This document shows positions 1 to 64,000 of a DNA stretch of 64,000 nt, in pieces. The stretch lies in NCBI GenBank assembly GCA_965218425.1, contig OZ244621.1, positions 2,912,001 to 2,976,000 on the forward strand, written 5' to 3'. A program made the translations under genes and the position numbers. This DNA is from an uncultured Candidatus Binatia bacterium. Its GTDB lineage: Bacteria; Desulfobacterota; Binatia; UBA9968; CAXXLF01. Each line of letters begins with the position of its first letter. Position 1 is the stretch's first letter. Below the pieces are notes generated by a model. That model saw only the letters and a list, made by a program, of their open reading frames with translations. It did not search any database and was not told the origin of the DNA.

Positions 1-1
1 A

Positions 2-205
2 GCTCCCGGTTCGGGGACGGAGATGCGTCCTGGCACGAAATACACGGCGGATGACCTTGTGCCCATGTTCGAGAGTCATCCAACTCTCAACTTCCTGAGT
101 GAAGAGGACAAGCTGGACATCCTGCACAATACTCCTGCCAAGCTCGCTCCCGGACTGGCCGACGCGGCCACGCAAAACGCCAAGGCCAAAGTTAAAGCGT
201 ACTAG
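2..205 (+). CDS. Amidohydrolase-family protein, C-terminal part (runs off the window start)
   Basis: Frame is open from base 2: APGSGTEMRPGTKYTADDLVPMFESHPTLNFLSEEDKLDILHNTPAKL, resembling amidohydrolase_2 (LigJ-like) C-termini. Confidence 0.5.
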   Translation, partial: APGSGTEMRPGTKYTADDLVPMFESHPTLNFLSEEDKLDILHNTPAKLAPGLADAATQNAKAKVKAY

Positions 206-551
206 AGCACCGGCAGGCTGACCATGAAGCCGCCGCACCAGGGAAAAAGCGGTACAGTAAAGGCGGACAAAACATGATATGAGCCCTTCCGTTGATGGTT
301 CTCAAGGTCCTCCGTTCCATTGCGTCTCTGGGGTGGATAATCGTGCCAGAGGCTTGACAAGGGCTGGGCATCGGTCGCAGAAAGGCCACTTTCAAAAAAT
401 TCAGTATGATTTACGTGGATGGCGGGAGCTTAAGCCAGCCATTTGAGTGATTAAAGACGCTTTGGGAGAGCGGGGAAGAGATAAATAACTAAGGGTTTAC
501 ATCTCCGCCGATCGAAATAAGCAGAGGAGGATAGAGCTATGGTGAAAAGAC

Positions 552-767
552 AACTTCGTCCTCGCAGCGCAGACCACTTCCAGCATCATCTTGCTCGCCA
601 GCCGGGAGACTGTCACATTGTCCATTCTGGCACCCGAATCCATGGCGGGCACCAACGCAAACTATGAACAGGCCGGCATCGTGAGTCTCTTCATCGTCTC
701 GCTTACGGTGGTTGTTGCCCTCATTGCCCGCACGCTCGGCTTGAAGGTTGGACTGCATCATCAATGA
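552..767 (+). pseudogene. C-terminal fragment of an Fe3+-type ABC transporter permease
   Basis: Manual translation NFVLAAQTTSSIILLASRETVTLSILAPESMAGTNANYEQAGIVSLFIVSLTVVVALIARTLGLKVGLHHQ*; no start codon or N-terminal part. Confidence 0.6.
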
Positions 768-1027
768 ATAGCAGGCCGTCTTTAATCCTTAAAAGCGGAT
801 TCCCATCGTTTCGGACCTTGCTAGTTTCAGCTTCCCGTCGGAGAATATCCAGAAGCTGCCGTGGGTCGAACCGGGACAGCAGGGGGCCATGGTCGCCGAA
901 ATTTAAAGTTTCATTGAGCAGTTTCGTGAGCGTCTCTTGGTGCGTTGGAGAAATCAACTCAACGAACCGGTGACGCGCGCGTGGCAACTGAACCGAGTGA
1001 TTAGTATCGAGCGAGAGGACCCTATAA

Positions 1028-1264
1028 ATGAAAGTTATCGAGCGTCCATTAACCGTCGAGCAGGACTCAATCCCCGGATACCTGGCTCAACCTGAGCGGT
1101 TGGAGCCTGGGCCAGCTCTATTGCTTGTCCATCAGAACACCGGGGTCACCGATTACATAAAGATTGAAGCTCTGAAGTTTGCTAAGCTCGGTTACACTAC
1201 CGTTGTCCCGAATCTTTACGAGCTCCTGGGTCGCCCCGGCGCGACTCACATTCACACGGTGTAG
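1028..1264 (+). pseudogene. Dienelactone hydrolase N-terminus, truncated at ~1259 by the prophage end
   Basis: GYLAQP..PGPALLLVHQNTGV..IK..A..FAKLGYTTVVPNLY; the nucleophile G-x-C-x-G region is missing; RBS GAGAGGA upstream. Confidence 0.8.
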
Positions 1265-1268
1265 GGCG

Positions 1269-1315
1269 GCGGGATGCGGGATGAAGCGGGATGAACTGGG
1301 ATGATGCGGGATGGA
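1269..1315 (+). repeat. Tandem 10-bp repeats (GCGGGATGAA consensus), 4 copies plus 1 partial
   Basis: GCGGGAT, GCGGGATGAA, GCGGGATGAA, CTGGGATGAT, GCGGGATGGA, starting 9 bp inside TGTAGGG at 1260. Confidence 0.9.
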
Positions 1316-1503
1316 ACCCTTGTTTTACAGGGGTTTTTGACGACCGCCATTCCGTGGGGTCCGGGACGGGAAATAACCGGAAGTCCTGTCCGGAGCTGTG
1401 GATAACCGGCCTTTAAGGGGCGTTTTCCCGACGTTTCAGGGGTCCGGAATCGACCGGAAATTCAGAGCGCTTTCCGGAGCCCGATTTCGAGCAAAAATTT
1501 TTT

Positions 1504-2334
1504 TTATCGCCGGGGGGGATTCATGACCCTGTCTATCAAAGCTCCCAGTTCCGAGTCTCCGCTATTCAAGACCTCGTCGGCGTGAGGAACGTCGCGAGTG
1601 ATCTCCTCAATCGCACCGAGCTGTCCGACGTTGTGAGCGAATCCGGGATCGATGCCGACCGGCACGGATAGGGTCTGGCCGGTACGGGGATTGAACCATA
1701 GACGTTCCTGGAGTGATCCGGGGGGAGGGCCGTCGGATGGGGAAAAATCGAAGTCTGTCAGGTCGTCGTCGCTGAGCTGCTGCACGGTGCAGCGGCAGCG
1801 CCAGCCGTTGGGGGGGTAGTGTGAGGACCACCACGGGTCGTCCACCTGCAGAATCGTGCCGTGCCAGGCACGGTGTTGCGGCCGGGTCCGGGAATCCAGG
1901 ACTGCGACGTAGCGCAGCCAGGGCCGGTCGTTTTTTACCCGCTCGATGCGCTCCCACCTCCCGCGCGCGTACGAGGTCCGGAGGTTGGTGTCGAAGATGG
2001 TCTTCAGACGGCTCGGGGATCCTAGCTGGACGATCCGGGTCCGGCCGGTGCGAGGGTCGAGCTGCACCTGCCGGCCCCACCAACCTTTATCTTTGAGTAC
2101 GGGCTCCAGACGATCCTGAAATTGCTGAAATGTCTCGCCGTCGGCGATGGCGGCGTCTACGGCCCCGCGGATGTCTTCGAGCAGATCGGTCCTCATGGCC
2201 TTGGCGACGGTGAAGCTTCTCAGGTGCGCGGCGGCGTCGGTGTCGCGCCAGTCGAAAGCGACGTGGTAGCCTTTGGCGCGGAACGTTCGGATCGCCTCGG
2301 TGGGCGAGACATTGAGAATTTCAGGGACGGGCAT
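1504..2334 (-). CDS. Phage Mu protein F-like minor head morphogenesis protein
   Basis: RLKTIFDTNLRTSYARGRW, YVAVLDSRTRPQH, YPPNGWRCRC and GIDPGF motifs. Confidence 0.93.
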   Translation of the reverse strand: MPVPEILNVSPTEAIRTFRAKGYHVAFDWRDTDAAAHLRSFTVAKAMRTDLLEDIRGAVDAAIADGETFQQFQDRLEPVLKDKGWWGRQVQLDPRTGRTRIVQLGSPSRLKTIFDTNLRTSYARGRWERIERVKNDRPWLRYVAVLDSRTRPQHRAWHGTILQVDDPWWSSHYPPNGWRCRCTVQQLSDDDLTDFDFSPSDGPPPGSLQERLWFNPRTGQTLSVPVGIDPGFAHNVGQLGAIEEITRDVPHADEVLNSGDSELGALIDRVMNPPRR

Positions 2335-2556
2335 CGTCGTATTCCGCTGCGGCCTCGATGATCTTTTTGAAACTAGAAATTTGCCTAGAGTTTAGAGCCC
2401 AGCTTATTGGCTGGTTGTCTTCTAGGTCGATCAGAGACAAGAGGATTTTTGCACAATTCCTAGAATTGCAATTTTTAAGCCGCCCAACGTGCCCGTTGTC
2501 TGAACGAATCGGGTAAGTGGGGATTTTGGATCGGGCATCTGGTCCAGTTAAAGGTC

Positions 2557-3824
2557 TTACCTGATACCGTCAGATCTCAGTCTGGCAATCAGGTAGGCCT
2601 GATCCTTGTCGCCCTTGAGGCTGTTGCACGCGCCGCATAGCAGTTGCAGGTTGTCGAAGTGATCGCTTCCGCCCTTGCTTTGGGGCACGACGTGATCCAC
2701 GGTCATGTTGCGGAACGGGAACATTATCCGGCATCCGAAACAATGGCCCTCCTGCTTGCCGTAAAGGGTGTGCCTGTGGGTCTTGTAATCGGGAACCTCG
2801 CCTTGATCCGTGCGCCGGGGAACGTCCGTTCGGTGGTGAACGTCGTAGAAAAGCCCCATCTCTTTCCGTAGCCGCAGCTTGACCAGGTCCGCCGCCTTCG
2901 GGACAGGTCGATGCCCACCCACTGGCGTTTGAGTTTCTCGGCAGCCACGCAGGCCGTGGCGCATCCGGCGAAGGGGTCGAGGACAATATCGCCTTCGTTG
3001 GAGCTGGCTTTGATGATGCGATCCAGTAGTGCCAGGGGTTTCTGGGTGGGGTAGCCTATGCGTTCTTTTGATGATGATGAGATGCTAGAGATAGGCCATA
3101 CGTCCGACATCGCTTTCCCTTCAGCCATGATGTCGGATAGTTTCTTCAGCTTACTCTTACTCCTTCCTCTTCCACCCGGCATCCAGACAACTTCGTTACC
3201 ATCATTGTCCAAGTGGATTTTTTGTTTTCGAGTTTTAATGATCTCATCTCGTGTCCATGGTGTTTTCGGCATACTGAAGTTGCATCCTGCGGTTTTCGCA
3301 TAGAACAAGATCACGTCGTGTTTACGATTAAAGAAGCGGGGCAAGTCCATCAATCGGAACGAATAATCCCACACAATTTCATTCCTGAAGTTATTCGTTC
3401 CGAACACCGCATCCATAAGCAATTTCAAGTAATGGCTTGCCGTGGGGTCACAATGCAGGTAGATACTCCCCGTCTCCTTCAACAACCGCCGCATTTCCAG
3501 GAGCCGCACGGCCATCATGATGAGGTAGGACTTCATGCCCTTGCCGTGGGAGTGCTTGGCCGCGTCGATGATAGAGTAAAGGGCCGGTTCCCGGTCGGCA
3601 ATCTCCCCGTGCCACGCTTCGTCCACGTCGCTCAGGGTCCAGGTGTCCTTGAAGGCGGCGCCGGCGGCCTCGGAGCCGATAGGGGCGGCGTAATTCTTGT
3701 TGGAATTGAAAGGCGGGTCCAGGTAGATGAGGTCAACGCTCTCGGAGTTCAGGCCCCGCATGATGTCGAGGTTGTCCCCGGTCCACAGAGTGCGGTTGGT
3801 CCAGTTTGGGTTGCCCCTAGACAT
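2557..3824 (-). CDS. Beta-class N6/N4 DNA methyltransferase fused to a C-terminal HNH endonuclease (1-nt frameshift at ~2901)
   Basis: DLIYLDPPF, YPTQKP and LDPFAGCAT, then CFGC..TVDHVVPQSKGGSDHFDNLQLLCGACNSLKG. One extra C in the run at 2900-2902 gives a continuous GIDLSPKAADLVKLRL. Confidence 0.85.
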
Positions 3825-3872
3825 CGGCGGCTATACATATCAGGAGGCATCCGGAGAAGTCAATTCCCTTTT

Positions 3873-5000
3873 TTAATCCTCCTCCAACCCGGCGTTGCTG
3901 GATAGTGAAGCGGTGAAGCCGAGGCGGCGAAGGGTCTCGATCAACTTCGAGTCGTCGAGGCCGGCGATGAGGTCCGGCAGCCGGGCGCGGAAAGTCTGCA
4001 AGCTCTCGCCGGGCCTGAGGGAGGTGCGGGCGGCGGCCAGGATGGGCTCGATAAGCGGCTCCATGATGGGCTCCCAGCGATCTCCGTCAAGCGAGCGATC
4101 GACGGCTCGCTGTATCGCGTCGCGCCGGTCCGCCTCGGCCTGGGCCCACGCGCGGGCCTGCGCGGGGGGCATGCCGGGAGGGGGCTCGGAGCGGCCGCCT
4201 ATCACGTCGTCGCCCTCATCGGGTTCAGTGAAGCCGAGGCGCTCGCGGACCTCGATCGTTTTCACTTTCAAACCCTGCGGCAAAAGCTTGGACAGGGCCT
4301 CGGCCATCATCGCGGGGTCGTACTGCTCCTCGCGGCCGATCCGGATCATGGGCCACTTGTCGCGCATGCCGCGGTTGAGGAAAACGAGAGGGCGGACGAT
4401 GTCGCGGTTCAGCGTGGCCGCAAGCTGGCGCGCGTCGGAGCGCTCGATATCGTCCTTGACGCCCTCGTGTACGGTGCCGAGCGCGTAGGACCCGCTGCCC
4501 TCCTGGCCGGCGTCGGTGGTGAGCGTCTGGCCGAGAACCGCCTTGGAGATCTGCATGTCGAAGTAAAGAAGCAGGTCGTGGTAAAGCTTGGACTGAGGGC
4601 CGGTCCCCTTGGACTCGATAAACTCGATCATCATCCCCTCCGGGATGATCGCGGCGTCGTCGCCGGCGACGTTGCGCACGGCGCGGAGCAGCACGGCGCG
4701 GTCCTCTTTGGACGAGCCCTTGTCGTACTTTCCGAGGCGGATGGGGTGGCTGTAAGCCTCTATAAAACGAAGCCAGTCCTTTATGCCGTAGTGTTTGAAC
4801 AGCCAGGCCCACGCGGCCGCGCGGGCGAGGCCGCCGCGTATGGACAGGCCGGACTTGGCGTGATGCCGGTGTACCACAAACTTTCCCGGCTCGAGGTCCG
4901 TCCATTGCAAAGTGTCGTCGCGGCGCTGGAGCCTCATGCTCGATTCCCAGTCGTAGCGGAACCACGCGGGCAGGCGGTATTCGAGGTGCGCCTTGAAGGG
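3873..5000 (-). pseudogene. Mu gp29-like (DUF935) portal protein, N-terminus missing
   Basis: GLARAAAWAWLFK..W..F.E....P.R.GKY and ISKAVLGQTLTT..GS.ALG.VH motifs; in-frame stop at 5058-5060 upstream and no native start. Confidence 0.85.
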
Positions 5001-5307
5001 CTGTTTAAGGGATTTATTGGGCGCGATGACTCTACGGGGAAGGAAAGAATTTAAAGATCACACCCATGGATAGAAAAAATAACAAGAGGCTCATCATTAA
5101 GGTGAAGTCCCCCAAAAAAATCAACCCTCGCCACCTCGAAGACTTCAACTTATATGTTGTCAAGGGATAAATGCCTAACGGAATGTTATCCAAATCGATC
5201 ACGCAAGACGAAGGAGGGCCGGCCCGTTGGCCTGGCCGGCGGTGTTCCGGGATTTTCTTCGCTTCTCGGCGGCCGCTCCTCAAAAGCAGATAACTGTCAT
5301 TTGAACG

Positions 5308-6435
5308 CTATCTCCTCTTTCGAGCCGCTTTACCCGCGTCGGCTCTCGCTTTGGCGACGAGTTTCTTAAGGCCGCTCACGTCCCTGTATCGGAACAGGTT
5401 GGCAATCATATACTTCCCCCCCGGTTTGGCGACGGTAAAGGGATCGGTGATCATGTCCTTGGGAATATCCATCCGCATGGAGTTGCGGTCCGCATTCTTC
5501 TGCCATGCAATTTGCCCCTCCTTGGATATCATCCAGTTTGCGAAAACAGTGGCTGCGTTGGGATGAGGAGCGCGATTTACAACGGCGAGTTGACCCCATC
5601 CCCCGGACATATACGCCTCGGAGGTGGGTGCCCGATAGATGTCAACGGGCAAGCCCTGTTTTTTGGCGGTCGCTACCTCAGTGCCCCGGGCTGCAATGTA
5701 GAGCTCGTATCTTCCTCTGGCGACCCAGTCGATCATCTGCACGATGTCTCTCCCTATGGTGATGTCCTGCTCGCCGAACAATCGCTTGATAAATTTTGGC
5801 CCCAGGTTCTTGTTGTAGTAGATGCCCTTCCAGGTGGCCAGCTGGCCCCGCGTCGTCGGATCGTAGGACACCATCTTGCCGCGCCATTGGGGATTGAGAA
5901 GGTCCTTGAAGCTCTTAAGCTTTCCCGGCTTGTGCTTCTTGGTGTTATAGAGTGCGATGGTGGAGGTGACGGTCCCTTCCATAAGAAAGAGGGACTTATT
6001 GGGAACCGCGTAATGATGTTGCTTTCTGAACCAGGCCGACTGGTCCGCGGCTTGCGGTAAGATCAACAGGGGTGGAAGGGGGTCAAAGTAACCCTTTTCT
6101 GCCAAGATGCCGCCAGTTCCGGCGCCTCCAACAAAAATGTCCGCGATAAATTTTTCCGCCCGGCGTTCGGCGCCGAGCCGATTGGCGTGCTGGCTTCCCG
6201 AACCGGGAACGTAGACCATTTTGATTTTGGGATAGACGCTTTTAAATGTCTCAATGGCGTTGATGTACTGGTTTCCCGGGGGGCCATAGACCCTGATACC
6301 CCCCTCTTTTCGTGCCGCCGCCAGGGTCTTTTCCCAGTCGGCCTTCCAATCCGCTTGTGCCGGTTCATAAAAAGTCATCACAAGAAGACTCAAAAACAAT
6401 GAAAACGTGAAGAAAAGTCTTAGACGATAAACCAT
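5308..6435 (-). CDS. ABC transporter substrate-binding protein (AfuA/Fe3+-like family)
   Basis: Signal peptide, WEKTLAAARKEG and APHPNAATVFANWMISKEGQ motifs. Confidence 0.88.
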   Translation of the reverse strand: MVYRLRLFFTFSLFLSLLVMTFYEPAQADWKADWEKTLAAARKEGGIRVYGPPGNQYINAIETFKSVYPKIKMVYVPGSGSQHANRLGAERRAEKFIADIFVGGAGTGGILAEKGYFDPLPPLLILPQAADQSAWFRKQHHYAVPNKSLFLMEGTVTSTIALYNTKKHKPGKLKSFKDLLNPQWRGKMVSYDPTTRGQLATWKGIYYNKNLGPKFIKRLFGEQDITIGRDIVQMIDWVARGRYELYIAARGTEVATAKKQGLPVDIYRAPTSEAYMSGGWGQLAVVNRAPHPNAATVFANWMISKEGQIAWQKNADRNSMRMDIPKDMITDPFTVAKPGGKYMIANLFRYRDVSGLKKLVAKARADAGKAARKRR

Positions 6436-7064
6436 TTTTATTGCCTCCTATTGATGGCGAGATTATGGATAACCACGGCAGTCTAATGAGAATGGGCGCC
6501 GCTGTCAAATCGCAGAATACTGACCATGCCTCTGGAGCTCCCAATCATTCAGCGCCACCAAGGATAATGGCGCGGCCAGTCCAAACAGATTGTTACGCTC
6601 TGGCCGGTAGAACGACCCAATTCAATGCTCCCGGAAAGAGATCACCCCCGCAATCTTGACTGCCACAATTGCGTCTAGGCCAATCAACATCGAGTCAACC
6701 GGGGCCCAGAGCATCTCCCGGCCCAACGAAAAACGACGTTAGAGAATTGTCTTCCGGACGGTTTTAGAAAGGGTGTGGATGATGAGGGCAAACGCCCCTG
6801 GAGCGCTGAAAGAACCGTCTCTTATGTGGTGAGTAGGGTCGAGAGGGCAATAGGTTGGGCATCAACCGCATAGCACGCGCTCCCTGAGGCGGCAATCCTA
6901 GATCGTTCAAGGGACGGTGTCCGTGGTTCCTCAAATGGTACGGTAAATGCCCTTTGTTCGATATAACCATGGCTGTGACTTCCAGTTGACACATACCCGG
7001 CGTCTTGATAGGAGAATTGGACTCAGGGGACCCTTCAGGTCCTTTTATTTAGAAGGGAGAATTT

Positions 7065-8618
7065 ATGGCATTTTTACGAACAATATCTTTGTTTTTGGGG
7101 CTCTTCATGTTTACCGGGTCCCTATGGGGAGCGGATACTCCCAAACAGGGGGGCAGTTTGGTGTTCGGCATACGGAAAGACCTTTCTTCCCTTAATCCTT
7201 TTTGGAGGACTCAGTCCACGGATTCCTATGTAAGGCAGCTCATTTTCGAAGGTCTGCTGGATTTTGACCTTAAAGGGAAACCGGTCCCGGCCCTGGCGGA
7301 GTCCTGGAAGATCTCCTCGGACGGGTTGACATACACCTTCAAGCTGCGCAGCGGCGTCAAATTCCACAACGGCAAAGAGATGACCGCTCAGGACGTCAAG
7401 TGGAGCGCGGATTACGCCCTGGATCCTAAGAATGCGGCCACGGGACTTTCGCTACTCAGAAACGTCAAGTCCGTTAAGGCCAAGGATAAGCTCACCATAG
7501 AGTTTACTTTAAAGGAGCGCGAGCCGATCTTTCTTTCCACTCTGGCATCCATTCGCCCATTTACAGTGGTGCCGGAGGGGTCGGTGCCCACAGGGGAGCG
7601 GAAGATCAAGGGTTTCCCTCCGGGTACGGGTCCCTTTATATTCAAGGAATATGAAAGGGCCCGACAGTTGGTGGTGGTACGGAACAAAAACTACTGGCAG
7701 AAAGGTCTGCCTTACCTCGATGCAGTGGTCATGAAACCTGTGCGGGATACCCAGGTCCGATTCACCTCGCTAAGGGCCGGTGATCTGGACCTCATTGAAA
7801 GGGCGCCCTATGCCTTTGTGCGAAAATTGCTCAACGGCGAGTATCCCAAACTCGGAGTCGCAGAGGCGAAATACTCAGGCTTTCGCCGCCTTATCTTCGA
7901 GGTGACCAAACCGCCTTTCGATAATATGAAGGTTCGTCAAGCGGTATATCACGCACTGGATATGAACGAACTGATTACGGCGGCCTATTGGGGTTTCGGA
8001 GAGCCGGCCACCGTGTGGGCGGTCCCTACCTCAAGCCCCTGGCACAACGGGCTGCCGGGAGTCAAGCGCGATGTGGCCAAGGCGAAGGCCCTGCTGAAAG
8101 AGTCCGGTGCGGGTTCAGATGTCGTGGTTAAGATCGACGCTCGGAGAGGAGAGGAGGATGTGGTGCAGGTGCTTCAACGCCAACTGGCCAGTGCCGGGTT
8201 CAAGGTAGAACTGGAGTTTCTGACCGGGGGCAAGATGTCGCGGAAGAGGCGCTCCGGGAATTTCAAGGTGGCGTTTAGCGGAGCAGAGCCCGTGAAGGAC
8301 CCTGCGGATGCCTATCCCTTCCGGTTCTCGTGCCTGGAGGGGAAGAGAGAGAAGCGCATCCTGAATTACTCCGGCTACTGCAATCCGAAGTTTGACGAGC
8401 TGGTGGCGGAGGCGGGGAGGATCACGGACCAGAAGAAGCGCTTTGAGCTCTACGATAAGGCCATTCGTATTCTTCATGCCGATCTTCCGGAGATCCCATT
8501 GGTCTTTGTGCCAAGGTATTTCGCATTCAACAAGAAGGTCAGGGGATTCACCACCGATGATGGGGCTCGCTTCAATCTGACCACCGGCGGGCTATCGCGG
8601 ACGTGGATAGCAAAATAG
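7065..8618 (+). CDS. Peptide/nickel ABC transporter substrate-binding protein (family 5)
   Basis: PALAESWKISSDGLTYTFKLRSGVKFHNG..TAQDV and GTGPF motifs; signal peptide. Confidence 0.95.
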   Translation: MAFLRTISLFLGLFMFTGSLWGADTPKQGGSLVFGIRKDLSSLNPFWRTQSTDSYVRQLIFEGLLDFDLKGKPVPALAESWKISSDGLTYTFKLRSGVKFHNGKEMTAQDVKWSADYALDPKNAATGLSLLRNVKSVKAKDKLTIEFTLKEREPIFLSTLASIRPFTVVPEGSVPTGERKIKGFPPGTGPFIFKEYERARQLVVVRNKNYWQKGLPYLDAVVMKPVRDTQVRFTSLRAGDLDLIERAPYAFVRKLLNGEYPKLGVAEAKYSGFRRLIFEVTKPPFDNMKVRQAVYHALDMNELITAAYWGFGEPATVWAVPTSSPWHNGLPGVKRDVAKAKALLKESGAGSDVVVKIDARRGEEDVVQVLQRQLASAGFKVELEFLTGGKMSRKRRSGNFKVAFSGAEPVKDPADAYPFRFSCLEGKREKRILNYSGYCNPKFDELVAEAGRITDQKKRFELYDKAIRILHADLPEIPLVFVPRYFAFNKKVRGFTTDDGARFNLTTGGLSRTWIAK

Positions 8619-8655
8619 AGCGTGAGCGAGAGAAAAAAATGAAGAAGAGGATCGC

Positions 8656-9609
8656 TTGAGCAAATATGTTCTGAAGCGTCTTCTCCAACTGGTCCCGGTC
8701 CTCTTCTTTGTTTCCATCTTTGTTTTTCTGATCATCCATCTCATCCCCGGCGATCCGGTGGAGGTCATGCTGGGTGAGGACGACGCCGTCGCCAGTCAAG
8801 AGTTGTACGACGCCCTGAAGAAACGTCTTGGTCTGGATGCCCCTATCCATATCCAGTACCTGCGCTGGATGGGGAATATCCTACGGGGAAATATGGGGCA
8901 GTCCATGCAGACAGGGGAGCCGGTCTGGGACATGGTCAAGGCCCGCTATCCCGCTACGATTTACCTGGCATTGAGCGCCTTTTTCGTGGGGATCCTGATC
9001 TCGATCCCAGCCGGCGCCCTAGCCGCAGTTAAACAAAACACCCCAGTGGACTACTCGGCCATGGGGTTTGCCCTGTTCGGCATTTCGGTGCCCAATTTCT
9101 GGCTGGCCCTTCTGCTCATTCTCGGGTTGAGTCTGTACGTGCGGGTATTTCCCACCATGGGGTACGTGGACCCGAGCGTTCACTTTGGTCTCTTTCTCTG
9201 GCACCTCATTCTCCCCTCCATTGTGTTGGGCACCGCCATGGCCTCCAGTATCACACGGTTCGTCAGGGCCGAAATGTTAGAACAGCTGCGGTTGGATTAC
9301 GTGCGTACGGCGAAAGCCAAAGGGCTGCCTCCACATACGATTGTCTCCCATCATGTCCTGAAAAATTCTCTGGTGGCAGCCACCACCGTCATCGGGTTGG
9401 AAGTGGGTCGGCTCTTTGGCGGGTCCACCATTGTGGAAACGGTTTTTTCCTGGCCCGGGGTGGCCCTCTTGGTGTTGGAGTCTGTCTATGCCCGGGACTA
9501 TCCTCTCCTCCAGGGATCCGTCCTATTCCTTGCGGTCACCTATGTCTTTGTAAACCTGTTCGTGGATATCATTTACAAGTGGTTAGATCCGAGAATTCAA
9601 CTGGGGTAG
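8656..9609 (+). CDS. dppB: Peptide/nickel ABC permease (DppB-like)
   Basis: PGDPV, DYVRTAKAKGL, VETVFSWPG and DYPLLQG motifs. Confidence 0.93.
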   Translation: MSKYVLKRLLQLVPVLFFVSIFVFLIIHLIPGDPVEVMLGEDDAVASQELYDALKKRLGLDAPIHIQYLRWMGNILRGNMGQSMQTGEPVWDMVKARYPATIYLALSAFFVGILISIPAGALAAVKQNTPVDYSAMGFALFGISVPNFWLALLLILGLSLYVRVFPTMGYVDPSVHFGLFLWHLILPSIVLGTAMASSITRFVRAEMLEQLRLDYVRTAKAKGLPPHTIVSHHVLKNSLVAATTVIGLEVGRLFGGSTIVETVFSWPGVALLVLESVYARDYPLLQGSVLFLAVTYVFVNLFVDIIYKWLDPRIQLG

Positions 9610-9610
9610 C

Positions 9611-10516
9611 ATGGCCAATACAACGGGTCATATGGTGAATCCCGCCACCTCATCGGTAACCTTTCAAAAGTTGGCCGAACATATCGTGGGCGGTCTACGG
9701 ATGATTTTACGCAACCGCCTTTCCGCCCTAGGGCTTCTTTTGATCGTGCTGGTGGTGTTTGCGGCTCTCGGGGCGGATCTCATTATCACCCAGGACCCTT
9801 ATCAGATGAACGTGATCGATCGTCTGTCTGGGCCTTCGGTTCAGCACCTCTTCGGCACCGATCTCTTCGGCCGGGACATCTTTACCCGCGTTGTCCTGGG
9901 AACCCGCATCGCCATGCAGGTGGCCGTGGGCGCCGTTCTCCTGGCCGTTATTATCGGAGTTCCTTTAGGAGCCTTCTCCGGTTATGTGGGTGGACGGGTG
10001 GATACCCTTATTATGCGTTTCATCGACGCGGTCCTCGCCTTTCCCGGGCGATTGCTGGCCATCGCCTTGGTGGCTGCTCTGGGCGCTAACTTTTTGACTC
10101 TGTGGCTGGCCATCGGCATCACCTCCATCCCAGGCTACGCCCGGGTGGTTCGAGGGGTGGTCCTTTCACAAAAAGAGAAAGAATACGTCGAGGCCGCCCG
10201 CATGACGGGCGAGTCCGAGTTGAGGATCCTTTTCTTTCAGATCATTCCCAACTGCATCGGTCCCATCCTGGTTTTGGTGACTCTTGATTGCGCCCATGCC
10301 ATTACCACGGAGTCCTCTCTTAGTTTTCTCGGGCTGGGATTTGCTCCTCCCTCTCCCAGTTGGGGCCTCATGCTCAACGAGGCACGGGGTTACATGGAGC
10401 TTGGCCCCCACGTTGCCATCTTTCCAGGTCTGGCCATCTCCTTGACCATATTGGGCTTCAACCTGCTGGGCGATGGCCTGCGGGATGTTTTTGATCCCCG
10501 TCAGTACGATAGATAA
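9611..10516 (+). CDS. dppC: Peptide/nickel ABC permease (DppC-like)
   Basis: HLFGTDLFGRDI, EYVEAA, ESSLSFLGLG and NLLGDGLRD motifs. Confidence 0.93.
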   Translation: MANTTGHMVNPATSSVTFQKLAEHIVGGLRMILRNRLSALGLLLIVLVVFAALGADLIITQDPYQMNVIDRLSGPSVQHLFGTDLFGRDIFTRVVLGTRIAMQVAVGAVLLAVIIGVPLGAFSGYVGGRVDTLIMRFIDAVLAFPGRLLAIALVAALGANFLTLWLAIGITSIPGYARVVRGVVLSQKEKEYVEAARMTGESELRILFFQIIPNCIGPILVLVTLDCAHAITTESSLSFLGLGFAPPSPSWGLMLNEARGYMELGPHVAIFPGLAISLTILGFNLLGDGLRDVFDPRQYDR

Positions 10517-10622
10517 TAGGCTACCTCATTGACGCTTTCCGAGTGGATGGTGTCGCTTGCACCCGTGTCCTGAATATTAATATAACAGGCATGGGTATTT
10601 GGATTTTGATAAGGAGACAGCA

Positions 10623-12059
10623 ATGGCATTAGAGGATCTAAGAACATGGCTGAGCAGCGTTGATGGCATGGGGAAGCTCAAGGTGGTTGACGGCGCCGAT
10701 CCCCACCTCGAACTCGGTATCCTGGCGGAGGTGAACTGTAAGCGCAGGGGCCCCACCCTGGTGTTCGACAATATCAAAGGCCACTCAAAAGGATTCAGAA
10801 TCGTCACCGGTGCTATTCTAGATGCCCAGAGGCTGGGACTCACCCTGGGTTTGCGCGATATTCATACGGATCAGGACCTGGTGTCGCAACTGGAGGGTAG
10901 AGTCATCCAATGGGAGAGGCGTGCCAGTGAATTTCCGGCCAACGAAGTCTCGGACGGAGCTGTCCTCGAAAATCGAGCCTATGGGAACGACGTAAACCTG
11001 CTCAAATTTCCCATTCCCAAGTGGCACGAGGATGATGGAGGGAGGTACCTCGGTACGGGCTGTATTGTCATTACCCAGGACCCCGATACCGGCGTGGTGA
11101 ACCTGGGAACCTACCGCTTGATGGTGCATGACGAGAAGACGCTGGCGTTACATATCTCCTCCGCTCATCATGGCGCGTTGAACATAAAAAAGTATCACGC
11201 CCGAGGGGAAGCGGCGCCCGTGGCCGTGTCCTTCGGGCATCATCCTTTGTTTCTCGTGCTGGGGGGGATGAGCGTACCCTACAGCATGTCCGAATACGGG
11301 TTCGTAGGGGCCATCGCCGGAAAATCGGTGCCCGTGGTGCCTGGTGAAATCACCGGGCTACCCCTTCCTGCCGAGAGTGAGTTTGCCATTGAAGGACTCT
11401 GCCCTCCCGATGAATTAAAGGAGGAGGGGCCCTACGGGGAATACACCGGCTATTACGCTTCCGGGATGGGAAAGGAGCCCGTGATTCATGTGAAAGCCCT
11501 CTACCATCGCAATGATCCCATTATCCTCGGCGCCATGCCGGCCCGTCCACCCCACGACTATTCCTATTTCATGTCGGCCATGAAGTCCGCCAACGTCAAG
11601 GATTCTCTGAATAAAGACGGAATCACCGACATCAAAGGGGTCTGGTACCACGAGGTATCGGGGATCAATTTCTTCGTCGTGGTTTCCATCCGCCAACGGT
11701 ACCCGGGTCATGCGCGGCAGGCCGGCTTTATGGCATCCCAGTGCCGCGCAGGGGGAACCTCAATGGGAAGGTACGTCGTTGTGGTGGACGAAGATATCGA
11801 TCCGAGCGATCTGGACCAGGTGGTCTGGGCCATCAGCACCCGTTCCAATCCGGAAAAAGATATCGATATCATCCGCAACACTTATACGGGCCCGCTGGAC
11901 CCCGTTTATCCCAAGAGCGCCAAGATAGCCTTTGGCTCTAGGGCCGTGATTGACGCCTGCCGGCCCTTTGATTGGATCAAGGAATTTCCCAAAGTGGTCC
12001 AATCCAGTGATGAAGAAAGGGACAGGGTCTTGAAAAAGTGGAAGGGGCTTTTTGATTGA
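10623..12059 (+). CDS. UbiD-family prFMN-dependent (de)carboxylase
   Basis: DGGRY, NLGTYR, EGPYGEYTGYY, VVVVDEDID and IDACRP motifs; RBS AAGGAG precedes ATG 10623. Confidence 0.95.
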   Translation: MALEDLRTWLSSVDGMGKLKVVDGADPHLELGILAEVNCKRRGPTLVFDNIKGHSKGFRIVTGAILDAQRLGLTLGLRDIHTDQDLVSQLEGRVIQWERRASEFPANEVSDGAVLENRAYGNDVNLLKFPIPKWHEDDGGRYLGTGCIVITQDPDTGVVNLGTYRLMVHDEKTLALHISSAHHGALNIKKYHARGEAAPVAVSFGHHPLFLVLGGMSVPYSMSEYGFVGAIAGKSVPVVPGEITGLPLPAESEFAIEGLCPPDELKEEGPYGEYTGYYASGMGKEPVIHVKALYHRNDPIILGAMPARPPHDYSYFMSAMKSANVKDSLNKDGITDIKGVWYHEVSGINFFVVVSIRQRYPGHARQAGFMASQCRAGGTSMGRYVVVVDEDIDPSDLDQVVWAISTRSNPEKDIDIIRNTYTGPLDPVYPKSAKIAFGSRAVIDACRPFDWIKEFPKVVQSSDEERDRVLKKWKGLFD

Positions 12060-12089
12060 GAAGCCAAGTTTGTTAAGGGGGTAGATTAA

Positions 12090-12818
12090 ATGGCCATACC
12101 ACCGGAGGAGCTGGTTCGGGAGTTGATGGATCAACGGCAGGATTATCGCGCTGTGCGACCCACGCGCCTGTTGATTGAGGGTGGAAAGCTCACCAGGGAT
12201 CAAATCAAGCTCTGGGTAAAACAGCTCTATTACTATCGAGTGAACGTGCCACGAAAAGAACTGTACATATTAGCCAACTGCCCCATCAGAGAGGTGAGGA
12301 TGGAGCGCATGAAGAAATACATCGAGGAGGAGGACAGCCGGGTGATGGGAGGGACCGTGGGCGCCCACGCGGAGCTGTGGGTGAAGCTCGCGGAAGGTCT
12401 GGGTATCCCAAGGGAGGAGCTGGAAGATTTCCGGGATCTCAGCCAACCTTACAAAGTGGTGTGTGACTCGTGGGTGAATTATGCCCGGGATCATAGCTGG
12501 CTGGAGGGCCTGTCTACGAGCTTTGACGAGGATACGGGCACCGGTAAAACCGGCCATGGGATGAAGATGGCCGAGGCCATGAGAAAGTATTACGGTGTCC
12601 CCGATTGGGGCCTGGCGCATTTCACGCTTCATTCCGAGATGGATGTTGAACATGGATCAGACACCCGCGATCTAATAAAAAAATATGCCATAACCGATGA
12701 GCAGCAGGAGGGCGTGCGCAAGGCGGTTCAATTCAAAAGGAGTTTCACCCTACTGGAAGATCACTGCATGCGGATCGCTTGTGGAATTGATCCCGGGTTG
12801 TACGCCGAATTGGATTGA
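12090..12818 (+). CDS. Heme-oxygenase-like (TenA/PqqC/CADD) diiron redox enzyme
   Basis: GKLTRDQIKLWVKQLYYY, EEE..GAHAELW..LAEGLG and FTLHSEMDVEH (H-x3-D-x2-H) motifs. Confidence 0.85.
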   Translation: MAIPPEELVRELMDQRQDYRAVRPTRLLIEGGKLTRDQIKLWVKQLYYYRVNVPRKELYILANCPIREVRMERMKKYIEEEDSRVMGGTVGAHAELWVKLAEGLGIPREELEDFRDLSQPYKVVCDSWVNYARDHSWLEGLSTSFDEDTGTGKTGHGMKMAEAMRKYYGVPDWGLAHFTLHSEMDVEHGSDTRDLIKKYAITDEQQEGVRKAVQFKRSFTLLEDHCMRIACGIDPGLYAELD

Positions 12819-12877
12819 GCGGTGTTAAGAATTCCGGTCGCTGACAGAAGCCAAGCTTTGGGTTCCAAGGAGGAGCT

Positions 12878-13236
12878 ATGGCGAATCGCTACGGGTCGGC
12901 GATCTTCTCTACACCAATAGCGCCCTCTGGACCGCCTCGAGCTACGACATTCCGCTATTGATGATCATGACCAACAATCGGACCTACTATAATGATGAGG
13001 AGCATCAGGCGAAGGTCGCCGTTGAACGGGGAAGGCCCCCGGAGAACAAAGGCATCGGAATGCGTATGGAGGCTCCGCCGGTTGACTTCGCGACGTTGGC
13101 AAAGTCTTTTTCCATTGCTAGCGAAGGGCCCATCGAGGATCCCGCAAAGATTCAGCCTGCAACCGGCCGCGCGCTGGAGGTGGTGAAAGAAGAACGCCGC
13201 CCCGCTCTGGCGGACGTCATAACTCAATCGCACTAG
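12878..13236 (+). pseudogene. Thiamine pyrophosphate-binding enzyme with a large internal deletion
   Basis: RBS AGGAGGAG plus MANRYGS is joined out of frame to GDLLYTNSALWTA..NNRTYY..VDFATLAKSF..PALADV. Confidence 0.8.
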
Positions 13237-13337
13237 GGGAACTTACGGGAGCCGGGTTGACCGCCATGGGAACGAAGTGATAGTTTTCGGCAGAAGCGGA
13301 AGGATCCGGTTGGAGCCAAAACGGAGGTATTATTTCC

Positions 13338-14327
13338 ATGTCCAAAGCCGAAGAACTCGCACAGTTTGATCAGGAGATACAACAGTATTCCATCCAGGGC
13401 CATTGGAAGATGGATCTTCCGAACAACATGGAGCCCCGGTCCAAGCTGCATCCCATGCTTTGGAAGGGGTCCATGATCCGTGAACAGCTCATGCGTGCCG
13501 GAGACCTCATCGGCGTGAACGAGGCGGGACGTAGGACCATTCAACTCGTCAATCCCGGAGTTCATCCGTTAAAATTTACCACCCATACGATGCAGATGTC
13601 GATTCAGTTGGTTCTGCCCGGAGAAGTGGCGACGGCACATCGTCATACCATGGCCGCCATTCGCTACGTGATTGAAGGAAAAGATACCTTCACCACGGTC
13701 AACGGCCAGCGCTTCTTGATGGAACCCGGCGATCTGATCCTTACCCCGAACTGGACCTGGCACGACCACATCAATGAATCCGACGCCCCCATGATCTGGA
13801 TCGATGGTCTTGATATTCCATTTTCCCGGGCCATGGATGTGATATTTATCGAGGAGCATGAAAAACCGCAGCAGTCTGTACAACGAGTCCTCAGGACATC
13901 AAGCGATAGCGTTGCGCCAGAGAACGGGCCTCCGTGGTATTACAAGTGGCGGGAAACCGAACAGAGCTTGAAGAAGATGGTGGATCGACCCGCAGGCGTC
14001 GACCTGGTCCAGGAGTACAAAGGTAAGAATGACGGACCCACGTTGCCTACCCTTGCATGCGGCCAGCACCTATTGCGCCAGGGTGAAGTGACCAAGACTC
14101 GCCGCCGCACTTCTACCGGCATATTTCATGTGATGCGCGGTCAGGGCAAGACGGTTGTAAATGATACCGTGCTGGAGTGGGAACGCGGGGACTTCTTCGT
14201 GGTCCCAAACTGGAGCTGGCACCACCACGAGAATCAATCGGCCAACGAGGAAGCCATCCTGTTCTTCATGTCTGATTACCCCTTGCTCGAACCCTTTGGG
14301 CTATACCGGGAAGAGTTCCAGGCTTGA
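13338..14327 (+). CDS. Gentisate 1,2-dioxygenase-like bicupin
   Basis: RRTIQLVNPG, AHRHT, GDLILTPNWTWHDH and WIDGLDIP motifs. Confidence 0.88.
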   Translation: MSKAEELAQFDQEIQQYSIQGHWKMDLPNNMEPRSKLHPMLWKGSMIREQLMRAGDLIGVNEAGRRTIQLVNPGVHPLKFTTHTMQMSIQLVLPGEVATAHRHTMAAIRYVIEGKDTFTTVNGQRFLMEPGDLILTPNWTWHDHINESDAPMIWIDGLDIPFSRAMDVIFIEEHEKPQQSVQRVLRTSSDSVAPENGPPWYYKWRETEQSLKKMVDRPAGVDLVQEYKGKNDGPTLPTLACGQHLLRQGEVTKTRRRTSTGIFHVMRGQGKTVVNDTVLEWERGDFFVVPNWSWHHHENQSANEEAILFFMSDYPLLEPFGLYREEFQA

Positions 14328-14648
14328 TTCAGTTCCCATCTCTCTTTGCGGGTGAGATTTCCGAACAACTGAACAACTGCGGGTAAGCTGTGGAAAACTG
14401 GGCTCTATCCTTGGAGGCCTGAGACCGGCATCGCATTTGTGCCGTCACCGAGCTAGTGAAAGGTTCAGGCGTAGAGGGTTTAGACTTGGGGCTTTGGTGT
14501 AAACCGCTTGGGGGTTCACATGAAGGGCAGTTGTCCATAGGCCCTAATTAACCGAAGTTTTCGGAAGCGTGCCAGGGAATGAATTGACATCAGCAAACTG
14601 GCGCCTATATCAGGGTCAGGTTAAGGGTGTCAAGGGAGTCTGAGACTG

Positions 14649-14669
14649 GGTAGTGGCTCAGTCTGAAAT
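14649..14669 (+). repeat. Probable IS1-family-like terminal inverted repeat
   Basis: GGTAGTGGCTCAGTCTGAAAT resembles GGTA(A/G)TG-starting IS1-type ends; lies at the edge of the low-GC island. Confidence 0.4.
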
Positions 14670-14716
14670 CTTAAGGGGCTGGAGTCGAAGAGACTAAGGT
14701 ATCAGGACTTGGTAGG

Positions 14717-14928
14717 TTAGGAATCTTCAAAAATGACAAGGGACTTTGTGGGGTCAATTATAAGTTTCTTCTTGAAAGCCCGTAAGAACTCCATGCCAAC
14801 CAAGATCAAACTTTCAGGTGGGCCAAGTACAATTGTGCCAACCTGATCCTCACTCTCCACTCTGGCAAAACCCCTAGCAGTCAATTGAGAACTCAACTTT
14901 CCATCAGCTAATGTTAAAGGCATTATTC
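14717..14928 (-). pseudogene. Retroviral-like (clan AA) aspartyl protease, C-terminal half, cut by IS3
   Basis: LTLADG...LILVGMEFL..F...LIID; the D(T/S)G active-site half is absent. Confidence 0.55.
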
Positions 14929-14991
14929 TGAGGCGGTCCTGGTTTGTAGGACAGGATGGCGGAAGAAATAAGGTGTATTCCGGGTAATCGA

Positions 14992-15921
14992 TCATGCCGC
15001 CAGGGTCCTGTTTAACACGTTTCGCTGTTCCGGTAGAGCCGGCAGAGGGGCAGTTGAGCTGGGGCGCTCAGGCTGCGTCCGCGGCAGCATTGCTTGTTCG
15101 TAGGCCTCGGCTGGGGTGGAGCCGGCCAAGGCAGAGTGTGGCCTCTCCCGATCATAAAAGGCGAACCAGCAAGAAATCAGGCGCTGAGCCTGGAAGCCGT
15201 CTGAGAGCTCGTGCAGGTAGACGGCCTCGTACTTGAGGGAGCGCCACAGGCGCTCGATGAAGATGTTGTCCATACACCGGCCTCTACCGTCCATAGAGAT
15301 GGCGACACGGGCGTCGTTGAGCACGGAGGTGAACTCCAGGCTGGTGAACTGGCTGCCCTGGTCGGTGTTGAAGATCTCGGGGCGGCTGTAGCGCTGGAGG
15401 GCTTCGGAGAGGGCCTCGACACAGAAGCGTGCGTCGAGGGTGTTGGAGAGCCTCCAGGAGAGCACGCGGCGGGTGGCCCAGTCCATGACCGCCACCAAGT
15501 ACAGGAAGCCGCGCTGGACCGGGATATAGGTGATGTCCGCGGTCCAGACGTGATTGGGCCGCTCGATGGCGACTCCCTTGAGCAGATAGGGATAAACCCG
15601 GTGCTCCGGATGCGGTCGGGTGGTCCGGGGTGCCTGGTAGATGGCCTGCAGACCCATCAGGCGCATCAGACGCCGCACCCGGTGGCGACCCACACGGACG
15701 CCTTCCCGCCACAGATGGCGGACCATCTGGCGGCTGCCGTAGAATGGGTAGCTCAGAAACAGCTCATCGATCCGGCGCATCAACCCAAGATTCTCTGCGC
15801 TCTCGCCCTTGGGCCTGTGGTACACCGAGGATCGGCTCACACGGAGCAGGTGGCATTGACGGCTCAAGCTGAGCTTGGGATGGCCGGGCTCGATCATCGC
15901 CCGGCGCTTCTCCCGGCTCAC
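14992..15921 (-). CDS. IS3 transposase OrfB (DDE integrase core)
   Basis: WTADITY, NTDQGSQFTS, DNIFIERLWRSLKYE and RPHSAL motifs. Confidence 0.93.
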   Translation of the reverse strand: MSREKRRAMIEPGHPKLSLSRQCHLLRVSRSSVYHRPKGESAENLGLMRRIDELFLSYPFYGSRQMVRHLWREGVRVGRHRVRRLMRLMGLQAIYQAPRTTRPHPEHRVYPYLLKGVAIERPNHVWTADITYIPVQRGFLYLVAVMDWATRRVLSWRLSNTLDARFCVEALSEALQRYSRPEIFNTDQGSQFTSLEFTSVLNDARVAISMDGRGRCMDNIFIERLWRSLKYEAVYLHELSDGFQAQRLISCWFAFYDRERPHSALAGSTPAEAYEQAMLPRTQPERPSSTAPLPALPEQRNVLNRTLAA

Positions 15922-16199
15922 CACTTGAGCCCTTTGGCCAAAAAATCCCGCTCCACCGTCAACTCCCCGATCTTCGCGTGCAGGTTCCGGATCTCCCCCT
16001 CGTGCTCCCCACGCGACCGCTCCGCCCCCTTCGAGAAGACCTCCCTCATGCCCTCCACCGCCCGCTGCTTCCAGGTGCTCACCTGGTTCGGGTGTATCTT
16101 GTGCCGCGCCGCGATCTCCTGAATCGTCTTGTCTCCGCGCAGCGCTTCCAGCGCCACCTTCGCCTTGAAGTCCCCGCTGAACCGTCGCCGTGTGCTCAT
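15918..16199 (-). CDS. IS3 transposase OrfA (HTH)
   Basis: RRFSGDFKAKVALEAL..TIQEIAARHKIHPNQVSTWK. Confidence 0.92.
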   Translation of the reverse strand: MSTRRRFSGDFKAKVALEALRGDKTIQEIAARHKIHPNQVSTWKQRAVEGMREVFSKGAERSRGEHEGEIRNLHAKIGELTVERDFLAKGLKW

Positions 16200-16266
16200 T
16201 GCGCATCCCTCCTTCAGTCGGTGGAATACACCTTAGCAACCTGTCCGTTTTTCGGGACCACCTCAT

Positions 16267-16398
16267 CTTGACGAATTTAATTTTAGGTACAACCTAAGAA
16301 AGAGCAAGGATGGCGAACGGTCTATTTTGGCAATCAAAGAGGTAAGTGGAAAACGATTGACTTACAAACAGCCAGTTGAAAAGACCACAGACAAATGA
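16267..16398 (+). pseudogene. IS1595-family transposase C-terminal fragment
   Basis: LDEFNFRYNLRK..DGER......VSGKRLTYKQ, the characteristic IS1595 C-terminus; begins 1 nt after the IS3 end. Confidence 0.88.
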
Positions 16399-16413
16399 TA
16401 CTTTTTTAAGTGA

Positions 16414-16488
16414 TGGGGCGCAGGGGGATCGAACCCCTAGTAAAGCAGATTCCAGGTCTGCTGCGTTTGCCAGTTACGCCAGCGCCCC
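16414..16488 (-). tRNA. Non-canonical tRNA, nominal anticodon UGG (Pro), with C33, A37 and G1:C72
   Basis: Cloverleaf GGGGCGC TG GCGT AACTGGCAA ACGC A GCAGA CCTGGAA TCTGC TTTACT AGGGG TTCGATC CCCCT GCGCCCC A; all four stems pair perfectly; no encoded CCA. Confidence 0.8.
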
Positions 16489-16494
16489 ATAAAA

Positions 16495-16944
16495 CTAAGC
16501 AATAATCTCTTTAAGGTCATCGTCTAGACCAAAGTTGTCTGGAAATTCCCCATCATCCACTTTCTGCTGTTGTTCAAACTCAATTAAGCCATAGGTGTTG
16601 GGTGCGGTCTTTGTAAAGATTTCTCCTTTTTTTGAGTAGCTAGCAAGGGATGCTCCAACCGATGAGCGGTTGTTTCTTGTATTTTCCTTTCCTATACCTT
16701 TGAGAATATCCTTGATGTGCATCGGCCTTCCCGACTTCGTGAGACAATCTCTGGCTTTGGCCATATTGCTGCCTTCCCGTAAAGCACGGTCAGTATCCAC
16801 CGAGCCATCTCTGGGTAAAACCTTTAAGGCCTCTTGCAGACCTTGGATAAATGCTTGTAGTTCTCGTAGCTTAGCCTCAGTTTCAGCTATTTCTTGCTTT
16901 TTTATATCTATCTTTCGTTCTAATTGGATTCGGAAATTAATCAT
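16495..16944 (-). CDS. Coiled-coil plus winged-HTH (HARE-HTH-like) protein
   Basis: N-terminal heptads, then L..SGRPMHIKDILKGI...SVGASL....KKGEIF.K.APNTYGL and an acidic tail; RBS GGAGG. Confidence 0.7.
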   Translation of the reverse strand: MINFRIQLERKIDIKKQEIAETEAKLRELQAFIQGLQEALKVLPRDGSVDTDRALREGSNMAKARDCLTKSGRPMHIKDILKGIGKENTRNNRSSVGASLASYSKKGEIFTKTAPNTYGLIEFEQQQKVDDGEFPDNFGLDDDLKEIIA

Positions 16945-17080
16945 GGCAATTCCTCCAATATGGGAGATTTACCACATTCACCGAACCATTGTCAACATTT
17001 GATGGAAAATGCTTGCGTTGTGACAACAATATGTTATCATTGCACCTGTGAGATTTTACCAAATCTAAACTGGAGGCAAT

Positions 17081-17908
17081 GTGATGGATGTAAATGAAAT
17101 CCATAAAAAGTTAGATCAAATTAAGCACATACAGGACTTGGGGCCTGAGAGAACAGTCGAATATTGGATGGCTAGGGACCTGCAAGTAATACTTGGATAT
17201 GAAGCCTGGCAGAATTTCGAATCCGTGATTGCAAGGGCGATGCATGCTTGCGAAACCAGCGGCAAGAATCCCGACAATCACTTTAATGCTACCATTAAAG
17301 AGATAAGGGCCGGGAAGGGTGCGATAGGACGACGACAGGATTACCGACTGACAAGATACGCTTGCTACCTTGTGACTATGAATGGCGATCCTAGCCAGAA
17401 ATTACAGGTTGGTCTAGCTCAAACATATTTTGCGGTGCAGACAAGGCGGCAAGAACTCGATGACCAGCTAACCTATGAACAGAAACGACTGATTCAACGC
17501 GAACGAGTAAGAAACGCGAATAAGTATTTAAGTAATGCGGCCAAGAAAGCAGGTGTAAAAAAGTTTGGCGTATTTCAGGATGCAGGCTATCGCGGTCTCT
17601 ATCAAATGAGTTATAAAGAGATCAAGCGAACAAAGGGGATTCCAGACCAGGAAAATCTTTTGGATTGTAGTGGACGGGCTGAGCTGGCTGCGAATGAATT
17701 TCGGATTACCCAAACAGAGGAACGTCTTACCAACGAGAAAATCCAAGGGGAAATGCAAGCTACAAACACCCATCATAAAGTGGGCACAAAGGTGAGGCAA
17801 ACTATCAAAGAGCTTGGCGGAACAATGCCAGAAAAACTGGTCGCTGAGCCATCAATTAAAAGATTGACCCAAAAGAAGCAAAAACAGCTACCGCCTAAAG
17901 ATGAATAA
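17081..17908 (+). CDS. dinD: DNA-damage-inducible protein D (Bro-N-like)
   Basis: EYWMARDLQ.ILGY..W.NF, LTRYACYL, AQTYFAVQTRRQE, FQDAGYRGLY and ELAANEFRITQTE motifs. Confidence 0.92.
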   Translation: MMDVNEIHKKLDQIKHIQDLGPERTVEYWMARDLQVILGYEAWQNFESVIARAMHACETSGKNPDNHFNATIKEIRAGKGAIGRRQDYRLTRYACYLVTMNGDPSQKLQVGLAQTYFAVQTRRQELDDQLTYEQKRLIQRERVRNANKYLSNAAKKAGVKKFGVFQDAGYRGLYQMSYKEIKRTKGIPDQENLLDCSGRAELAANEFRITQTEERLTNEKIQGEMQATNTHHKVGTKVRQTIKELGGTMPEKLVAEPSIKRLTQKKQKQLPPKDE

Positions 17909-18032
17909 AAAGACCACGCCACCTGATAAAGAACTCACCGAAAAGCAATTCCTCGAAGTTTTGAAGGGTTTTCTCGAAGTCAAACCAACCAAGAGAAAGC
18001 CCAAGGCAAAAAAACCCAAATCCAAGAAATAA
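17901..18032 (+). CDS. Small basic protein (43 aa)
   Basis: MNKKTTPPDKELTEKQFLEVLKGFLEVKPTKRKPKAKKPKSKK*, overlapping the dinD stop and lying near the IS1595-like end. Confidence 0.5.
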   Translation: MNKKTTPPDKELTEKQFLEVLKGFLEVKPTKRKPKAKKPKSKK

Positions 18033-18087
18033 TTATATTTCAATTACTTACCCTTTCCTGTATTGGGTTTGTGAACGGGATAAGCCA

Positions 18088-18225
18088 CAGTCTGTTAAAG
18101 GCGATAAGGACAAGGCCGTTGGCTTTAACCTAGCAGGCATCAAACAACTTCGATTTACCGATCCAGAACTGGAGTTCACCCCGGCATTGAAGCAAAACAT
18201 CGAGCGTTTCTTCAAATTGAAATAA
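18088..18225 (+). pseudogene. C-terminal remnant of an unknown gene cut by the IS1595 element
   Basis: Open frame QSVKGDKDKAVGFNLAGIKQLRFTDPELEFTPALKQNIERFFKLK* ending 13 bp before mrr. Confidence 0.5.
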
Positions 18226-18238
18226 AAGGACTACTTCC

Positions 18239-19294
18239 ATGGCGATCTGGTTAATCCGTGCCGGTTCCCACGGCGAATACGAGCAGAAGTTCATTCAGGA
18301 AAACCGTGTTTATGTGACTTGGGACAGACTCGATGTAGACCTCACCAAGCTCCAGCAAAAGGCCGATTTGACAGCAGCGATGACCGAGCGCTACCCGGAC
18401 AGAAAGCCCAAGACGATTCAGAATTGGGTGAGCCAAGTCTGGCCCTTCGCGCATGAAATGATGAAAGGCGATTTGGTCGTGTTGCCGCTCAAGTCGCAGC
18501 CCGCCATCCAGATTGCCGAGATTACCGGTGACTATCACTTCGAACCTTCTGGACCCGACCCATACTTTCATTGGCGACCCGTGAAGTGGATTGCAGAGGC
18601 CGTGCCGCGCGCCAATTTCGGCCAGGACTTGCTCTATACCTTCGGTGCCTTTATGGCCATCTGCCGGGTCCAACGCAACAATGCAGAGCAACGCATGGCC
18701 GCCATGCAGACGAACGGATGGAAACCTGAAACCATCCAACCCATCTACAAACCATCCAACATATCTACCAAAACCGCGGTGCCGGGCACGGAAGAACTGC
18801 CCGAAGACAGTGACCTTGAAGAACTCGCCCGCGACCAGATCGCTCAGCTCATCGCAGCGCGATTCAAGGGCCACGGACTCACGCGACTGGTCGAAGCTAT
18901 CCTCAAAATCCAGGGTTACACCACCTATCGCAGCGCGGAAGGCCCCGACGGTGGCGTGGATATTATCGCGGGTGCCGGGCCACTCGGCTTCGGGAAGCCG
19001 CGACTCTGCGTCGAAGTGAAATCAGAGAGCGGCCCTATCGACCGCCCGACGGTAGACAAACTGTTGGGCGCGGTTACTAAATTCGGAGCGGACGAAGGCT
19101 TATTCATCTCATGGAGCGGCTTCAAGGGCAACGTGCAGAAGGAACTCGCTGCCAGCTTCTTTCGTGTGCGGCTGTGGACGCAGAAAGAACTACTTGAGCA
19201 ACTATTTACCCACTACGACCACCTGGACGAAGACCTTAAGGCCGAATTGCCTTTGAAAAGAATTTGGACCGTGGCCGTGCAGGACAAAGAATAA
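18239..19294 (+). CDS. mrr: Mrr-family (Type IV) restriction endonuclease
   Basis: N-terminal WLIRAG..G / GDLVVLP domain; C-terminal DGGVDI..VEVKS Mrr catalytic motif. Confidence 0.88.
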   Translation: MAIWLIRAGSHGEYEQKFIQENRVYVTWDRLDVDLTKLQQKADLTAAMTERYPDRKPKTIQNWVSQVWPFAHEMMKGDLVVLPLKSQPAIQIAEITGDYHFEPSGPDPYFHWRPVKWIAEAVPRANFGQDLLYTFGAFMAICRVQRNNAEQRMAAMQTNGWKPETIQPIYKPSNISTKTAVPGTEELPEDSDLEELARDQIAQLIAARFKGHGLTRLVEAILKIQGYTTYRSAEGPDGGVDIIAGAGPLGFGKPRLCVEVKSESGPIDRPTVDKLLGAVTKFGADEGLFISWSGFKGNVQKELAASFFRVRLWTQKELLEQLFTHYDHLDEDLKAELPLKRIWTVAVQDKE

Positions 19295-19871
19295 CGTTGA
19301 TCTGCTCTCACGCTTCCCGTCCGCCTCAAGGGAGTTGCCATTAACCTCGCTGTGGGGAGATGGAAATAATGAGAAATCTTGGCTAAAACTGTGGATAACC
19401 GGCCCGCTGGCGGCCGGATACGATCCGTCGCCGTTCACCGCGATAGGTACAGGCACGCGGCGGTAGAGATTGTGCCCGCCCGGACGGTCCATAGCGGGCA
19501 GAGGGGTTGCGGGGTCGTCAAAGGTAAGCAGCTCCCGCACTCAGCGCCCAAAGCGTCAGATACGACAAAACCCTGATAAGGTCTCCCTTCGGGGTTTCGC
19601 GTTAACTAACCACCGCCAAAGTTAGCGGTCAGATATACGGCTCCCCGAAGGGAGTTGAATTTGCAGTATAACTAGCTGAATAATAAAGAATTATTTAGCA
19701 CCTATGATTCTATGGACCCACAAGCGGACCCACGAGGGCACTACTTAAGGTCCGAACTTTCGCGAAATTTCGAAATCAATTCGTCGCCCGGGTAGCAGCT
19801 ATTGATCTTTCCAGAAGATGTGTGGACTCGTAGCTGAAGCGTGTGGAGGTCGCTACCCTTGTAACGCCTTA

Positions 19872-20961
19872 TTGAGAACCGCATAATATAGTAACATTGG
19901 ATAAGAACTTAATGTATAGTGGTGGTATGGGAAACCCACTTGGAGTGCGACGGGACTTTGAAGCATTGGAGCGGCGGTGGATGGAGGCGGGGAGGCTGTT
20001 GAAGCGAGGGCTGTCGGAGGCGGAGGTGGCGCGTTGGGTGGGAGTGCACCGCCAGTCGGTGAATCGATGGGCGCGGCAGTTGGCCGAGAGCGGCAGAGCC
20101 GGGCTCAAGCAGGCGGGGCGTGCCGGACGCAAGCCGCGACTGAGCCCGGCGGATCTGAAGAAGATCGAGGGCGGTTTGAAACGGGGACCCGAAGCGCTGG
20201 GGTACGACACGAGCCTGTGGACCGCAAGGCGAGTGGCCCACTTGATTGGGGAAGCCTGCGGAGTCACATACCATCCGGGCCATGTTTGGCGGATATTGCG
20301 GCAGTTGGGGTGGAGTTGCCAGCGGCCGACGGGACGTGCCTTGGAACGAGATGAAGAGGCGATCCGGCAGTGGAAGAAGAAGCGCTGGCCGGAGATTAAA
20401 AAAAAGCCCGAAACGAGGGGCGAACCATAGTGTTCGTGGACGAAAGCGGGCTGAGCGAGCGGCCGAATCGGTATCGTACGTGGTCGCCCCGAGGACAGAC
20501 GCCAGTGCTGCAATATCACTTCAACTGGAAGAGTCTGTCGGCCATCGCCGGAGTCACCTGGTGGCGCTTGTACTTTCGAGTGTATCCGGGAGCCATCAAG
20601 AGCCCCCAGATCATCGAATTCCTGAAGCACTTGATGCGTCATGTTTCCGGGCCGCTGCTGGTAGTGTGGGACGGACTGCCCAGCCACCGGAGCCGGTTGG
20701 TTCGGGACTTTGTTGCCGCTACCGAAGGCGCGTTGGTGCTGGAACGGTTGCCGGCCTATGCACCGGAACTGAATCCCGTCGAATACCTCTGGGGATACTG
20801 GAAGCATCATGAACTGCCCAACTTCTGTGCCAAGGACTTCGCTCAACTCAGCCACCATGCTCGTCGCGCCCTTTGCCGAATGCGCCGCAGGCCTCGTCTC
20901 GTTACCGCCTTCTGGAAACAGTCCAGCCTTTTCTGATGTCATTATATTATACGAGGATCAA
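19872..20961 (+). mobile_element. IS630-family insertion sequence with TA target duplication
   Basis: IRs TTGAGAACCGCATAATATAGTAACAT and (rc) TTGATCCTCGTATAATATAATGACAT; TA at 19870-19871 and 20962-20963. Confidence 0.95.
19927..20936 (+). CDS. IS630 transposase (two ORFs joined by a -1 frameshift at A8, 20398-20405)
   Basis: HTH ORF followed by FVDESG, VVWDG..H and LPAYAPELNPVE motifs. Confidence 0.93.
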
Positions 20962-21349
20962 TAGGTAGTCAGTGAAGAGCTTGTCTTGAATAACCCATGC
21001 AACTAAGGACGTGTGCCCAGGCAGAATTTCAACTGGTGGTTCACCGTTCTTTGGCTGAAGTGGGCAGTCAAGAAAAATTTGGTGATTTCTCCCTCTGCCG
21101 ATAGACCAGTCCATTGCCCTGACGACGACGGGATATCTGCCCTCATTTAGAACTCTGATCCGCGTCCGCGATTCTTCAACGTCAACCCGAGCTTTGAGTC
21201 TTGGACGATTCCGGTAATCGGTCACGCAAGAAACCAGCTTGTTTAGGCAAGAAACCAGCCATGGAAAAAACTCGGTGAGCCCCATCCCGCCCAAACTATC
21301 AGACTGGTTGTAAACGGTCCATCGTCACCAGCCCGGTCGGGCGTAGGGT

Positions 21350-21700
21350 TCAACCCGCCCACACGCAGTCCAACTCCAGATAACGCTGCCCCCGCGCCTC
21401 GGTGATCCCTCCCCGGCACCGCGGAGCCCGATCACCGAATACTACACCCCACCGTCGGCTCGATCGCCGCCGTGCACCCGTTACCGGCGCACACTTCAAC
21501 CATCGTCTACCATCAGCCCCGCCAGTGCCGCGGCTTTCGCTAGATCCATGCCGCCGCCCACCATGCTTTGAAACGCCCGCGCCCGACCGGACAGATCCGA
21601 CGCGCGGAGCTCGTGCCAATCGAGAGTCACTTCGGTTTCTAACTTTCGGGTGAGCTCGTCGGAGACAATGCGACCCAGCCGTGAGACGCAATCGAATAAA
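21350..21700 (-). pseudogene. Degenerate phage/satellite portal C-terminus and head-closure fragments
   Basis: ELTRKL..V.LDW.ELRASDLSGRARAFQSMVGGGMDLAKAAALAGL and a ...QRYLELDC tail. Confidence 0.5.
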
Positions 21701-22526
21701 GAGCTCAAATCTTTTGTTGACGGATAACATCTTCCGGATATTCCAGCCGTCTCCGAAATCTTCTATCCGCCCCACGCTTTAAGTGAATCCCGTGGCGCGC
21801 CCGGCCCGCCGCACCGTAACTCCTCACTCCAAACTCCCTGAAATGGGGGTCGGGCAACATGAAAAAGGGGTCAAGCTCCAGCAGGGTGGCGGTTGTAACA
21901 GCCATCAAACCTGAAAGGAGAAGACCCCCATGCCTTACGTCGGGTTAGACTGTCACAAACGATACGGCCAGGTATATGCCATCGACGAGGCGGTGGTCGG
22001 CGCGGCGGATCAAAAATAATTGAGAATGGCCTGGAAAATTCGAGAAATTCCGGGGCGAACCGACCCGGAAATCGCCCATGCAAAGCCGCTGAAAGGGCCG
22101 TGCATCGACCGCGCTCGATGCTGGCAATACCCGAGCAGCGTGCCGACGTGCGGCAGGTTCTCGCCCGACATGACCGCTTAGTTGGCTAACGTGTAGCGGA
22201 GGTCATGGAGCCAAAGAGCGCCAAGGCTGGCGTGATCGACCGTGCGCAAGGCGCTTGGGGTGGTGCGGCCGGCGCCGTCGTGCCCGATGTTGTCAGATGC
22301 ACACTTCACGCAGTAGTTCGTTCACTGTCACTGATGAACCGGCGGCGGTCCACGGCGGTATCCCCGATGAAGGTTCGCCGCAGCTCTCCCTTGCCGCTCG
22401 CAAAGCATCACGGTATCTTGAGGGGAGCACGATGAGCACACGGAGCCGGGAACAATTGGACTTTGTCGATTCAAGTGAACATGCCGGACGCCGTCCCGGA
22501 CACGATGCGCCCGCGCAACCCATGCC

Positions 22527-25379
22527 ATGACGCCGGGTGAGTTCATCGCCAAGTGGCGGGCATCGGAACTGAAGGAGCGCTCGGCGTCACAGGAGCACTT
22601 CATCGACCTGTGCCGGCTGTTGGGCGAGCCGACGCCGGCCGAAGCCGACCCGACCGGCGAGCATTACTGCTTCGAGCGCGGCTCACGTAAGGATGGCGGC
22701 GGCGACGGCTGGGCCGACGTGTGGAAGCGGCACTGCTTCGCCTGGGAGTACAAGGGCAAGCACGCGGACCTTGACGCTGCCTTCAACCAGTTGCGGCAAT
22801 ACGCGCTTGCACTGGAGAACCCGCCGTTGCTGATTGTCTCGGACATGGTTCGGTTCCGCATCCGCACCAACTGGACCAACAGCGTCAGCCGGACCCACGA
22901 GTTCGACTTGGCCGATCTTGCGGATGCGGCCACCCGCGACAGGCTCAAGTGGGCGATGTCCGACCCCGAGCGCCTGCGCCCCGGCGAGAGCCGGCAGGCG
23001 CTGACCGAACGCGCGGCGGCGGCCTTCGCATTGCTGGCGCAGTCGTTGCGGGAGCACGGCCACGAGCCGCAGGCAGTGGCGCATTTCGTGAACCGTCTGG
23101 TGTTCTGCATGTTCGTCGAGGATGTGGGCCTGCTGCCCGGCAACATGTTCACCCGGATGCTGGAACAAGGGCGAAAGCGGCCCGGGGACTTCGCCGTCAT
23201 GGCGCGGGATCTGTTCGGGGCGATGTCCACCGGAGGCCGGATCGGGTTCGAGGCGGTGGCGTGGTTCAACGGCGGGCTGTTCGACGACGACACCGCCTTG
23301 CCGCTGGACAAGGCGGAGATCGAGACAACGCTCAAGGCGGCGGCGCTCGACTGGTCGGAGATCGATCCTTCGATCCTGGGCACGCTGTTCGAGCGCGGGC
23401 TCGACCCGGACAAGCGCTCGCAGCTTGGGGCGCACTACACCGACCGGGACAAGATCATGCGGATCATCGAGCCCGTGATCATCCGTCCCTGGCTCGCCGA
23501 ATGGGAGAAGACAAAGGCCGAGGTCGCCGCGGTCCTTGAACGGGCGGATGCGGCCAAACCGAAGGCGGCGGCGACTCGACAGCGGGGGCAGGCGGAACGG
23601 CTACTGCGTGTTTTCCTCGAACGGCTGCGGAAGTTCACCGTGCTCGACCCCGCCTGCGGCTCGGGGAACTTCCTCTATCTGTCGCTGCACGCGCTCAAGG
23701 ACCTGGAGCACCGGGTACAGTTGGAGGCCGAGGCGATGGGCCTCGAACGGGCTTTCCCGGCGGTCGGTCCGGCCAACGTCAAGGGGATCGAGGTCAATGC
23801 CTATGCGGCGGAATTGGCCCGCGTATCGGTCTGGATCGGCGATATACAATGGATGCGTCGAAACGGGTTCAACGAATCGCGCGATCCGATCCTCAAGCCG
23901 CTTGACACCATCGAATGCCGCGACGCGATCCTGACACCGGAGGCTGGCGAGCCGGAGTGGCCGGAGGCCGATGTAGTGATCGGGAACCCGCCGTTTCTCG
24001 GCGGCAAGCTCCTGATTGCCAACCTTGGCGAGGACTACGTTTCGAGCATTTTCACGGTGTATGAGGGCCGCGTGCCTGCGGAAGCCGATCTCGTCTGCTA
24101 CTGGTTCGTGAAGGCCGGTAAACATATAGGATCAAACAAGGCGAAACGGGTCGGGCTTGTAGCAACCAATTCCATTCGCGGTGGCGCTAACCGGCGGGCG
24201 CTGCAAGCCGCGACCGAGGGGCGGCGGATCTTCGAGGCATTGAGCGACGAGCCGTGGGTGATCGACGGGGCGGCAGTGCGGGTGTCGTTGATCTGCTTCT
24301 CGCACGCCGCCGCCGAATCCGTGTCCGGCGCTCGGCTCGACGACGAGTCCGTCGACGAGATCTACGCGGACCTGACGGCGCGGAGCGGCGGCACCGGCTT
24401 CGATCTGACGGGCGTCCGGCGTCTTGCGGAGAACGCCAGCGTGGCTTTCATGGGCGACACGAAGGGTGGTCCCTTCGATGTTGCGGGCGATCGGGCGCGC
24501 GGGTGGCTCCGTCTGCCGGCGAACCCGAACGGCCGGACCAACGCCGACGTTCTGAAGCCGTGGGTGAACGGTATGGACCTCACCCGGCGGCCGGCAGGGA
24601 AGTGGATCGTCGACTTTGGGTTGAAGATGTCAGTCGGCGACGGGGCGCTCTACGAAGAGCCGTTCCGGTGGGTGAAGGAACACGTCCGGTCAACATGGGA
24701 CAAGCAACGTGTAGCCGAGAGACGTGATCAGTGGTGGTTGCACCATCGGCCACGGCCGAACATGTGGGCGGCGCTCGGCAAGCTGTTGCGCTTCATCGCC
24801 ACGCCGACAGTGGCAAAGCACCGACTGTTCGCCTGGCTCGACGCCCGCATCTGTCCGGATCATCAACTGATCGTCATCGCGCGCGACGACGACACGACCT
24901 TCGGCATCCTGCACAGCCGCTTCCACGAAGCGTGGTCGCTCAGGCTCGGCACCAGCTTGGAAGATCGCCCGCGTTACACGCCGACCACTACCTTCGAGAC
25001 CTTCCCTTTCCCGGAAGGGCTGTCGCCCGACATTCCCGCCGCCGACTATGCAAACGACCCGCATGCTAGGGCCATCGCCGAGGCCGCGCGGAGGCTTGTC
25101 GAACTGCGCGACCGCTGGCTCAACCCGCCTGAATGGGTGGAATGGGTAGACGAGCCGGTCCCCGGCTATCCCATGCGTCCTGTCGCCCGCGACCAAGCGG
25201 CCGCGAAGGAACTCAAGAAACGCACCTTGACCAATCTTTACAACGCCCGTCCGCAATGGCTCACCGACGCCCACGTGAACCTCGACGCTGCCGTCGCGGC
25301 AGCCTATGGATGGGATGCCGGGATTTCAGAGGATGAAGCCCTGAAGAAACTGTTAGAATTGAACCACCAGAGAAAATGA
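22527..25379 (+). CDS. MmeI-like Type IIG/IIL restriction-modification enzyme (nuclease-MTase-TRD)
   Basis: WADVW..FAWEYK nuclease motif, GAHYT, LDPACGSGNFL, GNPPF, RYTPTTTFETFPFP and LTNLYN. Confidence 0.93.
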   Translation: MTPGEFIAKWRASELKERSASQEHFIDLCRLLGEPTPAEADPTGEHYCFERGSRKDGGGDGWADVWKRHCFAWEYKGKHADLDAAFNQLRQYALALENPPLLIVSDMVRFRIRTNWTNSVSRTHEFDLADLADAATRDRLKWAMSDPERLRPGESRQALTERAAAAFALLAQSLREHGHEPQAVAHFVNRLVFCMFVEDVGLLPGNMFTRMLEQGRKRPGDFAVMARDLFGAMSTGGRIGFEAVAWFNGGLFDDDTALPLDKAEIETTLKAAALDWSEIDPSILGTLFERGLDPDKRSQLGAHYTDRDKIMRIIEPVIIRPWLAEWEKTKAEVAAVLERADAAKPKAAATRQRGQAERLLRVFLERLRKFTVLDPACGSGNFLYLSLHALKDLEHRVQLEAEAMGLERAFPAVGPANVKGIEVNAYAAELARVSVWIGDIQWMRRNGFNESRDPILKPLDTIECRDAILTPEAGEPEWPEADVVIGNPPFLGGKLLIANLGEDYVSSIFTVYEGRVPAEADLVCYWFVKAGKHIGSNKAKRVGLVATNSIRGGANRRALQAATEGRRIFEALSDEPWVIDGAAVRVSLICFSHAAAESVSGARLDDESVDEIYADLTARSGGTGFDLTGVRRLAENASVAFMGDTKGGPFDVAGDRARGWLRLPANPNGRTNADVLKPWVNGMDLTRRPAGKWIVDFGLKMSVGDGALYEEPFRWVKEHVRSTWDKQRVAERRDQWWLHHRPRPNMWAALGKLLRFIATPTVAKHRLFAWLDARICPDHQLIVIARDDDTTFGILHSRFHEAWSLRLGTSLEDRPRYTPTTTFETFPFPEGLSPDIPAADYANDPHARAIAEAARRLVELRDRWLNPPEWVEWVDEPVPGYPMRPVARDQAAAKELKKRTLTNLYNARPQWLTDAHVNLDAAVAAAYGWDAGISEDEALKKLLELNHQRK

Positions 25380-25396
25380 CGTTCTGAGCCACCGCA

Positions 25397-26196
25397 ATGA
25401 AGAGAATTGGTTTAATTCCACTAAGTAGGTTGAATAATATCCCCGACAAAATCCGGGCACTTCATGAACTTTGCTTTTTCTTGCACGATGAGTGCGCACG
25501 TTCTCTGGTCGAATATGAAAACGCCGACGCTCAATTGGAGACGATAAAATTTCGAGACCAAGCGGAATTAACGAGATTCGAAGAACTATCCAATGATACC
25601 GATACGATTGAGGCTTTGCGTGAACTTGGATATCTTAACGCCTCCAAAAAGGTTGTTCTAAATACGATTTCTATGGCAATGATCTCTGATTGCCTGCATC
25701 ATGTGTATGAAGCACTCCGATGCTTTGAGAAACGAAAATGTGTAGTGGGATTCAATTTGTTGCGAAAACCTCTGACAGAGAGCTTGCTTTATTTGTCATG
25801 GATGCATGGAAGACGGGATGAATTTTACATCCAATTCACAAAGGGTGATCCCGAAATTCTTTCGTTAAGTAAGCTTGGGGAAAAACGCAAAGAGATTTAC
25901 TCAGAGGCGGTAAAAAATCTCGAACATCACCATTTGTTTGACCCGGATTCCATAGAATATACGATCAACAGCAGGAGAAATGAAAATGGGTTTCAAAAAT
26001 ATTTTCAGCATGCAGTTCATTTGGTAACGACGTGGAATGCTGAACTTCGAACATCCGCAGAGAACTTTAATTTTATATTCAAGAATCCACTTGATGATGA
26101 CATTTATGATTTGATTTATCAAAATTTGCCATATCTTCTATTGTTCATGTCTCATGTGATTATCGATATTTTTGATCGAATGAATAAAATGGATGC
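25397..26196 (+). pseudogene. Low-GC helical hypothetical protein, C-terminally truncated by IS3
   Basis: The ORF runs into the IS3 left IR at 26197; AT-rich. Confidence 0.7.
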
Positions 26197-27464
26197 TGAC
26201 CTTGCCCCCTAAAACGAGTCCAGGTGAAATGTTAGGGATTTTGATTTTAGGAAGGAGGCAAGGATGGCAAGAAAGCGATTTACGGCCGAGCAGATTATCC
26301 TCAAGCTGCGTGAGGCGGAGGTGAGCTTGGCCCAAGGGAAGGCGGTGGGCCAGGTGTGCAAGCAGGTGGGGGTAACCGTGCAGACCTACTACCGGTGGAG
26401 GAAGGAATATGGAGGCCTGAAGATGGATCAGGCCAAGAGGCTCAAGGCCTTGGACAAGGAGAATGCGCGGTTGAAGAAGCTGGTGGCGGATCTATCGCTG
26501 GACAACCAGATCCTGAAGGAAGTGTCCTCGGGAAACTTCTAGGCCCGGCGAAGAGGAGACGAGCGGTGATATGGGCCAGAGAAAGATTGGGACCTGATCG
26601 AGTCTCCGAACGCCGGGCTTGCCAAGTGTTGGGACAGCCGCGATCGACGCAACGAAGAGTCCGAGAGATCCCGGAAGAGGAAGCAAGACTAGTGGCTCGG
26701 ATGATGGAGCTGGCCAGCGAATACGGGCGATACGGCTACCGGAGGATTACGGCCATGCTGCGTGGGGAGGGGTGGAAGGTCAACCACAAGCGAGTGGAGA
26801 GGCTCTGGAGGCAGGAAGGGCTGAAAGTCCTCAGCCGTCAGCCTAAGCGAGGGAGGCTCCGGTTGACTGATGGCTCCTGCATTCGCCTGAGACCGGCGCA
26901 TCGAAACCATGTGTGGAGTTATGACTTCGTGCACGAGCGAACCGAAGACGGTCGGGCCTTTCGGCTGTTGAGCATCGTGGATGAATACACCCGGGAGTGC
27001 TTGGCGATTGATGTGGCCAGACGGATGAATCACCGGGATGTGCTGGAACGGTTAGCGGAGCTATTCGTGGAACGGGGCGTGCCGCAGTCCCTTCGGTCCG
27101 ACAATGGCCCCGAGTTTACGGCTCAGGCTATCCGGGACTGGCTCAAGGCCATTGGTGTCAGGACACTCTACATCGAGCCTGGCAGTCCTTGGGAGAATGG
27201 CTACGTGGAGAGTTTTAACGGAAAACTCAGGGATGAGCTGCTCAACAGGGAGGTGTTTGAAACCCTGAGGGAAGCTCAGGTGCTGATCGAAAGATGGAGA
27301 AGAGAGTATAACCAGCGGCGGCCTCACAGCGCCCTGGGCTATCGTTCTCCGGCACCGGAGGCCTTTCTGCCCAGAGCGCAGGCTGGGAATTCATCCCCAT
27401 GGGCTGGACTCCAGATAATTCCGGCTCTAACTTAAAGGGTGGTACCACTCCTGGGGGCAGGTCA
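26197..27464 (+). mobile_element. IS3-family insertion sequence (IS407-group-like, 1268 bp)
   Basis: IRs TGACCTTGCCCCCTAAAA and (rc) TGACCTGCCCCCAGGAG; no matching flanking duplication. Confidence 0.95.
26264..27435 (+). CDS. IS3 transposase OrfAB (frameshift at GGGAAAC near 26530)
   Basis: Orf[13 protein letters not shown]..; Orf[33 protein letters not shown]. Confidence 0.93.
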
Positions 27465-27613
27465 CCCTGAACAACTAGTATGCTTATTAATATGACAGGA
27501 ATTTCAAATACCCTCCCCATATCCCTATCCCGTTTCTATGTCAACGACATCACGAAAAGTCCAAAAGCGTGCAATTCCGAAAAATATTTTAGGGTTCGAG
27601 ATAAGGAGAAAGT

Positions 27614-28678
27614 ATGGCAAATACGGGTCCATCTCAAGACTTGCATGTAAACCGGCCGAAGAGCCCGTACCGCCAACGACTGGATCAGGAAGGGGTGCCG
27701 GTTCACACGGGTTACTTTATCGAAGATCTTCGTGCCCTCGATGTTAAGCCGTGGCCTCGGATGGGGGCTCTCGGAGCATACGTCCTCCTGGAAGGCACCG
27801 AAGAACGGGATGATGCCTATGTGCTGGAGATTCCTCCAGGCCAAAGTACGAAACCTGAACGACATCTTTATGAGGAGCTCATCTATGTCTTGAGCGGACA
27901 GGGGGCAACGACGGTATGGGCGGAGGGGGAGAAGAAACAGACCCTCGAGTGGCATGCCGGGACGCTTTTCAGCCCGCCCCTCAATACTTGGCATCAGCAT
28001 TTCAGCGGGAGTGGCAGCGAGCCGGCGCGGTTCGTTGCGGTTACCACGGCCCCTGTGATGATCAACCTCCTGCGCGACCCCGACTTCATATTCAACAACA
28101 ACCATGTTTTCCGGGACCGCTACGCCGGGGAGCAAAATTACTTCGACGGTGTGGGTCAATCCATCGGCACCCGATTGTGGGAGACGAACCTTGTGCCCGA
28201 CGTGGCAAGCTTTAAATTGCAGGAATATAAAGAGAGAGGCAAGGGCAATTCCTACATGAGGTTCGAGATGTCGAACAATTCAATGATAGCCCACGTGTCC
28301 GAGTTTCCCGTGGGATCCTACAAGAAGGCCCACCGCCATACCGCCGGAGCCCACGTGATCATCGTCGGCGGCCGGGGTTATTCTTTGATGTGGCCTGAGG
28401 GAACCGAGCCCAAAAAATTTGATTGGCACGAGGGAAGTGTGATTGTTCCCCCCGAACGATGGTTTCATCAGCACTTTAACACGGGAACGACGCCGGCTCG
28501 TTACCTTGCACTTCGTTGGGGAAGCGTAAAGAACCCCATCATTACTCAGAGCACCCGGGATGTGGAAAGAATCAGAAAAGAAGATCAGATTGAATACGAG
28601 GATCAAGATCCAAAAATTCAACAGCTGTTCGAGACGCAGTGCGCCAGGTTCGGAGCTCAAGTCGCCATGAGGATATAG
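27614..28678 (+). CDS. Bicupin domain protein
   Basis: ERHLYEELIYVLSG.G, PPLNTWHQHF, KAHRH.AG and WFHQHFN motifs. Confidence 0.85.
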   Translation: MANTGPSQDLHVNRPKSPYRQRLDQEGVPVHTGYFIEDLRALDVKPWPRMGALGAYVLLEGTEERDDAYVLEIPPGQSTKPERHLYEELIYVLSGQGATTVWAEGEKKQTLEWHAGTLFSPPLNTWHQHFSGSGSEPARFVAVTTAPVMINLLRDPDFIFNNNHVFRDRYAGEQNYFDGVGQSIGTRLWETNLVPDVASFKLQEYKERGKGNSYMRFEMSNNSMIAHVSEFPVGSYKKAHRHTAGAHVIIVGGRGYSLMWPEGTEPKKFDWHEGSVIVPPERWFHQHFNTGTTPARYLALRWGSVKNPIITQSTRDVERIRKEDQIEYEDQDPKIQQLFETQCARFGAQVAMRI

Positions 28679-28744
28679 CAGCTGTCATTGTAGGACCTAC
28701 ACTGCATTCGCCAAACCGGTTAAAGCAGTGGCAAGGAACTGTTT

Positions 28745-29767
28745 ATGGCGCCAATCATCATTTTGCTTTTGCGGCCGGCCGCAGGCCAACCATCGGCTGT
28801 GGATCAGTCACTGGGTTCACGGCTTGCCGCCATGGACGGAGGATTGTCCGGCTCCCTGGTCCTTGCGGAGGATTCGTTTCGTGACGGTGATTTGAGCGAT
28901 CTGGAAAGGAGTTTGAAACGCTGGGTGGGAAAGGTGTCCGGCGTCGTGGGATCCACGGGAGTTGCTGAATCCACCAAGCTCGGTCAGCTTGCGGAGCAAC
29001 TGGATCTTCTCTGCTTTGTCGCCAACAATAATCCTACGGTGTGGGAAGGGCGGAGTCATGTTTTTCATATCGGTGTTCCCACCCCGCTAACCACGCATTC
29101 GGTTGCCGAGAATCTAGTGCGGAACCTGGGGGCCAGGAGGGTCTATCTTCTCCATGATGATACGGAGTTTCAAAGCCTCGTGGCGGCCAGGAGCGAAAAA
29201 TTTCTGAGGGAGGCGAAGGCGGAAGTCCGTTCCTTCTCCGGCGGGCAGAAGGGCTGGGCGGAGGATGTGAGATCATGGGCGCCCGATGCGCTTTACCTGA
29301 TATATTCCGATGAGGGCCTGGCGGTTCCAATGATTCGAAGTCTGCGCGCTGTCTCGAAGGATCTCCCGATTCTATTAGGGAGGTCGTTAATCCGTCAGTC
29401 TTTTCTCTCCTCACTGGGGGAATCCGCCGAGGGGCTGCTCATGGTGGATCTTTTCTCGCGGGGGTCTCCTCGCAATGAACTGGAAGAAAGGTTTGCGAGG
29501 GCTTTATCCAGCACGGGTTCTCATCTTCCAACCGCGAATCACGGGTTCGGCTGGGATGCCATGAGCCTCTGCGGACGTGCACTGGTGGAGGCCAAGGGGG
29601 GTCCGAAATCCGCGATTCGCCACCTGGAATCGGGTGTTCTGCTGGAGGGAGTTACGGGAAAGTACCGATTTAGTTCGGACAATCATAATGGGCGGGGCGA
29701 CTTCAATCCCACGACCTTGAGTCAGATACGAAATGGGCTGGTGAAATCGTACTCGATGGGAAAATGA
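28745..29767 (+). CDS. Branched-chain amino-acid (LivJ-type) substrate-binding-like protein
   Basis: Type I periplasmic-binding-protein pattern; GWDAM and LEGVTGKYRFS..NH.G C-terminus. Confidence 0.7.
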   Translation: MAPIIILLLRPAAGQPSAVDQSLGSRLAAMDGGLSGSLVLAEDSFRDGDLSDLERSLKRWVGKVSGVVGSTGVAESTKLGQLAEQLDLLCFVANNNPTVWEGRSHVFHIGVPTPLTTHSVAENLVRNLGARRVYLLHDDTEFQSLVAARSEKFLREAKAEVRSFSGGQKGWAEDVRSWAPDALYLIYSDEGLAVPMIRSLRAVSKDLPILLGRSLIRQSFLSSLGESAEGLLMVDLFSRGSPRNELEERFARALSSTGSHLPTANHGFGWDAMSLCGRALVEAKGGPKSAIRHLESGVLLEGVTGKYRFSSDNHNGRGDFNPTTLSQIRNGLVKSYSMGK

Positions 29768-30335
29768 TCGCAATCCTACTGTGTTGGGTGTGATGCTTCG
29801 ACGCTTTACCGTTATCTCATGTGCTTTGCGCTGCAAATTTACGCTACGGTGTTTGTCATTGGAGTTGCCACTTAAAAGTGAATGTTTGTCTCTCTTTTGA
29901 CAAACGCCGTCTCCAGCTACGCCACTTGCGCCGCCGCGCCAGACGCATGGCGGGAAGCCCACGCAGCCTGCGATCGGACAAAAATCGGCCCAAAATCGGC
30001 CGTTTTTTCCGGGCCTTTTTAATCGGCAAAACGTGAAGAGACAGGTTGCAATGAGACAGAGTCGCCGTTGCCGCACAAGCATGAATATGGCGCTAATGGC
30101 GATATGGAGGGCAATGTGCCAAGCGGGAATCGAGGGAATGACGCTCCCTGGTGCATATGTATTGCCTGCCCCAGCCGTCATTGAAGGTCCTTTGGCCTTT
30201 ACCCTCATTGTAGAGGAAAGTCGGTGCCATTTTGATATTGGGAGAAGCGGCTACGGGGTGTGAGACTGACACATTAGTCACATAGCCATACCCGTGCAAG
30301 GCCAGACCGATTCGAAAGCGAGTGGGATGGTGGAA

Positions 30336-32027
30336 TCAGTGGCTATCGAATATCTTTTGGTACTCGTCTAGCCTGGACTGAATGCGTTCCATCTCGGCCC
30401 TTGTGGGATGTTCAGGATCGGCAGCCGGGGGCAGGCACCCCAGTTTCATCAAACAGGCCATGAGCAGCACCCGGGCCTTGGTGGCGGTCAGGTTGCTGCC
30501 CGCGATGGCAAGATCATCGGGGCGCTGCGGAGTGAATCCCTCCGCGTTTCCACGCCCCACTTTCACCACCGGCATACCGCACAAAGAGGCTCGCTTGAGG
30601 GCCTCCGATATGGAATTGACTGTGCTGCCGTAGGGCGCTGCGCCCTCTGCAACGAAACCAGCCAGGAGCCCTTCCCTCAGATTCCGGTCGATCAGAGCGT
30701 GAATGCCCACCTCCGTGCTGTTCGATCCACCGTCGCGATAGCGCGCGCTTTTTTCGATGGTCACCATGGGTATGGCGCTTGGGAGGATCCTGCCCCGCCC
30801 GTCTTTGATTTGGACGGAGGTTTGCTCCCAGGTGGAACCGTTTCGGCGGACTCCTGGAACCGTTTCCGGCAGGCGGTTAATGTTGAGCTCTGATGTATGG
30901 GTATGTCGCCTCACTGGTTTGAAGGTGATGGCCGTTGGGCCGTGGCCGACGGTTCCCACCACCCCTCCATGGCCTCCTGTGGCGGTATAGCCTCCGGGCC
31001 TGGCGTCTGCCTTCTGGACTTCCCGTGATGTAAATACCTGCTGGTCCATGATGACCACTGCGCCGATTTCATCTTGCCCGGCGGGGTCCGCCCAGACCCG
31101 GGAGGCGATGTAAGTGACGGAGTCAATGATGTTGCGGTCTCCATCGTTTCCCACCTGGCCGTGGGGTCGCTGTGCCGCGTTGCCCGCAATGGGAACCCGA
31201 GTATCGATTAAAAGATTGAGCCAATAGCAGGTTTCTTCCACGTTGGGGCTACCCTCGAGCCATACACCGCCATCGTATTGCCCGGACCCCATTGCTTCCT
31301 GCACCATATTGATGACCTGGGCGAGGGTCTCCATGGTGGGGGAACAACGCAAATGGCCGGGGCGGTATATAAAAAAGTCTTTGCCGAGGTTTTCCGGCGG
31401 GATATCCCCGGACCCGATATCCGTTCGCTCCGCTTGGGGCAAGCCCTTTCGATAGCCCCCAGAGGGCGCCGGCCGGTAAAAATGAAAATCTGCCATGGAG
31501 GAGAGGATACCCGCGCAGCCGGAGCCACCGACTCCCAGTCGATCAATTTCTTCTACAATGCGAGAGGCGTCGGGATAATAGGGCATTCGGCACATGGCCT
31601 CGGCGGCCTGCGGACTCGCGCAGTCGTTTTCCCATGGTGCGCCGCTGGTCTGCCGGGCCATGTAGGGCAGGGGGTAGAGTCCATCATCGGGTTGGAGGGT
31701 GACCCGGTATACGGGAGTGTCGTTGGACCCTTGACGACTCTCGTGAAAGGCGCCGCCGGCGTCCACGTACCCGTCCGGTGGACCGTAAAGCTCAGTAGAA
31801 TCACGCTCCAGGGGATGGGCGCTAAACTGTTCGATGTAAACCGTCACCGGAGCTGCCAGACGCTGGGGCCGCAGCGTGTCAAAGCGTAATGGCCTTCCAT
31901 TCCCATCCTTGCGAAGGGGTAGTCCGTATTGCTCCCTGGCCTTATTACTGGTGACCAATGGTGGACTGTTCTGTATGGTTGCCGTGGCTCCAGAGAAAAT
32001 GGCGATTCTCGGTCTTGTTGGTTGCAT
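30336..32027 (-). CDS. Asparaginase/glutaminase-like domain protein
   Basis: IAIFSGATATI, EGSPNVEETCYWL, AQRPH..DG.RN, VQKADAR and NLTATKARVLLM motifs. Confidence 0.75.
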   Translation of the reverse strand: MQPTRPRIAIFSGATATIQNSPPLVTSNKAREQYGLPLRKDGNGRPLRFDTLRPQRLAAPVTVYIEQFSAHPLERDSTELYGPPDGYVDAGGAFHESRQGSNDTPVYRVTLQPDDGLYPLPYMARQTSGAPWENDCASPQAAEAMCRMPYYPDASRIVEEIDRLGVGGSGCAGILSSMADFHFYRPAPSGGYRKGLPQAERTDIGSGDIPPENLGKDFFIYRPGHLRCSPTMETLAQVINMVQEAMGSGQYDGGVWLEGSPNVEETCYWLNLLIDTRVPIAGNAAQRPHGQVGNDGDRNIIDSVTYIASRVWADPAGQDEIGAVVIMDQQVFTSREVQKADARPGGYTATGGHGGVVGTVGHGPTAITFKPVRRHTHTSELNINRLPETVPGVRRNGSTWEQTSVQIKDGRGRILPSAIPMVTIEKSARYRDGGSNSTEVGIHALIDRNLREGLLAGFVAEGAAPYGSTVNSISEALKRASLCGMPVVKVGRGNAEGFTPQRPDDLAIAGSNLTATKARVLLMACLMKLGCLPPAADPEHPTRAEMERIQSRLDEYQKIFDSH

Positions 32028-32049
32028 GGTTTTGTTCCTCCAACGTAGA

Positions 32050-32721
32050 TTATTTCAAGGTTTCGTCAAAGAACTCCAGGGTCCTCTGAAACGCATCCAT
32101 GGCCGAGTCGGGACGATAGACATGGGGAGTTGTATGGCGATGAAAGCCGTGGGGCGCGCCCGGGTAGACCTTCATGTCCAGGCTCTTTCCCAACCTCTCC
32201 ATGGCCGGCCTGAACTTTTCGACGGCCCAGGCGGTAATGTTCTTGTCCTCTTCCCCAAAGTTGCCCATTACCGGGGCCTGCAGGCTTGTGAGGAGCTCAA
32301 GATTTTCGATCCTTCCATAAAAGACGACACAGGCGCTCATCTTTTGCGGGAATAGACAGGCGGCCCTGAGAGCGAAGCCTCCTCCCATACAGAAGCCAAT
32401 GACCCCCGTTTTCCCGGAAGAATAAGGTCTCGATTCGAGGTAGCGGATCCCTGCGTCGATCTTTGTCTTGAATGCCTCTTCTGTTACCTTGTCCCTCAAG
32501 GGCCGTCCATCCTCCATCCCATTGGCGGTCTTTCCCTCGAACAAATCCACTGCCAATGCCACATAGCCCGCATTCGACAAACTCCTCGCTACATCCTTTA
32601 TGTAATCCACCAGTCCCATGACCTCATGGATTACAATAACGGCTGGTCCTCTGCGCTGGCCATCAGGTGTAAACTCATACCCGAGGATCGTCTCATTGAG
32701 TTGAACGGTTGCTTCAGCCAA
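32050..32721 (-). CDS. Dienelactone hydrolase family protein
   Basis: VIHEVMGL, GFCMGG and YPGAPHGF motifs. Confidence 0.93.
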   Translation of the reverse strand: MAEATVQLNETILGYEFTPDGQRRGPAVIVIHEVMGLVDYIKDVARSLSNAGYVALAVDLFEGKTANGMEDGRPLRDKVTEEAFKTKIDAGIRYLESRPYSSGKTGVIGFCMGGGFALRAACLFPQKMSACVVFYGRIENLELLTSLQAPVMGNFGEEDKNITAWAVEKFRPAMERLGKSLDMKVYPGAPHGFHRHTTPHVYRPDSAMDAFQRTLEFFDETLK

Positions 32722-32964
32722 GGAAACCTCTTTTCTATGAGCTGCCAGAGTTATCTAATGTGCTCTTTAGGTGGTTGTCAAGGAGATGTATTGGGCCACC
32801 ACATTTTGCACTCTTCGGGTGTTTGCTCTATTAGAAACTGCACAGGCGACTTCAACTCCAATCCCCAATGGGGCCGCTCGCGGTTATACCACAACGGCCA
32901 CGGGATCAACTCGCGGTTAAAGAAGGCATGCCGCTGTCATCGTAAGGACCGTCTTTAAAGCTCT

Positions 32965-33915
32965 ATGCGCGCTTTAGTTTGGAATGGCCGGAAATTGTGT
33001 TTTGAGCGATCCCATCCCACACCGGAGACGGATGACCGAACGGCCCTGGTTCAGGTGCTCCTGGCCGGTATCTGCTCCACGGACCTCCAGATATTTAAAG
33101 GGTATATGGGTTTTCAAGGCATTCCGGGCCATGAATTTGTGGGGGAGGTCAAGGAAGGCCCTGGGGAGTTGGTTGGCAAAAGGGTGGCGGGAGAAATCAA
33201 TTTTGCCTGTGGTCGTTGTGAGTTTTGTCTTCGGGGGCTTGGACGCCATTGCGCCCAACGCAAGGTCATGGGAATCCTCGGCGCCGATGGCAGCTTTGCT
33301 GAATATATGAGTGTCCCGGTCCAGAACCTGCTCCTTGTGCCTGAAAGCTTGTCCAACGAGGAGGCCGTATTTACAGAGCCCCTGGCGGCGGCCTTTGAGA
33401 TTTCGGAACAGGTTCAGCTCAAGTCTACGGATGATGTGCTGGTGTTGGGCGATGGAAAGCTCGGCCTCCTCTGTGCTCAGGCGTTACGACTGACCGGGGC
33501 CCGCGTGAACTTGCTCGGAAAACATGAAAACAAAGTCTCCCTGCTTAAGGGCATGGGAATTCACACGATTATGCTCTCCGACTGGAAACCCCGCCAGTTC
33601 GACATGGTTGTTGAAGCCACCGGCTCCAGCTCAGGTCTCAAGATGGCGTTGGAGACTGTACGGCCACGTGGCACCCTTGTCCTTAAGAGCACCCTGGCCG
33701 AGCCACATACCCTATCCCTAGCTCCGCTTGTGATCAACGAGGTCACGGTTGTGGGTTCCCGTTGCGGCCCTTTCCTGCCGGCCCTTCAGGCCTTGGCCAA
33801 GAAAAGAGTTGAAGTGACGCCGCTGATCGATGGGATTTATTCTCTGAATGACGGAGCGCAGGCCGTTGCCCATGCGGCACAATCCGGTGCGTTAAAGGTC
33901 CTCTTGCGTAATTGA
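32965..33915 (+). CDS. Zn-dependent (MDR) alcohol dehydrogenase
   Basis: GICSTD, GHEFVG, C-x2-C-x2-C-x7-C and GDGKLG motifs. Confidence 0.92.
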   Translation: MRALVWNGRKLCFERSHPTPETDDRTALVQVLLAGICSTDLQIFKGYMGFQGIPGHEFVGEVKEGPGELVGKRVAGEINFACGRCEFCLRGLGRHCAQRKVMGILGADGSFAEYMSVPVQNLLLVPESLSNEEAVFTEPLAAAFEISEQVQLKSTDDVLVLGDGKLGLLCAQALRLTGARVNLLGKHENKVSLLKGMGIHTIMLSDWKPRQFDMVVEATGSSSGLKMALETVRPRGTLVLKSTLAEPHTLSLAPLVINEVTVVGSRCGPFLPALQALAKKRVEVTPLIDGIYSLNDGAQAVAHAAQSGALKVLLRN

Positions 33916-34028
33916 AAATAGGTCGAGCCACCCACGTTCACTACAAGCAGCCTTGTCACCAAAGCAAGAATAGGGTTATAGAGTAGGGCCGGGCCGTAGC
34001 TTCATCTACGCCAAGGAGGATACTCATA

Positions 34029-34742
34029 ATGGACGCTTTTGAGGATCATTGCTGGAAAGACGTGGTGAGCCAGGAAGTGCTGGAGATTTACAAGCCCTAC
34101 CAGAGAAAAACCTACGTGGGTGAAAGGGCGGCACTGCTGGCCGTTGATCTTTACAACCTTGTTTATGAGGGGGGTCCCAAGCCCGTGCATGAGGTGGTCA
34201 AAGAGCACAAGAGTTCCTGCGGGATTCACGCCTACGACGCCGTCAAGCCCATTCAGGGGTTGTTGGCCATGGCGCGCTCCAAAGGGATCCCAATCATTTA
34301 TACCACCAGCGAGACGCGCAAGGAGGCCAAGCCAAAGACCGTGCACGCAACCAACCGGCGGGTGGACGAAATCGGCCAGAGCGCCTACGAGATCTATCAC
34401 GATTTCAAGCCGGAGACGGGTGACCTGATCATTTACAAGGAACGGGCCAGCGGTTTTTTCGGTACGTCTTTGATTGCCCACCTGACCCGCATGGGTATCG
34501 GTTCACTCATCGTGTGCGGCGAGACCACGAGCGGTTGCGTTCGCGCCAGTGTGGTGGATGCCTATTCCTATGGATTTCACACGGTGACGGTTGAGGAATG
34601 CTGCTTTGATCGAAGCCTTCTTTCCCACAAGGTGAACCTCTTCGATCTGCATCACAAGTACTCGGACGTCATGCATTTGGACGAAGTCGGAATGTGGTTT
34701 AAGGAACAAAAAAACATCACAGGGAAGGTAAAATTGGGATGA
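34029..34742 (+). CDS. Isochorismatase/cysteine hydrolase family protein
   Basis: ALLAVDL, KERASGFFGT and GETTSGCVRASVVDA motifs. Confidence 0.92.
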   Translation: MDAFEDHCWKDVVSQEVLEIYKPYQRKTYVGERAALLAVDLYNLVYEGGPKPVHEVVKEHKSSCGIHAYDAVKPIQGLLAMARSKGIPIIYTTSETRKEAKPKTVHATNRRVDEIGQSAYEIYHDFKPETGDLIIYKERASGFFGTSLIAHLTRMGIGSLIVCGETTSGCVRASVVDAYSYGFHTVTVEECCFDRSLLSHKVNLFDLHHKYSDVMHLDEVGMWFKEQKNITGKVKLG

Positions 34743-37018
34743 GAGGGGTCACCCGGAACAATCGGCGGTCGAAACCGAGTCTCATCGGTCGCGGCATTGC
34801 GCGCGTGGACGGCCTGAGCAAAGTCACAGGAAAATGCCGATACTCAGCGGACGTGCAGCGTCCGGATGCCCTATGGGGAGGCTTCGTTCGCAGCCCCTTC
34901 TCCCATGCGCGCATCTTGCACCTCGATGCGACCCGAGCCCGCGCCCTACCAGGCGTCAAAGCGGTGGTCACCGGCAAGGATGTCGCACCACGCTTGGAAG
35001 GGATCTCTCTTCGGGACATGCCTGTACTCGCCCGTGACCGGGTGCGGTACATTGGAGAAAAGGTGGCCGCTATTGCCGCGGTGGACAAAGACGCCCTCGA
35101 AGAGGCATCGTCGTTGGTGGACGTGGAATATGAGGAAATGCCGGCTGTTTTCGATCCCCTGGAAGCGATGGAGCCCGACGCCCCCGTCCTCCATCCTGAT
35201 TATGCCGCCTATCAGGGCCCCAATAAAGTTGACTCTCTTAAGAACGTTCAATCCATCGAGGAGGCCGCCAAGGGCGATATCGTTCAGGGCTTCGCCGAGT
35301 CCGATCAGATTTTTGAAGACACCTATCGCACCCAGGCGGTGCATCAGGCGTTCATTGAACCCAGGGCGGGTGTTGTGGAAATCGACGAAGAAGGCCGTAT
35401 ATCGGTGTGGCATTGTCACCAAGCCCCGTTCAACGTGCGGAAGTGGTTGGCCGCCCATACCGGACTGCCTCAAGAAAAGATCGTGGTGCACTCGGTGGCC
35501 ACAGGTGGATCTTTTGGAGGCAAAGAAGGTTATCACGACGTCCTTTGCACCTATTATTTGGCATGTGCCGCCGGCAAGCCGGTGAAGTTTGTATCAAGCT
35601 ATTCGGAGGAACTCCTCGATGGTGAACCGCGACATTCCGCAGTGGCGGTGATTCGCTCGGGGGTCAAGAGGGATGGCAGGCTATGGGCATGGGAGGGTAA
35701 GATTTTTTACAACGGCGGGGCTTATGCGGCACGCACCCCGAGGAACGGCCTCAATGGCACCTATCAATTGGCCGGTTCCTACCGAACTCCCCACGTAAGA
35801 ATAGAAGGAAAGATCGTCTATACCAATCAGGTGCCCTGCGGTTATTTCCGGGCACCCGGGGAAGTCTCAACTCTCTTTGCGGTGGAGAGCCATATGGACG
35901 GGATCGCACAGGTCCTTGGGTTAGATCCTTTAGAGTTCCGCCTGTTGAACGCCATCAGAGAAGGGGACACCAAAGCAACTGGAAGTCTGCTGCGCGACAC
36001 CCGCGCCAAGGAAGTGTTGCAGCGAATACAGGAAATTTGTCGGAGGCGCAGGCCCACGTCTTCTCTCAAAACAAAGTGCCCGAGTGTTTCAGTGGGACGG
36101 GGCATGAGCTTTGGTGACCGGCACATTGGACTTGGGGAGTGCAACGTCGAGTTGTTCTTGCAGCCCGATGGATCGCTGCGCCTGGTCAACGCGGTGCGAG
36201 ACGTGGGGGTTGGCGCTCACACGATGCACCGACAAATTGCCGCGGAAGTTCTCGGAGTGGAACCGCAACGGGTGGCCATCGATGTCAGGGGAACCGATAC
36301 GGGCCCTTACGATGACGGCGTCAGAGCCCAGCGCGGAGTGTACATTGAGGGCCACGCCGTTTCTCGTGCGGCGGCTTCGCTTATGGAATTCCTGCTGAAG
36401 CGCGCTGCCGAATATTGGCAGGTGAAGGAGGACAGGGTTCTGTGGGAGCGGGGGCGGGCATTCCTTAAAGGTCCCCAAAAAAAGTCTTTGTCTCTACGTG
36501 ATCTGGCCCGAATTTCCAGAAACGAAACCCTCTGTGGACATGGACGTTTTGAGTCCGATTATCCCGATTTTCATTGTTTTCAATCCATGGCCGCGGACGT
36601 AGAAGTGGATCGAGAGACCGGTCAGGTCCGCGTTCGACAAATTCATTTTGCAGTGGATGTGACGAAGATCATCAACCCAATTACGCACCAGGGGCAAATC
36701 GATGGCGCCGTGACTCAGGGCCTGGGCTTTACGCTCATGGAACACATGGTCGTTGATGATGGGCGGGTTACGACACTCAGCTTGGGTGACTACAAGATCC
36801 CTACCGTCTCCGACGTGCCGCCTTGCGCCACTTCTCTCGTGAAGGCTAGGGAAGGGCCTGGGCCATTTCAGGCAAAGGCGGTGGCTGAGGTAGGCATTGG
36901 AATCACGGCTCCCGCTATCGCCAACGCGGTTTATAACGCCACCGGCGTGAGAATCACGGAACTGCCAATCACTTCCGAGAAGATCCTCAAGGGGCTGAAA
37001 GAGAGTGGAGCGAAATAA
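34739..37018 (+). CDS. Xanthine dehydrogenase-family molybdopterin-binding large subunit
   Basis: KVTG...Y, RSPFSHARI, GGSFGGK, FRAPG, GQIDG and AIANAVYNATGVR motifs. Confidence 0.93.
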   Translation: MRGVTRNNRRSKPSLIGRGIARVDGLSKVTGKCRYSADVQRPDALWGGFVRSPFSHARILHLDATRARALPGVKAVVTGKDVAPRLEGISLRDMPVLARDRVRYIGEKVAAIAAVDKDALEEASSLVDVEYEEMPAVFDPLEAMEPDAPVLHPDYAAYQGPNKVDSLKNVQSIEEAAKGDIVQGFAESDQIFEDTYRTQAVHQAFIEPRAGVVEIDEEGRISVWHCHQAPFNVRKWLAAHTGLPQEKIVVHSVATGGSFGGKEGYHDVLCTYYLACAAGKPVKFVSSYSEELLDGEPRHSAVAVIRSGVKRDGRLWAWEGKIFYNGGAYAARTPRNGLNGTYQLAGSYRTPHVRIEGKIVYTNQVPCGYFRAPGEVSTLFAVESHMDGIAQVLGLDPLEFRLLNAIREGDTKATGSLLRDTRAKEVLQRIQEICRRRRPTSSLKTKCPSVSVGRGMSFGDRHIGLGECNVELFLQPDGSLRLVNAVRDVGVGAHTMHRQIAAEVLGVEPQRVAIDVRGTDTGPYDDGVRAQRGVYIEGHAVSRAAASLMEFLLKRAAEYWQVKEDRVLWERGRAFLKGPQKKSLSLRDLARISRNETLCGHGRFESDYPDFHCFQSMAADVEVDRETGQVRVRQIHFAVDVTKIINPITHQGQIDGAVTQGLGFTLMEHMVVDDGRVTTLSLGDYKIPTVSDVPPCATSLVKAREGPGPFQAKAVAEVGIGITAPAIANAVYNATGVRITELPITSEKILKGLKESGAK

Positions 37019-37022
37019 TTTA

Positions 37023-37127
37023 CCCCGAACCACAGAACGCCCCGGGCGCGAGCCCTGGGATGAATGTTCCGAACTTCCCCGCAGGCAAGCGCCCCCAAAG
37101 CCAGGGCCGTAATTCCGTGGTGCGGGG
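37023..37127. mobile_element. MITE-like element (105 bp) with TTTA direct repeats
   Basis: TIRs CCCCGAACCACAGAA / TTCCGTGGTGCGGGG (13/15 match); TTTA at 37019-37022 and 37128-37131. Confidence 0.7.
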
Positions 37128-37264
37128 TTTACCTCCGGCGGAGTAGGCAAAGAGGGCGCTTCGGTGGATTTCGCCAAAGAAATGAAGGAGAACAGAGGTG
37201 TAAACCGCGGAAGCTTCATTGGCGCGGGCCGCGGGGTTAGGTATGAGAGTCATGGAGGGTTTCA

Positions 37265-38752
37265 ATGGCGGAAGCTTCATCCGGTCGTAAAGTAGGAACG
37301 GTTTCTTCAAATCAGGACCTTCGGACATGGCTCCACCAGGTGGAGGCCCTGGGAGAGCTAAAGGTTATTAGCGGTGCTCACTGGGACTTGGAGATCGGAG
37401 TCCTCAGCGAAGTTGTTGAACGGTCGCGCCGTGGACCGGCCGTGCTCTTTGACTCTGTCCCAGGATACCCTAAAGGCTACCGTATACTCGTCAATAGCCT
37501 TGGCTCCATCCGGCGGATTGCCCTTAGCCTGGGTCTTCCCTTGGAGATACCCCTCGTTGAGCTCATGGTGCGCTGGCGGGAAAAGCTCAAGAGTCTCAAA
37601 CCTGTCCCTGTTCGCACTGTGACCGATGGTCCAGTAATGAAGAACGCCTTAACCGGGCAGGCGGTGGATCTCTATAAACTTCCTACCCCTAAATGGCACG
37701 AGCACGATGGCGGACGGTATTTGGGGACGGCGTGCGCCGTTGCCACGATGGATCCAGAGGAGGGATGGGTCAATGTAGGGACCTATAGGATGATGATACT
37801 GGATGAGAAGCGGGCGGGGCTTTACATCTCTCCCGGCAAACACGGTCGCCTTCATCGAGAGAAATGGTTCGCTAGTAAAAGGCCTATGCCTGTGGCCGTT
37901 TCCCTAGGCCATGATCCCCTCATGTTTTTGGTTAGCAGTATCGATGTCCCCTACGGAACCTGTGAGTACGATTATGCCGGTGGAATCAAGGGTACGCCGG
38001 TTGAAGTACTGAAAGGTCCCATAACGGGTCTCCCCATACCGGCCCAGGCGGAAATTGTTCTGGAGGGTTTTGTTCATCCTGACAAGGCTCTTCCTGAAGG
38101 ACCCTTCGGAGAGTGGACAGGATACTACGCGAGCGCCGTGCGTGATGAACCCTTCATGGAGGTAGCCGGACTTTACTGTCGAAATGATCCTATTATCCTG
38201 GGCGCTCCTCCCTTACGGCCTCCCACGGCAGAGAACCTGTGGAGGGCCTTTCTCTCCTCGGCTCAAATATGGGAGTTCCTAGAACGCAGCGGCGTGCCTG
38301 ATGTCACGGGTGTTTGGTGCCATGAGGCTGGGGCGGCAAAGCTTTTCATTGTGGTGGCCATCAAGCAGAGATACGCCGGCCACGCAAAGCAGGCGGCTAT
38401 TGCAGCCTCCCAGGGCAGCCAGGCCGGGGCCTATCTGGGTCGCTATGTAGTGGTAGTGGATGAGGATATTGACGCCATGAATCTGGAAGAGGTGATCTGG
38501 GCCATGTGTACCCGGGCTGAGCCGGCCAGAGACATTGACGTCGTGCGGCAATGCTGGAGCGGTCCGTTAGACCCTCTTCTTAGCCCTCAGCAGCGAGAGG
38601 CACGGGAGTATTTCAACTCCCGCGCCATTATTGACGCTACCCGGCCTTTTCATTGGAAGGAGCATTTCCCTCGCGTTTCGCAGTCTAGCCCAGAGACAAG
38701 GAATAGTGTGTTGACCAAATGGAGGCAGTTGGTGGACGAACTCACCCTATAA
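37265..38752 (+). CDS. UbiD-family prFMN-dependent (de)carboxylase
   Basis: DGGRYLGT, NVGTYR, EGPFGEWTGYY and VVVVDEDID motifs. Confidence 0.95.
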   Translation: MAEASSGRKVGTVSSNQDLRTWLHQVEALGELKVISGAHWDLEIGVLSEVVERSRRGPAVLFDSVPGYPKGYRILVNSLGSIRRIALSLGLPLEIPLVELMVRWREKLKSLKPVPVRTVTDGPVMKNALTGQAVDLYKLPTPKWHEHDGGRYLGTACAVATMDPEEGWVNVGTYRMMILDEKRAGLYISPGKHGRLHREKWFASKRPMPVAVSLGHDPLMFLVSSIDVPYGTCEYDYAGGIKGTPVEVLKGPITGLPIPAQAEIVLEGFVHPDKALPEGPFGEWTGYYASAVRDEPFMEVAGLYCRNDPIILGAPPLRPPTAENLWRAFLSSAQIWEFLERSGVPDVTGVWCHEAGAAKLFIVVAIKQRYAGHAKQAAIAASQGSQAGAYLGRYVVVVDEDIDAMNLEEVIWAMCTRAEPARDIDVVRQCWSGPLDPLLSPQQREAREYFNSRAIIDATRPFHWKEHFPRVSQSSPETRNSVLTKWRQLVDELTL

Positions 38753-38802
38753 ATTCGCCCTGGCCAATCTATATCGGAGAATATTATTTTGCGGAGCATA
38801 CA

Positions 38803-38831
38803 TTGACAGACGTCCCGTGAAATCGTATACA
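38803..38831 (+). promoter_or_regulatory. Candidate sigma70 promoter for the NitT/TauT ABC operon
   Basis: TTGACA-N17-TATACA, about 50 bp upstream of the ATG. Confidence 0.5.
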
Positions 38832-38883
38832 GCGACGGCCTATACTATCGAATTTTAAGATTCTATTTCTTAGGAGGTCAAAT

Positions 38884-39851
38884 ATGAGACGCGTTCTATT
38901 ACGTGTCCTGTTTTTCGGCTTTCTGAGTCTGGCGCTAAAGTCCGCGATTGTACCTACCGCTTCGGCTGCAGGACCTATAAAGGTACGCCTGGGCGGGGTA
39001 GCCAAGTGGTCGGCAAGTGGATGGATTGCACAACTGGGGGCAAGACAGGGTTACTTTCTTAAGCATGGGTTGGCCCCGGAAATCACCTGGACCTATAAGC
39101 AGGAGGAAGCTTTACTGGGCAAATCCATCGATATCTCGAGCTACGAGCCAGGTCGACTTCTGCTGAACCACAGTCGCGGAGGTAAGGTCCAGGGCATCGG
39201 CGTGCAACAAAAAAACCGGGTTTTGCCATTGTAGCGCGCCCCGAAATTAAATCGCTGAAAGACTTGGAGGGGAAGGTCATGGCAGTGTCCGCGGTTCCTG
39301 GAGGCGACCAGATGGTGGTGCTGACCAATATCCAGATAAAGCACGGCATCAAATTGACCTATCGGAAGATTGGGGGATCGCCTCAGCGCTTAGCGGCGGT
39401 GTCAAACAAACTTGCCGATGCGGCACCCATCATGACGCCGATTCATCTTAGGGCCAAAAAGATGGGATTAAACATTTTAGTGCCTCCGGAGACCATGGAA
39501 TACCCCTGGCTTTCCTACAATGTTCGACAAGAGTGGTTGGGTAAGAATCGGGACGTGGCGGCGCGGTTATTGAGGGCGTTAAACGATACCATTGAATGGA
39601 TGTACGATCCGGCCAATGAACGGTCGTTGAAGAAATTCATCCACGGGACTCTTAGAAAACCCACGGACGAGTTGGTCAACATAGGCTATGATTTCAATAT
39701 CAAGAATCGGAACCTTGATTTGAGGGGATACCAGGAGAAAGAAATGGAGTTCCTGGCCAAAGGTCTGGAAGCGGCCGGGGTGATCGCCAAGGGATACGAT
39801 TGGCGGCGCGCGGTGGATAATTCATTGGTTCGAGAGGCCCTCGGAAAATGA
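38884..39851 (+). CDS. NitT/TauT-family substrate-binding protein (frameshift in A7, 39209-39215)
   Basis: Adding one A gives QQKKPGFAIVARPEIKSLKDLEGK; signal peptide present. Confidence 0.8.
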
Positions 39852-40674
39852 AGGCTAGCCAGATCGCGGTAGATGTTCAAGACGACCATGTTGTTGCCCC
39901 GCTAGGTAAACGGGGGGAGGAGTTTTTCCGCCCAATTAGGCCATTATCTTGCCAGCCTCGCCTTTGGGGCGGTGGTGTGGGAAGTCATTGGACATTTTGT
40001 GTCTCCTCTTTTCTTTGCCCCCCTCTCTAAGGTTCTAGTGGCTCTGTGGAATTTGATTGTCACAGGGGAGCTCTGGGGGGCACGCCTCGATCACATTCAC
40101 CGAGCTCAGCGTGGGTTATTCCCTGGCGGTCATTGTGGGCTTGTGCGGCGGCATTGCTACGAGCTTGAGTAAGACGGTTAAGAAACTCTTCGACCCATGG
40201 TTAACCTTTATCTACTTAACCCCCTATGTGGCTTTCACTCCCCTGTTGATCATCGCCCTTGGCTTAGGGGTCGCTCCCAAGATGGCCATCGCTTTTATTG
40301 GGTCTCTTATTCCAATCTGGTGGAACACCCAACTAGGCCTTTTGTCTACCGAACCCGCCATGATTGAAGTTGCAAGGGCTTTCGGTGCGAGCAGATCCCA
40401 GGTCGTGTACCTCGTCATGTTTCGGTTTGCGGTGCCGTCCTTCCTGGTGGGTCTTCGCTTGGGTTTTTCCAGAGCGCTAATCGGTGTGATCGTGACGGAG
40501 TTTATGGCGTCCACACGGGGTCTGGGATTTCTCATTGACGACGCGGGTAGCTGGTTGTTACCGGACGTGCTGCTGGCCGGGGTTCTCGTCATCGGGTTGT
40601 TCTCGATCTGTGTCGTAGAGTTTTTAAAATGGTTGGAAACCAAGCTCGCTCCATGGGGCTTGCGGGCATTGTAG
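39848..40674 (+). CDS. NitT/TauT ABC permease (frameshifts in G6 runs at 39912-39917 and 40075-40080)
   Basis: Restored ..VVWEVIG..GELWGHASITF..IEVARAFGAS..LIGVIVTEF..GLGF. Confidence 0.8.
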
Positions 40675-40819
40675 GGGCTCCGGGACCCGCCTAAGGAGCC
40701 TAATGCGACGTTACTGCACGAATCCCGTGCCTCGTATAGGTGGGTCTGAGCGCGACGTAGGCGTCCAAAGACGCATCATGGCAACCGGCGGTGGCGGTAC
40801 GAAGGATTGAGATCGTATT

Positions 40820-41611
40820 ATGGCCTTTCTTGAAGTGAACAGCGTGGGTGTACAGTTTGATACCGGTATGGGGACGGTAGAGGCGGTGCGAGAGGCCCGC
40901 CTTGAGGTCCAAAAAGGAGAATTCGTATGTGTTGTGGGTCCCAGTGGATGCGGCAAGACCACTCTGTTGCGTGTGATCTCCGGTCTGATTACGGCCAACC
41001 GGGGAGTTGTCACATTGAACGGCGAGCCCGTGACTCAACCACGCAAGGAGATGGGTTTTGTATTCCAAGCGGATTCTCTTTTCCCTTGGTCAACGGTCGA
41101 GGATAACATCACCTTTGGGCTTAGAATTCAGCACCGGCCCTTGGCGGAGCGTCGGTCCGTAGCGCGACGGCTTATCGACATGGTTGGGCTCAAAGGATTT
41201 GAACGCCGATTTCCGCATGAGCTCTCCGGAGGGATGAAGCAAAGGGTTAACCTGGCTAGGGGACTGGCCATCGACCCTCAGATTCTCCTCATGGACGAAC
41301 CCCTAGCAGCCCTGGACGCCCAAACGAGGGAACTGATGCAGATCGAATTGCAAGATATATGCGTCAAGGCCGGAAAGACCGTTCTGTTCGTCACCCATCA
41401 GATTGACGAGGCGGTCTGTCTTGCGGATCGTGTGATTGTAATGTCAGCCAGGCCATCCGTGGTTAAACAGGCCTTGCACATTGACATCAAGCGGCCACGA
41501 GCACTCGGGGTCAAACGCACTCCTGAATTCAATGCCTATGTGGATCAGATATGGCGCCAGATAGAGAGTGATGCGAAGGAGGCACTTGCAAGTTCGGAGG
41601 CTTTGCCATAG
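40820..41611 (+). CDS. NitT/TauT ABC ATP-binding protein
   Basis: GPSGCGKT, LSGGMKQR, LLMDEP and VTH motifs. Confidence 0.95.
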   Translation: MAFLEVNSVGVQFDTGMGTVEAVREARLEVQKGEFVCVVGPSGCGKTTLLRVISGLITANRGVVTLNGEPVTQPRKEMGFVFQADSLFPWSTVEDNITFGLRIQHRPLAERRSVARRLIDMVGLKGFERRFPHELSGGMKQRVNLARGLAIDPQILLMDEPLAALDAQTRELMQIELQDICVKAGKTVLFVTHQIDEAVCLADRVIVMSARPSVVKQALHIDIKRPRALGVKRTPEFNAYVDQIWRQIESDAKEALASSEALP

Positions 41612-41652
41612 CTTGCATAGCCCTTCGGACCTCGAGCCGCCCTGCGCCCCCC

Positions 41653-42150
41653 TCAAACCGTCCATAGTTCCCAGAGCCACCCTTCGATCCACGGAGTGTG
41701 GAGCACCATCTCGAATAATCCGTACATGAAGCTGCCTACCAGCAATGGAATAATGAGGGTAATCAACCATCGTTCGTGGGCATGGAATCTTAAGTAGAGT
41801 AGAGAAAACAGAGGTATTGCGATCAACATTCCGATGGTCAGAATGGTCAACAGAAAACCCACCAGCCAGGCCCAGATCTCAATGCTCCTCCAGCGCAGCA
41901 CAGCGGGGTCCTCCTCTCCTAAAATGCCAATGTCCATGGATTGCTCTGCCGCCTGGGTCTGCGGAGAATAGAGAGACCTCCATAGTTCTCGAACCACGTA
42001 AAACGAGAGTAAAACGATGCCCACCGCCACGAGACTCAAGGGAAAGAGCCTTGCGGAAAAGGGCCATGATTGAGCCTGCCATCCAAGGAAGAGCAACGTG
42101 ATGATACACACCACGGGAAATAACAATGGTAATTTCAGCATAGGGGTCAT
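41653..42150 (-). CDS. tctB: Tripartite tricarboxylate transporter small subunit
   Basis: Four TM segments, ARLFP motif, located downstream of tctA. Confidence 0.8.
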   Translation of the reverse strand: MTPMLKLPLLFPVVCIITLLFLGWQAQSWPFSARLFPLSLVAVGIVLLSFYVVRELWRSLYSPQTQAAEQSMDIGILGEEDPAVLRWRSIEIWAWLVGFLLTILTIGMLIAIPLFSLLYLRFHAHERWLITLIIPLLVGSFMYGLFEMVLHTPWIEGWLWELWTV

Positions 42151-43649
42151 GCGTTGGCGCGCTCCAATTTGGCCCTTTGCCGACGTTCCTCAAACACTGG
42201 ATACAACAAAGTCCCCACGATCAACGCCATGATGAGGAGGAACCAAGGACGGTAGAGCCACGTGAGCCCGTATAGGTTCAGAGTAATGAAAAAACGGTTT
42301 TCTAAGATGGGTCCTAGAACGAAGCCCAGAATGAACGGCGGTCGTGGCCACCCCCAGAGTTTCATGAAGAAGCCGGCCACGCTGAAAAACATCAAAGTGT
42401 AAAGATCGCCTGCAGCTCCATTCCAACTAAAAGCAGCAAGAAAGATGACCGGAATGATGGAGGCAATGACCCAAGCATAGGGTAGGAAAACCACCCTGAC
42501 CAGGAAATTGGTGGCGGCCAGGCAAAGGCCTGTGCCAACGATGTTGGCTATGGCGAGGCTCCAGATGATGGTGAAGGTCAGGTCCAGATGGGTGGTCATC
42601 ATATCCCGTCCCGGCGTAATACCCAGAGAAATCAGGACGGACAGCAGCAATACCATGGACAGACTCCCGGGAATTCCAAAGGCTATGGTGGGGATCAGTG
42701 ACCCCCCGTCCTTGGAGTTGTTGGCGCTCTCGGGAGCGATGACGCCACGCACATCACCTTTGCCGAAGTTCTCCCGGTCCGGGCATGTCTGAAGCGCGTG
42801 TCCATAGGCAAGCCAGTCCACTACGCTGGAGCCCAGTCCGGGAATAAATCCAACCAGGATTCCCAGGGACGAACAGCGGAACACCAGGGTCCAGTTCTTC
42901 AGGACGTCGATGGCGCCCTGAAGTTGGTTGCGTAGCAGATTGGTGGGAGGTGGAAGGCGTGAAATGCTAGTTCTACCGATGGCGAGTGACATCAGCTCGG
43001 GTATGCCGAAAAGCCCAAGGGCAAGTAGGCCAGTGGGTATGCCCTCGATCAAATACATTTGACTAAAGGTGTAACGTTCGATTCCGATGGTCATCTCTAT
43101 ACCCACGGTGGCGAGCATCATGCCCAGCACCCCCATGGTGATGCCTCTAAGTGGGGTGTTGCCGCTCAAGACCGACACCATGGTGATGCCCCAGAGCCCC
43201 AGTGCGAAGAACTCCGGAGATTGTAAGAGCAGAACCAGGGGACGCAGAATTTGCAGGCCCAAAGCTAGAACCAGGGCTCCAATCACCCCGCCGATGGCGG
43301 AGGCGGTGTAGGCCGCTCCCAACGCGCGTGCGGCTTCACCCTTTTTAGCCATGGCATGGCCGTCGAGGATTGTCGCCTGGGAGCCGGCGGTACCTGGGAC
43401 GCCCAGGAGAACGGAGGATACCGTGTCGCTGGTGGTGGTTACGGCGAATAAGCCGATGATGAGCGCAAAGGCAGCTTCTGCTCCGAGGTTGAGCAGAAGC
43501 GGGAAAAGAATGATAAAGGCGGTGATGCCCCCTATGCCTGGGATCGCCCCAAAGATAAGGCCCACCACCACCCCGATCAAAAGGAAACCGAAGGTAGGCC
43601 AGCTCAGGACCGCAAGGAAGCCAGAAAGGGAAGCCTCAAAAACCGACAT
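42147..43649 (-). CDS. tctA: Tripartite tricarboxylate transporter permease
   Basis: GAIPGIG, GVPGT, GVIAPESANNS and FGIPGS motifs. Confidence 0.93.
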   Translation of the reverse strand: MSVFEASLSGFLAVLSWPTFGFLLIGVVVGLIFGAIPGIGGITAFIILFPLLLNLGAEAAFALIIGLFAVTTTSDTVSSVLLGVPGTAGSQATILDGHAMAKKGEAARALGAAYTASAIGGVIGALVLALGLQILRPLVLLLQSPEFFALGLWGITMVSVLSGNTPLRGITMGVLGMMLATVGIEMTIGIERYTFSQMYLIEGIPTGLLALGLFGIPELMSLAIGRTSISRLPPPTNLLRNQLQGAIDVLKNWTLVFRCSSLGILVGFIPGLGSSVVDWLAYGHALQTCPDRENFGKGDVRGVIAPESANNSKDGGSLIPTIAFGIPGSLSMVLLLSVLISLGITPGRDMMTTHLDLTFTIIWSLAIANIVGTGLCLAATNFLVRVVFLPYAWVIASIIPVIFLAAFSWNGAAGDLYTLMFFSVAGFFMKLWGWPRPPFILGFVLGPILENRFFITLNLYGLTWLYRPWFLLIMALIVGTLLYPVFEERRQRAKLERANA

Positions 43650-43766
43650 CTCGGATCCACTCTTCCCCGACCTGACGGCCGGTTCCCCGTAAATTTCTTC
43701 CGGATATGCCGACCTGATTCATTTCACGAAACTGCAGGTAAAAGGTGTGTCACTCGGCTTAAGCTT

Positions 43767-44786
43767 TTAGCTTCGCCCACCCTTGAGCAACTTCTTCAGT
43801 TGGTCTTTATCCTTTTGGGGCATCCCCAGGAATTCCGTGACGATCCGATGAGCCTTTTCAGGTGCAAGATATTCGATTAGAAATTGTTGTTTTCTTGCTT
43901 TCTTCACTAGCCCGGGGTCCTCTAGGGCTTTTTTTAGCGAGACCCGCAAAAAATCCAGTCTGTCCCTGGGCACACCCGGAGGGGCCAAAAGAGACCAGCC
44001 TACTCGCCCTATATCAATCCATACATTAAAGGGTGCGGGGATGTCTTTAATAACCTCGTTTAGAGTGGGTACATCTGGTACCGCGGGATGGCGGTTTTGC
44101 CCAACAGTGAGGAGGGGTACGACAATGCCGTCTTTTATGGCCGACACATATGAGGACGCGGGAAAAAGCGTCACGTCGACTTCCCCGCTCAGTATGGCCT
44201 GCCGCACGGCGGAGCTCCCTGAGTACCCTGAGACGAACTGCAAGTTGAGATCCATGATTTTCTTTAGTGCGACACCGTTGAAATGAACGTTACCTCCGGG
44301 CCGAGTTAAACCATAACGAATATTATCGGCACGCTTTAGATCCTGTATGGATTTGAACCGCTTCTTATAAGCCATGAGGGTGAGATTGGTGGGGCTCACC
44401 ACACCGACAAAGGATAACTCGGTAAATTTGAAGCGTATATTTGGCTGACCGCTGACGATATTAAGGGACTGTGTAGAGCCGAGATGAAAGGCCAGTCTCA
44501 ACCCGTCTCGTTTGGCCTTGTTATATAAGTAATTGAAGGCAAAGGTTCCGCCGCCTCCCGGCCGATTCTGAAGCACGATCTTGGCGCCCATATGCTTCGC
44601 CAGGAAGGGCCCCACCAGCCGTGAAAGCCGATCAGTGGAACCTCCGGGTGTGGCTCCGATCATCCAAATGATGGTCTTACCATTGTAAAAAGCTTTGGCC
44701 TTGGACATGTCCGCCCCCTGGCTAAGGCCGGTTTGGGCGAAAAATACAAAAACCCAAGTAACGATAATAAAAGACAGTCGATTCAT
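43767..44786 (-). CDS. tctC: Tripartite tricarboxylate transporter substrate-binding protein (Bug family)
   Basis: PGGSTD..R, NRPGGGG, GY.G and PDVPT motifs. Confidence 0.9.
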   Translation of the reverse strand: MNRLSFIIVTWVFVFFAQTGLSQGADMSKAKAFYNGKTIIWMIGATPGGSTDRLSRLVGPFLAKHMGAKIVLQNRPGGGGTFAFNYLYNKAKRDGLRLAFHLGSTQSLNIVSGQPNIRFKFTELSFVGVVSPTNLTLMAYKKRFKSIQDLKRADNIRYGLTRPGGNVHFNGVALKKIMDLNLQFVSGYSGSSAVRQAILSGEVDVTLFPASSYVSAIKDGIVVPLLTVGQNRHPAVPDVPTLNEVIKDIPAPFNVWIDIGRVGWSLLAPPGVPRDRLDFLRVSLKKALEDPGLVKKARKQQFLIEYLAPEKAHRIVTEFLGMPQKDKDQLKKLLKGGRS

Positions 44787-44951
44787 GGTCTCTTCCTCCT
44801 AGATCGATTCAGCGCCTCTCGGAACTGTAGCGGCTACCCCTAGCAAAGTGCTCCGTGTAATGTCAAGGCTTTAAGGAGTTTGGGGGCATACTTAATTTGA
44901 TAGGCTCTGATGAGTATTGCGTGGTCGGTCTGTAAGTGTTAAGGGCAATTT

Positions 44952-46238
44952 TTAACCGGTAGAGGTGTGAGGTTTGGGGGATGCCAGATCTCTTTGATGC
45001 CAGGCCATACTAAGCTGGAGGGACAGGTACGAAATTACGAAGGAAATGAGACCCACGACAAACGCCCATCTGTAAGACCCCGTGAGGTCGTAGACATAGC
45101 CGCCAAACCAGGCTCCCAAGGCCATTCCTAGGCCGAAACTGATCTCGAGAAAGCCGTAAATGGTTCCAATCTTGTTCCCTGCGAAGATATCCGCAATGGT
45201 GGCGGCGGAGACGGGGTTCCCGGCGCTGTGGCCGATGCCAAAGAGAATAGCGAAGGCATAGGCGAACCAATGGGGAGTACCGGGGCTGACCGCCAGCAGG
45301 AAGGCAAGACCCAATGCGCTGATAACAGTTGAAATGCCATAGGCCTGGGTTCGGCCAAGACGATCCGAAACGTATCCCCATATCATTGTGCCACCGAAAC
45401 GCATCAAGCCAATCATGCCAAAGATGGAAGCGCTGACGATTTTTTCGAATCCCTGGTGCACCAGGTATGCCACCGCGTGGGTGGAAAACATGGCCACGCC
45501 CGTGCCCAGCGCTAGGTGACTTAATGTAATGGTCCAAAATGGAAAGGAGCCGGTCGCCGATCCCATGGTCCATTGGCGTCGACCCTGAAGGTTTCGTGAG
45601 AGTCCATGGGTGTGCGGGTTCGGCGGTTGTGCGGCGCCGTCCGGAAACTGGCCCATCTCATGAGGGCTTCGACGCTGAAAGTAGGCATTGGCGGGTACCA
45701 CGGTAATCAAGCCCAGGCCCGCCATAACCATAAACGCGGCGCGCCAACCGAATTGGGTGATGAGGAGTTGGGCCAACGGAACGAGGATCAGCGCGCCGAG
45801 ACCCATTCCCATGGTGGCAATACCCACCGCCGTTCCGCGCCGACGTACAAACCAGTGGGAGATCAGCGCGCTTTGACTGACAAAACCCAGCCCCGCTTGA
45901 CCCACTCCAGCCAGGAGCCCATAGGAAAAGTATAGCTGCCAAATTGAATGGCTTAGGCTCGAAAGGAGGAGACCGATGCCGATAAGACCACCTCCAACGG
46001 GCATGAGAATCCGTGGACCGAAGCGGTCGAAGGACCAACCGGTGAGTGGGGAAGCAATGGCATAGACCACAGCGTTGACCGAAGCGATGCTGGCCGCAGT
46101 GGCATAGGACCAATGGAATTCATCGATCAACGCAAGGTAGAAAACACTGAAGGATCCGATCACTCCGCGTAGAAAAACCATGTTCACAAAGCAGAGGGTG
46201 AGGATCACGTAGCCGTAAAAGAAGCGTGAGGGCATCAT
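44952..46238 (-). CDS. MFS transporter (OFA/MCT-like)
   Basis: DRFGPR, WFVRRRGTAVG and YDLTGSY motifs; 12-TM pattern. Confidence 0.9.
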   Translation of the reverse strand: MMPSRFFYGYVILTLCFVNMVFLRGVIGSFSVFYLALIDEFHWSYATAASIASVNAVVYAIASPLTGWSFDRFGPRILMPVGGGLIGIGLLLSSLSHSIWQLYFSYGLLAGVGQAGLGFVSQSALISHWFVRRRGTAVGIATMGMGLGALILVPLAQLLITQFGWRAAFMVMAGLGLITVVPANAYFQRRSPHEMGQFPDGAAQPPNPHTHGLSRNLQGRRQWTMGSATGSFPFWTITLSHLALGTGVAMFSTHAVAYLVHQGFEKIVSASIFGMIGLMRFGGTMIWGYVSDRLGRTQAYGISTVISALGLAFLLAVSPGTPHWFAYAFAILFGIGHSAGNPVSAATIADIFAGNKIGTIYGFLEISFGLGMALGAWFGGYVYDLTGSYRWAFVVGLISFVISYLSLQLSMAWHQRDLASPKPHTSTG

Positions 46239-46351
46239 TCCAAACTTTTACACAGGTATGCGGGGGAATCAAAATTACCGTTTGGAGTCAGATGAAGAAT
46301 AGTGGGAATGGAAAATCCGCCCAAGCGGAGGATGGGAAGAGTTGAATCCGA

Positions 46352-46879
46352 TTATTGAATAGGCTGAACCGCGAGGATTTTGACTTCAAAGGTCAAGGTC
46401 TTCCCCGCCAGTGGGTGGTTCAAGTTGAGAACTACCGTTTCGTCTTTGATTTCATGCACCCGCACTGGCATGGATCGCCCCCGGGGACTTCTCGCCACCA
46501 TCTGGGCACCCACCTTTAGCAGTTCCGCCGGAATGTTTTTGCGGGGCACCTCTTGAAATGCCTCAGGATTCATCTTGCCGTAAGCGTCATCGGGCTTGAC
46601 CTCAATGGTTTTTTCGTCACCCACTTTCATTCCATTGAGTCCATTTTCCAGCCCCGGGATGATATCGCCCTTGCCGTGAGTGTACTTGAAGGGATTACCG
46701 CCCTTATTGGATTCGATCTGTTTTCCCTTCTCATCAAGTAGGGTGTATTCGATACTGACCTGAGCCCCGTCCTTAATTTTATCCTTTTTCGCTTGGGCAC
46801 CTACTGTAGAAATGGCAAAATAAGGTGTCAACAACGCCATAATTAAAACGTAAAAGAATGTTGATCCTTTCATGGTCAC
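46352..46879 (-). CDS. FKBP-type peptidyl-prolyl isomerase (SlyD-like) with N-terminal signal peptide
   Basis: IIPGLE..L.G, P..AYG and NHPLAGKTLTFEV motifs. Confidence 0.92.
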   Translation of the reverse strand: MTMKGSTFFYVLIMALLTPYFAISTVGAQAKKDKIKDGAQVSIEYTLLDEKGKQIESNKGGNPFKYTHGKGDIIPGLENGLNGMKVGDEKTIEVKPDDAYGKMNPEAFQEVPRKNIPAELLKVGAQMVARSPRGRSMPVRVHEIKDETVVLNLNHPLAGKTLTFEVKILAVQPIQ

Positions 46880-46891
46880 CCTCCGATAAAT

Positions 46892-46936
46892 AAAAAGAGG
46901 CCGCAGAAACCCGAAAACGGAATTCCCGCGGCCTCT
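46892..46936 (-). terminator. Intrinsic terminator-like hairpin just upstream of the PPIase gene
   Basis: AGAGGCCGC..GCGGCCTCT stem followed by a T-run on the minus strand. Confidence 0.5.
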
Positions 46937-47145
46937 CGATAAGGTTTAATTTAATGCCCGATTTGTAACAAGCATGCACCTTCTCCCCCCATAACCACAA
47001 TCATCTGCAGGTGGCGGTCTGACTCGCGTCCAATGCCAATCTTGACCATCTCAGTGGAGCCATTGCCGCGGTATTGAGCGATTTGACATCTACAGTAACC
47101 CCATGGGACATTTAAAGATCGAAGTATTATCCATAACAGGGCTCT

Positions 47146-47356
47146 ATGATCACCTTTCAAGACATCGTGGCGGCACGCGAACACATTCGTAAAACCATCT
47201 CCTGTCACCTTGTGCCTATTCCGAAACCATCAGTCGGATGACTGCCAGCAGCGTCTTCTTCAAGTTGGAAAACCTGCAGATGACAGGTTCATTCAAAGAG
47301 AGGGGTGCTCTCAATCGTCTTGCGGCTCTGTCCCAGGAGGAGAAAAACAGGGGCGA
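47146..47356 (+). pseudogene. Threonine/serine dehydratase (IlvA/TdcB-like) N-terminal remnant
   Basis: MITFQDIVAAREHI, frameshift, then VFFKLENLQMTGSFKERGALN (PLP-binding Lys motif); truncated afterwards. Confidence 0.8.
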
Positions 47357-47551
47357 ATATTCTTGATATCAGTCATGCAAGGAGTTGGGCTTGGCGAAAC
47401 CGAAGTTGAACTGACTCTAGAGACAACAGGCTGAGACCAAATCCATCAAATCACTCAGACCCTTGGGAAGGACGGCTTTCGAACCAGCCGACCACACTAG
47501 AATCAATTGGCATTTTGCCAGGATTCAAAATCCAAATTTGAAGGGTAGACA

Positions 47552-48343
47552 ATGAAAAGGATAAAGCGCTTGACCCTGGTGTTTCTTTGCTCAGTCATAA
47601 TGGCGTGGGGTTGTGGTGGCGATAAAAAGGAGCCTCCTCCCCAAAAGAGTTCGGCGCCTTCGGCAACTCCATCGGTAGAGCGGTCAGAGGGATACCAGAC
47701 CGTCAACGTGGCCGACGGAGGGACCATTTCCGGCAAGGTGATGTTCACGGAGGATTGGAAGCCCGTGGTGATGCCGGTGGCCAAGGACCAACAGGTCTGC
47801 GGGAAGACTCAGCAGGATCCTTCCTTGGTTCTTGGTGGTCAGGGAGGGGTACGCAATGCCTTGGTACAAATCACCGATATCCGAAAGGGAAAGGGTTTAG
47901 GAGGATTGCGGCCGGTGTTGGATCAAAAGGCTTGCAGATTCAGGCCCCATGTGTTGGTTGTCCCTGCTGGGACCGCCGTGGAAATTTTGAACAGTGACGG
48001 GATCCTGCACAACGTTCACTCCTTTAGCAAGAAGAACGCCCCTTTTAACAAGGCGCAGCCGAAATTTCGGAAAAAAATAACCCACGCCTTTACAGATGCA
48101 GAGATCGTCCCCATTAAGTGTGATGTCCATAGCTGGATGAGCGGTTGGATCGTGGTGTCGGAGCATCCCTATTACGAGGTAACCTCAGAGGGAGGTGAAT
48201 ATGAACTGGCGGACGTTCCTCCAGGCAAGTACACCGTGGAGATTTGGCACGAGAGACTTGGAAAGCAAACGAAGAGCGTCTCTGTGGAGCCCGGCGGCAA
48301 TGTGAAACTCGATTTCGAGCTCTCTCAATTGAAAAGTTCATGA
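47552..48343 (+). CDS. Lipoprotein with cupredoxin-like and carboxypeptidase-regulatory-like domains
   Basis: Lipobox AWGC; LDQKACRFRPHV, NSD.ILHNVH, KCDVH.WM and VPPGKY motifs. Confidence 0.8.
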   Translation: MKRIKRLTLVFLCSVIMAWGCGGDKKEPPPQKSSAPSATPSVERSEGYQTVNVADGGTISGKVMFTEDWKPVVMPVAKDQQVCGKTQQDPSLVLGGQGGVRNALVQITDIRKGKGLGGLRPVLDQKACRFRPHVLVVPAGTAVEILNSDGILHNVHSFSKKNAPFNKAQPKFRKKITHAFTDAEIVPIKCDVHSWMSGWIVVSEHPYYEVTSEGGEYELADVPPGKYTVEIWHERLGKQTKSVSVEPGGNVKLDFELSQLKSS

Positions 48344-48350
48344 GTTAAAT

Positions 48351-48857
48351 GTGGATGTTCTAGCGCACGGGCTATGGGGTGGGGCGGGATTTTTGAGCCG
48401 CGGTGGAAAAGCGTTTGCCGCCGCCTTTGTCCTGGGGTTGGCTCCGGATCTCCTCTCCTTCGGTCTGTTTCACCTGACCCATCCCCAATGGATCAGTCAA
48501 CGGATCCTGGGAGAAGTTTCTGGGCCGCCTCCTATTGCGATCCTTCCAGAATTTGTTTTTTATGCCTACAATCTAACTCATAGCCTAGTGCTGTGGTCTG
48601 TCCTCTTTGCACTAATCTGGATCTATCGACGACGTCCACCGTGGGTTTTCCTGGCATGGGGAATACACATCCTATGCGATATCCCCACTCATAGTTCCGT
48701 GTATTTCCCAACTCCGTTCCTATGGCCCTTACCTACCCCCTTTGTCCAGGGATTTTCCTGGGCCACACGGTGGTTCATGGCAACGAATTACGCAGCGCTT
48801 CTTTTGGTCTACGTAACCTTGCTGGTATATCGCCACAGAGTGATTGCCAGGGGGTGA
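48351..48857 (+). CDS. Membrane-bound metal-dependent hydrolase-like protein
   Basis: H..W, APD, THS and HILCD..H motifs. Confidence 0.7.
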   Translation: MDVLAHGLWGGAGFLSRGGKAFAAAFVLGLAPDLLSFGLFHLTHPQWISQRILGEVSGPPPIAILPEFVFYAYNLTHSLVLWSVLFALIWIYRRRPPWVFLAWGIHILCDIPTHSSVYFPTPFLWPLPTPFVQGFSWATRWFMATNYAALLLVYVTLLVYRHRVIARG

Positions 48858-48917
48858 CCCCGAACCTTGGTTCTCCTCGGTGAACGAGTCTTCAGGTCGT
48901 GAGCGACAGGTTGGTGG

Positions 48918-48972
48918 ATATCCGAAGCTGCACGTTCGATGCCCATGCCCTTCATCCTCATTCCCTTCGTCG
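48918..48972 (+). repeat. Dispersed intergenic repeat, copy 1
   Basis: 47/55 identity with 56576-56630. Confidence 0.75.
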
Positions 48973-49094
48973 CACAGCGGTTTCGGGGCGCAGGGGGCCT
49001 GGGACGAAGAAGGGGGGATATCTTAATGCGCGGTGAAAGCGAGATGTTGCCTTTGAGGGTATGATAAATTTCGCGGGTTAAAAAATGGTTCTGA

Positions 49095-50490
49095 TTAGGA
49101 TGCTTTGGAAGGCCTGATCTCGCGTTGAAAAGCAGACATGAGAAGGGCCAGGGTGGCAATGAGTAGCACAACGTAGAAGGTCTCATGAAAGGCGCTCAAA
49201 AAAGACGAACTAGCGAAGTCCTAGCCAAGCCTGGAACCGTGGCTACCTTCGAGATGAAACGCGAGGCGGGGATTGAAAAAGCTTCCAAGGAGGGCAACGC
49301 CGAATATGTCTCCCGGGTGCCTCATGGTGGCGTAAATTCCACCTGAGATCCCCAGCCGGTCCATGGAGATGGAGCTCAAGACTGCAGTTAGGTTCGGTGA
49401 TCGATAGAGGGCGCGGGCTGTACCGAGAACAACCAAGCGGACGACAATGCCCAGGGTGGAGGAGTTCTCGTCCAGGGATGTCATAGAATACAGGCCGGCA
49501 CACAAGAGAAACATGAAGACCCCCGATGGCCATTTTGCGCCGAAACGATCCGTCAATACCCCGCCCGCCATTCCCCCGAAAACCATCGATATGGCTAGCG
49601 GTAAAAGGAGAAGCCCCACCGCTTCAGCCGAAACCTGAAGAGCTTGCACGAGATAAAGGGCATCAAGAACAAGACACTGAACATGATCATGTTGCTTAAA
49701 AGATTTCCTGCCTGGGCAACGGCGAAGACCTGATTGCCGAAAAGGCTCAAATCGAGCATGGGGTTGGCCGCGCGCCTTTCGATCATCACGAAGGCGAGGG
49801 CGAGCAGTGCGCAGAGAAACAACAGAACCACCACGCTTGGTGAAGACCATCCCATCTCTTTGGCTCTGTGGGTGGCTAGCATAAGGGAGGCTATGGATAC
49901 AAAAAACAAGACCGATCCAGGAACGTCGATGTGGACTGTTTTAGAAGCCACAGATCTGCCTTTAATACCGTAACTAGTGAAGAGTCCGAAGATGCCAACG
50001 GGGACATTGAAGAGGAAGACGGCCCTCCAGCCGTACAGGCCGCCCAGCATGGGGCCCAGGGAGAGGGAGGTTCCGACGACGATGGCCTGCAGGCCAATGG
50101 CCCTCCCTCTTTGTTGCGGCGGAAAGGATGAGGTGACGATGCCCGGGCCATTGGAAATGATCATGGCGGCTCCCATGGCTTGCAAAACCCTGAAGCCGAT
50201 CAGCCATGCTACGGACTGAACGAGGCCGCAAATGAGTGAGAAGAAAGTAAAGACCACAAATCCCACGGTGTGTAGTCTCAATTGGCCCAGCAGATCCCCC
50301 AGCCTGCCGAAGTTGATAGGGTGCTGGAGGTGGTCAGAAGGTACCCAAGGACGACCCACTGGGCGCTTCGAATGTCGGTTTGGAAGCCATCGGTAATGTA
50401 GAGGAGGGCTACGTTGGTGATGGTGAGACCGCTGGTGGTTAGGAACACGCCCGCGGACACAATGGAGAATACAAGCCACCGTCGAACCAT
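49095..50490 (-). pseudogene. DHA2 (EmrB/QacA) MFS transporter, multiply frameshifted
   Basis: Pieces in different frames: WVVLGYLL, FRVLQAMG, FPPQQRGRAIG, GWRAVFLFNVPVG, ERRAANPMLDL. Confidence 0.85.
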
Positions 50491-50584
50491 GAAGCTCCCT
50501 TCGGAATCGCCGAGTTAGAATATCCTACCCGAAGCGGTTGCGTTAGGTAGCAACCCACACCGTCTATGCGCTGCAATGAGGGTA

Positions 50585-51619
50585 TCAGGGGGAGGAGGAT
50601 TTTTTGAGCAGGAGAAGAGAGAACCACTCGTTGGGATCGGTGAAGTGCTCAGCCGTCGCAAAGTCGAAGAATTGCAGATGCTTTTGAAGTTCCAAGGGGT
50701 CAAATTTTCGGCTGATCTCCACCAGAATCTTCTCCTCTTTTTCCCACAGGAATGATGTCCCGTGAGAAGGAAACTTTATCTCTTGATCCTGGGTGGAGAC
50801 TGAGCACATTTCCACACGTTGCCGCTCCAGGTTGTAGCGCGAGTGGAAGCGCATCTTGTTGAGAGCGAAGTTGCTCTGGAGAAGCCGGTTGATGTTCTCA
50901 AATACGTTGAGGATAAATTCCGCAGTTACACCCTGGGAATCGTTGTAGGCCCTCTGGATGACATCCACATCCTTGACCCGATCCACCCCGAGGAGCAAGT
51001 AGTCTCGAGGTCCCATGGAATCGGAGAGCTGTTGAAAGAATCGAATAAATTGAGGCTGGGTGAAGTTCCCTATGGTACTACCCAAAATTATAAATAGAGT
51101 CGGCAGGCTCTTTTCAATGCTCTCCATTCCCCCTTCAAATTGAGCCTGTAATCCATGAAAGACCAGTTCCGGAAACTGTTCACGGATCACCTCTCTGGAT
51201 ACCACCAATCCCGTGGGACTGACATCCAGGGGGGCGAAGATTCCGCCTTGCCTTTGTCGGGCCTGTTCCTTCAACAGGTGCAGGGTCTTCTTAGAAAAAC
51301 CCGCTCCCAACTCGACGATACACTCCACCGGTGCCAGGGCGATGATTCGCTCGGCTTCCTTTTCCAGCATGGAGTTCTCGGTTCGAGTAGGATAGTACTC
51401 GGGAAGCTCGCAGATCTGTTCAAACAGTTGGGAGCCCTTTTCATCGTAAAGGTTGTGGGCCTCCAACCAGCGGGGTTGGTCAAACAGGGTTCTCAGGATC
51501 GAAATGGAGGGGTCTTTAGCTACATGGTTCCCGTCCAAGCTCCATATGGATGGCTCCAGGAGATGCCAGAGATGACGTTGAGCTGGGGCAAAAATGTTTG
51601 GCAACGTTTGTGATTCCAT
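50585..51619 (-). CDS. egtD: L-histidine N-alpha-methyltransferase (EgtD family)
   Basis: LYDEKGSQLFEQICELPEYYPTRTE, ELGAG, GSTIGN and AYNDSQGVTAEF motifs. Confidence 0.9.
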   Translation of the reverse strand: MESQTLPNIFAPAQRHLWHLLEPSIWSLDGNHVAKDPSISILRTLFDQPRWLEAHNLYDEKGSQLFEQICELPEYYPTRTENSMLEKEAERIIALAPVECIVELGAGFSKKTLHLLKEQARQRQGGIFAPLDVSPTGLVVSREVIREQFPELVFHGLQAQFEGGMESIEKSLPTLFIILGSTIGNFTQPQFIRFFQQLSDSMGPRDYLLLGVDRVKDVDVIQRAYNDSQGVTAEFILNVFENINRLLQSNFALNKMRFHSRYNLERQRVEMCSVSTQDQEIKFPSHGTSFLWEKEEKILVEISRKFDPLELQKHLQFFDFATAEHFTDPNEWFSLLLLKKSSSP

Positions 51620-51731
51620 AGATTATCCGATGGTGCGAGCAGAGCTCGTGGGATGATGGAGTAGAATCAGCAGTTGGGTAACCTTAGAGTGGATTGGCCC
51701 ATTATTCAAGGGTAAAATTAATCGTGAGAAT

Positions 51732-52232
51732 CTATTTTGCCAAGGACCACGAATCGTTTGGATCATCAATGGCCACTTGAGAGTGTGAAGGGTATTGGAG
51801 ATTAATACGTAGGATCACGAACATCGAAAGGGGGGCTGAAGGGGGTATGGACCTTCCCGTCAGCACTATTTTGGAGAGGTTCTTTTCGATGCACTGAACC
51901 GCTTCTTCTGCGTTGGCCGATTTGGCGATAAAGGGACGACCGGAAATCATTCCCTCTTCGTTTTTTGCCGCTGCCGCGATCAAGAAAACGATGGGGGTAT
52001 TCTTGAGAGTCTCATCTGCGATGATATTGGAGGCGATCTCGCCTCCATCCATATCGGGTATGACGATGTCGAGCAGGATAAGGTCTGGCTTAAATTTCTT
52101 GGCGGCTGCCAGTGCCATTTCACCTCGGTTCTCGTCTCTCACCTCGTAGGTGCCCGTTTTTTCCAGATAGAGCTTTAGCACGCGGGTAAAGCCTGGCTCG
52201 TCGTCGACAAGGAGGATCCGCTTTTTCGTCAT
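51732..52232 (-). CDS. Single-domain response regulator (receiver)
   Basis: ILLVDDE and PDLILLDIVIPDMDG motifs. Confidence 0.85.
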   Translation of the reverse strand: MTKKRILLVDDEPGFTRVLKLYLEKTGTYEVRDENRGEMALAAAKKFKPDLILLDIVIPDMDGGEIASNIIADETLKNTPIVFLIAAAAKNEEGMISGRPFIAKSANAEEAVQCIEKNLSKIVLTGRSIPPSAPLSMFVILRINLQYPSHSQVAIDDPNDSWSLAK

Positions 52233-52300
52233 TATGATGTCGCGTGCTGATGCGCGCGTCCCGGGCGTGTATGGATCGTTGGAAACCTAGGAGTAAGTGA

Positions 52301-52316
52301 GCACAAGTTGTGCCAA
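52301..52316 (-). promoter_or_regulatory. Candidate sigma54 (-24/-12) promoter
   Basis: TTGGCACAACTTGTGC = GG-N10-GC on the minus strand, about 70 bp upstream of the receiver gene. Confidence 0.55.
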
Positions 52317-52546
52317 ATGGGGTGCCTCCCCGTGCCTGAAAAAAATATTGTTGGGCCGAAGGTTTCTTATGATGATCGACCCCAGGGTTCGTTGGTCCAC
52401 CAGGAACGCGGTTTCGAAACACTGCCCGGAGTGACGAATTTTGTCTCGATGGGTTGAGTGTGGTCTTGGATGTTTTTTGCAGGACTTACTTGGGGGAATC
52501 CTAGGGGGGCAAAACGGCCTGGGTAGCCGGTGACGCCGGCTTAGGA

Positions 52547-53284
52547 TTATTTACAAGCCGAGACAAATACGGAGAAGATTTTTCTTTGGGGGAGGTTTTT
52601 CTCCATGAGGTACTCGGGGTGCCACTGAACTCCGAGGACGAAGCGATGATCCTTGCTTTCAATGCCTTCGATGATTCCATCTTCCGCGGTGGCATTGACG
52701 ATTAAACCCTTGCCGGGTTCCTTGACCGCCTGGTGATGGGTGGTATTCACATTGATGGCTTTTCGGCCCACGATTCGATGAAGTTTCGTCTTAGGTAAAA
52801 TGGTGATGGAATGGCTGCTCTGGCTTTTTGGGGTTTTCTGCTCATGTTCTAGGGTATGGGGAACTTGCGTGGAGATATCCTGGTAAAGGGATCCGCCCAG
52901 AACCACGTTGATGGCCTGTTGGCCTGCGCACACCCCGAGGATCGGAAGGTCGCGCACCAGAGCCAAACCGATCAACTCAAGCTCAAATTGCGTTCGCTCT
53001 TTTTTTATCTCTCTAATCGACTCTAGGGGATTCTCGCCATACAAAATCGGATGGATGTCAAAGTTTCCTCCCGTCACCAGGATTCCATCGAGACCATCCA
53101 AGGCCCTTTTCAATGTTCTTCGTGAAAGAATAGGGGAGAGGACCATGGGGATCCCTCCCCCATTGAGGACCGCTTGGTCGTATCGATGTGACAAAAGGAG
53201 GTTCAAGTCGTTAAGATCGGCGCCGGTTTCACCGGTTCCGATGTCAGGTGTAACGCCAATGATGGGTTGTTCGCCCCGTTTCAC
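52547..53284 (-). CDS. Gamma-glutamyl-gamma-aminobutyrate hydrolase family (peptidase C26)
   Basis: PIIGVT, LGVCAG, NTTHHQA and GVQWHPE motifs. Confidence 0.92.
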   Translation of the reverse strand: MKRGEQPIIGVTPDIGTGETGADLNDLNLLLSHRYDQAVLNGGGIPMVLSPILSRRTLKRALDGLDGILVTGGNFDIHPILYGENPLESIREIKKERTQFELELIGLALVRDLPILGVCAGQQAINVVLGGSLYQDISTQVPHTLEHEQKTPKSQSSHSITILPKTKLHRIVGRKAINVNTTHHQAVKEPGKGLIVNATAEDGIIEGIESKDHRFVLGVQWHPEYLMEKNLPQRKIFSVFVSACK

Positions 53285-53389
53285 TAGCAGGGTCCCTCTC
53301 GTTTGATGGTTGAGTTTCCCAAAAGAGTACGATGATCGATTGAACCCCCTATGAGCCGCCGCTGATGGCGTCAGGTTTAAGGGAGTCTT

Positions 53390-55429
53390 TCAAGGTTTGT
53401 TGTCATAGAGTTCTTTGTAGATCCAATAGTTGCGCAGGACGAGTTTTACGTAGCCGCGAGTTTCCCGATAGGGTATTCGCTCGATGAACTCCTCTTCATC
53501 CAGGGAAGCAAATCTTTTTTCCCAGCGATTCACAGGACGTCTGCCGGCATTATATGCGGCGAGGGCTTTTGCCAGGCTGTTTGGATACTTTTCACGGAGC
53601 CCCTTGAGGTGGTGAATTCCCAGCTTGAGATTCAAATCCGGGTCGAAGAATTTCTCCGGTCCGGAATACCTGAGGCCCATGTTCGCTGCTTCACGGCCGG
53701 CGGTCGAAGGGATAAGTTGCATCAGACCCAATGCGGACGCCGGAGAAACGGCGTCCGGATCAAAAAGGCTTTCCTGCCGGATCAGCGCCAAGATCAAATA
53801 GGGATCCAATCCTCTCTGTTCCGATTCTTTTTTTATGATGTCCCAATAGGCGAGCGGATAGCGATACCGTTTTGACTCTTTAGAGGACGCACCGAACTGT
53901 ATAGCCAAGGTGACGCTACGGTCGTAGCCTCTATTGCGCGCGTACTGCTCCATCAGCATCATCCTGAATTTAGAGTCCTTGCCGATCTGGTCTCTGACTC
54001 GATCCAATTCGGCCACTGCGAATCGATGGAGCGATAGTTCGGATAGCTTCTGCGCGCGCGAAAGATGAAAGGAAAGGTCTTCATTGGTTGGAACCGTGAG
54101 GTTGGGTGGAGGCTGACCGGTGAGCGGTTGTCTATTATCCACCAATTCTCCCAGCCTGAGCAGCGCCTTCCTTGAAGGGCCCTTGTAGTAAGTATCGCCG
54201 GTTCGACTCAAAATTCGCCGGTAAAAGCCTTTTGCCTCCTCTTGATTGCCCAAACGTTCGGCGGTTTTTGCCTGCCAGAAGCGGGCGCCGGTCCTGAAAT
54301 GCTCGGGGTACTTGCCCGTGGCGATAACTTTAAAAGCAGCGTGTGCCGCGTTGTAGTCTGCTGCGAGGTAATGAATCCAAGCCAATCTCCAGGCCGCCTG
54401 AGCCCGCCAACGACTGCGGGGGAATTTCCCAGGAAAATCGCGATAGATTCTTATGGCCTCGGATGGGACCTTTAGTGATTCGTAGATGCGACCTCTAGCG
54501 AATTCAGCGTGATCAATATTCGGGTTCTCCGGGTAACGCTCCCCCAGCTTTTTAAATCCGGTGAGGGCCTCCCGGTTCATGCCCTGATTCCAAAGGATTT
54601 CTGCGATGCGGTGGAAGGCATCGGAGGCTTGCGGTGTTTGTGGATACTCCCGCACCATCTGATTCAGAACTTCTTTTTCTTGATTCCTTTTGCGTGCCCT
54701 GCGGTACACCTCGGCGAGGCCCGTGAGGGAGGAAAGCCGGACGTTTTTACTTGAATCCTGACCTGGCAGGGCTCGGTAAATTTTTTCTGCTTCGGAGTAG
54801 TTCAGCTCACCCAGAAGGATTTCGGCCTCTCTTAATAAGGGACCGAGTTTCTTCGCTCCTAAGAGGTCTGGAAATTGTTTCCGGAGTTTTCGCGCCTCTT
54901 TTTTTGCCTTGCCGGCCCATGGGGATAGGGGGAAAGTGGCCCGTAATCTTTGGTAGGACTGGAAGGCAGGTTGTGGATCCCCTTGTTCCGCGTAGGTCTG
55001 GCCGAGGAGGTAAAGGGCCTCGGTGAACAACTGTTCTCCAACCTTTTTCGAGCCAAGGGAATTGAGTAACGCGACGGACTGATTAAGTTTCTTTTCTTTG
55101 AGGGCAATCTTTGCAAGATGGAAGTTTGTGTCGTGGAGCCAAACACTGCGGGGAAAATTATTTTTAAGCCGTCCAAAGTAGTCTCGAGCCTGGTCAAAGG
55201 AATCTTGGGAAAAGGAAATGAGCCCGAGAAAGTAGAGGTTGTAGTCTTCTAGAATGTTTTTTTGTTCCAGAGATTCTCGAAAGAGGGGCTCAGCTTCGGT
55301 GTGTTTTTCTTGCTCTAGAAGAACATAAGCTCTAGAGAATGGATCCTGCAGAGGGCTCGCTGCCGAGTCGATCAGGCCAGGATGTGTCAGCCAGAAAAGA
55401 TGGACGAGAAGGACCAACACCTTGTTCAT
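53390..55429 (-). CDS. Soluble lytic murein transglycosylase with TPR repeats
   Basis: IRQES.F, ALGLMQL, AAYNAG and ETRGYV motifs. Confidence 0.93.
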   Translation of the reverse strand: MNKVLVLLVHLFWLTHPGLIDSAASPLQDPFSRAYVLLEQEKHTEAEPLFRESLEQKNILEDYNLYFLGLISFSQDSFDQARDYFGRLKNNFPRSVWLHDTNFHLAKIALKEKKLNQSVALLNSLGSKKVGEQLFTEALYLLGQTYAEQGDPQPAFQSYQRLRATFPLSPWAGKAKKEARKLRKQFPDLLGAKKLGPLLREAEILLGELNYSEAEKIYRALPGQDSSKNVRLSSLTGLAEVYRRARKRNQEKEVLNQMVREYPQTPQASDAFHRIAEILWNQGMNREALTGFKKLGERYPENPNIDHAEFARGRIYESLKVPSEAIRIYRDFPGKFPRSRWRAQAAWRLAWIHYLAADYNAAHAAFKVIATGKYPEHFRTGARFWQAKTAERLGNQEEAKGFYRRILSRTGDTYYKGPSRKALLRLGELVDNRQPLTGQPPPNLTVPTNEDLSFHLSRAQKLSELSLHRFAVAELDRVRDQIGKDSKFRMMLMEQYARNRGYDRSVTLAIQFGASSKESKRYRYPLAYWDIIKKESEQRGLDPYLILALIRQESLFDPDAVSPASALGLMQLIPSTAGREAANMGLRYSGPEKFFDPDLNLKLGIHHLKGLREKYPNSLAKALAAYNAGRRPVNRWEKRFASLDEEEFIERIPYRETRGYVKLVLRNYWIYKELYDNKP

Positions 55430-55521
55430 GACTTGATTAAAAGCTTAACGGAGTAACAGTAGGAATTCAACCCTGTGGAATGAATTACCTCGAAATTTAT
55501 GCTATGGGATTCCAAAGAGGC

Positions 55522-56220
55522 ATGGCAGTGGTGGATACGATTGCTGAGAATATCCGAAGAGTGATGGCAACCATTCACCGGGCGGCAGAGCGAAGTGGAA
55601 GAGAGCCTAATGAGATCAGGCTCCTGGCGGCCTCCAAGACGCAGGATGTCGAAAAGGTTCGAGCCGCCGCGGAGGCTGGGATTCGCCTCTTCGGAGAGAA
55701 CTATGTCCAGGAGGTGAAAGAAAAAAAGGATGCTCTCGGGGAATCCGTAGAGTGGCACATGATCGGCCATCTCCAAAGAAACAAATCTAAAGTAGCCATT
55801 GGATCGTTTTCTCTGATTCAATCTTTGGACGGCATCGAATTGGCTACGGTGCTGGACAAGGAGGGCAAGAAGTTGGGAAAGCAGGTGAGGGCTTTCGTGG
55901 AAGTCAATCTTGCCAAGGAAGAGTCAAAGAGTGGGGTGAGCGAGGAGGATCTGATGCCGCTGCTAAAAAAGGTGGGCACGTGCTCTCATTTAAAGGTGGA
56001 GGGGTTAATGGTTATTCCGCCTCCCCGAGAAGACCCCGAAGAGGCTCGTCCTTTTTTTCGGAAGTTACGAGAGTTGAAACAATCGTTGGAAAAATTAGCA
56101 ATTCCTAACGTGGACCTGAAAGAGCTTTCCATGGGTATGACCCATGATTTTCCCGTTGCCATAGAGGAGGGATCCACCATCGTTCGCGTCGGTACAGCCA
56201 TCTTTGGACAGAGGACATAG
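55522..56220 (+). CDS. yggS: PLP homeostasis protein
   Basis: AASK, FGENYVQE, WHMIGHLQRNK, LSMGMT and RVGTAIFG motifs. Confidence 0.95.
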   Translation: MAVVDTIAENIRRVMATIHRAAERSGREPNEIRLLAASKTQDVEKVRAAAEAGIRLFGENYVQEVKEKKDALGESVEWHMIGHLQRNKSKVAIGSFSLIQSLDGIELATVLDKEGKKLGKQVRAFVEVNLAKEESKSGVSEEDLMPLLKKVGTCSHLKVEGLMVIPPPREDPEEARPFFRKLRELKQSLEKLAIPNVDLKELSMGMTHDFPVAIEEGSTIVRVGTAIFGQRT

Positions 56221-56232
56221 TAATAAAAGCAT

Positions 56233-56532
56233 ATGTTTTTGTTAGCGAATCTACTGGAGGCCCTGGCGGCGGTTCTAAACCTGTTCCTCACCCTGTACAT
56301 GTGGCTCATTATTGCCAGGGCAGTGGTTTCCTGGGTAAGTCCGGACCCCTACAACACCATCGTGCGAATCCTCTACCTCACCACCGAACCCGTGCTTTAC
56401 CGGGTGCGACGGGCCTTCCCCCTAAATGCCGGGGGAATTGATTTCTCTCCTATTATTGTTTTTGTGGTCATCATTTTTCTTCAACGTTTCCTCGTGCAGT
56501 CCCTCTACGACATGGCCGGTACGCTTAAATAA
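56233..56532 (+). CDS. yggT: YggT family membrane protein
   Basis: SWVSPDPYN..V..L...TEP and GIDFSP motifs. Confidence 0.92.
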   Translation: MFLLANLLEALAAVLNLFLTLYMWLIIARAVVSWVSPDPYNTIVRILYLTTEPVLYRVRRAFPLNAGGIDFSPIIVFVVIIFLQRFLVQSLYDMAGTLK

Positions 56533-56575
56533 AGAGTTGGCAGGACGCAGTAGGCAGCGGGCAATGAGTCTTTGA

Positions 56576-56630
56576 ATATCTGAGGCTTAACGTTCGATGC
56601 CCGCGCCCTTCACCCTCATTCCCCTCGTCG
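56576..56630 (+). repeat. Dispersed intergenic repeat, copy 2
   Basis: 47/55 identity with 48918-48972. Confidence 0.75.
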
Positions 56631-56750
56631 AAGCTTGAGTTTCCGCCGACCACGGCTCAGGCCGTAGTCAGTCAGCTCTCTTTTGGTTCCAGGCCCCTGA
56701 GGTCGTCGCAGTGAGAAATATAAAATTTAAGGTTGTGGGGGGAAAAGATT

Positions 56751-56837
56751 TGGTGCGAGGAGGGGGACTTGAACCCCCACGCCATCGCTGGCACTAGCCC
56801 CTCAAACTAGCGCGTCTGCCGGTTCCGCCATCCTCGC
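56751..56837 (-). tRNA. tRNA-Leu(GAG)
   Basis: GCGAGGATGGCGGAACCGGCAGACGCGCTAGTTTGAGGGGCTAG..GGTTCAAGTCC..TCCTCGCACCA; long variable arm; downstream of secG as is usual. Confidence 0.97.
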
Positions 56838-56887
56838 ATGTACAAGCCAACAGGTAGGTTAGGATTTTATACTGCCAAAGCCCGAGG

Positions 56888-57250
56888 TCAAGGGCCAGGA
56901 GGTTCCGTTTTGACTGGTTGCGGGGCAGAGGCCGCCGGTGTATCCGCCTTCTCCTGGGTAGTCGTTGGTGGGGCTTGCTGGCCAGCGGGGGGAGAAATGG
57001 AGTCGAAGATACTGGAGGTGGGTGCCTTGCCGGTAAAATATCCCAGGGTGAGCGACGTCAGCATGAAAACAATTGCCATTGCGGTAGTGAGGCGGGTTAA
57101 GAAGTTTCCAGCCCCGCTACTCCCAAAGATAGTAGAGCTGGATCCTCCAAACACGGCCCCCATTTCCGCTCCTCTGCCAGTCTGTATGAGCACAACCAAA
57201 ATCAATCCTAAGCTCACGATGATATGAACCGCAACAATGAAGGTAATCAC
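56888..57250 (-). CDS. secG: Preprotein translocase subunit SecG
   Basis: LILVVLIQ.G.GA.MG..FGG..FG..G..NFL.R.T motif. Confidence 0.95.
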   Translation of the reverse strand: MITFIVAVHIIVSLGLILVVLIQTGRGAEMGAVFGGSSSTIFGSSGAGNFLTRLTTAMAIVFMLTSLTLGYFTGKAPTSSIFDSISPPAGQQAPPTTTQEKADTPAASAPQPVKTEPPGP

Positions 57251-57262
57251 TTTTTTTGCTCC

Positions 57263-58039
57263 CTAGACTCCACCCGTCTTTACCTCAGAAAAACCGCGAA
57301 TGATCTTCAGGAAATCAATTGCTTTGAGGCTTGCGCCGCCTACCAGAAGGCCGTTCACGTCTGATTCTCTTGCCAGCTCCGCTGTGTTTTCTGGCCGTAC
57401 GCTACCACCATAAAGGAGTCGATTGTCCATGACGTTGTTTTTTCCAAACGGCTGACTCATGCAATTTCGAATCCACTGGTGGGCTTCCCTAACCTGGGCC
57501 GCTGTGGCGTGATGACCTGTGCCGATGGCCCAGACAGGTTCATAAGCGATTGTGATTTTGTCTATAGCATTTTTCCCTACTCCCTTCAACGCGGCTTGAA
57601 TTTGACGGGAGAGGACGGTTTGCATCTTTCCATTCTTTCGTTCTTTTAGGGTCTCGCCGACGCAAAGGATTGGTAAAAGCGCCGTGTTCAGCGCCGCTAG
57701 TATCTTTTTTGCAACCATCACGTCGCTTTCAAGGAATATATGACGCCGTTCTGAATGACCGATGATGACATATTTACAACCAGACTCCTTGATCATCTTT
57801 GGGCTGATCTCGCCGGTGAAGGCGCCCGATTCCGCCCAGTGGACGTTTTGAGCGGCGAGCCGGATTTTTGATGTTTTGGTTATTCCGGCCACGGTGGCCA
57901 AGGCAGTGAAGGGTGGGGTCAACACCACCTCCACGCGACGAACATTTTTCATCCCACGGTAAACCCCCCGAGCGAGCCTAAGGGATTCGGCCGCGGTACC
58001 GTTCATTTTCCAATTACCTACCACCAGCGGCGTTTTCAT
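57263..58039 (-). CDS. tpiA: Triosephosphate isomerase
   Basis: GNWKMN, GAFTGE, GHSERR, AYEPVWAIGTG and LVGGAS; its ATG overlaps the pgk stop. Confidence 0.97.
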   Translation of the reverse strand: MKTPLVVGNWKMNGTAAESLRLARGVYRGMKNVRRVEVVLTPPFTALATVAGITKTSKIRLAAQNVHWAESGAFTGEISPKMIKESGCKYVIIGHSERRHIFLESDVMVAKKILAALNTALLPILCVGETLKERKNGKMQTVLSRQIQAALKGVGKNAIDKITIAYEPVWAIGTGHHATAAQVREAHQWIRNCMSQPFGKNNVMDNRLLYGGSVRPENTAELARESDVNGLLVGGASLKAIDFLKIIRGFSEVKTGGV

Positions 58040-59217
58040 GAATTTCCTTCCAGTGCGAGGACGCCGGGGAGGCTTTTCCCCTCGAGAAACTCCAGAGTGG
58101 CTCCACCGCCGGTTGAGAGATGGGTCATCTTGTCCGCCACCCCGGCCTTTGCAACGGCCGCCACAGTGTCCCCTCCGGCTATAATACTGATGGCGCCACA
58201 TCCCGCTAAGGATCGTGCTACGGCTAGCGTTCCGCCGCTGAATGGCTCGTTTTCAAACAGGCCCAAGGGACCGTTCCAAAGCACGGTCTTGGATTCGCCA
58301 ATGGCTTGGACGAAAGAGGCGACGGTCTTTGGACCGATGTCCAATCCCATGGAGTCTTCAGGAATGTTCAGCCCTAAGACTACAGTCCCATGGCCGCTCT
58401 CGGGCTCATCTGTAACCACGTGATCTGTGGGGAGGAGAAAGCGAACCTTTCGATCCGCTGCCTGCTCCATGAGATCCTTTGCCAGGCAGAGACGGTCGTT
58501 TTCCACCAGGGACTTGCCAATGGCTGCGCCTCGGGCCTTTAGGAACGTGTAGGCCATGCCTCCGCCTATAATAAAGCTATCCACCTTCGGGAGCAGGTTC
58601 CGTATGACTCCAATCTTGTCGGAGACCTTGGCTCCGCCAAGGATTGCACTGAAGGGTCTACTGGGTGAAGCGAGTACGCCGCCTAAATAATCCAGCTCTT
58701 TTTTAAAAAGAACCCCCGCTGCTTTTTCATGAAAGAATTTAACCATACCCTCCGTGGAGGCGTGGGCCCGATGGGCGGTCCCGAAGGCGTCGTTTACGTA
58801 TACCTCGGCCAGCGAAGCGAGGGCCTTTGAAAAGTCCGGATCATTGGCTTCTTCCTCGGGGTGAAAACGCAAGTTTTCTAACAAGACCACTTTTGGCCTG
58901 GCTGCGTCAGCCACCGCCTTCTCGACTTGGGGGCCGATACAATCCGCCGCCCATGCTACAGGTGAATCGAGTGCGTTTTCCAAATAATCTCGAACCGGAG
59001 CCAGACTCCATTGAGCCGCAATTTTGCCCCCGGGTCTTCCCATATGAGAGGCTACGATAATTTTTTTCGCTTGAGCTACGAGGAATTGCAGTGTGGGAAG
59101 CGTGCTGTCGATGCGGTGCGTTTCAGAGATTTTTCCATTCTTGAGAGGAACGTTGAAATCCACTCGCACAAAAATATTTTTATCCTTGAGACTGAGCCCT
59201 TCGAGAGCGTGAATCAT
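58036..59217 (-). CDS. pgk: Phosphoglycerate kinase
   Basis: RVDFNVP, LLENLRF, NDAFGTAHRAHAS, WNGPLG and STGGGA motifs. Confidence 0.98.
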   Translation of the reverse strand: MIHALEGLSLKDKNIFVRVDFNVPLKNGKISETHRIDSTLPTLQFLVAQAKKIIVASHMGRPGGKIAAQWSLAPVRDYLENALDSPVAWAADCIGPQVEKAVADAARPKVVLLENLRFHPEEEANDPDFSKALASLAEVYVNDAFGTAHRAHASTEGMVKFFHEKAAGVLFKKELDYLGGVLASPSRPFSAILGGAKVSDKIGVIRNLLPKVDSFIIGGGMAYTFLKARGAAIGKSLVENDRLCLAKDLMEQAADRKVRFLLPTDHVVTDEPESGHGTVVLGLNIPEDSMGLDIGPKTVASFVQAIGESKTVLWNGPLGLFENEPFSGGTLAVARSLAGCGAISIIAGGDTVAAVAKAGVADKMTHLSTGGGATLEFLEGKSLPGVLALEGNS

Positions 59218-59266
59218 ACTCGAACTCTTCCTGCTTGAAGCGTTTGATTTGTTCCACGACGGATTA

Positions 59267-59294
59267 TTGATTGACTAACTACAGCGATTATAAT
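59267..59294 (+). promoter_or_regulatory. Candidate sigma70 promoter of the tol-pal operon
   Basis: TTGATT-N16-TATAAT. Confidence 0.45.
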
Positions 59295-59324
59295 ACTTTT
59301 TCAATTGATTTGTTGGAATTCGTT

Positions 59325-60065
59325 ATGCCTTCCTTTTCGTCTATTCAACTTTTTGCGCAGACAGGCTTGTCAGCGACCCAGGAACAGGGGATCTGGGATC
59401 TAGTGGCGGGATCGGGACCCGTCGTTCAGATGGTCCTTTATATTCTGGTGCTCTTTTCAGTGGTCAGCTGGGGAATTATGTTCTACAAGTTCCGCCAGGT
59501 CCGTGCGGCAAGAATGCAATCAGAGAGGTTCATTGCTATCTTCTGGGACAGCAAGGATCTCTCCACCATCCATGAAACGAGTACGGAGTTGATCATGAGT
59601 CCCGTGGCGCAGGTCTTCCGCGCTGGATATGAAGAGATGCTGCGGTTTTCCCGTATAAAAGACGAGAAATCTCAAGGGGAAAAAATAACAACGGAGTTAG
59701 GAGGTGTGGAAAACGTGGGTCGAGCCATGAAGCGGGCCACCACTGTGGAGATCACAAAGCTCGAAAAAGCTTTGATCTTTCTTGCTACAACTTCCGGAAC
59801 CACGCCGTTTATAGGGTTGTTCGGTACCGTTTGGGGAATTATGAATGCATTTCGGGGCCTCAGCGCGACCCACACCTCTAGCATTCAAGCTGTTGCTCCC
59901 GGCATTGCGGAGGCTCTTGTCGCTACCGCCGCCGGATTGGCCGCTGCCATTCCCGCCCTCATGGCCTACAATCATTTTGCCCAGAAAATCAGAGTTCTCA
60001 CTTCCGACATGGACAACTTCTCCCATGAGTTTTTGAACATAGCAGAGCGACACTTCGTCGCATAA
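59325..60065 (+). CDS. tolQ: Tol-Pal system protein TolQ
   Basis: TPFIGLFGTVWGIM and VAPGIAEALVATAAGL motifs; start codon uncertain. Confidence 0.95.
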   Translation: MPSFSSIQLFAQTGLSATQEQGIWDLVAGSGPVVQMVLYILVLFSVVSWGIMFYKFRQVRAARMQSERFIAIFWDSKDLSTIHETSTELIMSPVAQVFRAGYEEMLRFSRIKDEKSQGEKITTELGGVENVGRAMKRATTVEITKLEKALIFLATTSGTTPFIGLFGTVWGIMNAFRGLSATHTSSIQAVAPGIAEALVATAAGLAAAIPALMAYNHFAQKIRVLTSDMDNFSHEFLNIAERHFVA

Positions 60066-60111
60066 CTTGATTTCATCACATAATTTGTAAGGATTAGAAA
60101 GGGAGTTGAGT

Positions 60112-60534
60112 ATGGCTACCGATTTTTCCTCCCGGCGAGATGGAACCGCCATTTCGCAAATTAACGTAACACCCTTTGTTGACGTAATGCTGGTACTCCT
60201 GGTGATTTTCATGGTCACGGCACCCATCCTCCAGCAGGGGGTGCAGGTGAACTTGCCGGAGGCCAAGGCCGGAGCCGTTGCGGGGAAGGACGAACCCTTG
60301 GTGGTGTCCATTACGGAGAAGGGAAAGGTCTACCTCAATGATAATCAGATCAGGCTAGCTGAACTGAAAATAAAGCTTCAAGCCATTAGACAGATCCAGA
60401 AAGGCAAGGAGGTGTTCCTTAGGGCAGACAGAAGCGTTCCCTACGGAGTGGTTATGAAGGCCATTGCAACAATAAAAGAAGCAGGTATCGTTAAACTTGG
60501 AATGATTACCCAACCTCCACCCACCAGGAGCTAG
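60112..60534 (+). CDS. tolR: Tol-Pal system protein TolR
   Basis: INVTPFVDVMLVLLVIFMVTAP and RAD..VPYG motifs. Confidence 0.95.
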   Translation: MATDFSSRRDGTAISQINVTPFVDVMLVLLVIFMVTAPILQQGVQVNLPEAKAGAVAGKDEPLVVSITEKGKVYLNDNQIRLAELKIKLQAIRQIQKGKEVFLRADRSVPYGVVMKAIATIKEAGIVKLGMITQPPPTRS

Positions 60535-60537
60535 GCT

Positions 60538-61506
60538 GTGCTATTCCGATCTCTGCTGAATGAAGAAGGGGAGCAAGAGGAAGCCTCACTTCCCCCTTCA
60601 TCTGAAGATGAAAAGGGTGGATTGTGGCGGTGGATCCTCTTTTCTGGAGCCCTCCACTTCGCTATCGTTGCGATATTCCTGCTGGTGCCCCACACTCCTT
60701 TTTCAAGGACCATAAGCTATCCGGTTTATACGGTTGAATTGGTGGGGGGAGAAAAAATCGGCGGTGGTACCCAGGTCGCTGCCGTCAAAACACCGCCCGC
60801 CACAAAGAAAAAAGCCAAGCCGGTCAAGACCCAACCAACTAAGGTTAAAAAGAAGGCCGCTCCGCCGCCTGTAAAAGTAAAAAAAACAGCAAAGAGAATA
60901 GACGCACCGGCGGTGAAACTCGTTAAAAAGCCAATAAAACGGAAAAAGCTAGGAAAAAAGGTCACTCGGAGGCCAACTCGAAAAGTGCATAACAGAATCA
61001 TCAGCGCGGAAATAAAAAAAACCGAAAGAACCCCAGAGAAGGAAGGAATCTCTGAGCAAGCCCGTGAAAAAATGATCCTGGCGGCCGTGGAAAGAGTTAA
61101 ACTACGGGCCGAGACACAACGGGCGAAAAAAGAGAAATCCGGTGCCATGGGGGATCCGAAATCAGGTGGAGGGGCAGTTGGGCCTGGGAAAAACGGTCGT
61201 GGCGGTGGACTCCTTAAGGGATTTGAGTTCTTGGTCTATCGGAACAGAATGCTACACTTGATCAAGGAGCAGTGGACATGGGTGGGGAAGTTATCTGATT
61301 TGGAAGTTACCGTCCGATTTGGAATTCTGGAGAATGGCGAAGTGAATGGGCTCCGGGTGGTTGAGGCCTCTGGAGATCCTACCTATGACGATTCCGTGCT
61401 GCGGGCTATGCGAAAGGCCGCCCCTTTGCCGCCGCCTCCGGATGATTATCGTAAGGACTTTATGAACGTGGAGTTGACATTCCGACTGAAAGATTTGAGA
61501 GGGTAG
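60538..61506 (+). CDS. tolA: TolA/TonB-family protein
   Basis: TM segment with S-x3-H, Lys/Pro-rich linker and TonB_C-like end; lies between tolR and tolB. Confidence 0.85.
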   Translation: MLFRSLLNEEGEQEEASLPPSSEDEKGGLWRWILFSGALHFAIVAIFLLVPHTPFSRTISYPVYTVELVGGEKIGGGTQVAAVKTPPATKKKAKPVKTQPTKVKKKAAPPPVKVKKTAKRIDAPAVKLVKKPIKRKKLGKKVTRRPTRKVHNRIISAEIKKTERTPEKEGISEQAREKMILAAVERVKLRAETQRAKKEKSGAMGDPKSGGGAVGPGKNGRGGGLLKGFEFLVYRNRMLHLIKEQWTWVGKLSDLEVTVRFGILENGEVNGLRVVEASGDPTYDDSVLRAMRKAAPLPPPPDDYRKDFMNVELTFRLKDLRG

Positions 61507-61510
61507 AAGC

Positions 61511-62833
61511 TTGGTCCAAAAGTATTTTCTGATGGTTGCTGTTGCCGTTGTCTTGCTGGGTCTTGGTCCCTTTCAGCTTCAGGGCCAGGTCAGGGGATTG
61601 ATTGTTGGGCCGGGGGCCGAGCGGTTCCCCATAGCGGTTCCGCTGCCCAAAAATCTCGGGCCACAAATGAACGATGGAAAATACTCACGGGGAATGGCGG
61701 ATATTGTGGCTCGCGACTTGGAGCTCTCGGGATGGTTCAAGGTGCTGGATCGGTCGGCATACATTGAAGATTCGCGCCGGACGGGAACGGCATTGGGCCG
61801 TTTTGATTTTCGCGATTGGTCCACCATAGGGGCAGAAGCGTTGGTCAAGGGAGGATTCGAGGTAAGAGAAGAGAGCATCGTTGCGGAATTTCGGCTCTTT
61901 GATGTTTATCGTCGACGTCAGATCGTTGGGAAAAGATACACGGCAGAGATCAAGAATTTCCGCAGGATTGCACACAAGTTCGTTGACGAGATCATTTATC
62001 AATTCACCGGTGAGCGAGGAGTTTTTGACACGCGCATTGCCTATGTTTCCACGGGGGGCGGGCGATTTAAGGAAATCTATGTGGCCAACATGGATGGGAC
62101 GGAAAGAGTTCGGTTGACGAAAAATCGTACCATTAACCTCTCTCCTTCCTGGTCCCCCAACGGCCGTACGTTACTTTATACTTCATTCAAGGAAGGCAAG
62201 CCTAGGGTTTATCAGCGTGATCTCTACTCCGGCAAGGATTCGATGTTTTCCTCTCGTACAGGACTCAATCTGGGTGGTAGCTGGTCAGCCGATGGAAAAA
62301 CCATCGCCCTGTCCCTCGAACGTCGTGGCAACGTTGATGTTTACCTGCTGGATCGATCTGGAAGAATCGTGAAGAGGCTTACCAAAAATCCTGGAATCGA
62401 CGTGTCTCCTTCCTGGTCTCCCGAAGGGGACCGATTGGTTTTCGTTTCCAATCGCAACGGCAGCCCCCAACTTTATATTAAGGATCTTGCCAACGGAGAA
62501 ACCAAGCGCCTAACCTACGTGGGTGGGTATAACACCTCCCCCGAGTGGTCGGCCAAGGTGGATAAGATCGTCTATACAGGGCGGTCGGGTGGTCGCTTTA
62601 ATATATTTACCATCGATACAAAGGGTGGGGACCCAAAGATGTTGACTACGAATTCCGGTAATAATGAGGACCCATCCTGGTCACCTGATGGGAGGTACAT
62701 CGTCTTTAGCTCCAATAGGAATGGTCGATACAATCTTTACGTCATGCGAGCCACCGGGGAGAATCAACGAAGATTGACAGTTTCGCCAGGAGATGATACA
62801 AATCCTTCGTGGTCCCCTCGACGATTGGATTAG
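61511..62833 (+). CDS. tolB: Tol-Pal beta-propeller protein TolB
   Basis: G.F.TRIAY and repeated SPSWSP.G (PD40) motifs. Confidence 0.96.
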   Translation: MVQKYFLMVAVAVVLLGLGPFQLQGQVRGLIVGPGAERFPIAVPLPKNLGPQMNDGKYSRGMADIVARDLELSGWFKVLDRSAYIEDSRRTGTALGRFDFRDWSTIGAEALVKGGFEVREESIVAEFRLFDVYRRRQIVGKRYTAEIKNFRRIAHKFVDEIIYQFTGERGVFDTRIAYVSTGGGRFKEIYVANMDGTERVRLTKNRTINLSPSWSPNGRTLLYTSFKEGKPRVYQRDLYSGKDSMFSSRTGLNLGGSWSADGKTIALSLERRGNVDVYLLDRSGRIVKRLTKNPGIDVSPSWSPEGDRLVFVSNRNGSPQLYIKDLANGETKRLTYVGGYNTSPEWSAKVDKIVYTGRSGGRFNIFTIDTKGGDPKMLTTNSGNNEDPSWSPDGRYIVFSSNRNGRYNLYVMRATGENQRRLTVSPGDDTNPSWSPRRLD

Positions 62834-62859
62834 GAGGTCACCAGGTTAAGGAGGAAACG

Positions 62860-63456
62860 ATGAGCATCCGGTGGGTCTCCCCTCTGAACAATCTTGTCCT
62901 AGCAAGCTTGGTCTTTCTGATGGGGTGCGCGCTCAACCCCGCAGGTAAGCCTTCGGCCTCGTCTCAGCAAGGCAGTGATGGGGGGCAAACTCAAAATTCT
63001 CCCACTGGCCTTCGAAGCGGTCAAGTGACAGAATCCGCACAGTCTTCCAGTCTTGAGGCTTTCCGTAAAGGTCAAGAGGTCCCCCCGGCCTCGCGCAGGA
63101 GTGCCTCCAGTCCTTTAAGGGATATTTACTTTGACTTCAATCGCTACTCCCTTCAGCCAGAGGCTCGTCAAACTCTAAAAGCCAATGCCAATTGGCTGAA
63201 GAATAATCCAACCAGGCGAATTGAAATTGAGGGCCACGCTGATGATCGGGGAACCAATGAATATAACCTGGCCCTTGGTGCTAACAGAGCGCAGGCGGCA
63301 AAAGACTACTTGGCCACTCTAGGGATCGCCTCAGATCGATTGTCGACCATAAGTTACGGCGAGGAGTTGCCGGTTTGCAAGGGGCAAGGGGAGTCGTGTT
63401 GGCAGAAGAACCGGCGCGCCCATTTCGTCATTTTTTCCTTAGGGCCCTCTTCCTGA
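62860..63456 (+). CDS. pal: Peptidoglycan-associated lipoprotein
   Basis: Lipobox LMGC; IYFDF, IEGHADDRGTNEYNLALG and NRRA motifs. Confidence 0.96.
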   Translation: MSIRWVSPLNNLVLASLVFLMGCALNPAGKPSASSQQGSDGGQTQNSPTGLRSGQVTESAQSSSLEAFRKGQEVPPASRRSASSPLRDIYFDFNRYSLQPEARQTLKANANWLKNNPTRRIEIEGHADDRGTNEYNLALGANRAQAAKDYLATLGIASDRLSTISYGEELPVCKGQGESCWQKNRRAHFVIFSLGPSS

Positions 63457-63615
63457 CGTCATTGTCTACGTGAATCTCCATCGCGTGAACTTTCCGGGTC
63501 GTGTTTACCCGTACCACAGATCGCCCTATCCGTGAATGCGGGAAGGAACGTTGCGGGCAACTTGCAAGGGCAGTGCCACAATGCCACGGGCGTGAGCCCG
63601 TGGTACGGGGTTTAC

Positions 63616-64000
63616 ATGAACTGGCTCTCTCCCATTTTCATAATCATTACCGGTATGCTGCTGTGGGGATGTGTTACCCCACAAGAAATGATCCTTGTTG
63701 ACAGGGAACAACAGAAACTGAAGTTTGACGGCGTTCAATTCCGTAAGGACCTTGATGGGATCCGCACACACCTGGCCGATACACAGGCGACCCTTCAGGA
63801 AATCCAAGGCCAACTGAATGGGTTGACGGAGAAACAGGCGGAAGTGCGTTATCAGATGGATCGTCGGTTAAGCAATTCCGCTCGCGCGGGGGATGAAAAG
63901 GTCAAGGAGTTGGAAATTCTTGTAGCCGGGATGAACGATGAGATCAAGGCGCAGGGTATACTTCTGAAGGCTCGGGAAGAAGAGTTTAGTGTGCTACGAG
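63616..64000 (+). CDS. cpoB: Tol-Pal protein CpoB/YbgF, N-terminal part (runs off the window end)
   Basis: MNWLSPIFIIITGMLLWGCV lipobox plus coiled coil; position directly after pal. Confidence 0.7.
   Translation, partial: MNWLSPIFIIITGMLLWGCVTPQEMILVDREQQKLKFDGVQFRKDLDGIRTHLADTQATLQEIQGQLNGLTEKQAEVRYQMDRRLSNSARAGDEKVKELEILVAGMNDEIKAQGILLKAREEEFSVLR

Follow-up and report, generated by a model that had tools for sequence, protein, structure and literature searches.

Leucine-type tRNAs with proline anticodons in IS1595-family transposons match a fixed codon of the carrier's own transposase

Programmed frameshifting throttles the transposases of IS1 and IS3, in which only a fraction of the ribosomes make active enzyme. 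Phage suppressor tRNAs, which serve recoded stop codons, and bldA of Streptomyces are cases in which the productive reading of a chosen set of genes depends on a tRNA. The elements described here would differ from both. Unlike IS1 and IS3 frameshifting, the change that we propose is an in-frame, sense-to-sense one that needs a trans-acting tRNA of the element; and whereas phage suppressors and bldA read a stop or a rare cognate codon, here a common sense codon would be overridden with another amino acid. We take the carriers to be ISNwi1/ISNha5-like transporter IS of the IS1595 family. Siguier et al. are said to have described, in 2009, such IS1595-family transporter IS with passenger genes, of ISNwi1/ISNha5-like type. 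The likeness lies in a transposase with DDE_Tnp_IS1595 and zinc-ribbon domains, terminal inverted repeats (TIRs) of about 25 bp, an 8-bp duplication and small cargo. We found no published account of tRNA cargo or recoding in IS1595 transporter IS, nor of IS1595-borne tRNAs or a transposon tRNA matched to its transposase, in a search of mostly open-access text.

The closest described tRNAs are of two kinds. Allo-tRNAs are mobile tRNAs of mismatched identity that have a long variable arm and neighbour the genes of transposons and toxin-antitoxin systems; in E. coli some of them work as missense suppressors (Mukai et al. 2017, PMC5389517; PMC7609411; accessible text of both). In those portions of the work their acceptor branch is 8/4 or 9/3, the D arm resembles that of tRNA-Sec, the identity is Ser or Ala and the anticodons are many, whereas the family described here has a 7/5 branch and a Leu-type body, carries UGG nearly always and is matched to a codon of its own transposase. 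The accessible text of the allo-tRNA papers (PMC5389517, PMC7609411), with the supplement searched by term, holds no mention that we could find of IS1595 or of a codon match. The tRNA-ProX genes of Streptomyces and Kitasatospora, as presented in the available part of PMC11415595, are natural mistranslating tRNAs of dual identity and, like the window tRNA, have a base other than U at position 33. They differ in having a Pro body, Ala, Asn or Thr anticodons and a dedicated synthetase, ProRSx (PMC11415595, same part), whereas the present family combines a Leu body with a Pro anticodon and has its target codon in the carrier's own gene. No synthetase cluster was found among the neighbours of the family tRNAs.

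The window, a stretch of 64,000 nucleotides from an uncultured Candidatus Binatia bacterium, holds the right half of an IS1595 cargo transposon. Its features are as follows.

14929..16266, minus strand: IS3-type element with inverted ends and without a target duplication; one end abuts the transposase remnant
16267..16398, plus strand: C-terminal 43 codons of an IS1595-family transposase (profile match, E 5e-11, model positions 279-316)
16372..16374, plus strand: CCA codon at the C-terminal site (KRLTY-K-Q-P-V), cognate to the UGG of the tRNA; Leu in tRNA-less elements
16414..16488, minus strand: tRNA with Leu-type body and Pro anticodon UGG (ARAGORN, Rfam)
16495..16944, minus strand: coiled-coil and winged-HTH protein, 149 aa, HARE-HTH-like (Pfam, structure model)
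16945..17080, no strand: divergent intergenic region (comparison with the G214 sister element)
17081..17908, plus strand: Bro-N domain protein (Pfam Bro-N, E 5e-7)
17901..18032, plus strand: tiny basic protein of 43 aa, of a kind usual in such elements (visual assignment)
18063..18088, minus strand: probable, weak right TIR of the IS1595 element (matrix of 51 TIRs)

The transposase remnant converges on the tRNA gene across a 15-nt gap, and the rest of it is missing, cut at the end of the IS3-type element. Because that end abuts the remnant and the IS3-type element has no target duplication, a deletion promoted by the IS3-type element probably accounts for the missing left part of the IS1595 element. 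The N-terminal part of the transposase was not found in the host genome, and an intact form of the element was not seen in four sequencing runs. The 43-aa remnant alone has no Pfam match; the IS1595 profile that recognizes it was built from neighbours with PF12762 and PF12760, and the best matches of the remnant are the transposases of UGG-tRNA elements. The first-pass annotation had placed the tRNA inside a transposon, which is right, except that the transposon is this IS1595 remnant and not the intact IS3-type element adjoining it. Of the outer ends, the left is missing and only a weak right TIR is present: 18063-18088 is the window's best match to the matrix, with a score of 12.7 where background sites in the genome reach 20. 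The stretch 16224-19600 recurs with 0 differences in an independently assembled contig of run X1, which may be the source sample.

A sister element in the same genus (genome G214, 76% identical) shares the gene order of transposase, HTH and Bro-N and lacks the tRNA. A perfect -35 hexamer ahead of the HTH gene, and the bases that precede the -10 position, are conserved in the sister element; this suggests a promoter, and a consensus scan gave no call there. The Bro-N protein, presumably DinD-like, is cargo common to both elements, and its DNA is 75-82% identical to that of L191. Two small-protein profiles gave no match to the 43-aa protein. To the left of the IS3-type element, a gene remnant (14717-14929, minus strand) has a motif that we take to resemble the C-terminus of a retropepsin-like protease, and it matches neither Pfam nor a similar gene near the G214 element. 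A defence-type island with an Mrr-family nuclease and an MmeI-type methyltransferase lies on the other side (18239-25379) and includes a further transposase-like pair (19897-20936). It also holds a short hairpin like the 3' end of a tRNA gene (19630-19660, minus strand), single-copy in the genome and possibly an old attachment site.

The tRNA gene is a 75-nt cloverleaf that ARAGORN calls tRNA-Pro(UGG) and that scores 53.3 bits against the Rfam tRNA model (gathering score 29), with Watson-Crick pairs at 21/21 stem positions in the sequence and the Rfam alignment. It starts 6 nt after the HTH stop codon (16495-16497). Its predicted fold, a cloverleaf at -33.4 kcal/mol, was equalled by 4 of 200 shuffles. 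The first reading had described a perfectly paired cloverleaf with anticodon loop CC-UGG-AA (C33, A37), first pair G1:C72, a variable region of 6 nt and no encoded CCA, and all of this is borne out by the sequence and alignment; A73 is the discriminator. A complete set of tRNAs is encoded by the host, among them canonical Pro(UGG), Pro(GGG) and Pro(CGG) and five Leu tRNAs, so the tRNA in the element is an extra gene.

The identity of this tRNA appears to be leucine-type rather than proline. In E. coli, tRNA-Leu is recognized by its D loop, A15:U48 and A73, and LeuRS does not read the anticodon; bacterial proline determinants are G72, G15:C48 and G37, and also G35 and G36 with A73 (both from the accessible part of PMC9976931). 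Set against that partial list, the window tRNA has the Leu-body marks A73, A14, A15:U48, G18G19 and A20a, and its tertiary pairs G18:U55, G19:C56 and U54:A58 fit a tRNA-Leu body. It lacks the proline features G72 (in C1:G72), G15:C48 and G37 and has A73, G35 and G36. The non-proline identity suggested at first reading thus agrees with the marks, and the host ProRS is of the bacterial type. Two leucine features are absent: the anticodon is UGG, without A35, and there is no long variable arm of type II. According to the available text of PMC6614811, E. coli LeuRS charges long-armed tRNA-Leu only, and the LeuRS of Streptomyces (S. coelicolor) charges short-armed and long-armed tRNA-Leu alike. Viral loci L061, L063 and L032/L055 encode tRNAs that combine a short arm and this same D arm with ordinary Leu anticodons, so short-armed Leu-type tRNAs exist in phages. 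Since its transposase is truncated and it has lost the long arm that E. coli LeuRS needs, the window copy is probably a weak or inactive relic. Its intact stems mean either that the arm was lost recently or that the RNA is still of some use.

Relatives of the window tRNA form a family. Our search pattern combined a Leu-type D arm with a YY-NGG-AA loop, which fixed the D arm and G35, G36, A37 and A38 in advance. It matched 106 loci across 185,579 species genomes, and viral contigs gave 25 more. With the window, 132 matches were parsed, giving 97 full cloverleafs, 92 of them distinct. Position 34 was free, and the anticodons were UGG in 82, AGG in 5, CGG in 4 and GGG in 1; a variable anticodon, one of the checks proposed at first reading, is therefore not a trait of the family. 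Among other free positions, A73 occurs in 84/92, U48 in 92/92 and G1 in 83/92; C1:G72 with A73 occurs in 7/92, and CCA is encoded in 18/92. C33 is a lineage trait of 16/92, and five protein-selected members have G37. The acceptor/T branch of the parsed relatives is 7/5, as in the window, and the other 91 members have variable arms of 14-51 nt, the window tRNA being the sole one without a long arm. The marks of allo-tRNAs (G73/U73 or G3:U70, a Sec-like D stem with tetraloop) were not seen, with A73 in 84/92; the Leu-type D loop of the relatives was imposed by the pattern and is hence no independent test of this. Covariation at 16 of 20 pairs over 30 tRNAs is partly circular, as the rows had been chosen for pairing. 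The nearest relatives of the window tRNA, compared over the core without the variable arm, are L241 (55/69) and L211 (53/69).

Hosts of the family include Acidobacteriota, Planctomycetota, Pseudomonadota, Gemmatimonadota and Myxococcota, among others. The pattern is absent from 60 relatives of the window's host, as expected of a horizontally moved element, and the window tRNA gene gave short pieces only, or nothing, against named phages and plasmids. The earlier view that the tRNA is no product of random decay is supported: it is mobile and maintained.

The constant partner of these tRNAs is an IS1595 transposase. Among 64 tRNA loci with at least 1.5 kb of flank on each side, 41 have one within 3 kb, in 24 cases downstream and convergent as in the window, and 23 have none within that distance. 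The tRNA often lies 5-120 nt from the convergent transposase stop. In 13/13 elements with both TIRs and the 8-bp duplication, the tRNA lies between the TIRs. These intact elements span 1.8-3.4 kb (L264, 1.8 kb; L245, 2.2 kb), with small cargo, TIRs of about 25 bp and a transposase of the DDE_Tnp_IS1595 plus zinc-ribbon type. When viral contigs were scanned for the same D arm with a non-Leu anticodon (at least 120 loci, 40 of them with 300-nt flanks only), IS1595 stood beside 4/20 Pro-anticodon loci and 0/100 others among the matches listed. Directly upstream of the tRNA, L205, L223 and L261 or L228, L263 and L293 (Gemmatimonadota-type) have an Xre-ImmA/IrrE fusion or a SecB-like chaperone, a hint of stress or phage control.

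The HTH gene proved to be a looser associate. With only 6 nt between its stop codon and the tRNA, the two are probably co-transcribed. The structure model of its product has a 39-residue helix and a winged HTH and no fold match at E <= 0.001; Pfam HARE-HTH (PF05066) matches at E 6e-5 and 23.7 bits, below the gathering cut-off of 25.9. The protein occurs as cargo of IS1595 and IS1 elements, and its family has 1,308 representatives at E <= 0.001. It had no match in named phages and plasmids, and its alignment found no viral locus among 34 candidates. We followed the linkage through 16 metagenome loci, 300 other genomes of the class (12 with homologs) and loci met otherwise. No Leu-body tRNA lies behind the gene at 15 metagenome loci (of the 16 fetched, one has no downstream sequence), one of which has a canonical initiator tRNA 100 nt downstream, or at eight close homologs in genomes (G087, G183 and G213 among them are unpublished). 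The tight pairing of HTH protein and tRNA claimed at first reading thus fails, the tRNA being present at 0/23 close loci, the sister element included, and for this lack of constant linkage we rejected a fixed module or a protein-RNA toxin-antitoxin pair.

The pairing does recur, at L327 (again with a 6-nt gap), L335 and L336; at L028, within an IS1 element, the partner is a Ser-body tRNA(UGG). Among IS1595 loci selected by protein, the HTH family is present at 2/18 with the tRNA and 1/92 without it (p 0.07). Some 30 genes upstream of tRNAs resemble a helix plus winged HTH by eye; HARE-HTH matches only three, and iterating a profile built on the HTH domain brought in none of the other genes upstream of the tRNAs. 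Many homologs (P0002-P0024) end in an acidic D-D-I-P-F tail, absent from the window copy, which we presume to resemble the SSB C-terminus. At L028 (1949-2044, genome G068), the Ser-body UGG tRNA stands 44 nt behind a distant HTH homolog in a host with its own Ser(UGA); a Ser-body UGG pattern gave two matches in viruses, neither called as a tRNA.

An initial test of the transposases for CCA avoidance in UGG elements found the reverse. CCA makes up 28% of their Pro codons, compared to 13-14% in tRNA-less transposases of like GC3 and to 8-13% for A-ending codons in other four-fold boxes. The excess sits at fixed columns: CCA accounts for 81/103 Pro codons at columns that are hydrophobic in the tRNA-less Leu clade and for only 7/107 at true conserved prolines. 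The main site is the third residue after K-R-L-x-Y, in the C-terminal motif Y-x-x-L-[IVT]. At distinct sites of RNA-selected UGG elements it is Pro in 33, always as CCA, and another residue in 12. As a control we took 110 IS1595 loci picked by protein, a sample that leans to the clade of the tRNA-bearing elements that made up most of the query alignment; 18/110 have a Leu-body tRNA with a Pro anticodon, some of them the same elements as in the RNA-selected set. Their UGG elements add five CCA and five other residues, and L252, L446 and the window also have CCA, so that CCA occupies 41/42 Pro sites in UGG elements. The lone exception, L334, has CCG and a very long-armed UGG tRNA that only Rfam sees.

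The codon changes with the anticodon. AGG elements have CCT in three cases and Leu in one; CCT was predicted beforehand for further AGG elements and was found in 2/2 (L455, from the unpublished genome G312, and L480), making CCT 5/5 Pro sites, one of the five from G312. In a quick tree of 105 of 146 rows, the full-length AGG-CCT rows form two neighbouring groups among the UGG rows, so the nominal p of 7e-7 overstates the association, and the sequences suggest one to three independent joint switches of codon and anticodon. Among the CGG cases, L223 has Gln at the site; in four other CGG genomes a transposase was absent or did not share a locus with the tRNA. The family and the coupling of codon to anticodon are well supported.

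In elements without the tRNA, Leu stands at the site in 30, the codons CCT, CCA and CCC in 8, 2 and 1, and a different residue or a stop in 26. Rows of the tRNA-less Leu clade have Leu in 33/33, and the G214 sister element has Leu too. The next residue is mostly V, I or T in frame, both in the Pro elements and after the Leu of tRNA-less ones. Neighbouring codons vary synonymously and the site Pro codon is constant, among transposases only 30-60% identical, and CCA is kept where the tRNA stands on the other side of the gene. L347, L423 and L424 have CCA at the site without a detected tRNA. Conversely, the site accepts other residues in some lineages: in 17 UGG elements it holds Q, A, T, S, V, H, L or a stop. 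Four of the 17 lack CCA at any recurrent site, and most of the 17 keep it at an N-terminal site. One UGG element, L352, has an in-frame stop at the main site, with L-I in the -1 frame.

The N-terminal site behaves differently. It is Pro in 38/38 of its subclade (CCA in 34), never Leu, and five of these elements have no detected Leu-body tRNA; the AGG and CGG elements have CCC and CCT there, without an anticodon match (L412 is from the unpublished G087). The fold prediction places the site in a helix; at the C-terminal site the prediction is unreliable, and we found no solved IS1595 transposase structure. CCA is also enriched in the inter-domain linker and occurs at an apparently true proline of the tiny cargo protein in 17/33, so not every CCA marks a lost Leu. 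Two other accounts were set aside. A +1 frameshift at CCA is not supported, the +1 frame after it giving L-[TVI] in 0/33. Editing of the mRNA from C to U, suggested by the many NCN codons at the site, would leave the link between third base and anticodon unexplained.

A sister lineage seems to reach leucine by another route. In a tRNA-less clade nested among the tRNA elements, Leu stands in the +1 frame at the site in 23/23, compared to 0/33 and 0/30 in controls. The 3' ends of these transposases are listed here.

+1 clade, part 1: L357, L360-L363, L366-L368, L370-L374, L376, L379
+1 clade, part 2: L380, L384, L386, L388, L394, L407, L409, L410

The +1 Leu is followed by T, V or I in 22/23, is encoded by TTA or TTG in two and is reached across an in-frame stop in one. 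The motif often follows tandem Arg codons, the site codon in this clade is nearly always N-C-T, and the eight tRNA-less CCT cases fall mostly within it. In AGG elements, which also have CCT, the motif continues in frame, so they are not of the +1 kind. Rfam found no frameshift-suppressor tRNA in 15 of 16 loci of the clade, and L371 has an odd tRNA. A programmed +1 frameshift in the last transposase codons is a likely explanation, and probably an undescribed one. Leu in the +1 frame in 23/23 suggests that leucine matters at this residue and is reached by recoding.

The data show the tRNA family, its place inside the TIRs, the fixed codon, the match of codon to anticodon and Leu in the tRNA-less clades. 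We propose, with a probability of roughly 0.55, that the element's tRNA puts Leu at a Pro codon of its own transposase and thereby gates the activity of the enzyme. In intact members, host LeuRS would charge the tRNA with leucine, judging by its identity marks. The charged tRNA would compete with host tRNA-Pro at CCA, or at CCU where the anticodon is AGG, and the transposase gene would keep the cognate codon at one to a few fixed sites, chiefly in the C-terminal Y-x-x-L-[IVT] motif. Ordinary decoding would yield a Pro-containing, poorly active transposase, and only chains with Leu from the element tRNA would be fully active, so that transposition would be throttled and tied to expression of the tRNA operon. 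Expression, leucylation, decoding, the Pro-off/Leu-on switch and any control by the HTH protein are the parts that we infer. In the sister lineage the tRNA would have been replaced by the +1 frameshift at the same residue, and as a side effect mobile DNA would spread host-wide Pro-to-Leu mistranslation across many phyla. For the full scheme, a private code of IS1595 elements with a Leu-charged tRNA, a fixed Pro codon, joint switches, the +1 replacement and host-wide mistranslation, we see about an even chance. Of the four functions offered in the first-pass annotation, a mischarged or recoding tRNA is the best; for a decoy, an antitoxin or a processing signal we found no evidence.

The match of anticodon and codon would fit equally well if the tRNA were a brake or sensor that misreads or stalls at the fixed CCA and lowers transposase output, as self-repression or to control copy number, or if the codon marked a site of tRNA-dependent pausing or frameshifting, with leucine not needed. 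The invariant proline at the N-terminal site (38/38) and the CCA enriched in the variable linker and at the true proline of the tiny protein favour such a role, as does C33 in 16/92, given that position-33 changes damp decoding in other mistranslating tRNAs (PMC11415595, accessible part). We nonetheless consider it unlikely; against it stand Leu in 33/33 tRNA-less Leu-clade rows and in the +1 frame of 23/23 in the other clade, the freedom of true prolines from CCA bias (7/107) and the 0/33 for L-[TVI] in the +1 frame after CCA. A general Pro-to-Leu mistranslation toxin for abortive infection, dormancy or addiction, restrained by the HTH protein or a protease-repressor and merely carried by the transposon, would suit the upstream neighbours (HTH-like proteins, three ImmA/IrrE-Xre fusions, SecB-like chaperones), the defence-type island of the window (Mrr, MmeI) and the 23/64 long-flank loci without IS1595 within 3 kb. 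It leaves unexplained a fixed cognate codon that changes with the anticodon and finds no fixed antitoxin partner, with the tRNA at 0/23 close HTH loci, and we judge it distinctly improbable.

Two further readings concern what the RNA does in translation. It could function simply as a proline tRNA and supplement, for the genes of the element, the decoding of CCA, a codon less used in GC-rich hosts. Such a tRNA would also be expected to match the codon, G35 and G36 with A73 are proline determinants (PMC9976931, available text), and 7/92 members have C1:G72 with A73; G1 in 83/92, A15:U48 with a long arm throughout the 92-member family, and a host with its own tRNA-Pro(UGG) and bacterial-type ProRS speak against it, and supply does not account for CCA being fixed where other elements have Leu but not where proline is genuine. 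Hence we give it only a slim chance. Slimmer still is that of a non-decoding cloverleaf (a processing signal, a terminator or a decoy for anticodon nucleases) that closes the HTH transcript, with a codon pattern of DNA-level or phylogenetic cause. In its favour, the gap to the convergent transposase stop is often 5-120 nt, translational activity is absent from many allo-tRNAs, and related elements share codons by descent, but neighbouring codons vary synonymously around a constant Pro codon, and CCA persists with the tRNA on the other side of the gene and among transposases only 30-60% identical.

If leucine insertion by the element's tRNA is the right reading, transposition would be under a new kind of control, and there would be a natural example of an element whose own tRNA recodes a sense codon with a single gene as the target. 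It would give a concrete job to mismatched-identity tRNAs, whose purpose is open for allo-tRNAs and tRNA-ProX, and would mean that mobile DNA can take a cause of mistranslation from one phylum to another. In annotated IS1595 transposases, key residues may then be wrong, and 'tRNA-Pro' calls in these elements would be mis-annotations. The window copy is damaged, and the intact elements of 1.8-3.4 kb are better suited to study.

Other mismatched tRNAs also stand at IS1595 elements (L341, L342, L359 and L334:5725-5811): L341 and L342 combine a Leu body with UGC, and a Leu body with GGA and a Ser-like tRNA with CGC occur as well. Recoding of GCA by the UGC tRNAs of L341 and L342 was rejected, as Ala is normal at that column and no codon matches. 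In viral loci (L081, L089, L119, L137, L154 and others), Leu-type D arms come with the stop anticodons UUA and CUA and with Gly, Asn, Arg, Ala and Cys anticodons, none beside IS1595 in the flanks examined. Finally, two odd tRNA-like genes of 68-70 nt with TGG in the middle loop, called by ARAGORN at a low threshold only (L442:2035-2102 and L443:3343-3412), adjoin transposases that keep the N-terminal CCA.
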